A stretch of DNA of 46,037 nt, from IMG/VR virus record IMGVR_UViG_3300045988_153867; one strand, 5' to 3'. Source of the DNA: a virus. The position numbers and the translations under genes are program-made. The notes beneath the pieces were generated by a model. It saw nothing but the letters and a program-made list of their open reading frames with translations, made no database searches and was not told the origin of the DNA. Positions 1 to 46,037 of the stretch are shown piece after piece (positions within the stretch are counted from its first letter, which is position 1; every line of letters begins with the position of its first letter).

Positions 1-180
1 TGAGGTGTACGGCAACGCTAGGGTGTGCGGCGACGCTGAGGTGTACGGCAACGCTTGGGTGTACGGCAACGCTAGGGTGTGCGGCGACGCTGAGGTGTAC
101 GGCAACGCTAGGGTGTACGGCAACGCTTGGGTGTACGGCAACGCTAGGGTGTGCGGCGACGCTGAGGTGTACGGCAACGC
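1..180 (+). repeat. Tandem 18-bp coding repeats (hexapeptide units xVYGNA / xVCGDA); same array as 45935..46037
   Basis: Direct reading shows gtgtacggcaacgct / gtgtgcggcgacgct units repeated about 10 times. Confidence 0.9.
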
Positions 181-436
181 TGACTATTTATTGATCGGTC
201 GCATTGGTAGTAGATTTAGTTTTACGACATTTTTCAAAAATAAAGACAAAGGTATAACAGTGTCTTGTGGTTGTTTCTTAGGGACTATTGCCGAATTTAG
301 AGCTAAGGTTTCCGATACACATGGAAATAATAAGCATGCAAAAATATATAACCTTGCTGCAGATATGGCAGAACTACAGATTTTAGGCGAAGAATATTTT
401 GACAAGCTGAACACTAATAAGTCAGAACCGTTTTGA
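2..436 (+). CDS. C-terminal part of a hexapeptide-repeat phage protein; the N-terminus is at 45792..46037 across the circular junction
   Basis: Open frame runs from the window edge. Repeats VYGNAR/VCGDAE/VYGNAW are followed by a non-repetitive tail. The frame is continuous with the ORF at the window end. Confidence 0.7.
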   Translation, partial: EVYGNARVCGDAEVYGNAWVYGNARVCGDAEVYGNARVYGNAWVYGNARVCGDAEVYGNADYLLIGRIGSRFSFTTFFKNKDKGITVSCGCFLGTIAEFRAKVSDTHGNNKHAKIYNLAADMAELQILGEEYFDKLNTNKSEPF

Positions 437-445
437 GGTGAGATC

Positions 446-652
446 ATGAATTGCGATATATGCCATAAGGATACAACGGCGGGTAGTCACGTAACCAGAG
501 GCCGATATTTTGAGGTGCATATTTGCCCGAGCTGCTTGATGTGGTCCGACGATCTGCGGGCCGTGAAGGCGCGGGAGATAATTAAAAACTTCAAGAATTT
601 GAGACTTTTGGAAGATATTAGTATAAGTTATGAAGGGACTGAAGCACAATGA
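446..652 (+). CDS. Small zinc-ribbon-like protein
   Basis: ORF with CDIC...CPSC cysteine pairs. GAGGTGAG RBS lies just upstream. Confidence 0.6.
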   Translation: MNCDICHKDTTAGSHVTRGRYFEVHICPSCLMWSDDLRAVKAREIIKNFKNLRLLEDISISYEGTEAQ

Positions 653-762
653 CTAAGCGTGAAACAGTATACACATTATTATTTATCTTTGCTGCAGGTT
701 TCCTATGGCAGCTCGGTTGTGCTTTAGCTGAGGTTTTTGTAGAGTGGCAGATCTGGAGATAA
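649..762 (+). CDS. Small hydrophobic (single-TM) protein, 37 aa
   Basis: ATGA start/stop overlap with the upstream ORF. Hydrophobic core is LLFIFAAGFLWQLGCALA. Confidence 0.35.
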   Translation: MTKRETVYTLLFIFAAGFLWQLGCALAEVFVEWQIWR

Positions 763-765
763 GTT

Positions 766-851
766 AAAACGGCCGCGCATACTAACTATATACAAGTATA
801 AAGGGAAGTATACCCCTGCGGAGGTGATTAGCCCGTAGGGGGCGGCCTTTT
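766..851 (+). terminator. Ornate multi-stem hairpin ending in a T-run
   Basis: Outer stem pairs AAAA(C)GGCCGC with GCGGCCTTTT. It encloses two inner hairpins (GTATA..TATAC and CCCCT..AGGGG). Confidence 0.4.
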
Positions 852-872
852 AAATATAAGGAGTTGGAAATA

Positions 873-1097
873 GTGAAACCAATAAATATAAAAATTATGA
901 TGGCGTTAATCGAAAAAGAACCAGGCGATCAGTATGTACCGGTATTGAAACCAGTACTTATGCAGATACTGACGGAACTCAAACATCTGCGTCGGAAAAA
1001 TAGTCAGCTCGGCGGTAAAAATGCCCGGTTAAGGCGAGAGAAGAAAGCTCTAGAAATTATGTTATCGGCGGTAGTAATAAATGACGACGTGGAATGA
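873..1097 (+). CDS. Hypothetical small protein
   Basis: ORF track frame. GTG start sits 9 nt after an AAGGAG RBS; the upstream TTG has no spacing to the RBS. Confidence 0.5.
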   Translation: MKPINIKIMMALIEKEPGDQYVPVLKPVLMQILTELKHLRRKNSQLGGKNARLRREKKALEIMLSAVVINDDVE

Positions 1098-1503
1098 ACT
1101 GCCGGCACACCTTGTAAGTAAAATTCGTTCTGATAGCGTAACGGCGCCGGCGAATTTACCTGGGGCTGTACCTGTGCTGAAATATGGTAATGCAATAACT
1201 GAGGTTGACGGGATTCGCTTTGATAGTAGGAAAGAAGCAAAATACTATGAGGACTTACTTTGGCAGCAGCGTACCGGTGCAGTAAAAAGCATTGAATTAC
1301 AGCCTGAATTTGTTTTACAGCCTGGTTATGAGGTTGCAGGTAAAAAGATAAGGCCGATTATTTATCGAGCTGATTTCAAGGTAACAGAAGCTAATGGGCA
1401 TATATATTACGTCGACACGAAAGGGATGCGGACGCAGGTGTATCTGATCAAAAAGAAGATGCTGCTATATCGTTACCCTGATATTGATTTTAGAGAAGTT
1501 TAA
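1081..1503 (+). CDS. DUF1064-family phage protein
   Basis: Motifs KYGNxxTEVDGIRFDSRKEAKYY...YRADF...YVDTKG match the DUF1064 pattern from memory. Confidence 0.75.
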   Translation: MTTWNELPAHLVSKIRSDSVTAPANLPGAVPVLKYGNAITEVDGIRFDSRKEAKYYEDLLWQQRTGAVKSIELQPEFVLQPGYEVAGKKIRPIIYRADFKVTEANGHIYYVDTKGMRTQVYLIKKKMLLYRYPDIDFREV

Positions 1504-1515
1504 GGTGGTGGAGTA

Positions 1516-1938
1516 GTGGAGAAAATTAGAAGTCTTGTAGGCATGGTATCAAAAAAGAAGTTTTTTTCGGCCTGCAAATGTTATGAAAATAATAAATATG
1601 GTGTTGATTATGTCAAACCACAACTTTGCATAGATGAAGAAAGTCATCTCATATTTTGTGACCGATGCGGTGCAGTTATAGATCCGTTTGCAGCAATGCT
1701 CATGGTCGCAATTTTTGAAAAACGGCAAAACTGTGAATGGGGTAGATACATGGAAAGTGCTAGACGGTTTTGGAAAATAGCCCACAGCTATAAACCATAC
1801 AGAGTAGCACTTAAAGAAATGGAAAAGAATATGGGTCGGGGTAATAATGCTATGTTGCCCTGCTGCCCAAAATGTGACAGAGCATTTGATCCTGCAGATA
1901 TCAAAGCGTATGTTAATAAAAAATATGTCTGCGACTAA
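1516..1938 (+). CDS. Cys-rich hypothetical protein
   Basis: ORF with CDRCG and CCPKCD motifs and a GGTGGTGGAG RBS. The start codon is uncertain. Confidence 0.55.
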   Translation: MEKIRSLVGMVSKKKFFSACKCYENNKYGVDYVKPQLCIDEESHLIFCDRCGAVIDPFAAMLMVAIFEKRQNCEWGRYMESARRFWKIAHSYKPYRVALKEMEKNMGRGNNAMLPCCPKCDRAFDPADIKAYVNKKYVCD

Positions 1939-1951
1939 GGCGGTGGAGTAG

Positions 1952-2068
1952 ATGAAAGCGTATTGCTGTAAGGAGCGTGACGGTGATGAATACGCCGTTA
2001 TTGTATACGGAAAACAAGAGGTCAAGCAAAACGAGAAGGGGCTAGCGAATTGGATATTGATTTTTTAG
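1952..2068 (+). CDS. Short ORF, possibly the N-terminal part of a frameshifted gene completed by 2050..2265
   Basis: ATG follows a GGTGGAG RBS and encodes MKAYCCKERDGDEYAVIVYGK.... The -1 frame is open from 1990 into the next ORF. Confidence 0.3.
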   Translation: MKAYCCKERDGDEYAVIVYGKQEVKQNEKGLANWILIF

Positions 2069-2265
2069 ATGCCAACGTTAGCCGATTACCGTGGGCGGAC
2101 GAATACGGCAGTATCAATAATCTTCCGTTAAAGGTCTACTTTGAAAACGGGTGGTTTTGTGAGTGCTGCAAGTGCGGAAGGCGTATCGACGTTGATAGTG
2201 AGTATACGGAAGGTACTTTGGGAAAGTTTGACTATTTGTGTGACGAATGTAGAAAGACGGTGTAA
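2050..2265 (+). CDS. Cys-rich hypothetical protein (see frameshift finding)
   Basis: ORF track frame with CECCKCG and CDEC motifs. There is no convincing RBS at the TTG start. Confidence 0.45.
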   Translation: MDIDFLDANVSRLPWADEYGSINNLPLKVYFENGWFCECCKCGRRIDVDSEYTEGTLGKFDYLCDECRKTV

Positions 2266-2268
2266 ATT

Positions 2269-2424
2269 ATGAAAAATCTTGAAATCAAGTACGTAGGATG
2301 GTGCCATGAGTGCAAATGCCTAGGAAGTTTTATTTGTGGTAACTGTAAGCCTAATGAGAAATACAGTTTTGGTAGACCTTCTGAATTTATATCTAAGAAC
2401 AAAAACCGTTGGGTAAGAATGTAG
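2269..2424 (+). CDS. Small Cys-rich protein, 51 aa
   Basis: Translated by hand as MKNLEIKYVGWCHECKCLGSFICGNCKPNEK.... It is tightly packed with its neighbours. Confidence 0.45.
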   Translation: MKNLEIKYVGWCHECKCLGSFICGNCKPNEKYSFGRPSEFISKNKNRWVRM

Positions 2425-2433
2425 GAGTAAAAA

Positions 2434-2613
2434 ATGAAATACTTAGACTATTGTTATTTGTGCATTAATAATAGAAAGGCCAGTGAGTTGAGCGAAAACC
2501 CAAAATGTAGTAACTGTATTCAGCTTACTGTTATGTCTATGCCAACTAAGTTTAAATCGCGTAGGATTACTTGGGCTGACAGAACGGAGCTAAAAAAATA
2601 TGATAGCAATTAA
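2434..2613 (+). CDS. Small Cys-rich protein, 59 aa
   Basis: Translated by hand as MKYLDYCYLCINNRK...CSNC. GGAG lies upstream. Confidence 0.45.
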   Translation: MKYLDYCYLCINNRKASELSENPKCSNCIQLTVMSMPTKFKSRRITWADRTELKKYDSN

Positions 2614-2815
2614 AGAAATGGATATGCCTGAGAATTGCTTAAAGTGTCCTTTTATAGATGAAAGTGGGCAGTATTGTCAAGTTGATGGCAAAGCATTAGT
2701 GCCTAATATTCTTTGTATAGATATCGAGGGCGTACGAGAGAATTTTAAGGTTTTAGAAAGCGGTAGACATACATATTGCCCATTAATTGAGATCAAGGAG
2801 TGTAAAGAACAATGA
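2600..2815 (+). CDS. Small Cys-rich phage protein
   Basis: ORF track frame with CLKCPF...C...CPL motifs. Confidence 0.55.
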   Translation: MIAIKEMDMPENCLKCPFIDESGQYCQVDGKALVPNILCIDIEGVRENFKVLESGRHTYCPLIEIKECKEQ

Positions 2816-3021
2816 ATATCATGGATGTTATTTATTTACTAATGAATTGTGTCGTTACAGCATCTATTACTGTGACTATAGCGTCAGCTCTTTGGTCTAT
2901 ATTGGTACTTCTGACTGACAGCAGTGACAGACATAGCCGCTTATATGTCATTACTTACACTACAGGGGCTATAACACTTATATTATTTGGAATAAAATTT
3001 CTCGTAGGATGGTTGAAATGA
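2812..3021 (+). CDS. Small membrane protein with two predicted TM segments
   Basis: ATGA overlap with the upstream ORF. Two hydrophobic stretches are present. Confidence 0.55.
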   Translation: MNIMDVIYLLMNCVVTASITVTIASALWSILVLLTDSSDRHSRLYVITYTTGAITLILFGIKFLVGWLK

Positions 3022-3063
3022 CCAATCATAAAATATGTGTTTACAGACAAGGCGGCATAAAAA

Positions 3064-3159
3064 ATGTATGAAATAGGACCGAATTTATCAATGGTATTAA
3101 TGGCTATATTGACCGTAGTTTTTATAGCTGTTTTTGGATATTTTGACACAAGAAGGTGA
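3064..3159 (+). CDS. Small hydrophobic peptide, 31 aa
   Basis: Translated by hand as MYEIGPNLSMVLMAILTVVFIAVFGYFDTRR. Confidence 0.3.
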   Translation: MYEIGPNLSMVLMAILTVVFIAVFGYFDTRR

Positions 3160-3165
3160 AGAAAA

Positions 3166-3576
3166 ATGCGTGAAATATTATTTAGAGGTAAAGACAGTAT
3201 CACTAAAAGTTGGGTATATGGGGCACTTGTACAACAACAGGACGACCCTTTAAAAGAAAAAGCGTTTATTATTAGTTATTCAAATTATCAGTTTGGTGAT
3301 TTTTCAGAAGCGGTTATGCATGAAGTTGACCCTGAAACTGTTGGTCAGTGTACTGGGTTTGGTGATAAGAACGGCAACAAGATATTTGAAGGCGATATCG
3401 TCTGTATGGACGATTGGATACCACCATGTATGCAGGTAGCTTATGCACAGGGAGCTTTCTACTTAGCGGAAATTGAAAAACCAGTTAAATATTATGGTGA
3501 CATTTATTATTTAAACCATGGTGGGAAACCTTATGCAAAAGTTATCGGCAATATCTATGATGATTTGAGCTACTAA
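3166..3576 (+). CDS. YopX-family phage protein
   Basis: N-terminal ILFRGK...WVYG and the PETVGQCTGFGDKNGNKIFEGDIV motif are characteristic of YopX. Confidence 0.8.
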   Translation: MREILFRGKDSITKSWVYGALVQQQDDPLKEKAFIISYSNYQFGDFSEAVMHEVDPETVGQCTGFGDKNGNKIFEGDIVCMDDWIPPCMQVAYAQGAFYLAEIEKPVKYYGDIYYLNHGGKPYAKVIGNIYDDLSY

Positions 3577-3592
3577 AGGAGCGGTGAATAAT

Positions 3593-3886
3593 ATGGAATT
3601 GATAGATAAAGATGCTTTAGTGGAATATTTAGAGAGAATGGGAAATGAAATATATCCAGGCAATGATGAATATTTTCTAGGACAGAAAACAGGTTTAATG
3701 AAAGTCGTTGGTGTTGTAATAACCTTTCCTGCAGTAGAGGAACGTGAGCAAGGATGTTGGAAAAATGGCTGCTGTACCGTATGTGGTGAATCTGCTGCAA
3801 CCGATAGCCACTTTGACTTTATACCCGAGGAAGAGCAGAAATATTGCTGGAATTGCGGGGCTATTATGGACGGTGAAACCGAATGA
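3593..3886 (+). CDS. Hypothetical phage protein with a C-terminal zinc ribbon
   Basis: ATG sits 11 nt after AAGGAG. CTVCG...CWNCG motifs are present. Confidence 0.6.
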   Translation: MELIDKDALVEYLERMGNEIYPGNDEYFLGQKTGLMKVVGVVITFPAVEEREQGCWKNGCCTVCGESAATDSHFDFIPEEEQKYCWNCGAIMDGETE

Positions 3887-4161
3887 ACATACTAAAGATA
3901 GAAAGAGCAATAGCTTTATTAAAACCAATCGTTTGGAAAATGCCTGTGAATAAGAAAAGAGAGGCTTATATAACTTTATTGACAGCTGCTCAAAAGCAAC
4001 TACCACAAGAAGTAAATTTGGTAGTCGAAGAGCATTTTATACCAAACTGTCCTTTCCCACAACAAATACCTAAAGGCTGGGCATGTCCTGTATGCGGACG
4101 TGAGGTAGATGATGATGCTCACTACTGCAAATACTGCGGTCAAGCTATATGTGATGATTAA
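3883..4161 (+). CDS. Hypothetical protein with a C-terminal zinc ribbon
   Basis: ATGA overlap with the upstream ORF. CPVCG...CKYCG motifs are present. Confidence 0.6.
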   Translation: MNILKIERAIALLKPIVWKMPVNKKREAYITLLTAAQKQLPQEVNLVVEEHFIPNCPFPQQIPKGWACPVCGREVDDDAHYCKYCGQAICDD

Positions 4162-4172
4162 GGAGTGAAGAC

Positions 4173-4337
4173 ATGAATTATCCTGATCTAATAAAATGGA
4201 TATTTGAATTTGTATATGAACATTGGATATTAACGTTTTTGTTTATATTAGTTTTAAGAAGGTTTAGTATTTTTACAATAAATCTATCAGATAAGAAGGG
4301 CGATACAAATGTTATTAACAATAGAGAGCAAGTTTAA
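4173..4337 (+). CDS. Small hydrophobic protein, 54 aa
   Basis: ATG follows AAGGAG. A TM-like stretch WILTFLFILVL is present. It overlaps the next ORF by 29 nt. Confidence 0.3.
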   Translation: MNYPDLIKWIFEFVYEHWILTFLFILVLRRFSIFTINLSDKKGDTNVINNREQV

Positions 4338-4587
4338 TATAGGGGATAATGTGCATGTGCCTAAGGGAGAATGTAAAGTACTTGGTGTCAAACTAGATTC
4401 TAAAGGTATCTTATATTTGCTTGAAAGTGCAGACGGTACGAGAGAATGGGTGCAAGAATATTGGGTTGTTGAGGGCGAACAAGAACATAAACACGAAGAG
4501 TTTAAGGAGGCTATTTTGAACCAACTCGTAGAAGACAGCATAAATCCTTTTGGAGCATTATTTAGGCGATTAAAAAAGAAAAGCTAG
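4309..4587 (+). CDS. Hypothetical protein
   Basis: ORF track frame. Confidence 0.5.
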   Translation: MLLTIESKFNIGDNVHVPKGECKVLGVKLDSKGILYLLESADGTREWVQEYWVVEGEQEHKHEEFKEAILNQLVEDSINPFGALFRRLKKKS

Positions 4588-4599
4588 AAGGAGACTGAT

Positions 4600-5043
4600 A
4601 TGCTAATAGAACAGTATATTAAGCATGTAGAGCGGTACTTTTGGGATCGTAAGCAAATACAAAAAGTTGTTGATGAAGAAAAAGAGCAACGTACTGCAAG
4701 GAAAGGGCATACGGGCGGTGGGGGTCATGCTTTTATTAGTAATCCAACAGAAACAGCAGCATTAAAAAACATTGAGCCAGTACGTATGATATCGTTTGGA
4801 TATGGACCATATCAGTCGATAATAATGAACCCGGAGCTATGGCTTGAAGTTGTCGCAGAAACCTATAAGATACATGAGAATCAGCTTACTGGTAAAGTTA
4901 TGTATCAAAAATATGAAAAAAGGAAGCCGATGAAAATAATTGCAGAATTAACCGGCGTAAATAGAGATACCTGTTATGAATTTCGTAAGGAGTTTCTCCG
5001 AGATGCTGTTGGTTTGGCATTGAAAAAAGGTTTGATAAAATAA
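4600..5043 (+). CDS. RinA/ArpU-like late transcriptional activator
   Basis: Size, position immediately upstream of the packaging module, an SNPTETAAL-type motif and a C-terminal HTH-like segment (IIAELTGVNRDTCYEFRKEF). Confidence 0.6.
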   Translation: MLIEQYIKHVERYFWDRKQIQKVVDEEKEQRTARKGHTGGGGHAFISNPTETAALKNIEPVRMISFGYGPYQSIIMNPELWLEVVAETYKIHENQLTGKVMYQKYEKRKPMKIIAELTGVNRDTCYEFRKEFLRDAVGLALKKGLIK

Positions 5044-5094
5044 AAAAGTTTCCGACATATTACCTGTTTTAATGAGTTAAAATAGTATTGTAAG
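5042..5094 (+). promoter_or_regulatory. Conserved motif AAAAAAGTTTCCGACA-N16-GAGTTAAAATAnTAnTGTAAG; candidate activator-dependent late promoter, copy A
   Basis: Nearly identical bipartite motif with identical 16-nt spacing recurs at 29620..29672. It contains a TAAAAT -10-like hexamer. Confidence 0.45.
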
Positions 5095-5362
5095 TAAGTG
5101 GGCTTACAATAAAGCCAGACGCAGTAATCCGCTCACTATCCGAGCAAGTGATAAACCGTATGTGCATATATTTGGCTATGGCGTTCGCCGTATGATGGCA
5201 TATGATAGCTGCAATTTATCGTATGAATGATGCGGATAACTACCCATAGCCCCTACCGTGCGGCTAGCAGCAGTCGCATTGGTAGTGTCAAAACATCGCA
5301 TGGAAGCCTAGTAACGGGATAACATGCAAAGGTGAAATGTTCAAGTTTAGCACTTGGACACT

Positions 5363-5435
5363 GCCCGTGTAGCTCAGATGGCAAGAGCGATTGACTTTTA
5401 ATCAGTGGTCGCAGGTTCGAGCCCTGCCACGGGTA
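5363..5435 (+). tRNA. tRNA-Lys (anticodon UUU)
   Basis: Cloverleaf folded by hand. Acceptor stem is GCCCGTG/CACGGGT and the D arm is GCTC..GAGC. The anticodon loop is CTTTTAA and the T arm is GCAGG-TTCGAGC-CCTGC. Confidence 0.9.
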
Positions 5436-5590
5436 CGGCATAGATGGGGAACACCTATCCACGCTTAAAGGTGCGTGTGTTGTTTGGGTAATCCGGCGAC
5501 TGCCAGTCCTGCCGTTGGGGTGATACAGCGGCATATTTAATTGAGGTACTAACATGTTAAGCAGTAAATAATAGTGGAGAGTGCTTAAAA

Positions 5591-5890
5591 ATGAAATATA
5601 AAAAGAAACCAGTATCTGTAGAAGCATTTCGGTTTGATGGTGATTTAAAAGGAAGCGATGGCAAATATTATGTGCCAGAGTGGGCGGTAAAAGCATTTGA
5701 AGAAGGAATTTTGTACTTTGATGCCTTAACTCCAGATACTCCACCTATTGAATTGTTTATTAGAACTCTTGAAGGTACGATGCATGCGCCAGTCGGAAGT
5801 TATGTTATACAAGGAGTACGTGGAGAACTTTACTGCTGTAAAGAAGATATCTTCCTTGAAACTTATGAGCCTGTATTGGAGAGTGATTAA
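5591..5890 (+). CDS. Conserved hypothetical phage protein
   Basis: ORF track frame with a GGAGAG RBS region upstream. Confidence 0.6.
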   Translation: MKYKKKPVSVEAFRFDGDLKGSDGKYYVPEWAVKAFEEGILYFDALTPDTPPIELFIRTLEGTMHAPVGSYVIQGVRGELYCCKEDIFLETYEPVLESD

Positions 5891-6058
5891 ATGTTAGTAA
5901 AAGAACTAATAGAAAAGCTCAAGGAAATGCCTCAAGATGCACTAGCGATGTATGATTATGATTGTGAACTTGTTCCTATAGATAAAGCGGAAACGTATAC
6001 ATTTGAAGGAACTATTGTTGTAGAACTTTCTACAGACTGGAACAAGAATATACGTTAA
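5891..6058 (+). CDS. Small hypothetical protein, 55 aa
   Basis: ATG immediately follows the upstream stop. Translated by hand as MLVKELIEKLKEMPQDALAMYDYD.... Confidence 0.45.
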   Translation: MLVKELIEKLKEMPQDALAMYDYDCELVPIDKAETYTFEGTIVVELSTDWNKNIR

Positions 6059-6137
6059 TCTACATAAATAATTTAGTCTTAAAAAGCCGATAAAACACGG
6101 TAATATATATCAGAATTTAGCATATAACTTAATATAA

Positions 6138-6168
6138 AGGCACTTAACTTCGGTTAGGTGCTTTTTTA
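6138..6168 (+). terminator. Rho-independent terminator with a cTTCGg loop, directly upstream of terS
   Basis: GCACTTAAC-TTCG-GTTAGGTGC stem followed by TTTTTTATTT. It is a paralog of the hairpin at 29773..29803. Confidence 0.7.
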
Positions 6169-6190
6169 TTTACAAAGGTGGTGATAACAG

Positions 6191-6595
6191 ATGGCTGCGC
6201 TAAAAGATCCAAGACAGGAGAAGTTTTGTAGGCTTATGGCTGTAGGTGGTAAAACACAGGAACAGGCAGCCATTGATGCAGGGTATTCAGCAAAAAGCGC
6301 AAGGCAGGCTGCGTCAAGACTGTTAACAAAGCAGCACATTGTTGACAGGGTAACGGAACTTCAAACGGTTACTGAAGAAAAAATTGCAGATGAACAGAAG
6401 AATATCATAGATGAACTTAGCAAATTAAGAAAGTTCTGGTTAGAAGTTATAGACGATAAAGAAGAGCGCATGAATAATAGGCTTAAAGCATCTGAGCTAT
6501 ATGGTAAATCGATAGCAGCATTTGTAGAGAAGCGCGAGGTTAGTGGTAAAGATGGTGAACCAATTACTTTTCGTTGGGCTGGTGATGATGGTTGA
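6191..6595 (+). CDS. terS: Terminase small subunit
   Basis: N-terminal KDPRQEKFCRLMAVGGKTQEQAAIDAGYSAKSARQAASRLL is typical of Terminase_2-type small subunits. It sits directly upstream of terL. Confidence 0.85.
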   Translation: MAALKDPRQEKFCRLMAVGGKTQEQAAIDAGYSAKSARQAASRLLTKQHIVDRVTELQTVTEEKIADEQKNIIDELSKLRKFWLEVIDDKEERMNNRLKASELYGKSIAAFVEKREVSGKDGEPITFRWAGDDG

Positions 6596-7923
6596 AAGTA
6601 ATAACTATACCATACAAACCAAGACCTCTTTGGAAAGACATAATTCATCCTGCCCTTGATAAATATCGTTTCGCCGTTATAGTAGCCCACAGACGTTATG
6701 GTAAGACTGTAGGAATGATAAATGAGCTGACTAAGAGTGCTATCAAAAATACGCTTATAAGCCCTCAGTTCGCATATGTAGCGCCGTTTAGGAATCAGGC
6801 TAAGATGATTGCATGGAACTATTTGAAGTATTACACAAGCGCGATTCCCGGTAGAAAGGTAAATGAAAGCGATCTGTTTATAGAACTGCCGTCAAAGCAT
6901 AAAAATGCTGTTGGGGCAAGGATATATATTATAGGCGCGGATAAGCCTGATGCGTTGCGCGGTACTTACTGGGACGGCGTTGTGCTTGACGAATATGCTC
7001 AAATAAAGCCTGAACTATGGGGCGAAGTAATACGGCCGGCGTTAGCTGACCGCAAGGGCTTCGCTTATTTTATCGGAACACCTAAAGGGCAGAATCAGTT
7101 CTATGAGATATACCAAAGAGCGCAACGCAGCGAAGAATGGTTTACCTGCCTTTATAGAGCTGATGAAAGCGGTGTGTTGGATGAAGCAGAGCTTAAGTCG
7201 ATGATGGAAGATATGACGGATATAGAAATACGTCAGGAGCTTTATTGTGATTTTACTGCATCGGCTAGTAATGTCGTCATCCCTATTGATTTAGTTACAG
7301 AGGCAGCACACAGATTGCTTCAAGAAAAAGACGTGCAGGGAGCTCCAGTTATTCTTGGCGTTGATATAGCCAGATATGGTGATGACAGATCTACTATTTT
7401 TAAGAGACAGGGACTATGGGTAGATGAGCCTTTAGTTTACAAAGGTCTGGACACTATGGATATGGCGGCAAGAGTTATTGATGCGATAATCAGATATAAG
7501 GCCGATATGACTTTTATTGACGCTGGAGTCATGGGTGCTGGAGTTATAGATCGCATTAGGCAGTTGGGGTACAACAATATCAGTGAAGTCTACTTTCAGG
7601 GCAACGCACTGCATGAACAGCGTTTTGAAAATATACGTGCTGAGATGTATTTTAAGATGCTTGAATGGCTCAAGTCTGGCGGCGCTATACCTGATATGCC
7701 GGAATTAAAAAGCGAACTTAGTATCGTAGAGTACAAGTTTAGTAAACGTGGCAAAATCATCTTACAGCCTAAAGAAGAAATTAAGGAAAAGATTGGTAAA
7801 AGCCCCGATCTTGCAGATGGTCTTGCTCTGACTTTTGCAAGGCCTGTTTATCCAAGGTTAAAACCGGGTGATCCTGGGTATGGACGTAAGATGATGTGTA
7901 ATACAGAATATTCGATATTTTAA
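6592..7923 (+). CDS. terL: Terminase large subunit
   Basis: Walker A-like HRRYGKT, Walker B VVLDEY and a C-terminal nuclease-like region. Start overlaps the terS stop. Confidence 0.9.
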   Translation: MKVITIPYKPRPLWKDIIHPALDKYRFAVIVAHRRYGKTVGMINELTKSAIKNTLISPQFAYVAPFRNQAKMIAWNYLKYYTSAIPGRKVNESDLFIELPSKHKNAVGARIYIIGADKPDALRGTYWDGVVLDEYAQIKPELWGEVIRPALADRKGFAYFIGTPKGQNQFYEIYQRAQRSEEWFTCLYRADESGVLDEAELKSMMEDMTDIEIRQELYCDFTASASNVVIPIDLVTEAAHRLLQEKDVQGAPVILGVDIARYGDDRSTIFKRQGLWVDEPLVYKGLDTMDMAARVIDAIIRYKADMTFIDAGVMGAGVIDRIRQLGYNNISEVYFQGNALHEQRFENIRAEMYFKMLEWLKSGGAIPDMPELKSELSIVEYKFSKRGKIILQPKEEIKEKIGKSPDLADGLALTFARPVYPRLKPGDPGYGRKMMCNTEYSIF

Positions 7924-7935
7924 GGAGCGATAACA

Positions 7936-8151
7936 ATGGGAATTTTCAAGAAAGTATTTGGTGGTGGCAGTATTAGAATGCCTGAGGTTGTTGAAACGCC
8001 TCCGGCTCCTACGACAGTGACCAGTACAGAGACTGGAACAGAAACAGATCCGGCAAAGAAAAATAAAAGGCGCGGGTTTGCTTCCACTCAAGTGTCTACT
8101 GATCGTAATACTATTGCAGGCAGCAGTTCTGGAAGAAAAACTTTAGGTTAG
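7936..8151 (+). CDS. Small Thr/Pro-rich hypothetical protein
   Basis: ORF track frame between terL and the portal gene. Confidence 0.45.
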   Translation: MGIFKKVFGGGSIRMPEVVETPPAPTTVTSTETGTETDPAKKNKRRGFASTQVSTDRNTIAGSSSGRKTLG

Positions 8152-8161
8152 GAGTTTGAAA

Positions 8162-9964
8162 ATGGCTAAAGCTAAAGTAAAGCAGAAAGAAATTGAAACA
8201 ATTGCGGCACGAGCGCCTGCGGAAACGCACCCGTCAGACGGACCATCTTTAAAAAGCCACTGGCCAGAAAAAAGAAAATTAGTTAGAAAGATGCGAGATC
8301 TTTATGAAAAACGGCTTGATTATGAAATCCGTTGGAAAGAGATTAGAGATTATCAGCTGCCGTTTATAGGTGAATTTGATAATACGGCTGACAAAACTAA
8401 TCCTGCCCGCAGACGTGATTTGAAAATAGCCCAGGGGGTTGCATGGCTGGCTGCACAAATATTTGCTGCAGGCGTAATGAGTGGTTTAACTCCGCCTAGT
8501 CGCCAGTGGTTCAAATTAGGCTTTAGCAATAGCGCTATGAGTGGCGATATTGAAGCTACAAGAGTACTGGACATAAGGCAGGAAATTGTAGCCGCGGTGC
8601 TTTCAAAAAGTAATTTTTATAACAGCATACATTCAGTATATCTTGAATTGCCATTTGGACAATGCCCAATGGCAATTTTTTATGACCCAAATACAGGCAT
8701 TAGATGCGTTCCTATGACTATAGGGACTTATGCGCTTGGTGTAGATGGGTTTGGAAAAGTACAGACATTCGCACGCAAGTATGAAATGACATTATCACAG
8801 ATTGTAGATTGTTTCGGCAGTGAAAGTTTGCCGCAACATCTGCAGCAGCAGGTAGCCAATGGCACCGGACTTGATAAAAAACATACTGTAAATTGGCTTG
8901 TAGAACCAAATGACAAACGGCTTCCAGGATATATGGATAGGTTGAATATGCCTTATAGGTCAGTTTATTGGCTTGATAAGTCACAGGATAATGAATTTCT
9001 ATATGTAGGTGGATTCGAAGAATGGGCTATACCAGTTGCAAGGTATCTCGTCAATGGTCTTGAGCCGTATGCCAAAGGACCAGGGTGGTTCGCCGAAGGT
9101 GACAGTAAGTCTCTTCAAATGATGAAAAAAGACTTGCTGACAGCCATTGAACTTGGAGTTAAGCCACCGATGAAAGGCCCGGCTTCGCTGCTGAACAATG
9201 GTGGTATCAATCTTATCCCTGGAGGAATGACCGCTGTAGACGATCAGGCACAGCAGTTTGTTCAGCCGCTATTCCAGATCAATTTAGATATTGACCATGC
9301 TTCACAGGAGATCATTCGCACGGAGGATGCAATCAAAAGGCATTATAGTGCAGATTTGTTCTTGATGCTGGATAGTGTAGATAACGGGCAGATGACAGCA
9401 CGTGAGGTTATGGAGCGCACACAGGAAAAATTACAACAACTTGGTCCTGTGGTGGAACGTCTGCAGGATGAGTTTCTAACGCCAATCATTGTAAGGATAT
9501 ATAACATCCTTGAAAGAGCAGGAGCTTTCCCTCCGATACCGCCTGAAATTCAGGACCGCATAAGTAATGAGGATATCAAAATTGAGTATATTTCTCCGCT
9601 GGCACAGGCACAGAAAATGAGTGGGCTTGTTAATATTGAGCAGGCTCTTGCTACTACGCTGCAGATGGCGCAGGCTTGGCCAGAGGTGCTAAAAAAAGTT
9701 GATCCTATTGGAACTTTGTCCAAATATTTTGAAATGCTTGGCGCTCCTGCCGCTATGCAACGTAGTGATGATGACGTTAAAAAGCTCATTGAGCAGGAGC
9801 AGCAGGCGTTACAAGAGCAGCAGCAGGCACAGGAAGCAATGGCTCTTATGCAGGCAGCAGCACCGGCAGCGCAGGCTGCAAAAAACATGACTGAGGCTGC
9901 AAATGACGGAAATCCGGCAATGGCAGCTTGGCTTGGTATGGGAGGTGGTGCAGGTGGTGTATAA
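8162..9964 (+). CDS. Portal (head-tail connector) protein, podovirus-type
   Basis: About 600 aa, placed after terL and before scaffold and capsid. ATG sits 7 nt after AGGAG. The C-terminus is Q/A-rich. Confidence 0.8.
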   Translation: MAKAKVKQKEIETIAARAPAETHPSDGPSLKSHWPEKRKLVRKMRDLYEKRLDYEIRWKEIRDYQLPFIGEFDNTADKTNPARRRDLKIAQGVAWLAAQIFAAGVMSGLTPPSRQWFKLGFSNSAMSGDIEATRVLDIRQEIVAAVLSKSNFYNSIHSVYLELPFGQCPMAIFYDPNTGIRCVPMTIGTYALGVDGFGKVQTFARKYEMTLSQIVDCFGSESLPQHLQQQVANGTGLDKKHTVNWLVEPNDKRLPGYMDRLNMPYRSVYWLDKSQDNEFLYVGGFEEWAIPVARYLVNGLEPYAKGPGWFAEGDSKSLQMMKKDLLTAIELGVKPPMKGPASLLNNGGINLIPGGMTAVDDQAQQFVQPLFQINLDIDHASQEIIRTEDAIKRHYSADLFLMLDSVDNGQMTAREVMERTQEKLQQLGPVVERLQDEFLTPIIVRIYNILERAGAFPPIPPEIQDRISNEDIKIEYISPLAQAQKMSGLVNIEQALATTLQMAQAWPEVLKKVDPIGTLSKYFEMLGAPAAMQRSDDDVKKLIEQEQQALQEQQQAQEAMALMQAAAPAAQAAKNMTEAANDGNPAMAAWLGMGGGAGGV

Positions 9965-10316
9965 GTCGATTACAGACCAAAACAGCAGGCAAGCAAAATT
10001 GCAGGAGTTTTTCTATAGAGAACTTCAAAAACGCGATCAAGATGCGCTGCTGACCATCTTAAATAGCGAAAGCGGACGCTGGTTTTTAATGCGGTTGCTG
10101 GACAAAACAAAAGTTAATGCGGATAACTTCACTGGTAATTCGCAGACCTTTTATAACGAGGGCATGCGAAAAGTTGGTTTATTGATCCTAAACGATATTC
10201 AAAATCTTGGTATCACTGGAGTAAAGCTCAAACAAAAAGCTGAGCTTGAATATATAAATACTCAAATCAAGGCACAGAAAATAGTTGCCGAACAATTGGA
10301 AGGAGACGATGAATAA
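9954..10316 (+). CDS. Conserved head-module protein (Bbp19-like?)
   Basis: GTG sits 5 nt after GGAGGTGG. The SESGRWFLMRLL...FTGNSQTFYNEGMRKVG motif is recalled from BPP-1-like phages. The start codon is uncertain. Confidence 0.5.
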   Translation: MVYKSITDQNSRQAKLQEFFYRELQKRDQDALLTILNSESGRWFLMRLLDKTKVNADNFTGNSQTFYNEGMRKVGLLILNDIQNLGITGVKLKQKAELEYINTQIKAQKIVAEQLEGDDE

Positions 10317-10954
10317 TGGAAGATGAAATCAACACAAGTGCCAACGATAACACGCAGGGCACAGAAACAGTTGAGCAGCAAGAGGACACACAGCATGAAA
10401 CACAATCTCAGGATACCCTTCTTGGGGGTAAAGCAGAAACCCAATCTCAGGAAAACGCTGAACAGATCGCTTATGACTTTAAAGAAACTGTTTCCGCTAT
10501 GGGGGATTTTGAGTTCAGCCAGGAAGAAAGCGATAAGTTTGTAGAGGTTATTAAGGATATGGGACTTAACAACGAGCAGGCGAACGCTATCGTTAAGTAT
10601 GGCGGTGAGTGGGGGAAGGGTATTGCAGAAGCTGCTATGACCGCTGTTATCGAACAGCGAAATGCAGAAATCCAAAACTGGGGCGAGACGGCAAAAAAAG
10701 AGCTCGGAACAGAGTTTGATAGTACAATCAATCTTTGCGGTCTTGCGGTGGAACATGTAGAGAAAGCTGTTCCGGGTATCAGACAGGCATTAAACGAAAC
10801 AGGCGCAGGTAACAGAATTGAAGTTATCCGCGCTTTTTCTATGCTCGGAAGGCTGTTGGAAAGCGATCCTGGCAAAGGTGTTGGTGCTCCTGTTGCACAG
10901 AGGAATAGTCTTGAAAAATTCTATGACAAAACAGATTTTACTAAATTAAAATAA
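10316..10954 (+). CDS. Scaffolding protein
   Basis: Acidic, helical, 212 aa, immediately upstream of the major capsid gene. Confidence 0.6.
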   Translation: MEDEINTSANDNTQGTETVEQQEDTQHETQSQDTLLGGKAETQSQENAEQIAYDFKETVSAMGDFEFSQEESDKFVEVIKDMGLNNEQANAIVKYGGEWGKGIAEAAMTAVIEQRNAEIQNWGETAKKELGTEFDSTINLCGLAVEHVEKAVPGIRQALNETGAGNRIEVIRAFSMLGRLLESDPGKGVGAPVAQRNSLEKFYDKTDFTKLK

Positions 10955-10971
10955 GAGAGGATGAATGAATA

Positions 10972-11976
10972 ATGGCAGTTTTAAATCAACTAGCTTATAC
11001 TTTGGCTGACTGGAGAGGTAGACTCGATCCATCTGGGAATGTAGATGATATCATTGAAGTCTTATCTCAATCCAATCCAATTTTAGAAGAAATGACCTTT
11101 ATGGAAGGAAATCTTCCTACTGGCATCGTGACTACTCAGCGTACAAAAGTTCCTGAACCTTCTATCCGCCGTATTAATACCGGTGTTCCTTATAAAAAGA
11201 GTGGGGTAAAGCAAATCAACGATACGACTACTTTATACGAAAACCGTAATAAGATGGACGTAGAGCTTTTGCGTTTGCAGAATGACCCTGCTGCTTTTCG
11301 CTACAGTGAAGATTTAGCATTTGTAGCTGGCTTTGGCGACCGTATTGCTAAAGATGTTATTTATGGCGGACTTAGCGAGGTTCCGGATGAATTTAACGGA
11401 TTCGATATCAGACATCGTTATTTTGGCAATGGTGATGATCCGACAGCTGAGGGTTATACTACTCTTAATGCTGGCGGTGGTTCTAAGAATACCTCTATTT
11501 ACTTCGTAAACTGGGGTGAGCGTACCTGTTCTGGCGTGTTCCCTAAAAATGGCAGCGCTGGTCTGAAAAAAGAAGATCTGGGACAACAAACTACCATGGC
11601 AGATGATGGAACTGAATTTGAAGCAATGATTACGAAATGGACCTGGAATGTAGGGCTGACTATTCGCGATTACAGAGCTGTCGGAGCTATTCGTAATATT
11701 GATGCAGCACAGTTTGCATCTGCAACTTCTGCTCAAAAACAGAAGATTATTGAAAATGTTATTCGGGTCCATGACCGACTGAGAAACCCTGACAGTGTTA
11801 TGATGTACTGCTCTCGCAGCATGTATACGCTGTTCAAGTTGTGCTTGATCGATAAAAATAATGTCCATGTTGAGATGGAAACGCTGGCTAATGGCATTAA
11901 AGTATTAAATGTAGATGGCATGCGTGTGCGTAAACTTGACTGCATTCGTGAAGACGAAGCTAAAATTGAAGCATAA
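10972..11976 (+). CDS. Major capsid protein
   Basis: 334 aa with a strong RBS, positioned after the scaffold gene. Confidence 0.8.
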   Translation: MAVLNQLAYTLADWRGRLDPSGNVDDIIEVLSQSNPILEEMTFMEGNLPTGIVTTQRTKVPEPSIRRINTGVPYKKSGVKQINDTTTLYENRNKMDVELLRLQNDPAAFRYSEDLAFVAGFGDRIAKDVIYGGLSEVPDEFNGFDIRHRYFGNGDDPTAEGYTTLNAGGGSKNTSIYFVNWGERTCSGVFPKNGSAGLKKEDLGQQTTMADDGTEFEAMITKWTWNVGLTIRDYRAVGAIRNIDAAQFASATSAQKQKIIENVIRVHDRLRNPDSVMMYCSRSMYTLFKLCLIDKNNVHVEMETLANGIKVLNVDGMRVRKLDCIREDEAKIEA

Positions 11977-11989
11977 GGAGTGAAGAATA

Positions 11990-12352
11990 ATGAGATTAGA
12001 CAAGGAAAATATTTTCTTTGAGAAACCTGCTGCAGAATTAGTTGATGGTGTTCTCGGTGATGTTATCGCTATGGGTGGCGGTGACAGCATTAATCCGATG
12101 TGGCTTTATGTAGGGCCGAAGCTTGAAAGCGGCAGCGTTGCTTTGACATTGGAGACTGCTGATGATGAGGAGTTCAGCGAGGCTGTAGCACTGGGAAGTT
12201 TTACACTTGACGAAAAGGCACCTGTGAGAGCTAAGGTGCCTTTGGGAGTAAAAAAATATCTGCGCATTAAGGCCAGTGAATCCAGTACTCCTACTAATGC
12301 AACGGCTGCTAAAATTGTTGCAGCTCTTGCTGTGGATGTTGATTTTAAATGA
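11990..12352 (+). CDS. Possible capsid decoration or cement protein
   Basis: 120-aa ORF directly after the capsid gene. Function is inferred from position. Confidence 0.45.
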   Translation: MRLDKENIFFEKPAAELVDGVLGDVIAMGGGDSINPMWLYVGPKLESGSVALTLETADDEEFSEAVALGSFTLDEKAPVRAKVPLGVKKYLRIKASESSTPTNATAAKIVAALAVDVDFK

Positions 12353-12510
12353 TTTTATATAGTAACGGCAAGACGGTTATACCTGGCAGAAGGCTTGAAG
12401 ATATGTCAGCCAATGAATTGAGAGTTAAGCTCTATAATGCTGATATTAAATATCCGGTAAATGCCAGCAAACAAGATTTAATCAGGCTTATTAGAGAAAA
12501 TATTAAATAA
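12349..12510 (+). CDS. Small protein with an HeH/SAP-like motif, 53 aa
   Basis: ATGA overlap with the upstream ORF. The segment MSANELRVKLYNADIKYPVNASKQDLIRLI resembles a Rho-N/HeH fold motif. Confidence 0.4.
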   Translation: MILYSNGKTVIPGRRLEDMSANELRVKLYNADIKYPVNASKQDLIRLIRENIK

Positions 12511-12548
12511 CACCTATATAGTCATGTGACGGCTATGTACAAGCACTT

Positions 12549-12578
12549 AGGGACGTCTTAAAGGCGTCCCTATTTTAA
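12549..12578 (+). terminator. Rho-independent terminator after the head module
   Basis: AGGGACG-loop-CGTCCCT stem followed by ATTTTAAT. Confidence 0.65.
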
Positions 12579-12611
12579 TAAAGAGGAAAATAACATGGAG
12601 GTGTTTCCGTG

Positions 12612-13202
12612 ATGAATAATACAGATATTTGTAATATGGCCTTGGCTTATTTAGCCAAAGGCCGCATTTCTTCTATTGATGAGAATAACGAACTTGCAAG
12701 GCAGTGTAAGTTGTTTTATGACCATAGCAGAAAAGAACTATTGCGAGAATACAGTTGGGGATTTGCTAAGAGGATTATCAGACTTGCAGAACTGGATGCT
12801 TTAAATCCTGATTGGAAGTATGTGTATGCATATCCAGAGAAATGTGTATGTGCAAGGCGCATATTTAATGAAAAAGAAAATGTAAGCAGTTTAGAGAGGG
12901 ACAAGTATGATTTGTTCTTGGTTAACGACAATACGCAGGCTATCGGCTGCAACGTATATCAGGCATATTTAGAGTATACTTATGATGCAGAAAATGCAGA
13001 ACTTTTTAGCTCGGATTTTACAGAGGCGCTGGCAAGAATGCTGGCCTTTAATATTTGCTTGCAGTTAAATGGTAATGGAACTATCCAACAAACACAGTAT
13101 CAGCTGGCACAGGCTGCATTAAGCAGAGCAAAATATACCACAGCAGCTGAACGTCAGGATAAGCTGGATTACCCTGACAATTATTTCGCTGCGAGGATGT
13201 GA
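12612..13202 (+). CDS. Tail tubular protein A-like adaptor (T7 gp11-like)
   Basis: 197 aa. The N-terminal CNMALAYLAKGRISSIDENNELARQCKLFYD...EYSWGFA pattern and its position before a very large tail gene support the call. Confidence 0.6.
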   Translation: MNNTDICNMALAYLAKGRISSIDENNELARQCKLFYDHSRKELLREYSWGFAKRIIRLAELDALNPDWKYVYAYPEKCVCARRIFNEKENVSSLERDKYDLFLVNDNTQAIGCNVYQAYLEYTYDAENAELFSSDFTEALARMLAFNICLQLNGNGTIQQTQYQLAQAALSRAKYTTAAERQDKLDYPDNYFAARM

Positions 13203-13206
13203 TATT

Positions 13207-15975
13207 ATGGCTAGAGGAAGCGGACCGAATCCTTTTTATGTACTGCAGCCTGCATTTACTGCAGGTGAGATATCTAATGCTGTTGCTAATCGTGTCGATT
13301 TGGATAAATATCAATATGCTCTTTTGACTGCTGAAAATTGTTATATTCGTCCTTATGGTCCTGCGTATCGTCGTAGTGGTACGGTTTACTGCATTGCTAC
13401 CAAATATGCTGATAAAAGGTGTATTCTGGCTGGATTTAATTTTACTGATGATATTAATTATCTGCTTGAAATAGGCGATCAGTATATTCGGATCCACAGA
13501 AATGGGAAGTATTTAGGGATAGAAATAGTAACGCCTTTTACAGAAGCTGATTTGGAAAAATTGAGATTTGCTCAGTCAGCAGATGTTATATATATCACAA
13601 GCGGGAATTATCCGGTAAAACAACTGGCTAGATATAGCGAAGATGATTGGAAGTTTGGCGATTTTGAAATTACTCATGCTTATTTTGAAGATGAGGTAAC
13701 TATGGATTTGGTTGAGAGTACTGTTTACACGGCGCCTGGCAATTATACGTATACAGTCCCGAAAGATGGCCGTTATACAATAGAAGTAGCTGGTGGCGGT
13801 GGTGGCGGCAGTGGTGTAGCCAGAAAAGCAAGTGATAAGCAAAGTTCAGGTGGCACAGGTGGTCGTGGTGGTTTTTACAGTTTTGAGATGGATTTGACCG
13901 AAGGTGATAGTTTCCCTGTAACTGTGGGAGCTGGTGGCAAAGGTGGTGCTGTGCATTATGGAGCTGGTTACGGTAATGCTGGTGGCAACGGTGGAAGCAG
14001 CAGCGCTTTTGGTTGGGTAGCTCAAGGTGGTGGTGGGGCTACTGCAGCGTATTCGGAAGAACATGGTGCAAAGAACGGAAGCGACGGAACCAACTATGGT
14101 AATGGTGGCATTGGTGGGAAGAAAGGTGTTGCTTATGATGAAAATAACCTTTCCGGAACAGATGGCTCTAACGGCTGGGTTACTATAGCGTTTCAGGATA
14201 ATCCAAAGGTTACGCCGTCCAGCACAACAGGTACTGTAACCATTACAAGCAATAGACCGATTTTCAACGAAGGGCTGATTGATGGTAACATCAGGCTGAC
14301 GCACGAGGTAGAATCTTTTTCAGTAGAATTGAATTTGAAGGACAATGCTACTGGAACTACTGGCGCTGTTGTAGTGGGAGAAAGTTGGAAAGTTATTTCT
14401 GGCGGTTCCTGGACCGGAAGTTTCCAAATACAAAAAAGTGAAGATGGTACTACATGGAAAGAATACCGTAAATATTCAAGCACAAACAATTTTAATCCTA
14501 CTGAAAGCGGGACAGTAACAGACACTACCTATTTGAGAATAGAGGCGTCTATAACGAGCGGTGATTTGACTGTAACACTAACCGCTCTTCCTTATACTAA
14601 AGATGGTACAGCAAAAATAATTAGCTATATCGATGAATATAATATTAAGGCAATGGTAAATGAGCCGTTTGGGTCTACCGAAAGTACAACTACTTATGCT
14701 TTCGGAGCATGGGACAGCAATTTCGGCTATCCAAAAACAGTATGCTTTTTTCAAGACAGACTTTGTTTTGGTGGAAATAACAAAAGGCCTTATATGGTTT
14801 GGATGTCAAAAAGCGGGGATTATCCTAATTTTGGCGTGGAGAAGGTTAGTGGGACGATAACGGACGACAGTGCTATTGCTGCATCATTTATCAGTAGAAA
14901 ACAGTTTGATATTTTACATTTGATCCCATCTGTTGACCTTCTTGTCTTAACACAAGGGAACGAATGGATCGTTTCTGGAAGCGAGGTTGTAACACCAACA
15001 AATATCACACCCAAAATGCAAACTACGAGAGGCTGCAGTAATTGCGAGCCACTTACAATCGGCAATAGGATTGTATTTGTACAGGGACGTGGTTCGACAG
15101 TTCGTGATATGGGCTACAGCTTTGAAACAGACAGTTATGGTGGCATGGAATTAACAATACTGGCAGGGCAAATTATAAAGGGGCTTTCTATTACCGATTC
15201 AGCTTATAAGCAGGAGCCGGACAGTATAATTTATTTCGTGCGTAGTGATGGCACGATCGCTTGCCTGTCTTATATAAGAGAGCAGGAAGTATACGCATGG
15301 TCCAGGATCATTACTGACGGCGAATTTGAAGCTGTCGTGAATATTCCAGAAGGGGACGAAGATAGTATCTACGCTGTTGTAAAACGTGTGGTAAATGGAG
15401 AGACGGTTCGCTATATTGAACGCTTTGATAATAATTATGATGGTGACAATCCGAATGATTATGTAATGCTGGACTGTGCTAAAAAATACGATATGGAGGA
15501 AGCAACAGATACTTTAACAGGACTGGGGCATCTTGCCGGTAATACAATTTCTGTGTTGGGAGATGGACGTGTATTGAGAAATTATACGGTGCAGGATGAT
15601 GGCACTGTTAAATTGCCGATACAAATTAAACGTGCAGTTGCAGGATTACCATATACTATGAATATCGAGCTTCCAAACATTGAAATCCAGTTACAGGACG
15701 GAACTATGCAGGGAAGATTTAAACAGGTCTCAGAAGCGATTTTACGAGTTGAGAATACTCTTGGCGGTGAAGTTGGCACCGAATTTGGGAATCAGGATGC
15801 TATCGCCTATGATGAATTTAGTATGACTGAAAATATGAAATTGTATAGTGGAGATAAAAAGGCTACTCCGCCGACAGGAGGGTTTGATCGAGACGGAAGG
15901 CTGTGCATTACAAGCAGTGAGCCGTACCCATTTAATTTATTAAGCGTAACAAGGCAGGTGACATTTGGTGGCTAA
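13207..15975 (+). CDS. Tail tubular protein B-like nozzle protein with an inserted glycine-rich domain
   Basis: 922 aa. Gene order parallels T7 gp11-gp12. A Gly-rich block lies at about 13735..14195. Confidence 0.55.
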   Translation: MARGSGPNPFYVLQPAFTAGEISNAVANRVDLDKYQYALLTAENCYIRPYGPAYRRSGTVYCIATKYADKRCILAGFNFTDDINYLLEIGDQYIRIHRNGKYLGIEIVTPFTEADLEKLRFAQSADVIYITSGNYPVKQLARYSEDDWKFGDFEITHAYFEDEVTMDLVESTVYTAPGNYTYTVPKDGRYTIEVAGGGGGGSGVARKASDKQSSGGTGGRGGFYSFEMDLTEGDSFPVTVGAGGKGGAVHYGAGYGNAGGNGGSSSAFGWVAQGGGGATAAYSEEHGAKNGSDGTNYGNGGIGGKKGVAYDENNLSGTDGSNGWVTIAFQDNPKVTPSSTTGTVTITSNRPIFNEGLIDGNIRLTHEVESFSVELNLKDNATGTTGAVVVGESWKVISGGSWTGSFQIQKSEDGTTWKEYRKYSSTNNFNPTESGTVTDTTYLRIEASITSGDLTVTLTALPYTKDGTAKIISYIDEYNIKAMVNEPFGSTESTTTYAFGAWDSNFGYPKTVCFFQDRLCFGGNNKRPYMVWMSKSGDYPNFGVEKVSGTITDDSAIAASFISRKQFDILHLIPSVDLLVLTQGNEWIVSGSEVVTPTNITPKMQTTRGCSNCEPLTIGNRIVFVQGRGSTVRDMGYSFETDSYGGMELTILAGQIIKGLSITDSAYKQEPDSIIYFVRSDGTIACLSYIREQEVYAWSRIITDGEFEAVVNIPEGDEDSIYAVVKRVVNGETVRYIERFDNNYDGDNPNDYVMLDCAKKYDMEEATDTLTGLGHLAGNTISVLGDGRVLRNYTVQDDGTVKLPIQIKRAVAGLPYTMNIELPNIEIQLQDGTMQGRFKQVSEAILRVENTLGGEVGTEFGNQDAIAYDEFSMTENMKLYSGDKKATPPTGGFDRDGRLCITSSEPYPFNLLSVTRQVTFGG

Positions 15976-16453
15976 AAAATACAAGGTTGAAGTAGCGGAT
16001 GTCGATAATGCAATAGAGATTGCTGCAGCGTTGCTGAAAGATTTGCGGGACAGCGACAGGCAGGAATTAGAAGCATACGATGAAGATGCAGTAATGCTGA
16101 TTGCCGGTAGTATTGAAAATGCAGAACATTGTTATATTTACAGGGATATGAAAGATAATATTCTTTGTATTGTAGGGTTAGCTGCTGTTTCCAGTGTTCC
16201 GGGCAAAGAAATTTGGATGTTGGGGACAAAAAGGATAAGCTGTTTCAAAAAAGAGCTACTTATTTGCGCTGCAAGGCTTCTAATCAAGAAATGGGTGCAA
16301 GAATATGGACGGCTTTATAATTATGTTTATAGTGGCAATTCTGCTTCGATACGGTGGCTTGCTAGACTTGGGGCAATGTTCCTGGCACCGATAAAAATAA
16401 AAAAGAACGGAAAAGAGTTTCTTCCGTTCGTAATTGAGGAGGGGAGTATATAA
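15965..16453 (+). CDS. Internal virion protein A-like (gp13-like, GNAT-like fold?)
   Basis: 162 aa. Position fits, and the C-terminal NSASIRWLARLGAMF motif is recalled from gp13-like proteins. Confidence 0.45.
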   Translation: MVAKKYKVEVADVDNAIEIAAALLKDLRDSDRQELEAYDEDAVMLIAGSIENAEHCYIYRDMKDNILCIVGLAAVSSVPGKEIWMLGTKRISCFKKELLICAARLLIKKWVQEYGRLYNYVYSGNSASIRWLARLGAMFLAPIKIKKNGKEFLPFVIEEGSI

Positions 16454-17103
16454 TGTGTATAGATCCAATGACATTAGGTATAGGGCTTACAGCATTACAG
16501 GGTGTATCTGCCATCTCGTCTACAAATCAGCAGGCTAAGGCACAGCAGGCGTATTATGATGCGCAGGCACAGGCTGCAGAACAAAATGCTGATATTCAGG
16601 CAAAGCGTGGTGAACAGATAGCAGAGCAATATGCTTATGAACAACAAAAGCTCAATGATAGACGCCGTATTGCGGCAGGTCAGCAGGCGGCCGCATTTGG
16701 TGCTGCCGGTATCAGCGGGGATATGGGTACAGCTCTTGACCTTAGTGATTCGAGCTTTAGAGCATATAGAAAAGACAGTAATCAGCTTTTAGGTAATCAG
16801 CGTAACGACCAGTGGAGCAACTATCTTGGTGTAGTGAATTATAAAAATCAGGCTAATGCGGCAAGAGCTTCTGCTTACAATGTTAAACAGCAGGCTAAGC
16901 AACAGAATATGGGTACTATTCTTGGAACGGCTGCGAACATTTTCAGCGTATATAACAATTTTGGCGGGAGCGGGAAAACTGGCGGAGCAGCCCAATCTTA
17001 TGGCAGAGGTGGTAATGGTTATGGTTGGGGTAACAGCGGTAATCTGACCTTTGGAAATTATAATCCCAAAAAATATGGGCTATACTATGGTAGTTTATTT
17101 TAA
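16453..17103 (+). CDS. Internal virion (core) protein, gp14-like
   Basis: N-terminal hydrophobic segment followed by the Q/A-rich stretch QQAKAQQAYYDAQAQAAEQNADIQAKRGEQIAEQYA, typical of gp14-family core proteins. Confidence 0.6.
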   Translation: MCIDPMTLGIGLTALQGVSAISSTNQQAKAQQAYYDAQAQAAEQNADIQAKRGEQIAEQYAYEQQKLNDRRRIAAGQQAAAFGAAGISGDMGTALDLSDSSFRAYRKDSNQLLGNQRNDQWSNYLGVVNYKNQANAARASAYNVKQQAKQQNMGTILGTAANIFSVYNNFGGSGKTGGAAQSYGRGGNGYGWGNSGNLTFGNYNPKKYGLYYGSLF

Positions 17104-17104
17104 C

Positions 17105-17133
17105 TTGCATTGATATGAAATGTATTATATAAT
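17105..17133 (+). promoter_or_regulatory. Near-consensus promoter P1 (TTGCAT-17-TATAAT)
   Basis: Hexamers and spacer counted by hand. It is followed by the conserved leader AAAyGAAAAGAGATAGCTTGA. Confidence 0.6.
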
Positions 17134-17139
17134 AAACGA

Positions 17140-17238
17140 AAAGAGATAGCTTGACGGGTAGTAGCGTCGGCTCATCTTGTAACAAATAGTACTTGAAAAC
17201 GAGCCCGCCAGCTAACCCTTGTGCAGGGCTTATTTTCT
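17140..17238 (+). ncRNA. Candidate small RNA 1 transcribed from P1
   Basis: Promoter plus a weak hairpin (AGCCC..GGGCT or CCCT..AGGG) followed by TATTTTCTT. No ORF with an RBS is present. Confidence 0.3.
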
Positions 17239-17248
17239 TGCTATTTTA

Positions 17249-17311
17249 CAGACTGTATCGGTATTAATTCGGACTGTATCGGGATTGAGTCAGACTGTGC
17301 TTGCATTAGTA
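17249..17311 (+). repeat. Three imperfect 21-bp tandem repeats (CAGACTGTATCGGTATTAATT-like) abutting and overlapping the P2 -35
   Basis: Units at 17249-17269, 17270-17290 and 17291-17311, aligned by eye. Confidence 0.7.
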
Positions 17312-17329
17312 CGGAATGTATTATATAAT
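17301..17329 (+). promoter_or_regulatory. Near-consensus promoter P2 (TTGCAT-17-TATAAT), a paralog of P1
   Basis: The block AATGTATTATATAATAAAyGAAAAGAGATAGCTTGA is shared with P1. Confidence 0.6.
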
Positions 17330-17335
17330 AAATGA

Positions 17336-17428
17336 AAAGAGATAGCTTGATATTGGCATGTCAGCTCTCTCCTGAAAAGTATAGACTTGAAGAAAAGGCC
17401 GACTACACCATTAGTTGGTCTTTTGTCT
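17336..17428 (+). ncRNA. Candidate small RNA 2 (putative antitoxin RNA), convergent with the toxin gene
   Basis: P2 promoter plus terminator GGCCGACT-loop-AGTTGGTC-TTTTGTCTT at 17397..17428. Confidence 0.4.
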
Positions 17429-17441
17429 TATGTAAGTAAAA

Positions 17442-17519
17442 TTACTTGCGATTAGACAAAATGATAGCAACGAGTGTACCAAAGGTTACCATCAAAGATA
17501 AGGCTTCGTATACAGTCAT
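17442..17519 (-). CDS. 25-aa hydrophobic peptide, Hol-Tox-like type I toxin candidate (MTVYEALSLMVTFGTLVAIILSNRK)
   Basis: Strong RBS GGGAGGTGA lies 4 nt upstream of the ATG. A single TM segment ends in basic residues. The YEALSLM..FG motif is recalled from the putative holin-like toxin family. Confidence 0.6.
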   Translation of the reverse strand: MTVYEALSLMVTFGTLVAIILSNRK

Positions 17520-17574
17520 GCTATCACCTCCCTTGACAGGGAGAGAATCCGACTATCAAACTATCTCGGACAAC

Positions 17575-17603
17575 ATTATAACACACCTTTAAGCGCTTAA
17601 CAA
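17575..17603 (-). promoter_or_regulatory. Promoter for the toxin mRNA (TTGTTA-17-TGtTATAAT, extended -10)
   Basis: Read on the reverse complement. The 5' UTR contains CTCCCT..AGGGAG pairing that would sequester the RBS. Confidence 0.55.
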
Positions 17604-17621
17604 TTTGTTAAAGCGCTTTTT
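17591..17621 (+). terminator. Hairpin plus T-run upstream of the gp15-like gene
   Basis: AAGCGCTTAAC..GTTAAAGCGCTT stem followed by TTTTC. The left arm resembles the terminators at 6138 and 29773. Confidence 0.5.
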
Positions 17622-17648
17622 CTATACCCCAAAGGAGGTACAAACAGA

Positions 17649-19949
17649 ATGAAATTCAGTCAATATGCAGAGCAAGTAAATCCAAATACAATACAGGGGC
17701 AAGTACAAAGACCAGGCGATTTAAACAGCTACGGCGGTAATGGCGCTGGGTATGAGGCTATTGGTAGAGGATTGGGGGCTGCAAATGAAGCTTATAATAA
17801 ATTTATCGAAAGTGTTGAGCAATCTAAAGTTGTAGAAGCTGATGCTGAATATGATAAACGTATTTCTAATTTATTATATAACCCGAAAGATGGTTTAATG
17901 CATGCTCAATATTCTAATGCAGAGGGGATAGCGGGGAAATTTCAGAATGAAGAACAAAAAATAAGACAGGAGATAATGGAGAAATATAAATTCAGTTTGA
18001 ATAAGACTTCTAGTGTTTTTAATAATTGGGCTAATAACGATGCACAGAAAAGATTTATGTTAGTTGGCCAACATGAATATAAACAGGTTGAGGCTAACAA
18101 AGACTTGGCATTATCAAATAATATTGATGAAAATTTTAATTTTGCAATGCAAAATTATGATAATGATGAGTTAATAAAATCAGAATTTGATAAAAGTATA
18201 ACTATTTTAATGGATAGATATGCGGGGCAAGATCCTGAATTTATAAAAAGTGAAGCAAAAAGATTATTATCACCTAAAATGGCCGCACTTGTTGGAACTG
18301 CTTTAGCGAATGATGATATTGACAGAGCTGGCGCGATTATTGAAAAATGGGGTGCCTTTATGCCTGCGGAAACAAGACTTTCTTATTCTAGAATTGCGCA
18401 TGCCAGAAAAGAAAGAGAGTACGAATATTATACAGGCTTAAATATATACGAACGTTTTGGAGATGATTATGAGTCTGCCAGGAAGTATATTTATGGTGAT
18501 AACTTTGGATATGATGGTGAAGCCGCTGTGCGGAGTGCAAGAGAAGATATTGGGAATAATTATGGTACTAACACATGTACGATAAGAAGTAATAATTGGA
18601 TTGCTGCAGGTGGAGGCAAGGAAGGAAATGCTTGGGCTCCTACACAATTTGAAGATATGAAAGGCGCAGGATTGATTTTTACCGACAAGTCTCAATTACG
18701 AAGTGGTGATATTGTTTATTGGCATTACGGAGAAGACCCAAATGATGTTGATCATGTTGGGATATATGATGCAAAGACTGGAATGGTAATACAAAGTGGA
18801 GATCATGGAGTTGCAGAAATTCCGCTTGATTATGCAAATATTTCTGGGTTCGCAAGACCTAGAGGAAGAAATGTATCCATAGAAGATAAAGAAAAAGCAT
18901 GGAATGCCTATGTTACTCAAGCTCATAATAACAATGCAATAAAAAATAACCATAAGAAAAGAATTATTGATAGCGTACAACAAGAAATGTGGAACAAATT
19001 TAAGACTGGCGTTATTGATCCAAAGGAATTTCAAAGTCTTGTATACAGTGTTTCTGGAGGCGATGCAGATATTGAAATGAACCTTTTAAAGTTCGGTGAT
19101 GATTTGATTGGAATACAAGGCAAAGCTGCTGCCGCTGTATCTAATAGCAGCATTTATAAAGAAATCAAAGATGCTATTACAAATAGTACTGTAACGCCAG
19201 CAGAAGCCGTATCTTTAATCAATCAAAACGCAACAGTCTTAGGCGAAGCTGATAGAAGCAGATTGCTTGCTTTTGCTAGAAATCAAGATCCGAGAAATAA
19301 GGATATCGATAAACAGTTAGCTACTATAATCAATGAAGCGTTTTCTGATCCGGTGGAAAGAGGAGAAGCTCAAATTTTCTTGGATAATAAATTAGAAATT
19401 GTAACTGACCCTGATGCAAGATACACGGAAGGCTATGATGTATTGTATGGTACGAAGGATAGACCAGGGATTTTGCAGAATAAAGCCATTTTCAAAAATT
19501 TTAATAGCAAACAACGTGAATGGGGTTCCTTAAAGAGCAGTCTATCTCCTAAGCTTTATCCTTATATAGATGCATATCAGATTCAGAACGGAAATAATAT
19601 TGATTTGGGGCAGGCAAAAACAATCTTTGAATCCATAAATCCGAACGATAAATACCAGATTTCGGCGCTTCAATATGCGACTGTTTATAATAGTCCAATG
19701 GATATTCAAGAGCTCAATAAACAAATTGCGGCTATGGCAGTTCGTGATGGTGTAGATGCTGCTCCACATTTGCTGGATATTCCGCAGCAGAGTGAAACAG
19801 TAGTACAGCAAAATGAAAGCACTCCATGGTTTAGCGATTGGGGAGCAAGTGAGCGTACTGGTTTAGCGGCAATGAGTTTTAGTGATACTCTGGAAGCTAT
19901 AAAACAGCGTCACTTAGCAGCATTAAGAGGAGAAATTAACGAGGAGTGA
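17649..19949 (+). CDS. Internal virion protein (gp15-like position) with an NlpC/P60- or CHAP-like peptidoglycan hydrolase domain
   Basis: 766 aa. A candidate catalytic Cys (GTNTCTIRSNNW) and His (VDHVGIYD) are followed by GDHGVAEIPLD. Confidence 0.7.
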   Translation: MKFSQYAEQVNPNTIQGQVQRPGDLNSYGGNGAGYEAIGRGLGAANEAYNKFIESVEQSKVVEADAEYDKRISNLLYNPKDGLMHAQYSNAEGIAGKFQNEEQKIRQEIMEKYKFSLNKTSSVFNNWANNDAQKRFMLVGQHEYKQVEANKDLALSNNIDENFNFAMQNYDNDELIKSEFDKSITILMDRYAGQDPEFIKSEAKRLLSPKMAALVGTALANDDIDRAGAIIEKWGAFMPAETRLSYSRIAHARKEREYEYYTGLNIYERFGDDYESARKYIYGDNFGYDGEAAVRSAREDIGNNYGTNTCTIRSNNWIAAGGGKEGNAWAPTQFEDMKGAGLIFTDKSQLRSGDIVYWHYGEDPNDVDHVGIYDAKTGMVIQSGDHGVAEIPLDYANISGFARPRGRNVSIEDKEKAWNAYVTQAHNNNAIKNNHKKRIIDSVQQEMWNKFKTGVIDPKEFQSLVYSVSGGDADIEMNLLKFGDDLIGIQGKAAAAVSNSSIYKEIKDAITNSTVTPAEAVSLINQNATVLGEADRSRLLAFARNQDPRNKDIDKQLATIINEAFSDPVERGEAQIFLDNKLEIVTDPDARYTEGYDVLYGTKDRPGILQNKAIFKNFNSKQREWGSLKSSLSPKLYPYIDAYQIQNGNNIDLGQAKTIFESINPNDKYQISALQYATVYNSPMDIQELNKQIAAMAVRDGVDAAPHLLDIPQQSETVVQQNESTPWFSDWGASERTGLAAMSFSDTLEAIKQRHLAALRGEINEE

Positions 19950-19953
19950 TAAT

Positions 19954-22900
19954 ATGGCAAGGTCTATATTGTATGATGTAGCAGCAGCAGGAAAGTTTAT
20001 ACCAGACGACTTAAAGACTAAAGCGTTACAAGGGGCTAATGCAAATAATATATCGCTTCAAATGGCCGCTCGTAATCCCGATTATTATTTACCTAAAAAC
20101 TTTGATTATGACTGGAATAAATATGAGAAGATAGCACCAAGAACAGCAGAGGCGTTAAAAGACCCGGTGCTTATGAGCATTGCCGGCACTAAAGCTGCAG
20201 AATTTTGGGGCGAACAAGAGAATAACTGGAAAAGCATTACAGCACTGAAAAATGGCTTTAAGAATGTTGCTCGTAGTGGTTATGGTGCAGTTGCGCTCTT
20301 GGCTGATTTAGGAACAGACAAAAAAGATGTTGAGCTGACCACGGAATCTAAAGTGTTTAGTGCAGATACGATAGGGCGGCTTTTGTATGCTGTTGGCGGT
20401 GAAAAATTAAAAACTATTGGCACAGAAGCTAAACGCATTGGTGGCAGTGAGATATTTCAGCCAGAAGAAGTAAAGGCAGAGACTGCAGCAGGGCAGTTTT
20501 ATTACGATTTACTGCAGAATGCACCACAATTAGCGGCACAGGTCGGCGTAGCAATTAGCACTGGCGGTTGGAGTGCGGCGGCTTTTATGGGTAGCCAGAT
20601 TGCAGGCGGTCAATATTTAGACCTTACTGAAGCTGGTGTATCTAATGACAGAGCCAGAGCTGCGGCATCGTTAAATGCTGTTGCGCAGTCTGCTCTTGAA
20701 AAAGTTGGTTTGGGCAAAGTTATGGGAGCAGGAGCAAGAGCCGCTAAAATAGCAAATATGGGTGGGAAGGCTAAAGAGGTTTTTAAAACTGCATTGACAG
20801 AAGGTATTACTGAATGGATTCAAGAATACCCGGATGCGGCTGCTGAAATATGGGCTAAAAATGAGAATCTTTCTACTCAGGAACAAATACTTAAATTTTA
20901 TCAGGAGTTTGGTGAGATTACTAAAAGAGGCGCTTATTCTGGTGCTATAGGAGCAGTATTCGGTGGGCTTGGTGGCTCTGTTAGTGTTGCTGTAGATCGT
21001 AATGCTAACCGTGCGATTCAGGAACAGGCAGTGCGTACTGCAGAAGCAATGAAAAACAGTAAGGATGTAGATATTACTGCCAGTAAATTAGTGTTGAATC
21101 AAACCACAGAAGAAAAGGCTTATATAGATGCTGAAACCCTTTTTACATACGTGCAGGAAAATCCTAATCTGGATGTAAAAGATACTTTCGGGATAGAGGC
21201 TTCTGAATTGCAGGCAGCTGCCGTTCGCGGTGAGGATATTGAAATGCCAATGGGTACGTATTGCGCAGCAGAGGCTCAAAATCCTGGCTTTTTTCAGGCT
21301 GTAAGTAATAGCGTAGCATTTGAGCAGGGCGGATATACAGAAGAACGTGCAAGAAATAAAAAAGCTCTCCAAAGCGCTTATAAAAAAGCGTTGGAGAACG
21401 ACGAAGAATTTAGAACTACAGTTGATACTTTTAGAAATGAATTGACTGAAGCGGGACTAAATCAAAAAGAAACTGGTGATGTCCTGGCTATTTTAACAAG
21501 TCGTGCAATGATCGCTAATCCTGATGATCCTATGCAATATTTCAGAGATCACCCTGTAAGCTTCAAGCGTGTAGTCAGCACTCCTGGCGGTCGGTATATG
21601 CAAACTAAAAGTGCTAACGAAAAATTGCTTGAGGATGAAAATAATTTTGCCGGCATTGTAGATGAGTATACTGCAGGAAAAATAAACGATACCAAAACCT
21701 ATAATGTTATGACGACACCGCTTGCATTGGGACTTGCAGGCGGTAAAATTTTGCCTGTAACTATTGATGGCAGCAAAATAAAACATATATTTGATGGACA
21801 TTCTGACGGGATGACACCAGAACTGTTGAAACAAATTCCTCGTGCAATGGCCGATCCAATGATGATATTGGATTCTTATGCCGGTCGTAAGATTGTAGTG
21901 CTTGATTTAAAGGATAAGCAGGGGTCTACTATTATTGTTCCTTTAGAACTTGACGTAGAACGTAGTTGGTATAAAGTTAATGCGATTGCGAGTGCTTATG
22001 GTAAAGGTGGAGAAAGTGGTACAGATTATAACTGGTTTATAGAACACAATCTAAAAAAAGGTAGAGTATCATATGTAAATAAAGAAAAGACTGCCAAGTG
22101 GCTACCTTCTCCTAGCAGCGATTCCGCTAGCAGAATAACCGACCTTAACAGTCTTCTTAATAATAGTATACCAGATGAAAATGCGCTACGCAAGAGACGT
22201 GAAGAAATGCAGGGATACTACCAGACCGCTTTTCACGGAAGCCCGCATAAATTTGAAAAGTTTGATTTGGGTGCTATTGGGACAGGAACAGGCATACAAG
22301 CCCATGGATGGGGCTTGTATTTTGCTTTCAGCAAAAATACCGCTAAGCGGTACAGGGATAGATTGAAGGGAAGTACCGACGAAGGCTCTTTAGTTGAGGC
22401 TGATATCCCTGAAGATGCTGTATTGCTACATGAAAATAAAACTATCGAAAAGCAACCACCTAAAGTACGTGCGATTATTGAAGCTGAATTAGAAAGAATT
22501 GGCGGTAGTGCAAATGACGGTAAAAGCTTTTACAGGGAAATAAAATTTGAAATGCAGAGGCTGGGAGCAGAAAATCCTGCCAGAGCGGCCTCTGAACATT
22601 TAAATAAATTAGGGATCAAAGGCATTAGATATGTTGGAGAAAGAGATGGAGAAGCGTATGTAATTTTTGATGATCAGGCAATAAAGATAATCAACAGTTA
22701 CAATCAGAAAGTCAACAACGATAAAAAAGGCGCTATTACCTGGGACGCAGAAGGTAAAGCAATTATTAACCTGTTTGAAGGTGCCGATATGAGCACGGTA
22801 ATTCATGAAGCTGTAGGTCATTACTTCATTGAAAATCTTATGCGTGAGGGAGCACTTCCTAATGCTACAGAACAGATGAAAAAAGATCGTCAGACTATGC

Positions 22901-25900
22901 TTGATTATGCTGGTGTCAATAAAGACTGGGATAGCTTGTCACAGGAAGAAAAAACAGCTGCGCATGAACGTTGGGCAGAAGCTGCCGAGACTTATATGAT
23001 GGAAGGGAAGGCTCCGTCAAAAGAATTGCAACCTGTCTTTAATAGGTTTAAAAAATGGTTGCTGGCTATTTATGATGCAGTCTTTTCAGATAGGCGTAAC
23101 AAAAATGCTGTGCCTATCAACGATGAGGTAAGACAAGTGTTCGACCGTATGTTGGCAAGTGAAGATCAAATTGCAGAGATGGAACGTATTGACGGTTATT
23201 TTTCTGCGTTGCCAGATGTTGTATTAGATGCACTTTCTGAACCACGTAAGCAAATGTTACGCAATTTTGCTGCTAAAGCTCACGATAAGGCAGTGCAGAT
23301 GTTAACAAAAGAAAGTCTTGTTAATTTCAATCAGGAGCGTAAAGACCGAATTCAAAAATATCGTGAAGATGTAGAGCCGCAGGTCAAAGAAGCGATTGCA
23401 AAACAGCCGTTATATATGGCTTCGGAGCAGATACTTGATATTGCATCTGATTTGAAAACAGCTAAAGGCGTAGCTAATAGATATTTAGAAGGCAATTTTG
23501 ATGAAAGTAAAATGGCAACTTTTGATATGATTGCTGAAGCTAATGGTTTTACTTCTGGTGACGAGCTGGCAAAAACTATTATGTCTGAACCGTCTTTTAC
23601 TGGTGCTGTTAATAGGCATATTGATGAAATGGTACAGGATGCTTTCCCTGATATTTATAAAGAGCGTGGGCTTGCTGAGGAGGCTGCGCGTGACGCTATG
23701 TATAATGACGAGAGCGGTCTTTTGATAAACACTGAAGCTCAGCTTATTGAGGATAAAGCGCAGGGCTTATTAAAAGGACAGCGTGATGCTGAAACACTTA
23801 GAAAGCTTGCTGTTGCACGTAGACAAACAGCTAAAATCCAAGCGCAGATGGACCTGCAGAATAGAGTAAAATTAAAGGAGGCTTTAAATACTCAAAAGTA
23901 TATTACTGCAGAAAGAAATGCTGCAGCAAAAGCTGCTGTAGCCTTGGAAAATGATGATTATTCTACTGCGGTCCGATATAAAAATGTCCAGGCATTTAAT
24001 CACGCTTGTGTTGTTGAAAGTGTAAGATTGCGCAATCAGTATGTTAAGTGGCAGAACTATTTCAGAAAGCAGGCAAAAGCTAAAAAGGAAACTTGGGGTA
24101 ATGAAAGAAACTTCATCCAAGCCGCAGCAATTATGGAAAGATTTGGCTATAAACGTAAAGATTATTCTGGTTTTGAGAAAACAGAAACTTTATCAGAATA
24201 TCTGAATGATATGGACGATCTTTATGATAATGTTGCAGTTGCCGATTGGATAATGGATGAGGATGTTAGCATTACAAACCCCCGGGAACGCATGACTGCA
24301 AGCCAACTTGAAGATGTAGTAAATGCACTTAAAAATATCAAAGCTATTGCTAAGCAGGAAATGAATATCAATGCCTTACAGAAAGGCGTTACCTATGCTG
24401 AATTTAAAGTTGAAGCACAGGAAACACTTAATAAACTGAAAACTATCTGGAATCCGCAGGTTGGCGTAACACAGCAGCCTACAGTAATGGAGAAGCTAAA
24501 AGCGTCTTTACGTAGTACGGACAATCTTTTTGAAATGATGGACGATTGGCAGTATGGATTTTTCAGCAAACATTTTGGCGCCGCTATTCGTGAAGCAGCC
24601 GATAATGAAACAAGAAAAATTTTAGAATATGAAGAAAAAACAGCGCAGGCTTACAGGGAGTGGCTGCCGGATAAAGCTGCAGAAAAGGCGGCCGATTATC
24701 AGGAGAAATATGACGAGTTAGGTACTTCCGTAGATAAGCATGTTTTAGTAAAAATGCTTATGAATTTAGGTAACGAGAGCAGTGCCAGAGTATTGTGCAG
24801 CACTAGGCCAGTAGGTTTTGAAAATTCTGCCTTGTGGGTAGATGGCGATATCATGCAGACTAAAATCAATTTGCTTGACTTCTTAGGGCACAATCTTACT
24901 GAAGCGGATATAAAATATGCACAGGCTAAGATAGACATTGCAGAGCTGTACTGGTCTGAAATGGAAGCACTTGAAACTCGTTGGACAGGATTTAGTCCTA
25001 AAAAAGTTGAAGCGTCTCCTGTAGAGTTGACGCTAGCAGACGGCAAGACTGTTGTTATGCGTGGCGGTTATTTCCCACTTATGCGTGACGGTGATACTGG
25101 CTCTAAACATGCTGGTCAAGAAGTTATTTCTGATACTGACCCCAGACAAGGACGCAATATTAGAACGATGAGTACCAGAAGAGGACATTTGAAAGAGCGT
25201 GTTAAGGCTAAATATCCTGTTAATCTAAAGCGTGGAGCAGAGTTTAATGTTGCTATGGATGCAATACATGATCTGTGTTTCCGTGAAGTTATGGGCGATT
25301 TCCGCAAAATTATGAACGATCAGGAAATGTATACACTGATAAAAGAAAAGTTAGGCCTGGCCGATTTCGCTGCCTTTAAAGAATATCTTGAACGTGCGGC
25401 AAATCCTCAAGGTACTAACAGCGGTTCTGTTGGTGAAAGTTGGATGGGCAGTGTTGCTAACTGGCTTAGAGCCCGTACTGTAAATGCTGCTATTATGCTT
25501 AATCTTAAAACTGCCGTTCAGAACTTGGGTAACCCTTTGCTTTATGGGAATGCTGTAGATGGTTTTGGATATAGTGATGTCGTTGCTGCTGTTAGTAATT
25601 ACAGTATGAATATGCAGCTTGCAGAAGGTTATAAATCGGCTAAGGAATTTGTTTATAGTAAATCCCCTTGGATGAAAGAAAGGTCTGTGCTTCCTGATAT
25701 TTCCCTGCGGGATATGAAAGAAATGGAAAGACTGAACCCTGTAGAAAAGAAAGCTGTTGAATTTGGCACAAGGTTACTGGTCGCTACTGATAATCTTTCG
25801 GCTATTCCGGTATGGATGCAGGCGTATGGCAAGAAAATCAGGGCTGGTGCAGGCGAAGCTGAAGCTGTGGATTTTGCCAATACGGTTATTAGACGTACAC

Positions 25901-26505
25901 TTGGCAGCAGCAGAGTTACGGAGGTTGCACCGCTTTTACGTGGTGGTCCTATGCTTAAACTGTTTACTACTTTCCAGGGCTTCTTTAACACACAGTATAA
26001 CCAATGGGCAAGAGAGTATAATATCTTCTTGAAAGAAAAAGACATAATGCGTCTTACTTCGTTTGTGGGGGCCAAGTTTATAATGTTTGCTTTTATAAAC
26101 TTGATGCTATCAGCCGAAGATCCATTTGAAGAAGATAAGGACGAATATAAAAAAATATCAAAAGAATTACTTACTTACCCTATGAGCTTAGCCGGACCAG
26201 TTGGGCAGGTTGGTAATGCTATCTGGAGCAGAGCTTTAGGTATGCAGACCTACGGCTATAGAATGACTGCAGTGCAAGGCACGATAGAGCAAATGGAACG
26301 TGCGGCCGGTAAGGTGCAAAAGGTTTGGCAGAAAAAAGCAGATTATGATGAATTGATTGAACCTACTGCGACTTTTGTCGGAACAGCATTAGGCGTGCCT
26401 GCACAGTTAAATAAATTATTCTTTAACGGATATGATATCTTGTTCAATGGTATGGAACCGGAAGTTGGCGACATCTTTAGGCGCCGGCCGAAAAAAGAAC
26501 GGTAA
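19954..26505 (+). CDS. Giant internal virion/ejection protein (gp16-like position) of polyvalent-protein type
   Basis: 2183 aa single ORF. It carries a MuF_C/PBECR-like segment, an FHGSPHKFEKFD...GWGLYFA module, an HEAVGH module and a C-terminal hydrophobic segment. Confidence 0.8.
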   Translation: MARSILYDVAAAGKFIPDDLKTKALQGANANNISLQMAARNPDYYLPKNFDYDWNKYEKIAPRTAEALKDPVLMSIAGTKAAEFWGEQENNWKSITALKNGFKNVARSGYGAVALLADLGTDKKDVELTTESKVFSADTIGRLLYAVGGEKLKTIGTEAKRIGGSEIFQPEEVKAETAAGQFYYDLLQNAPQLAAQVGVAISTGGWSAAAFMGSQIAGGQYLDLTEAGVSNDRARAAASLNAVAQSALEKVGLGKVMGAGARAAKIANMGGKAKEVFKTALTEGITEWIQEYPDAAAEIWAKNENLSTQEQILKFYQEFGEITKRGAYSGAIGAVFGGLGGSVSVAVDRNANRAIQEQAVRTAEAMKNSKDVDITASKLVLNQTTEEKAYIDAETLFTYVQENPNLDVKDTFGIEASELQAAAVRGEDIEMPMGTYCAAEAQNPGFFQAVSNSVAFEQGGYTEERARNKKALQSAYKKALENDEEFRTTVDTFRNELTEAGLNQKETGDVLAILTSRAMIANPDDPMQYFRDHPVSFKRVVSTPGGRYMQTKSANEKLLEDENNFAGIVDEYTAGKINDTKTYNVMTTPLALGLAGGKILPVTIDGSKIKHIFDGHSDGMTPELLKQIPRAMADPMMILDSYAGRKIVVLDLKDKQGSTIIVPLELDVERSWYKVNAIASAYGKGGESGTDYNWFIEHNLKKGRVSYVNKEKTAKWLPSPSSDSASRITDLNSLLNNSIPDENALRKRREEMQGYYQTAFHGSPHKFEKFDLGAIGTGTGIQAHGWGLYFAFSKNTAKRYRDRLKGSTDEGSLVEADIPEDAVLLHENKTIEKQPPKVRAIIEAELERIGGSANDGKSFYREIKFEMQRLGAENPARAASEHLNKLGIKGIRYVGERDGEAYVIFDDQAIKIINSYNQKVNNDKKGAITWDAEGKAIINLFEGADMSTVIHEAVGHYFIENLMREGALPNATEQMKKDRQTMLDYAGVNKDWDSLSQEEKTAAHERWAEAAETYMMEGKAPSKELQPVFNRFKKWLLAIYDAVFSDRRNKNAVPINDEVRQVFDRMLASEDQIAEMERIDGYFSALPDVVLDALSEPRKQMLRNFAAKAHDKAVQMLTKESLVNFNQERKDRIQKYREDVEPQVKEAIAKQPLYMASEQILDIASDLKTAKGVANRYLEGNFDESKMATFDMIAEANGFTSGDELAKTIMSEPSFTGAVNRHIDEMVQDAFPDIYKERGLAEEAARDAMYNDESGLLINTEAQLIEDKAQGLLKGQRDAETLRKLAVARRQTAKIQAQMDLQNRVKLKEALNTQKYITAERNAAAKAAVALENDDYSTAVRYKNVQAFNHACVVESVRLRNQYVKWQNYFRKQAKAKKETWGNERNFIQAAAIMERFGYKRKDYSGFEKTETLSEYLNDMDDLYDNVAVADWIMDEDVSITNPRERMTASQLEDVVNALKNIKAIAKQEMNINALQKGVTYAEFKVEAQETLNKLKTIWNPQVGVTQQPTVMEKLKASLRSTDNLFEMMDDWQYGFFSKHFGAAIREAADNETRKILEYEEKTAQAYREWLPDKAAEKAADYQEKYDELGTSVDKHVLVKMLMNLGNESSARVLCSTRPVGFENSALWVDGDIMQTKINLLDFLGHNLTEADIKYAQAKIDIAELYWSEMEALETRWTGFSPKKVEASPVELTLADGKTVVMRGGYFPLMRDGDTGSKHAGQEVISDTDPRQGRNIRTMSTRRGHLKERVKAKYPVNLKRGAEFNVAMDAIHDLCFREVMGDFRKIMNDQEMYTLIKEKLGLADFAAFKEYLERAANPQGTNSGSVGESWMGSVANWLRARTVNAAIMLNLKTAVQNLGNPLLYGNAVDGFGYSDVVAAVSNYSMNMQLAEGYKSAKEFVYSKSPWMKERSVLPDISLRDMKEMERLNPVEKKAVEFGTRLLVATDNLSAIPVWMQAYGKKIRAGAGEAEAVDFANTVIRRTLGSSRVTEVAPLLRGGPMLKLFTTFQGFFNTQYNQWAREYNIFLKEKDIMRLTSFVGAKFIMFAFINLMLSAEDPFEEDKDEYKKISKELLTYPMSLAGPVGQVGNAIWSRALGMQTYGYRMTAVQGTIEQMERAAGKVQKVWQKKADYDELIEPTATFVGTALGVPAQLNKLFFNGYDILFNGMEPEVGDIFRRRPKKER

Positions 26506-26507
26506 AA

Positions 26508-26546
26508 GAAAAATACCCCCTCAAATTTGAGGGGGTTTATATTTTC
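26508..26546. terminator. Bidirectional rho-independent terminator
   Basis: Perfect 20-bp palindrome CCCCCTCAAATTTGAGGGGG flanked by A-rich and T-rich runs, between convergent genes. Confidence 0.85.
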
Positions 26547-26831
26547 TCAGAATCCATTGTTGTATCTATAAATTGCGTCATTTGCTTCACGGATAGCCGC
26601 AGCTTTTGCTTCTTGAATACGCTGGATATCATTGTTACAGTTTTCTACATATTTCTTTGCTTCTTCGACATAAAGTTCAACTTCATATTTGCTCGGATTG
26701 TAAGGTAAATATGAATTGAATTCTGGATACATTGATAAACTTAAATTAGATCCACCAAAAACATATGCAAACGCTATACTTGAACACCATAAAATAAAAA
26801 TTATAGAAATTACTAGAATCCTTTTAAACAT
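26547..26831 (-). CDS. Small secreted or membrane-anchored protein (moron)
   Basis: N-terminal signal/TM segment. AAGGAG sits 8 nt upstream. The region is AT-rich and on the reverse strand. Confidence 0.6.
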   Translation of the reverse strand: MFKRILVISIIFILWCSSIAFAYVFGGSNLSLSMYPEFNSYLPYNPSKYEVELYVEEAKKYVENCNNDIQRIQEAKAAAIREANDAIYRYNNGF

Positions 26832-26861
26832 TAATTTTTCTCCTTTAATATCTGGTTGGGT

Positions 26862-27272
26862 TTATATGCCTATATATTTCCCGTTGCCATCATCAACTAA
26901 TTTTAATAGATGAAAAAATACTTCTTCCCCTATAGATCCTGGAATAATAGGTTCTATTTTATAAAGTGGTTTATAAGAATCTTCTATTTGACCGTTTTTA
27001 TAGGCAATAATGTACAAATTTACTAAGGAAAAATCTTTTTTAAAAAAAGTAGTTTGTATTAAAATCTGTTTGTTTTCAGATGGTTCTACTCTTGCGACCC
27101 AGGCGGTTGCTTTTGTATCGTCAAATGTAATTGTTCCTCTATCTATAAAATAACCAAATTGGTTATCTGAACTTACCCAGCTCCAGCGAGCTGGATCTAA
27201 GTTATTGGCAACACATAAATTTGTGATTAAAGAAAATACAAGAATTAAAAATAATAAAATTATTTTTTTCAT
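26862..27272 (-). CDS. Secreted protein, possibly surface-adhesin-E-like fold (moron)
   Basis: Signal peptide MKKIILLFLILVFSLITNLCVA. The WSWVSSDNQFGYFIDRGTI pattern is present. The start was chosen at the ATG with a GAAGGGA RBS. Confidence 0.55.
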   Translation of the reverse strand: MKKIILLFLILVFSLITNLCVANNLDPARWSWVSSDNQFGYFIDRGTITFDDTKATAWVARVEPSENKQILIQTTFFKKDFSLVNLYIIAYKNGQIEDSYKPLYKIEPIIPGSIGEEVFFHLLKLVDDGNGKYIGI

Positions 27273-27313
27273 AATATCCCTTCTCTTATTATTTCTCACA
27301 ATTAACTTATTGA

Positions 27314-27883
27314 CTATATTCCTTTTGCACTACCGGTAAAACCTATAGCAGAAGTTTGACCTTTTGAATTTATTCCAAAAAATAATGCCCAAATCGGATT
27401 ATATTTATTATGATAGGCATACCAATAGGATACAATGCCATTATATTCTGCTTTAGTGTTTTTAATAATGGTTCCCGGAGTTCCATATTTAGAAACAATT
27501 AAATTTTCTGAAGAACCGATTGATATTCCTCTTATAGTTGATACGTTGGGCTTAGTGCAAATAATTTTATATATTTTACCAGAGTCATCTTTGTTTATAG
27601 TTGGCTTATCATTATAATTTAAAGTTATAATACCATTTTCAAATAATATAGTTGCTTCGCTACTTCTGGCAACACCGTCACTATAAATATAATTTTCTGT
27701 TAGAATTTCGCCTAAAATGCGTGAAGCATCGTTAATAGTGGTATATTTTTCTGCTTGTAACGGCCCGCAATTGATTAGAAATAAGTCATCTACATTGGTG
27801 CTACCAGCAGCAATAACTTTGGCAGATAAATTGAAAACAGATAAAAAGATAAAAGCAAAAATAACAAGTGTAATTTTTTTCAT
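27314..27883 (-). CDS. Secreted protein of unknown function (moron)
   Basis: Signal peptide MKKITLVIFAFIFLSVFNLSAKV. GGAAGGAG RBS is present. Confidence 0.6.
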   Translation of the reverse strand: MKKITLVIFAFIFLSVFNLSAKVIAAGSTNVDDLFLINCGPLQAEKYTTINDASRILGEILTENYIYSDGVARSSEATILFENGIITLNYNDKPTINKDDSGKIYKIICTKPNVSTIRGISIGSSENLIVSKYGTPGTIIKNTKAEYNGIVSYWYAYHNKYNPIWALFFGINSKGQTSAIGFTGSAKGI

Positions 27884-27911
27884 AAATAATGCTCCTTCCG
27901 TTTTTCACAAT

Positions 27912-27948
27912 TATATCACATTTATAGTTGATGTGATATAATATATTC
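27912..27948 (+). promoter_or_regulatory. Perfect 10-bp inverted repeat (TATATCACAT-N9-ATGTGATATA) overlapping an extended -10 (TGaTATAAT); candidate operator and promoter
   Basis: Read directly in the divergent intergenic region between 27883 and 27993. Confidence 0.5.
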
Positions 27949-27992
27949 GCAATATGCATACTTTGCTGATAATTTTTATAGGAGCGATGAAC

Positions 27993-28244
27993 ATGAGCGT
28001 AAGAGATCCTTTTTCTGGTTATGGAAGTATGAGCCTTTTTAAATCTTGGCCGTGGTTGGAGCCATATTTGTGTATAATGTTTGTTGTTTGTTTTATATAT
28101 CTTAAGTTTTTTTCAAAAGACGAAGATGAAATAATTATGATTATTTTAAAATCTCTGATTTTTCCTATAGGGATATTAGTTATGTTACCATTAATAATTT
28201 TAGGAAAAATATATTTTTTCTTTACTGGTAAAAACAAAGAATAA
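27993..28244 (+). CDS. Small membrane protein (moron)
   Basis: Two hydrophobic segments. ATG sits 8 nt after GGAG. The start codon is uncertain. Confidence 0.45.
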   Translation: MSVRDPFSGYGSMSLFKSWPWLEPYLCIMFVVCFIYLKFFSKDEDEIIMIILKSLIFPIGILVMLPLIILGKIYFFFTGKNKE

Positions 28245-28367
28245 TTTAGAATATTGCATATTTTATAAATTTATATATGATGATCCCAGTTGACAAGCAT
28301 GTTGCTATGCCAATTGGGATTTTTATATCTTTTCTTGATAATATTAGTTAAAAATATGATTCAACAC

Positions 28368-28396
28368 TTGACTTTTTGAGTACACTAAACTACAAT
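28368..28396 (+). promoter_or_regulatory. Promoter TTGACT-17-TACAAT upstream of the RHH gene
   Basis: Hexamers and 17-nt spacer counted by hand. Confidence 0.55.
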
Positions 28397-28430
28397 GATA
28401 TTATGGAACTCGAAAAGTGAGGTGAAATAA

Positions 28431-28601
28431 ATGAGTCCAAGAACTGGCAGACCAAAAACAGATAATCCCAAAGATATTGACCTGAAAGTGCGGGTTGATA
28501 AAAGCACTAACGATGCTTTAGAAAAATATTCCAAAAAAAATAACATAACTAAAGCTGAAACAGTTAGAAGAGGGATTAAGATTTTGCTGCAAAAAGAATA
28601 A
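28431..28601 (+). CDS. Ribbon-helix-helix (CopG/MetJ-like) DNA-binding protein, 56 aa
   Basis: Translated by hand as MSPRTGRPKTDNPKDIDLKVRVDKSTNDALEKYSKKNNITKAETVRRGIKILLQKE, a typical RHH pattern. GAGGTGA RBS is present. Confidence 0.65.
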   Translation: MSPRTGRPKTDNPKDIDLKVRVDKSTNDALEKYSKKNNITKAETVRRGIKILLQKE

Positions 28602-28704
28602 GGTATTGCCCTGTCCGCTAAAACAAGAGGCAATACCTTATAACACCACCCGAAAGGATGATAAATACATTATATCATTTCTTTTGGGACTTTGAAAGGA
28701 ATGT

Positions 28705-29613
28705 ATGATAATGAATTTACAAATTTTTGAAAACGATGTGTTTGGGAAAATAAGGACAGTTCAACAAGGGGACGAGATTTTATTTGTTGCTGCAGATGTT
28801 TGTCGAGCATTGGAATTAGGGCAGGTAACAAATACTATTCGTAGATTAGATGACGATGAGAAAGCCCTTATTTCCATTAAGGGCATAAACAAGGGTAATG
28901 ATAATATAAACGTCGTCAACGAATACGGCTTATACAATCTTGTACTTTCTAGCCGCAAACCTGAAGCGAAAGCGTTTAAGCGTTGGGTAACACATGATGT
29001 TATCCCGGCTATACGCAAGACTGGAAAGTATGAAGCTAGGCAGCAAACGCTTATTGATGAGCCATATAAGCCTACAGTAAAATATTGGAAAGGCGTACCG
29101 GTATTAACTAAGTTAGATATAGCTATGATCTTCAATGTTGATGCATCGTCGATTCAAAATTATATTCGCAGACCTTGGTTTATGACAGAGGGCGTAGATT
29201 TTTATTTCTTACGTGGACGTGATTTGTTTGAGTTTCGCAGAGAGAATAAGATTAAGCATGCAATCGTTGCATTGCTGGTGCTTACTGAAAGCGGAGTTAG
29301 AAAGATATACGAAGCTAGAAATCGAAAATTTACACCTGCTGAATTGTTCCCGGTAAAATCGTCGTGTGAGCCGCAAAGACCTATGCTTGTTAATGCACCT
29401 ATGAATACAGAGTTGCAGAAGAAGATAAAGGATTTAGAAGGTAAACTGATTGCTCTACATGAAGTTTTAAAGCTGTATAACTACTGTAATACGCCTGAAA
29501 AATCTCAATGTTTTGCCACAACAATAAAAGACATAGGAATTAAAATATCGTGTGATGCACTTGATATCATCAATACGAAACTCACTTTAATTCCTGCTCC
29601 TGTGGGTTATTAA
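28705..29613 (+). CDS. Bro-N domain antirepressor-like protein
   Basis: The N-terminal FENDVFGKIRTV..GDEILFVAADVCRALEL...AKAFKRWVTHDVIPAIRKTG pattern matches Bro-N. Confidence 0.8.
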   Translation: MIMNLQIFENDVFGKIRTVQQGDEILFVAADVCRALELGQVTNTIRRLDDDEKALISIKGINKGNDNINVVNEYGLYNLVLSSRKPEAKAFKRWVTHDVIPAIRKTGKYEARQQTLIDEPYKPTVKYWKGVPVLTKLDIAMIFNVDASSIQNYIRRPWFMTEGVDFYFLRGRDLFEFRRENKIKHAIVALLVLTESGVRKIYEARNRKFTPAELFPVKSSCEPQRPMLVNAPMNTELQKKIKDLEGKLIALHEVLKLYNYCNTPEKSQCFATTIKDIGIKISCDALDIINTKLTLIPAPVGY

Positions 29614-29619
29614 AAATTA

Positions 29620-29672
29620 AAAAAAGTTTCCGACAAAACGCCTATAAAACGGAGTTAAAATATTAATGTAAG
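29620..29672 (+). promoter_or_regulatory. Conserved motif AAAAAAGTTTCCGACA-N16-GAGTTAAAATAnTAnTGTAAG, copy B1
   Basis: Matches 5042..5094 with identical spacing. It starts right after the upstream stop codon, as copy A does. Confidence 0.45.
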
Positions 29673-29708
29673 GTTATTGGGTTTGATAGCGGAGACGGTT
29701 ATATTTTT

Positions 29709-29756
29709 GGCGACACTTGGCGACATATTGACATGATAAAATAGTATCATAAGTTA
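29709..29756 (+). promoter_or_regulatory. Second, shortened motif copy B2: GGCGACA GGCGACATATT...TAAAATAGTAT..TAAGT
   Basis: Shares CGACATATT and the 11-mer TAAAATAGTAT with copy A. It contains TTGACA. Confidence 0.35.
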
Positions 29757-29772
29757 GTTAGAATTTAATAGA

Positions 29773-29803
29773 AAGCGCTTACTTCGGTAGGCGCTTTTTT
29801 ATT
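29773..29803 (+). terminator. Rho-independent terminator with a cTTCGg loop, upstream of the tail-fibre block
   Basis: AGCGCTTAC-TTCG-GTAGGCGCT stem followed by TTTTTTATTT. It is a paralog of 6138..6168. Confidence 0.7.
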
Positions 29804-29884
29804 TGGAAGGAGAGGCTTATGGAAATAAAAGATAGTAACAAAGAGAAGGGGTTAAATTTATTTTAAAGATTGGAGGTATATTTT

Positions 29885-30061
29885 ATGCAAAATTTTGTTG
29901 TAATCCAAAACGGTCAAGTTATAGGTTTCGCTAATACTATTAAAGACCTGAATGAAAAACTAAATGCTCTGAAAATTGAACATAAGCAGCTAATGCCGAT
30001 CATAAAAGAAAAAGGTATGATTCCTATTATAGAACAGGAGAGAGATTATGATAGGCAATAG
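29885..30061 (+). CDS. Small hypothetical protein
   Basis: ATG sits 8 nt after GGAGG. Confidence 0.5.
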   Translation: MQNFVVIQNGQVIGFANTIKDLNEKLNALKIEHKQLMPIIKEKGMIPIIEQERDYDRQ

Positions 30062-31196
30062 CGAAAATAGGATTATCTATAATGGTAACGGTGTAGCGAC
30101 AGAGTTTGGCTATTCTTTTAAGATATTGGAAAAGACCGATATTAATGTAGTACTTGTCGATCCTGATTTAAATGAAATTGCTCTAACAAAAGACTATTTC
30201 GTTGATATGGAAAAGTCAGTTGTTTTCTATCCGGGGTATTCGCCAGGAGCAGAACCACCAGAAGCAGAGCGACCTCCAGTATTACCAGAAGGCTGGCAGC
30301 TTGTCTTATATCGTGAGGTTCCCATAACGCAGGAATCTCAATTAGATACACATTGGCCGTTTAATGTTATTGAGGCAGCATTAGATAAACTGACAATAAT
30401 TTGTCAGCAATTATGGGATGGTGCAATAAGAGCAATTCGTTTATCAGATTCAGCTCCTACAGATATTTCCACAGTGTTACCACGACCTATGCCAAACGAA
30501 GGATTTTATTGGGACAAAACTGGTAAAAAACTTGTTTCCGGACCTAATCCTAAATTTGCTATGGAGCAGGCACAGGCGAGCGCTGAATCTGCAAAGAAGT
30601 CTGAAACAGCTGCTGCAGAAAGTGCTGGATCTGCTAAGGAAGATGCAGAAAAAGCAGAAGACGCAGCAGAGCGTGCAGAAGATATTTTACTTCGTTTTGA
30701 AAGCGGGACTATAACAAAAGAGTTTACGGCATCAGATAGCAGATGGACTGAAAGTAATGGCATGTGGCGTCTTACTATAGCAATGGGGAACAGCAGACTT
30801 ATTGGCGTCTATAAGGAAGTCAAAAAACCGCAGTATGAAATGGTACTTACTGGCGTATATATGGATTCAGTAAACACTATTATCGAAGTCCCCGAAAGAT
30901 TTACAGGCATCGTTATACTGGCGTCGCTGACTAAGAAAACCGGTGACAAAGTATATATCAAAAATTTTACTGAAGAAGATTTTACAAAGGTTGGCAGCGA
31001 TTCTGTACTGACCATATCTGCCGAGGAACACCAGGCAGGGAGCAGTCCTATCATCGTCAGCTTAACAAAGACCATTGATGGTGTTAGCTATCCTTATTAT
31101 GCTAATACTGGCGTAGATAATAACGGTAACGTTGTTATAAATGTGAGCGAAGCGTTCACAGGAAAAATAATTTTGGATGGAGGTTATTTACAATGA
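30048..31196 (+). CDS. Tail fibre protein with a T7 gp17-like N-terminal tail-attachment domain
   Basis: The N-terminal YNGNGVATEFGYSFKI...INVVLVD...LVLYREVPITQ...EAALDKLTIICQQL pattern fits. Two C-terminal domains of about 75 aa are present. Confidence 0.65.
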   Translation: MIGNSENRIIYNGNGVATEFGYSFKILEKTDINVVLVDPDLNEIALTKDYFVDMEKSVVFYPGYSPGAEPPEAERPPVLPEGWQLVLYREVPITQESQLDTHWPFNVIEAALDKLTIICQQLWDGAIRAIRLSDSAPTDISTVLPRPMPNEGFYWDKTGKKLVSGPNPKFAMEQAQASAESAKKSETAAAESAGSAKEDAEKAEDAAERAEDILLRFESGTITKEFTASDSRWTESNGMWRLTIAMGNSRLIGVYKEVKKPQYEMVLTGVYMDSVNTIIEVPERFTGIVILASLTKKTGDKVYIKNFTEEDFTKVGSDSVLTISAEEHQAGSSPIIVSLTKTIDGVSYPYYANTGVDNNGNVVINVSEAFTGKIILDGGYLQ

Positions 31197-32116
31197 CTGT
31201 AGAAAAAATTGGAACTGGAACGCAGCGTGAAAGAGATGCTGCGATAAACGCTAATTTTGAAGCGTTAGATACTGGTAAGCTTGATAAAACAGAAACTGCT
31301 GCTGACAGTAGTAAATTAGGTGGAGTAGCTGCTGCCAATTACGCAACTACTACTGCTATGACCAGTGCTATTGAAGAGGCAAAGACTGCAGTAAAAGATG
31401 AACTGATTGATGGTGCTCCTGCTACTTATGATACGCTAAAAGAAATTGCGGATTACATTGCAGAAGATAAAACTGGTGCAGCAGCTATGAATGAAGCTAT
31501 AGCAAACAAACTTGGAAAGACAGAAACTGCGGCAGCGGCTGCTAAGTTGACTACTTCTGCTGGCTCAGCAACACAACCGGTATTCTTTTCTAATGGCGTT
31601 CCTGTAGCTACGACATATTCTCTTGGTAAATCAGTACCGGCTAACGCATTATTTACCGATACTACTTATTCTGTAGCTACCACTACCGCAAACGGCTTAA
31701 TGGCTTCTGCAGATAAAACCAAGTTAGACGGTATTGCAGCTGACGCAAATAACTACAAACTTCCTGCTGCTACGGCAATCGCATTAGGTGGTGTAAAAAT
31801 CGGTTCTAACATTACTAATACAGACGGCACAATTAGTTTAACTAAAGCTAATGTTACGGCGGCGTTAGGTTACACTCCACCTTCTTCCGCTGCTACAGTA
31901 CTCAAAACTGAATTTACAGCAAGCAGTGCTAACTGGGGAACATTATCAGACGGCTATTATCCATTTACTTTAGCGGCGTCAGGAAAACACTTCCTCGGCA
32001 TGTATAGAACTAACGGCAGTACATATGAGAGTGTTATGGTTGACGCCGTTGAAAGTGGCAGTAATATTATAATTCAAAGTACGGAAAAGTTTGCCGGCTT
32101 TATTCTGACGATTTGA
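31193..32116 (+). CDS. Tail fibre protein 2
   Basis: Ala/Thr-rich with repeated KL(D/G)KTETAA..KL motifs. The C-terminal domain is homologous to those of the upstream fibre. Confidence 0.65.
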   Translation: MTVEKIGTGTQRERDAAINANFEALDTGKLDKTETAADSSKLGGVAAANYATTTAMTSAIEEAKTAVKDELIDGAPATYDTLKEIADYIAEDKTGAAAMNEAIANKLGKTETAAAAAKLTTSAGSATQPVFFSNGVPVATTYSLGKSVPANALFTDTTYSVATTTANGLMASADKTKLDGIAADANNYKLPAATAIALGGVKIGSNITNTDGTISLTKANVTAALGYTPPSSAATVLKTEFTASSANWGTLSDGYYPFTLAASGKHFLGMYRTNGSTYESVMVDAVESGSNIIIQSTEKFAGFILTI

Positions 32117-32127
32117 GGTGAGGAAAA

Positions 32128-32694
32128 ATGGGACTTGAGGGATTAGTAACAGTTGAAAAAATAAGAGCTGCAATCAATGCATCACTATCAGGTCTGAGTA
32201 ACTCTGATGCAACGATTACTATAACAAAGAATGATGGTACAACTAGTACTATTACCATTAACAATGTAGCTAATGCGACTACTGCAACAAAACTCGGAAG
32301 CAGCACTGTAGGCAGTGGTGTAAAGGCAATTTATCTTAATGCAGGTACGGCAACTGCGAGTAATAGTACTGTGGGGAACAGCAACACGCCGGTGTATCTG
32401 AATAACGGAACTTTTACAGCTTGTAGCTCAAGCATAGGTTCTGGTTGGACTGTTTCAAATGGGACAGCAGGTTGGGCACGAGAAAATACCACTGGCTTCA
32501 CCATCCAGTGGGGCGATACAACTACCTTTCCTCGCACTTTTACAACAGCGTTTCAGGTTGTAATGCAAGCTGATAACAATAAAGGTGAACCATTATATAA
32601 GAACCAAGTAACTGTAACATCTATCTATAACAATGGTTTCACCATTGGATCACCAGGACAAGGACAAAGGTATGTAGCGTTTGGCATAAGTTAA
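32128..32694 (+). CDS. Tail fibre tip / receptor-binding protein (currently expressed variant)
   Basis: The C-terminal GFTIQWG...FPRTF...YVAFG pattern is typical of fibre tip domains. It contains the left inverted repeat. Confidence 0.65.
   Translation: MGLEGLVTVEKIRAAINASLSGLSNSDATITITKNDGTTSTITINNVANATTATKLGSSTVGSGVKAIYLNAGTATASNSTVGNSNTPVYLNNGTFTACSSSIGSGWTVSNGTAGWARENTTGFTIQWGDTTTFPRTFTTAFQVVMQADNNKGEPLYKNQVTVTSIYNNGFTIGSPGQGQRYVAFGIS
32481..32511 (+). repeat. Left 31-bp inverted repeat (IR-L) inside the fibre-tip gene
   Basis: AGAAAATACCACTGGCTTCACCATCCAGTGG. Its exact reverse complement is at 32907..32937. Confidence 0.95.
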
Positions 32695-32936
32695 GTCAAG
32701 CCACAAGCATAAAGCCTACAAGGCTGTGAACCGCTCCAGCGATCATCATTGTAACCATTACATAGGCAAAAACTAATACTGGTATTACTAACACCTGTAA
32801 CAAATGTTTCGCAGTTGCTGGACGCTATAACATTTGCATAATACAAAGTTGAAAAACTTCTAGGATAAGTAATGCTTCTATATGTAGCATCAGTATTCCC
32901 TACCCACCACTGGATGGTGAAGCCAGTGGTATTTTC
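32691..32936 (-). other. Start-less alternative fibre-tip C-terminal cassette (silent in this orientation)
   Basis: 82 codons are open on the minus strand, in phase with the IR, with no start codon. It ends in a TAA that overlaps the + strand stop within TTAA. Confidence 0.7.
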
Positions 32937-32937
32937 T
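32907..32937 (-). repeat. Right 31-bp inverted repeat (IR-R)
   Basis: Exact reverse complement of 32481..32511. Confidence 0.95.
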
Positions 32938-32954
32938 ATGAAAAGGAGAACTAT

Positions 32955-33554
32955 ATGACTTACTTAATTAAATTCGATGAAACCGGTAGACGTGGGGAAA
33001 CCTATGTCGCCGAAGAAAAAACACAGGAAGAAATTACAGAACTGCTTGAAAAAGGTTTTGTACAAATTCCAGAAGAAGATTATCAGCTTATTGTCGGTAA
33101 TATTGATGGTCATGAGTATATACGTAAATCTGATGGAAGTTATAGTATATATGAACCTCCTACGCCTGACTTAGAAGAACTGAAGGCAAATAAACTGGCA
33201 GAGGTAGACGCTTGGACAGAAGGAAAAATCACCGGCGGTTTTACGTCTGAATGTAGTGGAGAACTTGTCCGTTACGACAGCGACAAGGATACACAGCTTA
33301 CAATGCAGGGTATAGCCTTGAACGTAAATACTGATCGCTTTGCTGTAGAGTATCCTGCAGGCTGCCCTGTGCGTGGTTACACAGATGGAAGTGCTGACAA
33401 AACGATATTCTATCTTACGCCGGAACAGGTGCTCGAGTGGTGCGCTGATTTATCTACCCATATAGGTACTTGTAAGCAAGCAGGATGGAGTAAACAGGCT
33501 GAAGTAAATGCAGCTCAAAGCAAAGAGGAATTGGATGCGATTATTTTAGATTAG
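32955..33554 (+). CDS. DUF4376-like fibre-associated protein (possible assembly factor)
   Basis: Positioned after the fibre genes. The KANKLAEVDAWTEGKITGGF pattern is recalled from DUF4376 proteins. Confidence 0.45.
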   Translation: MTYLIKFDETGRRGETYVAEEKTQEEITELLEKGFVQIPEEDYQLIVGNIDGHEYIRKSDGSYSIYEPPTPDLEELKANKLAEVDAWTEGKITGGFTSECSGELVRYDSDKDTQLTMQGIALNVNTDRFAVEYPAGCPVRGYTDGSADKTIFYLTPEQVLEWCADLSTHIGTCKQAGWSKQAEVNAAQSKEELDAIILD

Positions 33555-33565
33555 GCGGTGCAAAG

Positions 33566-33865
33566 ATGGTAGAAACAGTAATGGCCGCAATAACAATTTT
33601 TAGTTTTTTATTTGGTATCGCTGGCTTTGTGTTTAAGATATGGATAATTTCTCCGTTGTCAACGGCAATAGAAAATCTGCAGAAAACTGTTGATGCTTTG
33701 TTAAATACAATAAAAGAAGAACAGACCAAAGCTACAAATATGCAGATTGAGATTGCAAAAGTAGATCAGAGGGCAAGATCTGCACATAACAGGATTGATG
33801 AAGTTGGTGAACGGTTACTGTTGGTCGAAAACAAATGTAATAACTGTGCATGTAAGGATAAGTGA
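33566..33865 (+). CDS. N-terminal TM plus coiled-coil protein with a Cys-rich C-terminus (lysis-associated?)
   Basis: TM segment AAITIFSFLFGIAGFVFKIWII, a helical region, and C-terminal CNNCAC. Confidence 0.5.
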   Translation: MVETVMAAITIFSFLFGIAGFVFKIWIISPLSTAIENLQKTVDALLNTIKEEQTKATNMQIEIAKVDQRARSAHNRIDEVGERLLLVENKCNNCACKDK

Positions 33866-33870
33866 TATTC

Positions 33871-34203
33871 ATGTTTGAGAAAATAAAAAACTTAATAGTC
33901 AGTGCTAGAAATAAAGTAGCCTCAATGTCGCCAAAAATAATGGCGGTCATTGTAGGCTATTTTATTGCAGTCATTTTGCTGGTCTTTACTTATTATGCAG
34001 CTTGGCTTTACATGTGGCTGTGGTTAAACAAGATTGTTATGTCCGACTTGCTGGCGCTGATACGTGAGATTACAGGCCCCGCTATGGTCGCATTTGTGAC
34101 CTTTATCGCTACGAGTTTGGTCGATAAAGACGGTGATGGAGTGCCTGACAATTTAGAAAAGGAGATTGAGAGCAATGGTGACAAAAAGAATCACTTTAGA
34201 TGA
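33871..34203 (+). CDS. Holin candidate
   Basis: Two to three hydrophobic segments and a charged C-terminus. It lies immediately upstream of, and overlaps, the endolysin gene. Confidence 0.55.
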   Translation: MFEKIKNLIVSARNKVASMSPKIMAVIVGYFIAVILLVFTYYAAWLYMWLWLNKIVMSDLLALIREITGPAMVAFVTFIATSLVDKDGDGVPDNLEKEIESNGDKKNHFR

Positions 34204-34714
34204 GCTGCGACAGTTAGCTAAAAGAGCTAGAGGTAATATTGATAAGATCTATCTACACTGGTCAGCTGGTAATTATCACCAGTTTTTTAGTGACTATCAC
34301 CTAAACATTGACAGCGACGGCGCCATTATGGCGACCACAGATGATTTGACAGAATATAAAGCTCATACATGGCGGCGCAATTCTAGAGCTATTGGGATTG
34401 CTTTAGCTTGCTGTGTAGATGCTGTAGCTTATGCTGATGGTCGTGTCGATTTTGGAAATGTACCACCGACAGAGTTGCAGATAGATAGTATGGCGAAAGT
34501 TGTAGCTGTATTGTGTGAGGAGCTTGGATTGGACATTAATGCCGATACCGTAATGACGCATGCAGAAGCAGCAGACTTAGATGATTATGGCCCGGCAACG
34601 ACTTTTGAGCGTTGGGATTTATGGAAATTACCAGATATACCAGGCGACGGCGTGCTAAAGCTAGGCGGTGATGTTATTCGTGGCAAGGCTATCTGGTGGC
34701 AGCAAAACTGGTAA
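34175..34714 (+). CDS. Endolysin, N-acetylmuramoyl-L-alanine amidase (Amidase_2/PGRP type)
   Basis: IYLHWSAG...YH..ID.DG...HTWRRNSRAIGIALACC...VMTHAEAA motifs are present. Confidence 0.8.
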   Translation: MVTKRITLDELRQLAKRARGNIDKIYLHWSAGNYHQFFSDYHLNIDSDGAIMATTDDLTEYKAHTWRRNSRAIGIALACCVDAVAYADGRVDFGNVPPTELQIDSMAKVVAVLCEELGLDINADTVMTHAEAADLDDYGPATTFERWDLWKLPDIPGDGVLKLGGDVIRGKAIWWQQNW

Positions 34715-34885
34715 AAGTAGTTGTTGTAGAAAATGCAATACCTTTAATTTGAAGGTAGTTTTAAAGGTATATAGGCAATATGTTTACTGAATAAAGGTGT
34801 TAAATAGAAATGCGCTATTTTGAGTATTTTATTCGATAAAATATTCGCGAAAAACGTACAAAAATATTCGATTGAAAGGAGGCGA

Positions 34886-35017
34886 ATGGTAATGAGAAAA
34901 GTAATGACTTTTTTGAAAGAGGCGGCAATTGTAGTAAAAGAGCAGCCGGGGGTATGCTTTGCGATCCTGGTGCTGGGCTTTGCTTTGGGAGCTATGCATA
35001 GCTGGTTCGGTCTGTGA
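34886..35017 (+). CDS. Small protein with a C-terminal TM segment, 43 aa
   Basis: GGAGG RBS. Hydrophobic segment is VCFAILVLGFALGAMHSWFGL. Confidence 0.4.
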   Translation: MVMRKVMTFLKEAAIVVKEQPGVCFAILVLGFALGAMHSWFGL

Positions 35018-35151
35018 TCTCGAAATAACTTTGCTCATATTCAGCTTGTGCGCCGAGAAAGAACTGTTGCAAAAGAAAATAGTAAGGCAACGGTCTAAAA
35101 CGGCGCACGTGGCTAATATGACTGTAAAAACAGGAAAATAATATACATGGA

Positions 35152-35541
35152 GTGAAAATCGTGTATGAAAAAATATATAATCATCGGTATTGGATTATTG
35201 TGGTCATTATTATTGCTTGTATCGCTGCCTGCTGTATGTTCTGCGGAGGAACTTCCGGAGACAATAACGATGTCTCGGGAACAGTTCAACGAATTACAGA
35301 CGATAATAAACAGACAGGAGAATCTATTGACCGAGCTGTCGAACATGTCGGCAGTGCAGGAGATGAACTCGAGCGAGCTGAAGAAGCTAATCGAAGAGCA
35401 GCGTTTATCCTATCAGAAAATCAAAAGCGAGCTAACGAGTGCGCAGGAATCATTATTGAACTCCAAAAAAACAATAGCAGAGCAAAACAAATCCTTGCAG
35501 ACGTTGAGCGAGCAAATAAAGAAAGAACAATCCAAAAGTGA
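35152..35541 (+). CDS. Candidate lipoprotein with a coiled-coil region (spanin-like), overlapping 35165..35617 in another frame
   Basis: 129-codon open frame. The N-terminal signal has a lipobox-like IAAC. A GTG at 35161 lies 8 nt after GGAG. Confidence 0.4.
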   Translation: MKIVYEKIYNHRYWIIVVIIIACIAACCMFCGGTSGDNNDVSGTVQRITDDNKQTGESIDRAVEHVGSAGDELERAEEANRRAAFILSENQKRANECAGIIIELQKNNSRAKQILADVERANKERTIQK

Positions 35542-35617
35542 GCTTAAGCAAAAACAAAAGGCTTTATGGGGATTTATCGGAGGGGCATTAGTTGGAGCGA
35601 TAGCAGCGAGCAGGTGA
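35165..35617 (+). CDS. Signal/TM plus coiled-coil plus C-terminal TM protein (spanin-like)
   Basis: ATG start. N-terminal hydrophobic segment, a long heptad-like region, and the C-terminal hydrophobic segment ALWGFIGGALVGAIAA. Confidence 0.55.
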   Translation: MKKYIIIGIGLLWSLLLLVSLPAVCSAEELPETITMSREQFNELQTIINRQENLLTELSNMSAVQEMNSSELKKLIEEQRLSYQKIKSELTSAQESLLNSKKTIAEQNKSLQTLSEQIKKEQSKSELKQKQKALWGFIGGALVGAIAASR

Positions 35618-35621
35618 TTAT

Positions 35622-35864
35622 ATGGATAATTGCCGATTGCAGGCAAGAGATTGGCTTTCTCGATCTACCCGTAAGGAATTTGAAGCAATAATCCAGGAAG
35701 CCAAGTTAACGCCACGGCAGATGGAAATTATTGAACTGAAGTTTATTCACGATCTCAAAAATTATCAAATAGCAATGCGAATAGATACGTCAGTGCAAAC
35801 GGTCGAAAGAGATTTGCGGCAGGCGTATAATTCGGTTAAGAGAGTATTAAAGGCGGTCACATGA
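35622..35864 (+). CDS. Sigma-70 region-4-like HTH transcriptional regulator
   Basis: LTPRQMEIIELKF...NYQIAMRIDTSVQTVERDLRQA resembles sigma region 4. Confidence 0.6.
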   Translation: MDNCRLQARDWLSRSTRKEFEAIIQEAKLTPRQMEIIELKFIHDLKNYQIAMRIDTSVQTVERDLRQAYNSVKRVLKAVT

Positions 35865-35888
35865 TAAGTGTGACTGCCTTATTTTTTA
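35850..35888 (+). terminator. Rho-independent terminator
   Basis: AAGGCGGTCACA..TGTGACTGCCTT stem followed by ATTTTTTA. Confidence 0.8.
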
Positions 35889-35977
35889 TGTCTTGGTGAG
35901 GGAAATATGAAGGAATGTTGACGGATTATAAAGGCTGATTTAAGCGATAATTTAAGTAAGAAACGGAGGCGATAACA

Positions 35978-36427
35978 ATGTATGGAATAAATCCCTACGC
36001 TCCTGTAAATCCTGCAATGGCGGGAGTGACACAGCAGCGTTTAGCCAATTACCAATCACAAATGCCGCAGATGTCTACATATCAGCCACAGCAGTTTGTA
36101 CCGCAGCCACCTATGCCTTTGATGATGAAAGGACGTACAGTAGCCAGCTTAGACGAAGTAAAGGCTGCTCAAATTGATTTGGATGGAAGCCTTACATATT
36201 TTCCTTGCCCGGCAGACAGCTGCATATATGCAAAGTATATTGATATGAATGGGATGCCGGTAATACAAAATTATAAATTGTCGCTTGAAAAAGAGCCGGT
36301 TCCGAAGAGATACGCTGATGCGGAATTAGTTGAAGCTCTGCAGCAAAAAGTAAATTCTTTAGAACGATATGTGAAGGGGGAGACAGTAAGTGCAAATGAA
36401 TCCGTTGACAATGATGCAAATGTTTAA
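35978..36427 (+). CDS. Q/P-rich hypothetical protein (cargo cluster)
   Basis: ORF track frame with a GGAGG RBS. Confidence 0.55.
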   Translation: MYGINPYAPVNPAMAGVTQQRLANYQSQMPQMSTYQPQQFVPQPPMPLMMKGRTVASLDEVKAAQIDLDGSLTYFPCPADSCIYAKYIDMNGMPVIQNYKLSLEKEPVPKRYADAELVEALQQKVNSLERYVKGETVSANESVDNDANV

Positions 36428-36629
36428 CCAAATCAAGGGCAGCAATAACCCTATGGGTATGATGCAGCAAATGTTTGGTAATAACCCTATGTTCGGGCGT
36501 GCTATGGAAATGGCACAAGGTAAGTCGCCTGAGCAGCTAAAAGAAACTGTTATGAATCTTGCAAAACAACGTGGTATTGATCCGCAGCAAGCTCAGCAAA
36601 TGCTTTCTCAATTTGGTATTAAAATCTGA
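36390..36629 (+). CDS. Met/Gln-rich small hypothetical protein (cargo cluster)
   Basis: ORF track frame. GTG sits 7 nt after AAGGGGGAG. Confidence 0.5.
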   Translation: MQMNPLTMMQMFNQIKGSNNPMGMMQQMFGNNPMFGRAMEMAQGKSPEQLKETVMNLAKQRGIDPQQAQQMLSQFGIKI

Positions 36630-36680
36630 TCGGTGGCCACCAGATGATTTTAAACAATAAATTTAAAGGAGATGTTCTAT

Positions 36681-37316
36681 ATGACTATGGAAGGTAGTGG
36701 CGTAATGCCTGTATATGATCTGAATAACCGTACCGCAGCAGCAGACGGCGCCGGGTTTGGCGGCGGCTGGATGTGGGTAGTAATGTTATTCTTCCTGCTT
36801 GCCTGGGGCGGCGGTGGATTCGGTGGTTTCGGAGGCGGCGCTAATGGTGCTGTAAATACTTTGACTAATGAATTTCTTTATACCAATCTGAATAGTACTT
36901 TAGATCGTGGTTTTAATCAACTCGCAAATCAAAACTTCGGTATTCAAAAAGACTTATGTCAAGGCTTCGGCGGTGTTCAGGCTGCTATTGCTCAGTCCAC
37001 CTTCGCTGCTCAACAGTGCTGCTGCGAAACCAATCGTAACATTGACGCGGTTCGTTACGAGAATGCTAAAAACACTTGTGACATTACCTCTGCTATTCAT
37101 GCGGAAGGTGAAGCAACTCGCGCATTAATGACTGCGAATGTTATGCAGGAACTGCGTGACCAACTGCAAGCTGCTCAGCTGCAACTTGGAACTTTGGCTC
37201 AGACTTCTAACATCATTAATGCGGTACGTCCGTTCCCGCAGCCGGCTTACATCACTTGCAGCCCGTATCAATCTGCAACCGGTGTTTATGGCTGTGGCGG
37301 TTGTGGCACCGTGTAA
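36681..37316 (+). CDS. Gly-rich membrane-associated, Cys-rich hypothetical protein (cargo cluster)
   Basis: GFGGGWMWVVMLFFLLAWGGGGFGG segment, plus QQCCCETNR and CGGCG motifs. ATG sits 9 nt after AAAGGAG. Confidence 0.6.
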   Translation: MTMEGSGVMPVYDLNNRTAAADGAGFGGGWMWVVMLFFLLAWGGGGFGGFGGGANGAVNTLTNEFLYTNLNSTLDRGFNQLANQNFGIQKDLCQGFGGVQAAIAQSTFAAQQCCCETNRNIDAVRYENAKNTCDITSAIHAEGEATRALMTANVMQELRDQLQAAQLQLGTLAQTSNIINAVRPFPQPAYITCSPYQSATGVYGCGGCGTV

Positions 37317-37325
37317 TTCCGCTTA

Positions 37326-37370
37326 AAGCGTGACTATTAACAGGGGAGCTGTCACGCTTCCCTGTTTTTT
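37326..37370 (+). terminator. Rho-independent terminator
   Basis: AAGCGTGAC..GTCACGCTT perfect 9-bp stem followed by CCCTGTTTTTT. Confidence 0.65.
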
Positions 37371-37390
37371 ATTAAGGAGATGAAATAAAA

Positions 37391-37801
37391 ATGGCAACGT
37401 GTAATTGCAGGACGATTTTAACAACCGATGTAGCGGTTACAGGGAATAACCTTGTATTAACTATTCCGGAAGGAACTTATGTAAATTGTGAGAACTACGT
37501 TATTCGAGTAGCTCAAGATATTCCTTCTACAGCGACAAATTTGATGCCGGTAGTAATTCAAATCGGTACGGCAGCAACGCAGTACCCGGTACTACGCAAA
37601 TGCGGTCATCATTTATATGCTAATCAGATAAGAACACGCAGAAATTATATTTTGAAGGTAGCAGCAGATACTAGCTCATTTGTGCTTATTTGCGGCTATA
37701 TCTGCGCATATAACTGCGGTGCTGTAGCAAGCTTGCCTGTGCCTGTTACGCCTACTGCTGCTGTAGCAGAGAGCAAAAAGGCGGTGAGCAAAGATGCATA
37801 A
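37391..37801 (+). CDS. Cys-rich hypothetical protein (cargo cluster)
   Basis: ORF track frame with an AAGGAG RBS. MATCNC... and ICGYICAYNCG motifs are present. Confidence 0.55.
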   Translation: MATCNCRTILTTDVAVTGNNLVLTIPEGTYVNCENYVIRVAQDIPSTATNLMPVVIQIGTAATQYPVLRKCGHHLYANQIRTRRNYILKVAADTSSFVLICGYICAYNCGAVASLPVPVTPTAAVAESKKAVSKDA

Positions 37802-38252
37802 GTACGTGGAATACCTTGAAAAGATTGCCGGTGATCGTGAAAAAGAAAAAGAGCTTGTTGAAATAATCAGTGAAGCTCTTGAGAGAATCAAGAAGCATTG
37901 CCCCGATGAATTTTATGGAGCTATGTACAAAATCCATTGCTTGATCTGCGGCCCGCACTTTGATGACCGTTTAGCGGAGAAAGCTGTTTCTCATATGAAA
38001 AATGTCGATGGTACTCATGGTGAGCACTGGAGCATGGAGCAAACAAATTCTCTTGCTGCCAAGCATGATATCAAAGAAAAGGCTGACTTCTATTATGTAA
38101 TGAATATGATGCATAGTGACTACGCCGATGTCTTAGGCAGTGATGTAGGAACGTATGTAAAAATGGCTAAAGCATATATGGAAGATCCTGATGCAGCAGA
38201 GGGTAAAGTTTTCTGTACATGGTTGGGACAAATGCGTCGAAAAGAAGAGTAA
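37794..38252 (+). CDS. Conserved hypothetical protein (cargo cluster)
   Basis: ORF track frame. The DGTHGEHWSMEQT...YYVMNMMHSDY pattern is recalled from Firmicutes and phage hypotheticals. Confidence 0.55.
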   Translation: MHKYVEYLEKIAGDREKEKELVEIISEALERIKKHCPDEFYGAMYKIHCLICGPHFDDRLAEKAVSHMKNVDGTHGEHWSMEQTNSLAAKHDIKEKADFYYVMNMMHSDYADVLGSDVGTYVKMAKAYMEDPDAAEGKVFCTWLGQMRRKEE

Positions 38253-38500
38253 TGATGAAATTGTAACATTGTGTGTTGTGAGAAAAACCAGTTTAAATGT
38301 AATTTGTATGTAACAAAAAGCCCCGAAAATGGCTTGAATACGTTATGTGTAATTACCCTGCGAATAACAAATTTGATACAATGTTGCATAGAAAAATCCC
38401 ACGACCATGCGGTTTGTGGGATTTTTTAATTATCTGAAATGTCCATAAAAATCATTAAAATTTAGGGTGTATGTAACAAATATGTAACAGAATTCCTGAT
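38253..38500. promoter_or_regulatory. Probable attP region with repeated (T)ATGTAACA arm-type motifs and a hairpin at 38392..38427
   Basis: Non-coding stretch adjacent to int. TGTAACA occurs four times, twice in tandem at about 38470-38490. The hairpin is AAAAATCCCAC..GTGGGATTTTT. Confidence 0.5.
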
Positions 38501-39517
38501 TTAAATTTGATTTATAGCGTCTACAAGTTGCCGAATTGTCTTATGAGTGTAAACTTTTTCGGTGATATCGGTAGTAGCGTGTCCAAGTATTTTTTTGATA
38601 ATTTTATCTGGGACTTGAGCATTATCCAAAAGTGTTGCACAGGTATGGCGTCCATCATGGGGGTAGTGCTTTAGTTCTACAAGCTTCATTGCTGGAGCAA
38701 ATAATTTCCTTCTGAAAGTATCATACTCTACTTTTTTATTTTCATAAGTTAAAAGGTAGTCGTTATTTTGTTCATACAGCCTTTTGATAAATGGGAATAT
38801 TTTTTGTGCTATAGGAATAACCCTGTCTTTGCCAGCTTTGGTTTTTATTCCGCCTAACATATATCTTTCGTCAAGATGGACGTTACTATGCTTTAGTGTC
38901 ATTAACTCTGTAGGACGCATTCCGGTATAACATAGTATGAGCACAATTTGGATATTAATATCGTCTGCGTGAAGCCATAACATATTAAGTTCTTCTGTTG
39001 TAAATGGTTTGTGTACTTCACTTTTTATATCAGGAGGGAGCTCAATAAGAGAAGCGTAATTTTTATCAATTACATCATTGGCTAAACAATAATTAGATAG
39101 TCGATTAAAAAGTATTTTTATATTCTTTTTTGTAGCCCTACTTTTATTACAATCATCAACTATTTTCTGCATTGCAGATAGTTTTATATCTGGAAATGCC
39201 ATGTAATGAACTGGAGTACACCATGCAAAAGAAGAAGTATAAGCATGTGGTATTTTAATATCTTTGCTTATATATTTCTCATTACAAAAAGATTCATAAA
39301 TTTCCTTGAAAGTTGTTTTACGAGCAATCGGATTATATGGATTTTTGTTATACTCGGCCAGCATAGCAAGAGCTTCGTTACGTGTAGTATAATATCCTAA
39401 CACAGACATTAGCTGTTTACCTTCGTTATCGTAACCAGTCGTTATGCGAACCATAAAAGGCTTGCGTCTTTTCCCAGATAATTTTGTTATACTGCCATAA
39501 CCATTTGGTAGTCGCAT
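38501..39517 (-). CDS. int: Tyrosine integrase
   Basis: N-terminal LPNGYGSI.KLSGKRRKPF DNA-binding motif. Catalytic R (GMRPTEL), HxxR (HDGRHTCAT), and H...Y (GHATTDITEKVYTH) are present. Confidence 0.9.
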   Translation of the reverse strand: MRLPNGYGSITKLSGKRRKPFMVRITTGYDNEGKQLMSVLGYYTTRNEALAMLAEYNKNPYNPIARKTTFKEIYESFCNEKYISKDIKIPHAYTSSFAWCTPVHYMAFPDIKLSAMQKIVDDCNKSRATKKNIKILFNRLSNYCLANDVIDKNYASLIELPPDIKSEVHKPFTTEELNMLWLHADDINIQIVLILCYTGMRPTELMTLKHSNVHLDERYMLGGIKTKAGKDRVIPIAQKIFPFIKRLYEQNNDYLLTYENKKVEYDTFRRKLFAPAMKLVELKHYPHDGRHTCATLLDNAQVPDKIIKKILGHATTDITEKVYTHKTIRQLVDAINQI

Positions 39518-39537
39518 TTTTTCACTCCTATACTATA

Positions 39538-39563
39538 ATACCCCAGCTTAATGGCTGGGGTAT
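39538..39563. terminator. Hairpin between the repressor and integrase genes
   Basis: ATACCCCAGC..GCTGGGGTAT stem. The T-run lies on the + strand side only, so its role as a minus-strand terminator is uncertain. Confidence 0.3.
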
Positions 39564-39577
39564 TTTGTTTTATATGG

Positions 39578-40222
39578 TTATTCATAGTTTCTGATTGATA
39601 ATACAACTCTACCCACAATAAATACACTATCATTTTTGTTATACACATGATCTGTAAAACGTGGATCGCTGGAATCAGGTTTGAATATTATTCTATCGTT
39701 TGCATCATAAAATCGTTTTAGACTATATTCATGTTCTTTACCAAATACAACCAGATCGCCATCTTTTAAATTTTTTACTTCTATATCTGTTTTTACAGCA
39801 ATAAAAGAACCACTAGGTATAACATTATTCATACTTTCGCCATTAACACGCATGATTAAAATATGTTTATTACCTGCATATTTGCCCATGATAGCGTCAG
39901 AAATACCTATCGTTGGTAATTCCTTTCGCCCTTCTATTGTGCATGGTATACCTGCTGCTACAGCGTCAGGAATGAATGGATATTGGAATGGAGAATCAGA
40001 AATATTATAATTTTTCTTTTCTAATAAATCAGATTTTTGCACTCCAAAGTGAGAAGCTATTTCTTCAACAGTATTCATTCGTGGAAACCTGGTTCCTAAC
40101 AACCAAGAAGAAACGACCGAACGATTTATATTTAAGGACTGAGCCAATTCTGTTTGAGTTTCGTTGTTTATATCTAAAAGTCTTTTTAGATTATCGCTAA
40201 AGATCTGTCTGTATAATTCCAT
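39578..40222 (-). CDS. CI-like repressor (XRE HTH plus S24 LexA-like peptidase domain)
   Basis: N-terminal HTH (TQTELAQSLNINRSVVSSW) and a C-terminal S24-like region (MRVNGESM...GDLVVF). It is divergent from the cro-like gene. Confidence 0.85.
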   Translation of the reverse strand: MELYRQIFSDNLKRLLDINNETQTELAQSLNINRSVVSSWLLGTRFPRMNTVEEIASHFGVQKSDLLEKKNYNISDSPFQYPFIPDAVAAGIPCTIEGRKELPTIGISDAIMGKYAGNKHILIMRVNGESMNNVIPSGSFIAVKTDIEVKNLKDGDLVVFGKEHEYSLKRFYDANDRIIFKPDSSDPRFTDHVYNKNDSVFIVGRVVLSIRNYE

Positions 40223-40246
40223 TTTTATCACCTCTGGTTAAATTAT

Positions 40247-40331
40247 AACACTTTTAGAAACAAAAACTCAACACTTTTTATTAAAAAAGTTTACGGAAAG
40301 TGTTGACACGCTACTTAAAGTAAACTATAAT
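40247..40331. promoter_or_regulatory. Immunity switch: three AACACTTT(T) operator half-sites and a consensus promoter TTGACA-17-TATAAT for the cro-like gene
   Basis: Motifs lie at 40247-40255 and 40270-40278, with an inverted copy at 40297-40304 overlapping the -35. Hexamers are at 40303-40308 and 40326-40331. Confidence 0.7.
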
Positions 40332-40356
40332 AAAGACATGAAAGGTGGTGTAATAA

Positions 40357-40584
40357 ATGACATTGAAAATATCGCTAAAAGCTGCACGAATAAACGCAGG
40401 ATTAACTCAGGAGGCTGTAGCAGCAATGTTAAAGAAAAGTAAAGTTACTATAATAAATTGGGAGAAGGGTAAAACATCGATTGACAAGGGTAATTTTGAT
40501 GCATTGTGCAGACTTTACTCGGTTGATGAGGACAATATTTTTTTGCCCTCTATCGCTACTAAAAGTAAACAGAAAGGAGACTAA
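40357..40584 (+). CDS. Cro-like XRE-family HTH regulator
   Basis: HTH segment LTQEAVAAMLKKSKVTIINWEKGK. It is divergent from the repressor gene. Confidence 0.8.
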   Translation: MTLKISLKAARINAGLTQEAVAAMLKKSKVTIINWEKGKTSIDKGNFDALCRLYSVDEDNIFLPSIATKSKQKGD

Positions 40585-40586
40585 CC

Positions 40587-40790
40587 ATGTTAAGTATCAA
40601 AGTTCCAACAGCAGCAAAAATCATGGGAAAATCAGAACAATTTGTCCGTATTGGATTACAAAGAAAATTACTTCCATTTGGAACTGCCGTAAAAGTTAGT
40701 GAAAGTCGTTATTCCTATCATATTAGTGCTGCACAATTTTGTGATTATATGGGGCTTACACCAGAAGAGTTAATAGCCCTGAAATATTAG
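40587..40790 (+). CDS. Small DNA-binding (HTH) protein
   Basis: The segment VPTAAKIMGKSEQFVRIGLQRK resembles an HTH. Confidence 0.5.
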   Translation: MLSIKVPTAAKIMGKSEQFVRIGLQRKLLPFGTAVKVSESRYSYHISAAQFCDYMGLTPEELIALKY

Positions 40791-40855
40791 AGGGGTATAG
40801 CGAAGAAAAAATTTGATTTTGAAGCAGCTCTAAAGGCTTTATAGGAGGTTTAATT

Positions 40856-41014
40856 ATGAGGTCACTAATCAAAGCAGCAGGAATAGCAGTAGTAATGAAA
40901 GAGAGTATTAATGAGCAGCCGTGTGTATGGGCATTAACAGCTTTGTCTATAGCAATAGTAGTTAAGCTGATATATGACATTGGTTACGCTATGGGGCAGG
41001 TGGCAGGCTTATGA
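40856..41014 (+). CDS. Small membrane protein, 52 aa
   Basis: Translated by hand. AGGAGG RBS and hydrophobic segments are present. Confidence 0.4.
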   Translation: MRSLIKAAGIAVVMKESINEQPCVWALTALSIAIVVKLIYDIGYAMGQVAGL

Positions 41015-41106
41015 TTAGAGATTTTACCGTAGCGACTACTGCAATATTTGTCGGAACATACGTAGCTATTATGGCTGCTGTAGTGACTGTAGGGGTGTTG
41101 AGATGA
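41011..41106 (+). CDS. Small hydrophobic peptide, 31 aa
   Basis: ATGA overlap with the upstream ORF. Translated as MIRDFTVATTAIFVGTYVAIMAAVVTVGVLR. Confidence 0.35.
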   Translation: MIRDFTVATTAIFVGTYVAIMAAVVTVGVLR

Positions 41107-41124
41107 ACGAAGGAGGAATAATTT

Positions 41125-41370
41125 ATGTTTAATAACAAAGTAGCACCGGATGATTATCAAAGCTTGAGAGAATGTTTTTTTTCCTTTGCTTCTGTGAATG
41201 AATTAACGATAAATGAAGCTGGTGATGTTTTAGAAAGACTGGCAGCGGATTTACAAAATCAGGTTTGTAGCGGGAAATATGGTTTGTCAGAAGGGTGTTG
41301 CGGAGAGACTGACAATAAAAAACCGGCCTGCCAATTTGGCAAACCGGTAAGTGGTTTACAACCATTATGA
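41125..41370 (+). CDS. Hypothetical protein
   Basis: ORF track frame with an AGGAGG RBS. Confidence 0.5.
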   Translation: MFNNKVAPDDYQSLRECFFSFASVNELTINEAGDVLERLAADLQNQVCSGKYGLSEGCCGETDNKKPACQFGKPVSGLQPL

Positions 41371-41439
41371 TTTCAATATTTTTGGGACTCTATATAAGTT
41401 ATGAACCCAGCATTAATTGTATGTAAGGGAGTGCAGAAA

Positions 41440-41631
41440 ATGATTATTGTAAATAATATTAATGTAACGAAAACAACACATGAAGACGTCGTAAGAGCAA
41501 TGATTTTCGAATTGCTGGATATAAGCGAGTTGGACGCAGAAAAACTTTTATTATCTTACGACAGATATAAAAAAGAAAGCAGGCACATAGAGAGTTTGGA
41601 TCTCGTAGTGCCTGCGGATAAGGGCAATTAA
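41440..41631 (+). CDS. Hypothetical small protein
   Basis: ATG follows an AGGGAG RBS. Confidence 0.45.
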   Translation: MIIVNNINVTKTTHEDVVRAMIFELLDISELDAEKLLLSYDRYKKESRHIESLDLVVPADKGN

Positions 41632-41906
41632 TATCTAGGTAGTTTTAGCAAATTGTCATTAGGGGTATCGTTGGGCTCAGAACGAACATATTTTTCTTGA
41701 TTAGAGCTTACACATGGAATTAAATCAGGATTCTTGCCTAGCTTGACTTTAATACAACCAGGATTATTTTTTACTGCATTGTGAACATTTGCTTTTTTAT
41801 AAAATTTTTCTTCTTTTGCACCTTCGATATAAATCTCGTCTATTTCTAATGTGCTATTAGAATTTCCGCAGCCTGGTTTCATTTTTATTTTTGTTGCATA
41901 CATCAT
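41628..41906 (-). CDS. DUF3892-like protein
   Basis: Starts MMYATKIKM after a GGAGGTG RBS. The pattern ...YVRSEPNDTPNDNLLKLP is recalled from DUF3892. Confidence 0.6.
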   Translation of the reverse strand: MMYATKIKMKPGCGNSNSTLEIDEIYIEGAKEEKFYKKANVHNAVKNNPGCIKVKLGKNPDLIPCVSSNQEKYVRSEPNDTPNDNLLKLPRY

Positions 41907-41957
41907 AATATCACCTCCGCATATAGTAATTATACCACAACAAGGAGAGCATTCAAG

Positions 41958-42134
41958 ATGAACAAAATTAAACAAATTCGTGAACAAAAAGGCCTGTCAA
42001 GGTATCAAGTCGCTAAAGCCAGTGGTGTTTGGTACAAGAATTTACGTGATATTGAAAATGGTAAAGACGTGACATTATCCACACTTAGGAAAATTGCAGC
42101 AGCAATGAACTGTGAAGTATCTGATTTAGTTTAG
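41958..42134 (+). CDS. XRE-family HTH protein, 58 aa
   Basis: Translated by hand as MNKIKQIREQKGLSRYQVAKASGVWYKNLRDIENGK.... AAGGAGAG RBS is present. Confidence 0.65.
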   Translation: MNKIKQIREQKGLSRYQVAKASGVWYKNLRDIENGKDVTLSTLRKIAAAMNCEVSDLV

Positions 42135-42266
42135 GAGGAGTGATTATGACAAAGCAAAAGAAAAAGAGCTACCGAAGTAGCAGCTTCGATAGCTCAGGTG
42201 GACTGTAAATTTTACGAAGTTTAGCGTCCACCTTCATTTTAGCAAAAGAATTGGAGGATTGCAAGT

Positions 42267-42443
42267 ATGGATAAATTTGATGATTTAGTATATTCGATTA
42301 GATATGAATTAGATGCAATGCAGGAAAATCTGAATAACACAGATGATTTGGACGGAAGCGAAGCTAAAGTAAATGTTTTGCTGAAATGGATTAAAAATAG
42401 CGCAAATACGATTGAAAATAAAATTGAAGATTGGGGCGTGTAA
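42267..42443 (+). CDS. Small hypothetical protein, 58 aa
   Basis: Translated by hand. GGAGG RBS is present. Confidence 0.45.
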   Translation: MDKFDDLVYSIRYELDAMQENLNNTDDLDGSEAKVNVLLKWIKNSANTIENKIEDWGV

Positions 42444-42445
42444 AT

Positions 42446-42934
42446 ATGAAACTTTATGAAATTAATCAACAATTAGAGCGGTTGCTAGAACTTGATACTG
42501 AAAGAATGGTAGATACTGAAACAGGTGAAATATTGACTGCCGAGGATATAGATCAGTTGAAGATGGATAGAGTAGAAAAGATTGAAGGCTGCCTTGTGGT
42601 TTACAAAAACAAAATGGCAGAAACAGCAGCCATTGAGGAAGAAATTAAAAGGCTGACGGAAAGAAAAGCCACCTTAAAAAATAAGGCGGAGTGGTTAAAA
42701 GGTTATGTAGCCTACGCTTTAAAGGGTGAAAAATTTGAGACTCCCAAAGGCGCAGTCAGCTACAAAAAAAGTGAGACTGTGGAAATTACCGATAAGGAGA
42801 AGCTGCCGACAGAATTTTTGAGAGTTGTTACATCAACATCACCTGACAAAGCGGCTATCAAGGCTGCGATCAAAGCTGGCAGTAAAATTGATGGGGCACA
42901 GGTAGTAGAGCATCAGAATGTGCAGATAAAGTGA
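42446..42934 (+). CDS. Gp157-family (siphovirus Gp157-like) protein
   Basis: Begins MKLYEINQQLERLLE..., has a coiled-coil region, and ends in a ..SYKKSETVEI.D...LP.EF pattern. It lies upstream of the annealase gene. Confidence 0.65.
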   Translation: MKLYEINQQLERLLELDTERMVDTETGEILTAEDIDQLKMDRVEKIEGCLVVYKNKMAETAAIEEEIKRLTERKATLKNKAEWLKGYVAYALKGEKFETPKGAVSYKKSETVEITDKEKLPTEFLRVVTSTSPDKAAIKAAIKAGSKIDGAQVVEHQNVQIK

Positions 42935-42944
42935 GGTTGAGGAC

Positions 42945-43601
42945 ATGATTGATATATATACAAACTTAGCAACCCCGCCTACAGATGCTTTGAAAACAAT
43001 CCAAGCAGGTAATCTAAGGGGAAAAAGTGATATAAACCCACAATGGAAGATTGAAGCCATTACTGCTCAGTTTGGTTTGTGTGGTATTGGGTGGAAATTT
43101 GAAATTTTAGATAAGACTATATATCCATTAGAGGATAAGCAAATATTACTGTATATGACGGTAGCTTTGTTTATCAAAAACGGTGATAGTTGGAGCGAGC
43201 CTATCATTGGTTGTGGAGGCGACTTCATTGTTCAAAAATACAAAACTGGACTTACAGCAAATGATGAAGCCTTTAAGATGTGTCTTACTGACGCACTTGG
43301 TAACGCTATGAAAAACATTGGCGTTGCAGCAGATGTGTACAGGGGGTTTTGCGATGGTAAATATAGCGTTCGAGAAGAACGGCAATCTGTTGAACCATCA
43401 ACCACTAAAACATCAAATAAAGCAGAAGCGCCTACACCTATAAACCAAACTAAGCCTGCGTTTCCTGACGAAAATACAGGACCACAATTTTTGATGTGTC
43501 AGGAATGTACGGTTGAAATTAGCCAAAAAGTACATGATTATAGCGTGCAGAAATTTGGTAGGCCGCTCTGTATGAAATGTCAGAAGGTAGCAGCAAAATG
43601 A
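42945..43601 (+). CDS. Rad52/Sak-type single-strand annealing protein with a C-terminal zinc ribbon
   Basis: INPQWKIEAITAQFGLCGIGW...NDEAFKMCLTDALGNAMKNIGVAADVY pattern. C-terminal CQEC...CMKC motifs are present. Confidence 0.65.
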   Translation: MIDIYTNLATPPTDALKTIQAGNLRGKSDINPQWKIEAITAQFGLCGIGWKFEILDKTIYPLEDKQILLYMTVALFIKNGDSWSEPIIGCGGDFIVQKYKTGLTANDEAFKMCLTDALGNAMKNIGVAADVYRGFCDGKYSVREERQSVEPSTTKTSNKAEAPTPINQTKPAFPDENTGPQFLMCQECTVEISQKVHDYSVQKFGRPLCMKCQKVAAK

Positions 43602-44125
43602 AAACTACGGTACAAGACCTTCAGCTGATTCAGACATGGCAGGGGGCAAGTGTTGTGATTCCACTTTCATCATCAGAGGCGGAAGAGGTCGCAGAATTAA
43701 AGAAAAAGGCTGACGATGGAAAACCATTGCAGTTTGAATTAAAAATCGTTAGAAAACAACGTAGCCTTGATGCAAATGCGGCATTATGGTTTTTGTTACA
43801 GGAAATGGCGGCTAAACTACGGACAAATAAAGATGCGCTATATCTTGAAATGTTGGGTAGATATGGAGTATTTACGCATATAATTGCAAAAGCTAATGCT
43901 GCAGAGCGATTTAAAGCTCAATGGCGTACTGTTAAGGATCTTGGCGAAGTTACTGTCAATGGGCAGACTGGTAAGCAGCTACAATGTTATTTTGGCAGTA
44001 GTACTTATAACACGCTTGAATTTAGTAGGTTGTTAGATGGAACGATTAATGATGCAAAGGAAATTGGTATAAACCTTATTTCCGATGCTGATAGGGCGCT
44101 TATGCTTGCAGAATGGGGCAAATAA
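43598..44125 (+). CDS. NinB/Orf-like recombination mediator
   Basis: The RSLDANAALW motif and the C-terminal LEFSRLLDGTINDAKEIGI pattern parallel lambda NinB. Confidence 0.6.
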   Translation: MKTTVQDLQLIQTWQGASVVIPLSSSEAEEVAELKKKADDGKPLQFELKIVRKQRSLDANAALWFLLQEMAAKLRTNKDALYLEMLGRYGVFTHIIAKANAAERFKAQWRTVKDLGEVTVNGQTGKQLQCYFGSSTYNTLEFSRLLDGTINDAKEIGINLISDADRALMLAEWGK

Positions 44126-44126
44126 A

Positions 44127-44402
44127 ATGGCTAAGAGTATCATGCAGACAGGAAAATATTGTTATAACTGTGGGATAGAAACAGGACTTCATTTGCACCA
44201 TATCTACTATGGTACCGGCAAGCGGAAAATTAGCGATAAAAACGGTTTTACCTGTTGGCTGTGCTGGCGTTGCCACAATGCTGTGCATGATGGCAGTGAA
44301 CTGGGGTCTTTGTTAAAGGCAGAGTGCCAAATGGTTTTTGAGCTTGAACACAGCAGAGAAGAATTTATGAAGATTATCGGAAGAAATTATTTAGACGACT
44401 GA
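44127..44402 (+). CDS. HNH-like zinc-finger protein
   Basis: CYNCG...HLHHI...CWLCWRCHNAVH motifs are present. Confidence 0.55.
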   Translation: MAKSIMQTGKYCYNCGIETGLHLHHIYYGTGKRKISDKNGFTCWLCWRCHNAVHDGSELGSLLKAECQMVFELEHSREEFMKIIGRNYLDD

Positions 44403-44412
44403 AAGGATTATT

Positions 44413-45117
44413 ATGAACTACGTTGCACAGATGAATGCGTTTTGGAGCTGGCGGTTACTCAACCAACTTAATAGCCGAGCTGCTGATTTGTATATGGCAT
44501 TATTGCACTTTAACAATTTAGGCGGCTGGCAAAAAGAGTTTACCGTGTCCAGCACGATGCTGCAATCGGTGTGTGGAATTTCTCGGACTGAATTAAGTAG
44601 GCATAGGAATACTCTAATTCAGATGGGGCTGATTTCATACCAGGGCGGCAAAGGTAGTCGATCAGGTTTTTATCAGATATTTGATTTGTGTGTCGTATAC
44701 CGAACACAAACTGATACACAACCTGTAACACAACTTGTAACACAAACTGATACACAACCTGTAACACAATCTCGCGCGGAGAAGAAAGTATATATAAATA
44801 ATATTATTAATAATAAACAAAACGAAAAGAAACAAGAAGCGCCTGATTGTGAGCGGGAAGAATATTTTGCCCGATTTTGGGAAACATACCCGGTGAAGGT
44901 GAAAAAGCCTGTAGCTAAAATCGAGTGGAATAAGCTTGTTGATCCTTGTGTGGAGCTGTACGAAAAAATCATAGCTGCTGTTGAGCGGTATAAACAGACA
45001 AGCCGTTGGAAAGAGAACAACGGGGCTTATATTCCATACCCTGAAACATTCTTGCAGGACAGGCGTTGGGAAGATGAGATACGTGTTACAGAGCAGAAAA
45101 AAGAATGGGCATGGTGA
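44413..45117 (+). CDS. Replication initiator / replisome organiser (DnaD-like N-terminal domain)
   Basis: A winged-helix-like N-terminus, internal iterons and an AT-rich tract, as in lambda O-type initiators. Confidence 0.6.
   Translation: MNYVAQMNAFWSWRLLNQLNSRAADLYMALLHFNNLGGWQKEFTVSSTMLQSVCGISRTELSRHRNTLIQMGLISYQGGKGSRSGFYQIFDLCVVYRTQTDTQPVTQLVTQTDTQPVTQSRAEKKVYINNIINNKQNEKKQEAPDCEREEYFARFWETYPVKVKKPVAKIEWNKLVDPCVELYEKIIAAVERYKQTSRWKENNGAYIPYPETFLQDRRWEDEIRVTEQKKEWAW
44703..44769 (+). repeat. Direct repeats (2 x 31 bp, period 36 bp; ACACAA submotif x6); candidate origin iterons
   Basis: AACACAAACTGATACACAACCTGTAACACAA is repeated. An AT-rich tract follows at about 44785-44830. Confidence 0.6.
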
Positions 45118-45127
45118 GGTGATTTGA

Positions 45128-45778
45128 ATGCTTGATATAGGCGATGTAGAGGCTGCGTTTGTGGTATGGCGAGCAGCTGGCTTAACTCCACCACCGATGA
45201 ATGATGTTCAGCGGGAAAACTTTATGGCAAAAACGTTGGAACAATACAAGTATACACAGGTCAATGATTGGGCGGAAGCTGTTGAGTGGGTGGCTAATAA
45301 CAATACGCGCTGGGCAACGTGGTTCGACATCAATACAGCGCTGTCTATAGTCCGGCAGAATAAAATCGGCGCAGAGAAGAAGGCTATTGAGCGTAATTCT
45401 AAAGCGGCAAACGAGTTTGTTAAAAAGTTGTTTGCTGATCTTGCTGCCGGTAAAACATTTGGCGAACTACGGCAGCCAATAAGCGATAAAGTTAGAGCTG
45501 CAGCAAAGAGGATTTTTCCTGATGCTGACGATAGCTTTATAAAGCGTAATTGCAGCGATATCAGCTTTATCGCAGACGTCGAACGAAAATGCGCTGAATG
45601 TATTAACACTGTTGATTGCCCATACAGCGGACATCAACCGTTTTTGAGAGTAGACAAAGAAAGCGGATTTACTTATGTGGTTGCTGATCGTGAGCGGTGT
45701 TATAAATATCATCCGTTAGTGCCTGATGTAGTACCAAAACGGTCAGCACGTCGTCAAGGGGATTTAGCTAAAGTTTAA
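45128..45778 (+). CDS. Hypothetical replication-module protein with a Cys cluster
   Basis: ORF track frame. The CAECINTVDCPYSGH motif is present. Confidence 0.5.
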   Translation: MLDIGDVEAAFVVWRAAGLTPPPMNDVQRENFMAKTLEQYKYTQVNDWAEAVEWVANNNTRWATWFDINTALSIVRQNKIGAEKKAIERNSKAANEFVKKLFADLAAGKTFGELRQPISDKVRAAAKRIFPDADDSFIKRNCSDISFIADVERKCAECINTVDCPYSGHQPFLRVDKESGFTYVVADRERCYKYHPLVPDVVPKRSARRQGDLAKV

Positions 45779-45791
45779 AGGAGCGGTAACT

Positions 45792-46037
45792 ATGAAAAAG
45801 TATGAATTAACAGCAGAGTTTATAGAAAAATGGGGCAAGAAATTATTTAGGATTAAGGCTTTAATTAGCTTTGGAAGTGTTGAAGTTGGTGAACTTGGTG
45901 GATATGTGGAAAAAGAAGATAACTTAGCGCAAGATGGCAACGCTTGGGTGTACGGCAACGCTAGGGTGTGCGGCGACGCTGAGGTGTACGGCAACGCTAG
46001 GGTGTGCGGCGACGCTGAGGTGTACGGCAACGCTAGG
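45792..46037 (+). CDS. N-terminal part of the hexapeptide-repeat protein (continues at 2..436)
   Basis: ATG follows AAGGAG and encodes MKKYELTAEFIEKWGKKLFRIKALISFGSVEVGELGGYVEKEDNLAQDGNAW, then the repeats. The frame is open to the window end. Confidence 0.7.
   Translation, partial: MKKYELTAEFIEKWGKKLFRIKALISFGSVEVGELGGYVEKEDNLAQDGNAWVYGNARVCGDAEVYGNARVCGDAEVYGNAR
45935..46037 (+). repeat. Tandem 18-bp coding repeats (same array as 1..180)
   Basis: Direct reading. Confidence 0.9.

What the first reader, a model, noticed from the sequence alone, without database searches (positions are those of the whole stretch)
17104..17648. Type I toxin-antitoxin-like locus with three paralogous promoter-leader units, wedged between internal-virion genes
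The 545-bp gap between the gp14-like and gp15-like genes is not empty. On the minus strand there is a 25-codon ORF, MTVYEALSLMVTFGTLVAIILSNRK (17442..17519). It has a near-perfect RBS (GGGAGGTGA) and an extended -10 promoter (TTGTTA-17-TGtTATAAT). Its 5' UTR carries CTCCCT that can pair with the AGGGAG of its own RBS. The peptide resembles the small Hol-Tox (putative holin-like toxin) family (YEALSLM..FG, one TM segment, basic tail).

On the plus strand there are two near-consensus promoters (TTGCAT-17-TATAAT at 17105 and 17301). Each sits within a conserved block of about 36 bp. Each drives a short ORF-less transcript. The second ends at a terminator (17397..17428) just short of the toxin stop, so the two transcripts are convergent.

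All three transcripts begin with the same leader element, GAGATAG(C/T)TTGA. The P2 transcript also carries CTCTCTCCTG, echoing the toxin UTR element CTCTCCCTG. The small RNAs therefore look like paralogs of the toxin leader rather than simple antisense copies.

Three 21-bp tandem repeats (17249..17311) abut the P2 -35. A toxin module with its own strong promoters inside a late virion operon is unusual. It could act in prophage maintenance, abortive infection or lysis timing.
Basis: partly seen in the sequence, partly recalled or inferred. Interest (0 to 1): 0.7.

Follow-up and report, generated by a model that had tools for sequence, protein, structure and literature searches.

The report
Prophage type I toxin-antitoxin cassette
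The gap between two virion genes of a gut-bacterium prophage holds a small membrane-toxin gene with a convergent antisense small RNA, plus a spare antitoxin RNA gene left over from a different cassette type; it is a new example of a well-known kind of module.

Summary
The 25-aa peptide passes the Pfam Hol_Tox threshold. It is 59% identical to B. subtilis BsrG over its first 17 residues. RefSeq already names it "putative holin-like toxin" in Phascolarctobacterium faecium.

The window is a temperate T7-like prophage of that gut species. Unit P2 is an ORF-less sRNA gene of about 95 nt, convergent with the toxin gene. The two RNAs share one terminator, so their last 45 nt or so are perfectly complementary. 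That is the bsrG/SR4 and par layout.

About 150 related contigs carry a cassette at this same gp14-gp15 site. There are four toxin/sRNA types (A-D), and toxin polymorphisms are 11 synonymous to 3 nonsynonymous.

Unit P1 is not a second regulator of this toxin. It is identical to the antitoxin gene of cassette D, whose toxin was deleted at codon 23, so it is an orphan antitoxin.

Each sRNA's 5' hairpin is a same-sense copy of its own toxin's 5' end. I found no cognate-specific pairing that explains this.

Verdict: a new member of a known kind. No expression or toxicity data exist.

The parts
16453..17103 (+). gp14-like internal virion protein gene (upstream boundary of the cassette site)
   Evidence: Pfam T7_gp14 45.9 bits, PHROG 418; stop codon at 17101-17103.
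17105..17133 (+). Promoter P1 (TTGCAT-17-TATAAT) of the orphan sRNA
   Evidence: Exact pattern, 2 matches in the window against 0.07 expected. Part of the 51-nt repeat shared with P2.
17140..17239 (+). Orphan antitoxin sRNA gene of cassette type D, about 100 nt. It has a 5' hairpin SL1 (17143-17178), a linker, and a terminator hairpin (17195-17237) followed by a U-tract. Transcript ends are predicted, not mapped.
   Evidence: Folds (terminator -16.2 kcal/mol, z -2.5). 100% identical to the sRNA gene that sits next to an intact toxin D in IMGVR_UViG_3300029777_000251. SL1 differs from type C by 1 compensatory and 3 wobble-compatible changes, none disruptive.
17241..17251 (-). Remnant of the deleted toxin D ORF: stop codon, K25, V24 and 2 nt of codon 23
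   Evidence: CTATTTTACAG is shared with the intact D cassette. The sequences diverge immediately after it.
17249..17311 (.). Three 21-bp tandem repeats (C[A/G]GACTGT...). The third copy carries the P2 -35.
   Evidence: the repeat finder family D1. Present only in two-unit loci, between the orphan sRNA and the next promoter.
17301..17329 (+). Promoter P2 of the cognate antitoxin sRNA (type A)
   Evidence: Across 19 type-A haplotypes the -35 and -10 are invariant, while the spacer and the stretch from -10 to +1 vary.
17336..17432 (+). Antitoxin sRNA A, about 95 nt, ORF-less. It has SL1 (17339-17371), a small SL2 (17377-17388), and a terminator (17393-17424) followed by a U-tract. Transcript ends are predicted.
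   Evidence: Whole-RNA fold -30.1 kcal/mol, z -3.75. Terminator. SL1: 100% of cells paired across four leader types, with 2 pairs changed on both sides. The two SL1 polymorphisms both preserve pairing.
17388..17432 (.). Predicted overlap of the two convergent transcripts at the shared terminator. This is the perfectly complementary toxin mRNA / sRNA segment.
   Evidence: RNAduplex gives a 40-nt perfect duplex at -71 kcal/mol for the cognate pair; types B and C give -96.5 and -73.6. The minus-strand hairpin of type A is weak (-7.6 kcal/mol, z -0.2), whereas B and C are strong on both strands.
17442..17519 (-). Toxin gene A: 25-aa single-helix peptide MTVYEALSLMVTFGTLVAIILSNRK
   Evidence: Pfam Hol_Tox 32.4 bits against a 23.3 cut-off. 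10/17 identity to BsrG. RefSeq WP_367401126.1, 'putative holin-like toxin'. 11 synonymous against 3 nonsynonymous polymorphisms.
17520..17567 (-). Toxin mRNA 5' UTR. It starts with GAGATAG (predicted start about 17567) and contains the anti-RBS CTCCCT, a 4-nt loop, and the RBS GGGAGGTGA (17524-17532).
   Evidence: Folds. Invariant across 19 type-A haplotypes except for two singletons at or next to the hairpin loop. Sub-threshold Rfam BsrG match over 17442-17547.
17575..17603 (-). Toxin promoter: TTGTTA, 17 nt, TGtTATAAT (extended -10)
   Evidence: Promoter scan, 10 of 12 positions with TG. The -10 plus leader start is exact in 90 viral contigs.
17591..17621 (+). Plus-strand intrinsic terminator (T+) closing the cassette just before the gp15 RBS. 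The toxin -35 lies inside its 5' arm.
   Evidence: Fold -12 kcal/mol, z -5.1, followed by TTTTT. Present in nearly all related loci.
17649..19949 (+). gp15-like gene with an NlpC/P60-like segment (downstream boundary)
   Evidence: The NlpC/P60 hit is below the Pfam cut-off (21.1 against 23 bits).

Best explanation
The gp14-gp15 gap of this temperate T7-like Phascolarctobacterium faecium prophage holds one complete type I toxin-antitoxin cassette of the BsrG/TxpA (Pfam Hol_Tox) class. It also holds an orphan antitoxin gene.

The toxin mRNA. It is about 180 nt, on the minus strand, with its own extended -10 promoter. It encodes a 25-aa membrane peptide. It is built to be poorly translated. Its RBS is locked in a 6-bp hairpin with an upstream CUCCCU. 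The stretch from the RBS to the start codon also pairs with codons 16-20.

The cognate antitoxin. This is the convergent, roughly 95-nt, ORF-less sRNA made from P2. Both RNAs end at one shared terminator, so their last 40-45 nt are perfectly complementary.

Mechanism (inferred by analogy with bsrG/SR4 and par RNA I/RNA II). Contact starts between the complementary terminator loops. The resulting duplex is cut by RNase III and/or keeps the translation start closed. In a lysogen the toxin therefore stays silent. If the prophage and its short-lived sRNA are lost, the leftover toxin mRNA is translated and harms the cell.

Unit P1. It is the intact antitoxin gene of another cassette type (D), whose toxin was deleted.

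What is shown and what is inferred:
- Shown from sequence: toxin family membership, the gene layout, the complementarity, the conservation and the purifying selection.
- Inferred: transcript ends, RNase III involvement, toxicity and the addiction role.
For: Toxin identity:
- Hol_Tox score is above the Pfam cut-off.
- 59% identity to BsrG over residues 1-17 (BsrG sequence as printed in PMC4342826).
- RefSeq annotation in P. faecium.
- Sub-threshold Rfam BsrG matches in types A, B and C, covering the RBS hairpin and the start-codon/ORF helix.

Toxin mRNA structure:
- The helix between the translation start region and the ORF sits at the same position in types A, B and C with different sequences: -8:+59, -8:+57 and -8:+56. 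In type D only its start-codon part is kept.

sRNA gene:
- Promoter hexamers are invariant while the spacer varies.
- Terminators of unrelated sequence occupy the same place in all four types. They fold on both strands in types B and C.
- The 5' hairpin is kept through compensatory changes.
- The only strong RNA-RNA complementarity is cognate-specific and lies at the terminator: -71, -96.5 and -73.6 kcal/mol.

Conservation and selection:
- Every relative examined carries a cassette at this site, including a divergent gp14/gp15 lineage.
- Toxin polymorphisms are 11 synonymous to 3 nonsynonymous, binomial P about 3e-5.

Host and precedent:
- Host is P. faecium.
- Prophage-borne type I modules with 3' overlap, and the dual action of SR4, are described in PMC3834814.
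Against: - There is no transcript, toxicity or RNase data of any kind.
- The Rfam BsrG scores (18-25 bits) are far below the gathering score of 55.
- The minus-strand terminator hairpin of type A is weak (-7.6 kcal/mol, z -0.2). The toxin mRNA 3' end, and hence the exact overlap, is therefore uncertain in this window.
- The overlap (about 45 nt) is much shorter than in bsrG/SR4.
- The plus-strand -35 matches consensus at only 3 of 6 positions.
- The conserved same-sense homology between the sRNA 5' module and the toxin 5' end is not explained by this model.
Confidence: 0.75

Rival explanations
1. Same parts, different biological role. The peptide serves the phage's own cycle or defence (lysis timing as a holin-like protein, abortive infection, or exclusion of superinfecting phages) rather than post-segregational killing of cured cells.
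For: - The family name is 'holin-like toxin'.
- The cassette sits inside the late virion operon. If late plus-strand transcription reads through the terminators, it would produce antisense RNA over the whole toxin gene, linking toxin expression to the lytic/lysogenic state (inference).
- Four alleles at one site suggest diversifying, conflict-type selection.
Against: - The gene is on the opposite strand from the late genes, with its own sigma-70-type promoter and a dedicated antisense sRNA. It is not in a lysis cassette next to an endolysin.
- The characterised homologs on prophages are suggested to serve prophage maintenance (PMC3834814).
- Nothing here distinguishes these roles experimentally.
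Confidence: 0.2
2. The plus-strand units are not antitoxin genes. They are promoters with leader-attenuators that give gp15/gp16 some expression independent of the late promoter, and the toxin gene merely lies antisense in that leader.
For: - P1 and P2 point the same way as gp15 and lie 300-550 nt upstream of it.
- The units are conserved together with the gp15 start region.
Against: - Each unit ends in a strong terminator, and a further terminator (T+, z -5.1) sits just before the gp15 RBS.
- The terminator sequence changes in step with the toxin type, not with the gp15 allele.
- Orphan units keep their terminators.
Confidence: 0.05
3. The locus is an inactive relic: a decaying toxin gene plus duplicated promoter debris with no present function.
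For: - Unit P1 has lost its toxin, and the 21-bp repeats look like duplication debris.
- The type A minus-strand terminator is weak.
Against: - Toxin polymorphisms are 11 synonymous to 3 nonsynonymous, and all three amino-acid changes lie in the last 3 residues.
- The RBS is unchanged in every cassette examined and the start codon is intact in all of them; the promoter hexamers are invariant across the type-A haplotypes apart from single variants, and over 150 contigs carry a cassette.
- Hairpin changes preserve structure.
- The orphan unit is identical to a functional-looking cognate gene elsewhere.
Confidence: 0.03

Closest known systems
bsrG/SR4 of the Bacillus subtilis SP-beta prophage (type I TA; Jahn & Brantl, PMC3834814)
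   Same: - Same toxin family: Hol_Tox above the cut-off, and 10/17 identity to BsrG at the N-terminus.
- Prophage-borne.
- The antitoxin sRNA is convergent and complementary to the 3' end of the toxin mRNA.
- The RBS sits in a short hairpin, and the start region pairs with the ORF, as in the Rfam BsrG model.
   Different: - The peptide is 25 aa rather than 38.
- The sRNA is about 95 nt rather than about 180, and the toxin mRNA about 180 nt rather than about 294.
- The overlap is about 45 nt, confined to a shared terminator. In bsrG/SR4 it is roughly 120 nt (stated for the B. methanolicus homolog in PMC4342826; 123 nt in B. subtilis from my memory).
- The Rfam BsrG score is well below threshold, and no Rfam antitoxin family matches the sRNA.
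- The host is a diderm Negativicute, and the site is inside a virion operon.
fst/RNA II (par) of Enterococcus faecalis plasmid pAD1
   Same: - Convergent toxin mRNA and sRNA ending at one shared terminator. The bidirectional terminator of par is from my own knowledge.
- The antitoxin has separate 5' and 3' modules. RNA II uses two separate paired regions, one at the 3' end and one at the 5' end (PMC3834814).
   Different: - The toxin here is Hol_Tox, not Fst.
- In par the 5' repeats are direct in the DNA, so the two RNAs are complementary there. Here they are inverted, so the two RNAs carry the same sequence (I1/I7).
- No cognate-specific 5' pairing was found here.
txpA/RatA and the wider TxpA family (Fozo et al. 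2010, PMC2887945)
   Same: [quoted passage not shown]
- Loci are often tandemly duplicated in one intergenic region.
   Different: - Here the duplication has left an sRNA gene without a toxin, not a second toxin-sRNA pair.
- Four exchangeable alleles occupy one fixed phage site.
Small Hol_Tox-like ORFs in Brevibacillus laterosporus phages (e.g. Osiris OSIRIS_17)
   Same: 60-65% identical peptides of 25-27 aa in temperate phages of Bacillota.
   Different: - They lie next to regulator genes, not between internal virion genes.
- No associated sRNA was examined.

Membership tests
Pfam Hol_Tox (PF16935) / BsrG-TxpA toxin family | Match to the family HMM at or above the gathering score | tested here: met
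   32.4 bits against a 23.3 cut-off, E 8e-8, residues 1-18 on profile positions 1-18 of 34.
Pfam Hol_Tox (PF16935) / BsrG-TxpA toxin family | Short peptide with one hydrophobic helix and a polar or basic C-terminus | tested here: met
   25 aa; Kyte-Doolittle mean of 2.2 over residues 6-22; tail NRK. Types B, C and D have the same build.
Pfam Hol_Tox (PF16935) / BsrG-TxpA toxin family | Toxic when overexpressed | not testable with these tools
   Needs an expression experiment.
Rfam BsrG RNA (RF01412) | Covariance-model score at or above the gathering score (55 bits) | tested here: not met
   24.6 bits (type A, E 0.0015), 18.4 (type B), 24.5 (type C). The partial match covers the RBS hairpin and the start-codon/ORF helix only.
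Type I toxin-antitoxin system (general) | Toxin ORF with its own promoter and RBS, and an adjacent non-coding RNA gene with promoter and terminator | tested here: met
   Promoters, RBS and terminators are present and conserved. The sRNA has no conserved ORF. These are predictions from sequence; expression was not tested.
Type I toxin-antitoxin system (general) | Base-pairing region between the antitoxin RNA and the toxin mRNA | tested here: met
   A 40-nt perfect duplex at the shared terminator, specific to the cognate pair. This depends on both RNAs ending there; the type A minus-strand hairpin is weak.
Type I toxin-antitoxin system (general) | The sRNA neutralises the toxin in vivo | not testable with these tools
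   Needs co-expression experiments.
par (fst/RNA II)-type architecture | Convergent genes sharing a bidirectional terminator | tested here: met
   The hairpins fold on both strands in types B and C (-24.3/-17.4 and -16.0/-14.5 kcal/mol). In type A the values are -18.1/-7.6.
par (fst/RNA II)-type architecture | Direct repeats at the 5' ends that make the two RNAs complementary there | tested here: not met
   The 5' repeats are inverted in the DNA, so the RNA sequences are the same sense (I1/I7). Duplex predictions show no cognate-specific 5' pairing.
Phage holin of a lysis cassette | Co-transcribed with an endolysin in the late lysis module | tested here: not met
   The gene is on the opposite strand from the late genes, between gp14 and gp15, with its own promoter and an antisense sRNA.

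The most novel reading that the evidence does not exclude
The gp14-gp15 site may be a polymorphic 'addiction / anti-addiction' locus of one prophage family.

What is observed:
- Four orthogonal toxin-sRNA pairs (A-D) swap at a single site.
- Phages carry at most one toxin but up to three antitoxin specificities. These take the form of orphan sRNA genes (as in this window) and composite sRNAs with two tandem 5' modules (B+C, A+C).

What the reading proposes:
- The extra modules neutralise the toxins of rival prophages.
- The sRNA's 5' hairpin, a same-sense copy of the cognate toxin's 5' end, is a second recognition or decoy domain. To my knowledge no such mechanism has been described for type I systems.
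Probability: 0.2. Interest if true: 0.7.

Novelty: new member of a known kind. Interest (0 to 1): 0.42.

Why it matters
Type I toxin-antitoxin modules on prophages are well known in Bacillus and Clostridioides. This one extends the BsrG/TxpA class to a prevalent human-gut Negativicute and to a T7-like temperate phage.

Its main value is as a natural experiment. Four matched toxin/sRNA pairs occupy the same site, alongside orphan and composite antitoxins. Together they form a ready-made panel for testing what sets the specificity of type I antitoxins, and whether spare antitoxins act in competition between prophages.

Such orthogonal RNA pairs are also the raw material for engineered RNA regulators (PMC12721322, seen).

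As a single locus it is not surprising to a specialist.

Tried and rejected
1. Trans anti-RBS model (sRNA CUCUCUCCU on the toxin RBS). By manual pairing only about 6 bp form in types A and B, and type C has no counterpart (sequences). RNAduplex of the leader modules against toxin mRNAs gave no advantage to cognate pairs.

2. Strand exchange (toxin 5' end pairing with the 3' arm of sRNA hairpin SL1). The cognate pair is best for A, B and C but the energies are weak (-10 to -17 kcal/mol). It is not best for D, and it must compete with the intramolecular hairpin at -13 to -14. Left as unexplained.

3. Long-range 5'-3' helix in the toxin mRNA, as in the Rfam BsrG outer helix. It is visible for types C and B, but is not significant against shuffles (z -0.8 to -1.5) and is not cognate-specific.

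4. Invertible segment between the GAGATAG inverted repeats, which would swap the promoters. No inverted form appears among about 150 loci.

5. Named-phage relatives. There is no nucleotide match in 50,697 GenBank phage records.

6. More cassette types. A metagenome scan with the sRNA promoter pattern found only types A, B and C. Type D turned up only in a targeted scan.

7. NCBIfam. The only hits were sub-threshold: ComI in all three peptides tested and PepG1 in type C.

8. Literature. No paper describes P. faecium prophages in detail; I ran no search on this locus itself.
Full report
**Context**

The window is a temperate T7-like podophage or prophage.
- It has a large terminase, a portal-like protein, a major head protein and tail proteins.
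- It then has gp13-like (15965-16453), gp14-like (16453-17103), a gp15-like gene with a sub-threshold NlpC/P60 segment (17649-19949), and a 2183-aa gp16-like gene carrying a MuF_C domain and a sub-threshold ART-PolyVal match.
- An integrase and a CI-like repressor lie at 38.5-40.2 kb.
- No GenBank phage record matches it at the nucleotide level.
- The exact gp14 protein occurs in over a thousand blocks of public human-gut assemblies, often on contigs of 200-300 kb, so it is an integrated prophage.
- The host is Phascolarctobacterium faecium. A conserved 20-mer of the cassette hits P. faecium DSM 14760 among 185,579 species genomes. RefSeq lists all four toxin peptides I looked up under that species.

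**Checking the observation**

- The leader GAGATAGYTTGA occurs three times, against 0.03 expected.
- TTGCAT-N17-TATAAT occurs twice, against 0.07 expected.
- Two small corrections apply. The repeated promoter-leader block is 51 nt at 90% identity. The -35 TTGCAT matches TTGACA at only 3 of 6 positions, so the generic scan did not list it.
- Promoter function is better supported by polymorphism. Across 19 type-A haplotypes the -35 and -10 never vary, while the spacer and the stretch from -10 to +1 do.

**The toxin**

- MTVYEALSLMVTFGTLVAIILSNRK scores 32.4 bits on Pfam Hol_Tox, above the 23.3 cut-off.
- It aligns with B. subtilis BsrG at 10 of 17 identities from residue 1. The BsrG sequence is as printed in PMC4342826.
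- Fozo et al. link 'holin-like toxin' annotations to the TxpA family, which has members as short as 27 aa (PMC2887945).
- The mRNA also resembles the Rfam BsrG model, but far below its threshold: 24.6, 18.4 and 24.5 bits for types A, B and C against 55.
- Folding predicts two translation-silencing structures. One is a 6-bp hairpin of CUCCCU with the AGGGAG of the RBS. The other is a helix between the RBS/start-codon region and codons 16-20. That helix sits at the same position in types A, B and C with different sequences; type D keeps only its start-codon part.
- Within-type polymorphisms in the ORF are 11 synonymous to 3 nonsynonymous. All three amino-acid changes fall in the last three residues. 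About 76% of random changes would be nonsynonymous, giving P about 3e-5. The peptide is therefore under purifying selection.

**The cognate antitoxin**

- Unit P2 specifies an RNA of about 95 nt with no conserved ORF. It has a 5' hairpin (SL1), a linker and a strong terminator (-18.1 kcal/mol, z -4.2; whole RNA z -3.75).
- The toxin stop codon lies 17 nt from this hairpin. The toxin transcript must therefore run into it.
- If both RNAs end at the shared hairpin they share a perfect 40-nt duplex at -71 kcal/mol. This is the only strong complementarity between them.
- In types B and C an unrelated hairpin sits in the same place and folds well on both strands. In type A the minus-strand version is weak (-7.6 kcal/mol, z -0.2), so the toxin 3' end in this window is less certain.
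- The layout matches bsrG/SR4 (3' overlap, RNase III decay plus translational inhibition; PMC3834814). The shared terminator matches par of pAD1.

**Relatives: a cassette site with four types**

- All 40 loci found through gp14 carry a cassette in this gap. So do the 90 viral and 62 metagenome loci found through conserved promoter motifs.
- This includes a lineage with divergent gp14 and gp15.
- The outer parts are nearly invariant: the sRNA promoter, the toxin promoter, and a plus-strand terminator before gp15.
- The inner part comes in types A, B, C and D. Each type has a different toxin, a different terminator and a different sRNA 5' module. The toxins are:
  - A: MTVYEALSLMVTFGTLVAIILSNRK
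  - B: (TTG start) STYEALSLMIAFSTLIAIVILGCK
  - C: MSIYQALSLMIAFGILVATIILAVK
  - D: MSVYQALSLMIAFGVLVATIILAVK
- Type C toxins are mostly paired with composite sRNAs that carry a B or an A 5' module ahead of the C module. The junctions fall at the repeated GAAAAGAGATAG.

**Unit P1 is an orphan antitoxin**

- From its promoter to 17251 it is identical to the sRNA gene of a type D cassette that still has its toxin (contig IMGVR_UViG_3300029777_000251).
- The identity ends after CTATTTTACAG. That string is the stop codon, K25, V24 and two bases of codon 23 of toxin D.
- Beyond that point the window has the 21-bp repeats and then cassette A.
- The orphan keeps an intact promoter, SL1 and terminator.
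- Similar two-unit loci exist with orphan B+C units.

**What remains unexplained**

- In each type the first 13-15 nt of the sRNA and of the toxin mRNA are the same sequence. With at most one mismatch, cognate pairs share 14-15 nt and non-cognate pairs 8-14 nt. By eye the similarity continues, with gaps, up to the anti-RBS element (sequences).
- In the sRNA this segment forms the 5' arm of SL1, a hairpin kept across all four types. All 63 cells are paired, two pairs change on both sides, and slid controls pair at 32-56%.
- I found no pairing scheme that uses this homology and favours cognate pairs. I also found no sign of DNA inversion between the repeats.
- It may be a shared 5' stabilising hairpin, a second recognition or decoy domain, or a trace of how cassettes arise. 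Experiments are needed to decide.

**Verdict**

[quoted passage not shown] The peptide is already annotated in RefSeq. The sRNA genes, the four-allele cassette site, and the orphan and composite antitoxins are, as far as I could find, undescribed. All functional statements are inferences from sequence and from characterised homologs.

Noticed in passing
window 17591-17621 (+): A strong intrinsic terminator (z -5.1) lies between the cassette and the gp15 RBS, in addition to the sRNA terminators. Late transcription from gp14 into gp15/gp16 would need read-through or antitermination. Such read-through would produce antisense RNA across the whole toxin gene.
   Followed up: partly
window 17249-17329; L201 promoter region: The 21-bp repeat motif CGGA(C/A)TGTAT also occurs directly upstream of the -35 and of the -10 in many sRNA promoters, 21 nt apart. 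The array could be phased binding sites for a regulator, or just duplicated promoter DNA.
   Followed up: partly
L010, L049, L078 and others: Most type C cassettes have composite sRNAs with two tandem 5' modules (B+C or A+C). These arose at least twice by joining at the GAAAAGAGATAG microhomology.
   Followed up: partly
window 17649-26505; L041-L046: Relatives with an identical gp14 carry different gp15 alleles: 766 aa with an NlpC/P60-like segment, or 637 aa with Peptidase_M15_3. Their gp16-like proteins range from 1218 to 2185 aa and carry MuF_C with weak or sub-threshold ART-PolyVal, or LPD38, domains. The ejection-protein region is mosaic.
   Followed up: no
window 5363-5436 (+): The phage encodes a tRNA-Lys (anticodon UUU).
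   Followed up: no
KC595514/KC595515 (Jimmer), KC595518 (Davies), KC595517 (Abouo), about 10.4-11.4 kb: Several Brevibacillus laterosporus phages hold a 60-65% identical Hol_Tox-like small ORF with no annotated feature under the match. In Osiris the ORF is a 'hypothetical protein' next to regulator genes.
   Followed up: partly
window 17446-17590 (-); L012 4781-4914; L010 4832-4981: The Rfam model for Listeria sRNA rli28 gives sub-threshold matches (21-28 bits) over the toxin mRNAs of all three types. This hints that rli28 may itself be a mRNA for a toxin of this family.
   Followed up: no
L007, L009 (gp14 at 4001-4543): In two related contigs the gp14 reading frame ends after 180 codons instead of 216. 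This could be a frameshift or an assembly error.
   Followed up: no

Follow-up and report, generated by a model that had tools for sequence, protein, structure and literature searches.

How could a phage exchange the tips of its tail fibers when it does not seem to carry an enzyme for the exchange? This question is raised by the viral genome IMGVR_UViG_3300045988_153867 from IMG/VR, a stretch of 46,037 nucleotides (referred to as the window here), in which the fiber-tip gene runs through one copy of a perfect inverted repeat and ends before the other. Invertible fiber switches are a textbook hedge between hosts for temperate phages and, to our knowledge, every well-studied fiber switch carries its own invertase. 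The window comprises the complete genome of a temperate phage that has a T7-like virion architecture and Phascolarctobacterium faecium as its host. The switch occurs in both podovirus-type and myovirus-type phages of one common human gut bacterium. A megablast search of positions 30000-35000 against deposited phage genomes returned no match, and we found no account of fiber inversion in P. faecium phages in the literature.

The first-pass annotation, made from the letters of the window, had described two perfect 31-bp inverted repeats, and a repeat finder returned the same arms (32481-32511 and 32907-32937), 31 nt long and 100% complementary, with 395 nt between them. With ~1e9 position pairs in 46 kb set against 4^31 sequences, a perfect 31-bp inverted repeat in the window is far beyond chance expectation. 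The reading frames that had been drawn across this locus, i.e., an in-frame left repeat, an open minus-strand frame leaving the right repeat in the same phase, and two convergent frames with overlapping stops, were recovered as well. The left repeat lies within the 188-amino-acid open reading frame 32128..32694, with a GAA codon that begins at 32482, and completes a constant N-terminal part of 128 codons ending in ENTTGFTIQW. Read from 32936 on the minus strand, the same ENTTGFTIQW is followed by 71 more codons and a stop at 32693-32691, which overlaps the plus-strand TAA at 32692-32694 within the tetranucleotide TTAA. The content of the 395-bp segment is two convergent tip-coding ends only, placed tail to tail (Table 1).

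Table 1. Coordinates of the fiber module, the invertible locus, and the integrase in the window
Feature	Position	Strand	Description
Tail-fiber/tailspike N-terminal adaptor	30048..31196	+	382 amino acids; first gene of the fiber module; PHROG tail/tail-fiber families at residues 5-124
Fiber shaft protein	31193..32116	+	307 amino acids; Pfam Phage_head_fibr and several PHROG tail-fiber families
Fiber-tip gene, present assembly	32128..32694	+	188 amino acids; constant part plus tip A (GDTT type)
Constant N-terminal coding part	32128..32480	+	Common to both protein forms; N termini (near-)identical in 188- and 199-amino-acid proteins
IR-L, left inverted repeat	32481..32511	+	In frame, (R)ENTTGFTIQW; identical across all v1 loci
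Core near-palindrome in IR-L	32489..32511	.	CCACTGGCT TCACC ATCCAGTGG; symmetric arms, asymmetric center; proposed recombinase crossover site
Invertible segment	32512..32906	.	395 bp; coding throughout on one strand or the other
Tip A cassette	32512..32694	+	60 codons plus stop; expressed orientation in the window; silent partner in W-state loci
Tip B cassette (WVGN type)	32691..32906	-	71 codons plus stop; silent in the window; without a start codon of its own
IR-R, right inverted repeat	32907..32937	-	31 bp; core palindrome at 32907-32929
DUF4376 protein	32955..33554	+	199 amino acids; just outside the switch; Pfam DUF4376, phrog_1348 "tail fiber protein"
Tyrosine integrase	38501..39517	-	Pfam Phage_integrase; at the prophage end, beside host rpsR in five contigs

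Inversion of 32512..32906 had been predicted to replace the last 60 amino acids of the fiber tip with an alternative 71, and natural variants bear this prediction out. The same repeats are carried by 46 related contigs, and the segment is seen in either orientation, with an intact second frame. In L001-L006, six loci that encode the protein form predicted for the inverted state, identical 31-bp repeats enclose an inner 395 bp that is exactly reverse-complemented, with 99% identity to the window. At the protein level, 199-amino-acid sequences in public data represent the product predicted for the inverted state: the C terminus of P0044 is identical to the silent frame of the window, and P0015 and P0021 are further 199-amino-acid WVGN proteins, alongside homologues of 188 to 191 amino acids that share 88 to 95% identity with the fiber-tip protein. 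A search with the repeat alone led to 34 independent IMG/VR contigs, of which 21 have WVGN as the expressed tip and 13 the other tip. The behavior extends to two myovirus prophages at the same host site (L007 and L008), whose 479-bp segments are mutually reverse-complementary at 99.6%. Three tip pairs, in which GDTT, GDQT, or GNGD is paired with WVGN, were seen in both states, and in a fourth pair (ATWS with WVGN) the silent cassette is intact in L065. Five tip types occur across the population, with the Cys-rich WVGN type in each of the four pairs, and every locus holds exactly two sites and two cassettes.

These comparisons strongly support that the segment inverts. Given that no base distinguishes L048 from L054 over 1836 nt although their orientations are opposite, and that several other pairs are one base apart, the sequences indicate that switching is fast relative to mutation, a comparison made between assemblies of different samples. 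A large share of the contigs comes from IMG/VR source 3300045988, which is probably a pooled data set, so that identical sequences of opposite orientation are not assignable to one sample. Contig breaks gave no clear pattern as a possible trace of mixed orientation within a single sample: L009 ends exactly at IR-R, but L089 and L090, which have low coverage, break elsewhere.

Both cassettes of a locus appear to be maintained. None of the 92 cassettes is disrupted, their length is fixed, and the pN/pS ratio of the WVGN tip is 0.23, on the basis of which both tips are read as being under selection. In each of the 46 loci whose repeats are perfect, the silent cassette is intact. Decay is confined to the loci with a broken repeat, L066 and L067, which have one mismatch in the center of the repeat core and a silent cassette with a deletion and a stop. 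The family profile of the fiber tip matches foot domains of R1 and R2 pyocin fibers (6cxb, E = 7e-5; 6cl5; 6ct8). In the AF2 model of the WVGN form, the C-terminal domain has a pLDDT of 84 to 97, and Foldseek matched this model to 6ct8, 6cl6, 6cxb, 6cl5, and 4mtm (pyocin R1/R2 fibers and AP22 gp53) with E values of 2e-6 to 2e-5; the relative P0026 gave a weak match to PF21882. Tip B is thereby modeled with the fold of an R-pyocin/gp53-like fiber foot (C-terminal beta-sandwich, Pfam PF21882). The reading of both frames as fiber tips held in the fold comparison for tip B. The model of the tip A form had a mean pLDDT of 47, too poor for such a comparison; with tip A placed by the family profile, both tips probably belong to the gp53/R-pyocin fiber-foot family. 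The two tips would bind different receptors.

The DUF4376 gene is found 3' of IR-R in every invertible locus and is missing from the non-invertible locus L011. Its product is probably a fiber assembly factor or a distal fiber protein common to both tips. We also considered it as a hidden recombinase; being without a relative of solved structure and annotated as a tail protein, it was treated as a fiber component.

Each repeat holds a near-palindrome, CCACTGGMT-TYACC-ATCCAGTGG, of which the first-pass annotation had noticed an internal dyad, CCACTGG-N9-CCAGTGG. The dyad occurs at two places in the window, both in the repeats, and in none of 100 dinucleotide shuffles; it is longer than had been described, with a 9-5-9 layout. 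This layout is perfect in repeat variant v2 (CCACTGGAT TTACC ATCCAGTGG) and has one mismatch in variant v1, to which the repeat of the window belongs. The core can also be read as 8-7-8 (CCACTGGA TTTACCA TCCAGTGG), and the cleavage positions are not fixed by its sequence. The boundaries of the repeat are the same 31 bp in both sequence variants and in unrelated phage backbones. Since the non-invertible homologue L011 has an ENSTGLTVQW junction written in other codons and without the dyad, and since random synonymous recoding of the junction peptide reached a stem length of 7 bp or more in just 1.6 to 5% of trials, the palindrome does not seem to be imposed by the protein sequence, and the repeat looks like a recombinase target. 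The symmetric arms would allow two copies to be aligned either way, with the asymmetric center alone enforcing inversion over deletion.

Variants v1 and v2 differ at three positions (28 of 31 bases are the same), and these differences are mirrored in both arms. As one of the three positions is not part of the core, crossover at a fixed center would be insufficient to explain the mirroring, suggesting that the repeats also undergo some homology-driven conversion. A 26-bp site of the gix/hix type (12-bp half-sites, 2-bp core) is absent: the symmetric element is 23 bp long with its axis through a base, and the repeat does not match the gix/hix half-site. When viral contigs were scanned for the symmetric arms around any 7-bp center, pairs were found only in the same phages, next to ~21 single matches that are probably due to chance; neither further variants of the site nor shufflons with several cassettes came up.

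A serine invertase had been reported as missing, with a tyrosine integrase as the sole recognizable recombinase, and wider searches led to the same result. Pfam scans of ~40 open reading frames of the window gave no Resolvase match; phmmer searches with Hin and Gin against six-frame open reading frames of at least 80 amino acids gave none at E ≤ 10 in the window and 57 loci; and no Hin/Gin-like open reading frame was found at E ≤ 0.01 in 2.1 Mb of related loci. No locus has a dedicated recombinase within 10 kb of the cassette, the tyrosine recombinases being prophage integrases at genome ends only. In the myovirus contig IMGVR_UViG_3300030031_000174, which was tiled across the prophage save for 2.7 kb at the far end (judged to be host flank by comparison with L007), the sole recombinase is a 408-amino-acid integrase, 25% identical to that of the window. 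Judging from these scans, neither the window phage nor the unrelated myovirus appears to encode a dedicated flipping enzyme. A scan of representative bacterial genomes for the core pattern gave 10 single matches in unrelated taxa, approximately the number expected by chance, with none in Phascolarctobacterium and no other target loci. Two further candidates were set aside. The two minus-strand open reading frames at 26862-27883, one of which has a Hin-type size of 189 amino acids, carry signal peptides without any Pfam or PHROG match and were regarded as secreted or lipoprotein morons. As for a diversity-generating retroelement, no reverse transcriptase appeared in the Pfam scans, and the repeats, being identical and in inverted orientation, do not form template/variable pairs.

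We favor, with moderate confidence, a two-state switch whose site-specific flipping depends on a recombinase, probably a tyrosine recombinase, that is provided in trans. A flip of the segment would join the constant part in frame to either tip A (60 amino acids) or tip B (71 amino acids), while the DUF4376 gene, which is not part of the segment, would presumably serve either tip, and the outcome would be mixed progeny with two receptor specificities. Strand exchange would be site-specific at the near-palindromic core, with its arms of 8 to 9 bp and its asymmetric center of 5 to 7 bp (TYACC). The catalyst would be encoded on the host chromosome or another resident element and act in trans, as suggested, by an argument from absence, by the lack of a dedicated recombinase among the genes found in the phages. 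The tyrosine type is suggested by the odd-length center, which fits a 7-bp overlap as in lambda Int and Rci (the Rci spacer is 7 bp). More tentatively, and a little short of an even call, the receptor-binding tips of two or more unrelated phage families may be flipped in trans by a recombinase that the bacterium or another resident element encodes. The cell, not the phage, would then set the host-range ratio, and the fiber module together with the palindromic site would be a portable switch for any phage of this host. Such an enzyme could be of a known global-invertase type or could be unrecognizable as a serine or tyrosine recombinase.

The main competing explanation, which we consider unlikely, is recombination between the 31-bp repeats during replication, carried out by host RecA or by annealing and recombination proteins of the phages, with the switch being no more than a short inverted duplication kept by selection. 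Homology-driven inversion of this kind would fit the lack of an invertase in the window, in the tiled myovirus prophage, and in the 2.1 Mb of related loci, and the window does encode Gp157, a 218-amino-acid probable single-strand annealing protein, and a NinB-like protein at 42431-44125. Red-type systems work on homologies of 30 to 50 bp. The mirrored differences between v1 and v2, one of them outside the core, need gene conversion, and the decay of the silent cassette that accompanies a single repeat mismatch in L066 and L067 fits a homology requirement, too. However, a near-perfect 23-bp palindrome that the protein does not impose would be useless to homologous recombination, which would also have to reproduce the same 31-bp boundaries in two variants and in unrelated backbones. 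Furthermore, repeats of 31 bp are at the lower end of what RecA-type recombination can use, and still both orientations are seen among identical sequences, and the myovirus shows the same behavior with different replication and recombination genes.

The first-pass annotation had left the catalyst to the integrase, a host enzyme, or something unrecognized; our results favor a host enzyme and disfavor the integrase of the window, whose doubling as the invertase we regard as quite improbable. Even though it is the sole recognizable site-specific recombinase of the genome and a tyrosine recombinase would suit the architecture of the core, its attachment target is the 3' end of rpsR, and the best local alignment between the repeat and attP has a score of 8, which is equaled by 43% of shuffled repeats. 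In addition, inversion is seen between near-identical repeats (28 of 31 bases) in the myovirus prophage, whose integrase is the one with 25% identity, and L003 and L005 share the identical repeat but have a different right end, beside tRNA-Arg; in all, three different attachment contexts carry the same repeat. The integrase was rejected as the invertase on account of the dissimilar attP and of the same repeat being found with divergent integrases and attachment sites. Least probable of all, and in our view hardly credible, is the absence of an active switch, with old fixed arrangements having been spread by exchange of fiber modules between phages. Such modules are clearly exchanged between phage types, and the evidence for both orientations comes entirely from assemblies of different samples, but three independent tip pairs, spread over two repeat variants and two phage architectures, are each seen in both states, sequences of 1.8 kb are identical in all but orientation, and silent cassettes stay intact wherever the repeat is perfect (46/46) and decay only where it is broken.

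The likeness to the Mu G and P1 C segments that had been proposed for this locus holds for the outcome and not for family membership, given that neither a serine invertase nor a gix-type site is present. As in Mu G, P1 C, and e14 P (with Gin, Cin, and Pin), a segment between inverted repeats lies inside a tail-fiber gene, and a constant N-terminal part is fused to one of two tail-to-tail C termini; in those systems, the host range changes. They and p15B Min, however, have an adjacent serine invertase, whereas here there is none adjacent or elsewhere in the phage. The Mu-type site is a 12-2-12 gix/hix element in contrast to the 23-bp palindrome with an odd asymmetric center, and the Mu-type segment spans 3 to 4 kb with chaperone genes (U/U') in contrast to ~0.4 kb with none inside and the DUF4376 gene outside. 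Also unlike in the Mu-type systems, the host is a Negativicute and the virion T7-like.

Swapping of C-terminal cassettes onto a constant receptor-binding gene by short-repeat inversion is likewise seen in R64 Rci/sfx and in the Rin shufflon of Bifidobacterium prophages, which uses a tyrosine recombinase (Mavrich et al. 2018, PMC6109161). Both Rin and Rci belong to the tyrosine recombinases, the class that is suggested by the core architecture here, but their shufflons have a dedicated flanking recombinase and several cassettes, compared to two cassettes per locus and no flanking recombinase in our data set. A second invertible case in the same work (PMC6109161) has no flanking recombinase, for which the authors proposed an invertase acting in trans, previously unreported in phages. 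That case was built on a pair of genomes, a repeat of 8 bp, and genes without an assigned function, whereas the present one comprises 31-bp perfect repeats with a palindromic core, identified fiber-foot domains, dozens of loci covering both states, and occurrence in two unrelated phage types. Global invertases such as Mpi of B. fragilis and RecV of C. difficile also flip inverted-repeat segments with an enzyme encoded elsewhere, and many orphan or intragenic invertons are without an assigned enzyme (Chanin et al., bioRxiv 10.1101/2023.03.11.532203). Like orphan invertons, the locus has an inverted-repeat segment in both orientations and, in the window and the tiled myovirus prophage, no recombinase in cis. 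The targets of Mpi, RecV, and orphan invertons are host promoters or genes, whereas here a structural gene of the phage is the target, and the phages that carry it are mobile and belong to different families.

The switch described here consists of no more than two repeats and two tip-coding ends, and it evidently still flips. Should the enzyme come from the host, the host range of a gut phage would depend on a gene of its host, and such switches would be missed by prophage annotation pipelines that rely on finding an invertase. Fiber "strain variants" in metagenomes, such as the 188- and 199-amino-acid forms, would be one genome in two states. Given that the system is small, defined in sequence, and abundant in public data, the missing enzyme should be searchable by experiment.

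Two 31-nt arms, 100% complementary and spaced 395 nt apart according to a repeat finder, bracket the end of the fibre-tip gene, in agreement with the first-pass annotation. The left arm (IR-L) lies in frame within a 188-aa ORF, while from position 32936 the minus strand encodes ENTTGFTIQW and then WVGNTDATYRSITYPRSF...ACGLT, up to a stop at 32693-32691. Since the frames from both strands end on overlapping stops, the 395 bp are only two convergent coding ends; all of this had been described accurately, as had the internal dyad CCACTGG-N9-CCAGTGG, which occurs in the window at two places only, one in each repeat, and in none of 100 shuffles. We refer to the tip expressed in the window (60 aa, GDTT type) as tip A and to the silent one (71 aa) as the WVGN tip, naming further types likewise.

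The proposal that inversion swaps the fibre tip was borne out in relatives. A protein search returned two forms, one window-like (188-191 aa) and the other, with many members, of 199 aa, whose C-termini match the silent frame of the window, identically over that part in P0044. The six loci encoding P0044 have identical 31-bp repeats, and their inner 395 bp show 99% identity to the reverse complement of the window segment versus 32% to its forward sequence. When viral contigs were scanned with the core pattern alone and then oriented by their flanks, 35 matched, 34 of them with a site pair, and both orientations were present: the WVGN tip is expressed in 21 and the other tip in 13. Intact tip pairs across all loci number four (GDTT|WVGN, GDQT|WVGN, GNGD|WVGN, and ATWS|WVGN), WVGN being one partner in each, and both states are represented for the first three.

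All 92 cassettes from 46 loci, expressed or silent, have stayed intact at a fixed length, and WVGN cassettes have a pN/pS of 0.23. Inversion appears frequent relative to point mutation, because (near-)identical sequences occur in opposite orientations: L048 and L054 show no difference in 1836 nt, and several other opposite-state pairs have one base difference. Two further loci, L066 and L067, have GNPS, a fifth tip type. In the core centre of their IR-L, a C is replaced by T, which shortens the repeat to 21 bp, and the silent WVGN cassette has an internal deletion and a stop, as expected of a locked switch. Taken as sequence evidence, this is very probably a real invertible fibre-tip switch. 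The ten distinct GDTT cassettes of loci with the window's repeat variant (v1) gave a pN/pS of about 1.6, against 0.23 for WVGN, which could reflect diversifying selection or noise at very low divergence. The WVGN tip is unusually rich in cysteine (5 in 71 aa).

The tips were also checked by profile and structure prediction, and the tip family profile matches the foot domains of R1/R2 pyocin fibres. For the WVGN form, AlphaFold predicts a C-terminal beta-sandwich with confidence (pLDDT 84-97 over residues 107-199), which Foldseek matches to pyocin fibres and AP22 gp53 (E values of 2e-6 to 2e-5); the tip A model is poor, and its putative foot-domain assignment comes from the sequence profile. 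The C-terminal foot domain begins at the switch point.

Features of the window (positions in nt)
Feature	Position	Basis or remark
Terminase subunits		Pfam
T7-type head-tail connector		Pfam
GP7 capsid protein		Pfam
gp13- and gp14-like proteins		Pfam
922-aa protein		annotated nozzle in relatives
2183-aa internal protein		
Lysis genes		
S24 repressor		
tRNA-Lys(UUU) gene	5363-5436	
163-aa ORF (-)	5253-5744	overlaps tRNA gene; probably spurious
Low-GC island	26547-28244	about 30% GC vs 40% elsewhere
Fibre module	30048-33554	
Fibre-tip ORF (+)	32128-32694	
IR-L	32481-32511	
Invertible segment	32512-32906	
Tip A cassette	32512-32691	
IR-R	32907-32937	
DUF4376 gene (+)	32955-33554	just outside switch
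attP region	38252-38500	core about 38357-38375; prophage copies join here to last host rpsR codons (TTACC-TGCGAATAA)
Tyrosine integrase (one)	38501-39517	Pfam
Recombination module	42431-44125	Sipho_Gp157, 218-aa protein with C-terminal zinc ribbon, weak NinB-like protein
Window ends	45764-46037 and 1-436	18-nt tandem units, YdcK-type beta-solenoid repeat protein

Five independent contigs have the integrase at the end of the prophage, adjoining the rpsR 3' end, and the window has the matching attP junction. Joining its end to its start nearly restores one beta-solenoid gene, apart from a slight overlap or frame offset, as if a circular phage genome had been opened within this repeat; all of this points to a complete temperate phage genome in circularly permuted form. 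A circular-form junction, with the integrase beside the DUF7841 gene, is found inside a 253-kb contig (L014), which points to either tandem prophages or a join made in assembly. One homologue is named in one source as a Phascolarctobacterium faecium protein. Flanked by the internal-virion-protein gene and the fibre module, the low-GC island has three ORFs on the minus strand (94, 145, and 189 aa); their products match no family, have N termini that look like signal peptides or those of lipoproteins, and are probably lysogenic-conversion or exclusion morons. Relatives have other cargo there (pRha, Bro-N, and ANT genes). Gene order differs between the window and its close podovirus-type relatives L001, L002, L004, and L006: the window has the genes for the giant internal protein and a 766-aa neighbour ahead of the fibre module, and genomes of the L001 type have the counterparts (680-684-aa neighbour) after the lysis genes.

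The switch also occurs in phages unrelated to that of the window, L007 and L008, myovirus prophages at one host site that encode baseplate J, W, and I proteins, a PAAR protein, and a tape measure. Their perfect repeat of exactly 31 bp (v2, AGAAAATTCCACTGGATTTACCATCCAGTGG) departs from v1 at three positions of each arm, and their inner segments (479 bp) are reverse complements at 99.6%. The only genes common to both phage types encode the fibre tip, the DUF4376 protein, a holin-like protein, and an amidase. Variable cargo of myovirus prophages includes defence- or stress-like genes, namely, NA37 and RelA_SpoT (L066, 1626-3701) and a KwaB-like (Kiwa) protein (L129, 5374-6291). L011-L013 represent a third, myovirus, phage type with a fixed WVGN-like tip and then a CBM_5_12 protein in the place of DUF4376. 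L011 is 96% identical to the window from 30675 to about 32480, past which its fibre gene has a non-invertible tip, with neither silent cassette nor DUF4376 gene. Because these loci match the window up to that point and then diverge, the sequence comparison shows the predicted fibre-tip domain boundary to be also a hotspot of mosaic exchange.

Inside each repeat is a 23-bp near-palindrome, perfect in v2 (CCACTGGAT TTACC ATCCAGTGG) and with one mismatch in v1; a division into 8-bp arms and a 7-bp centre describes it equally well. Its symmetry is not dictated by the peptide: L011 lacks the dyad in GAAAACAGTACAGGTTTAACTGTACAATGG, its coding sequence for ENSTGLTVQW, and when the junction peptide was randomly recoded with synonymous codons, stems of 7 bp or longer arose in only 1.6-5% of trials. 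Recombinase crossover sites typically have this design of symmetric arms and an asymmetric centre, in which the centre sets the relative orientation, and inverted copies therefore invert rather than delete. The symmetry axis passes through a base, which would suit a tyrosine recombinase, with its 7-bp overlap, better than a serine invertase, with its 2-bp core.

As the first-pass annotation had noted, Pfam scans of about 40 window ORFs revealed no serine invertase; nor did phmmer find a Hin/Gin-like ORF among six-frame ORFs of 2.1 Mb of related loci, using Hin and Gin sequences that are adequate as homology probes. The window's integrase, raised there as a possible catalyst, is a very improbable invertase, given that the repeat resembles attP no more than expected by chance and that L003 and L005 have the identical repeat despite a different prophage end, adjoining tRNA-Arg. 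In the myovirus prophage IMGVR_UViG_3300030031_000174 (tiled as L036, L096, L129, L183, and L189, excluding 2.7 kb at the far end, presumed from comparison with L007 to be host flank), the only recombinase of the tiled region is a 408-aa integrase with 25% identity to that of the window. With no invertase found, the integrase disfavoured, only a divergent integrase in the myovirus, and few shared genes, the enzyme most probably acts in trans, provided by the host or another resident element.

As the main alternative, inversion might be driven by homology between the 31-bp repeats, perhaps helped by the phage's own recombination module, whose 218-aa member is probably a single-strand annealing protein. 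The presence of this module is in line with such a process, and the v1/v2 differences, mirrored in both arms, show that some conversion between arms occurs; however, the palindrome would be left unexplained, and we regard this route as rather unlikely. Site-specific inversion by a trans-acting recombinase is the reading we favour, if with some reserve.

Literature searches found no description of a fibre-inversion system in P. faecium phages. The Rin and Rci shufflons have a flanking recombinase and multiple cassettes, both of which this switch lacks. The nearest precedent is in bifidophages, where a second inverted locus has no recombinase and Mavrich et al. proposed an invertase supplied in trans (PMC6109161); that locus is far less documented than the present one. 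The suggested likeness to Mu G and P1 C does not extend to family membership, as the serine invertase, the same site architecture, and chaperones inside the segment are all absent here, but it holds for the outcome, which would be a host-range switch.
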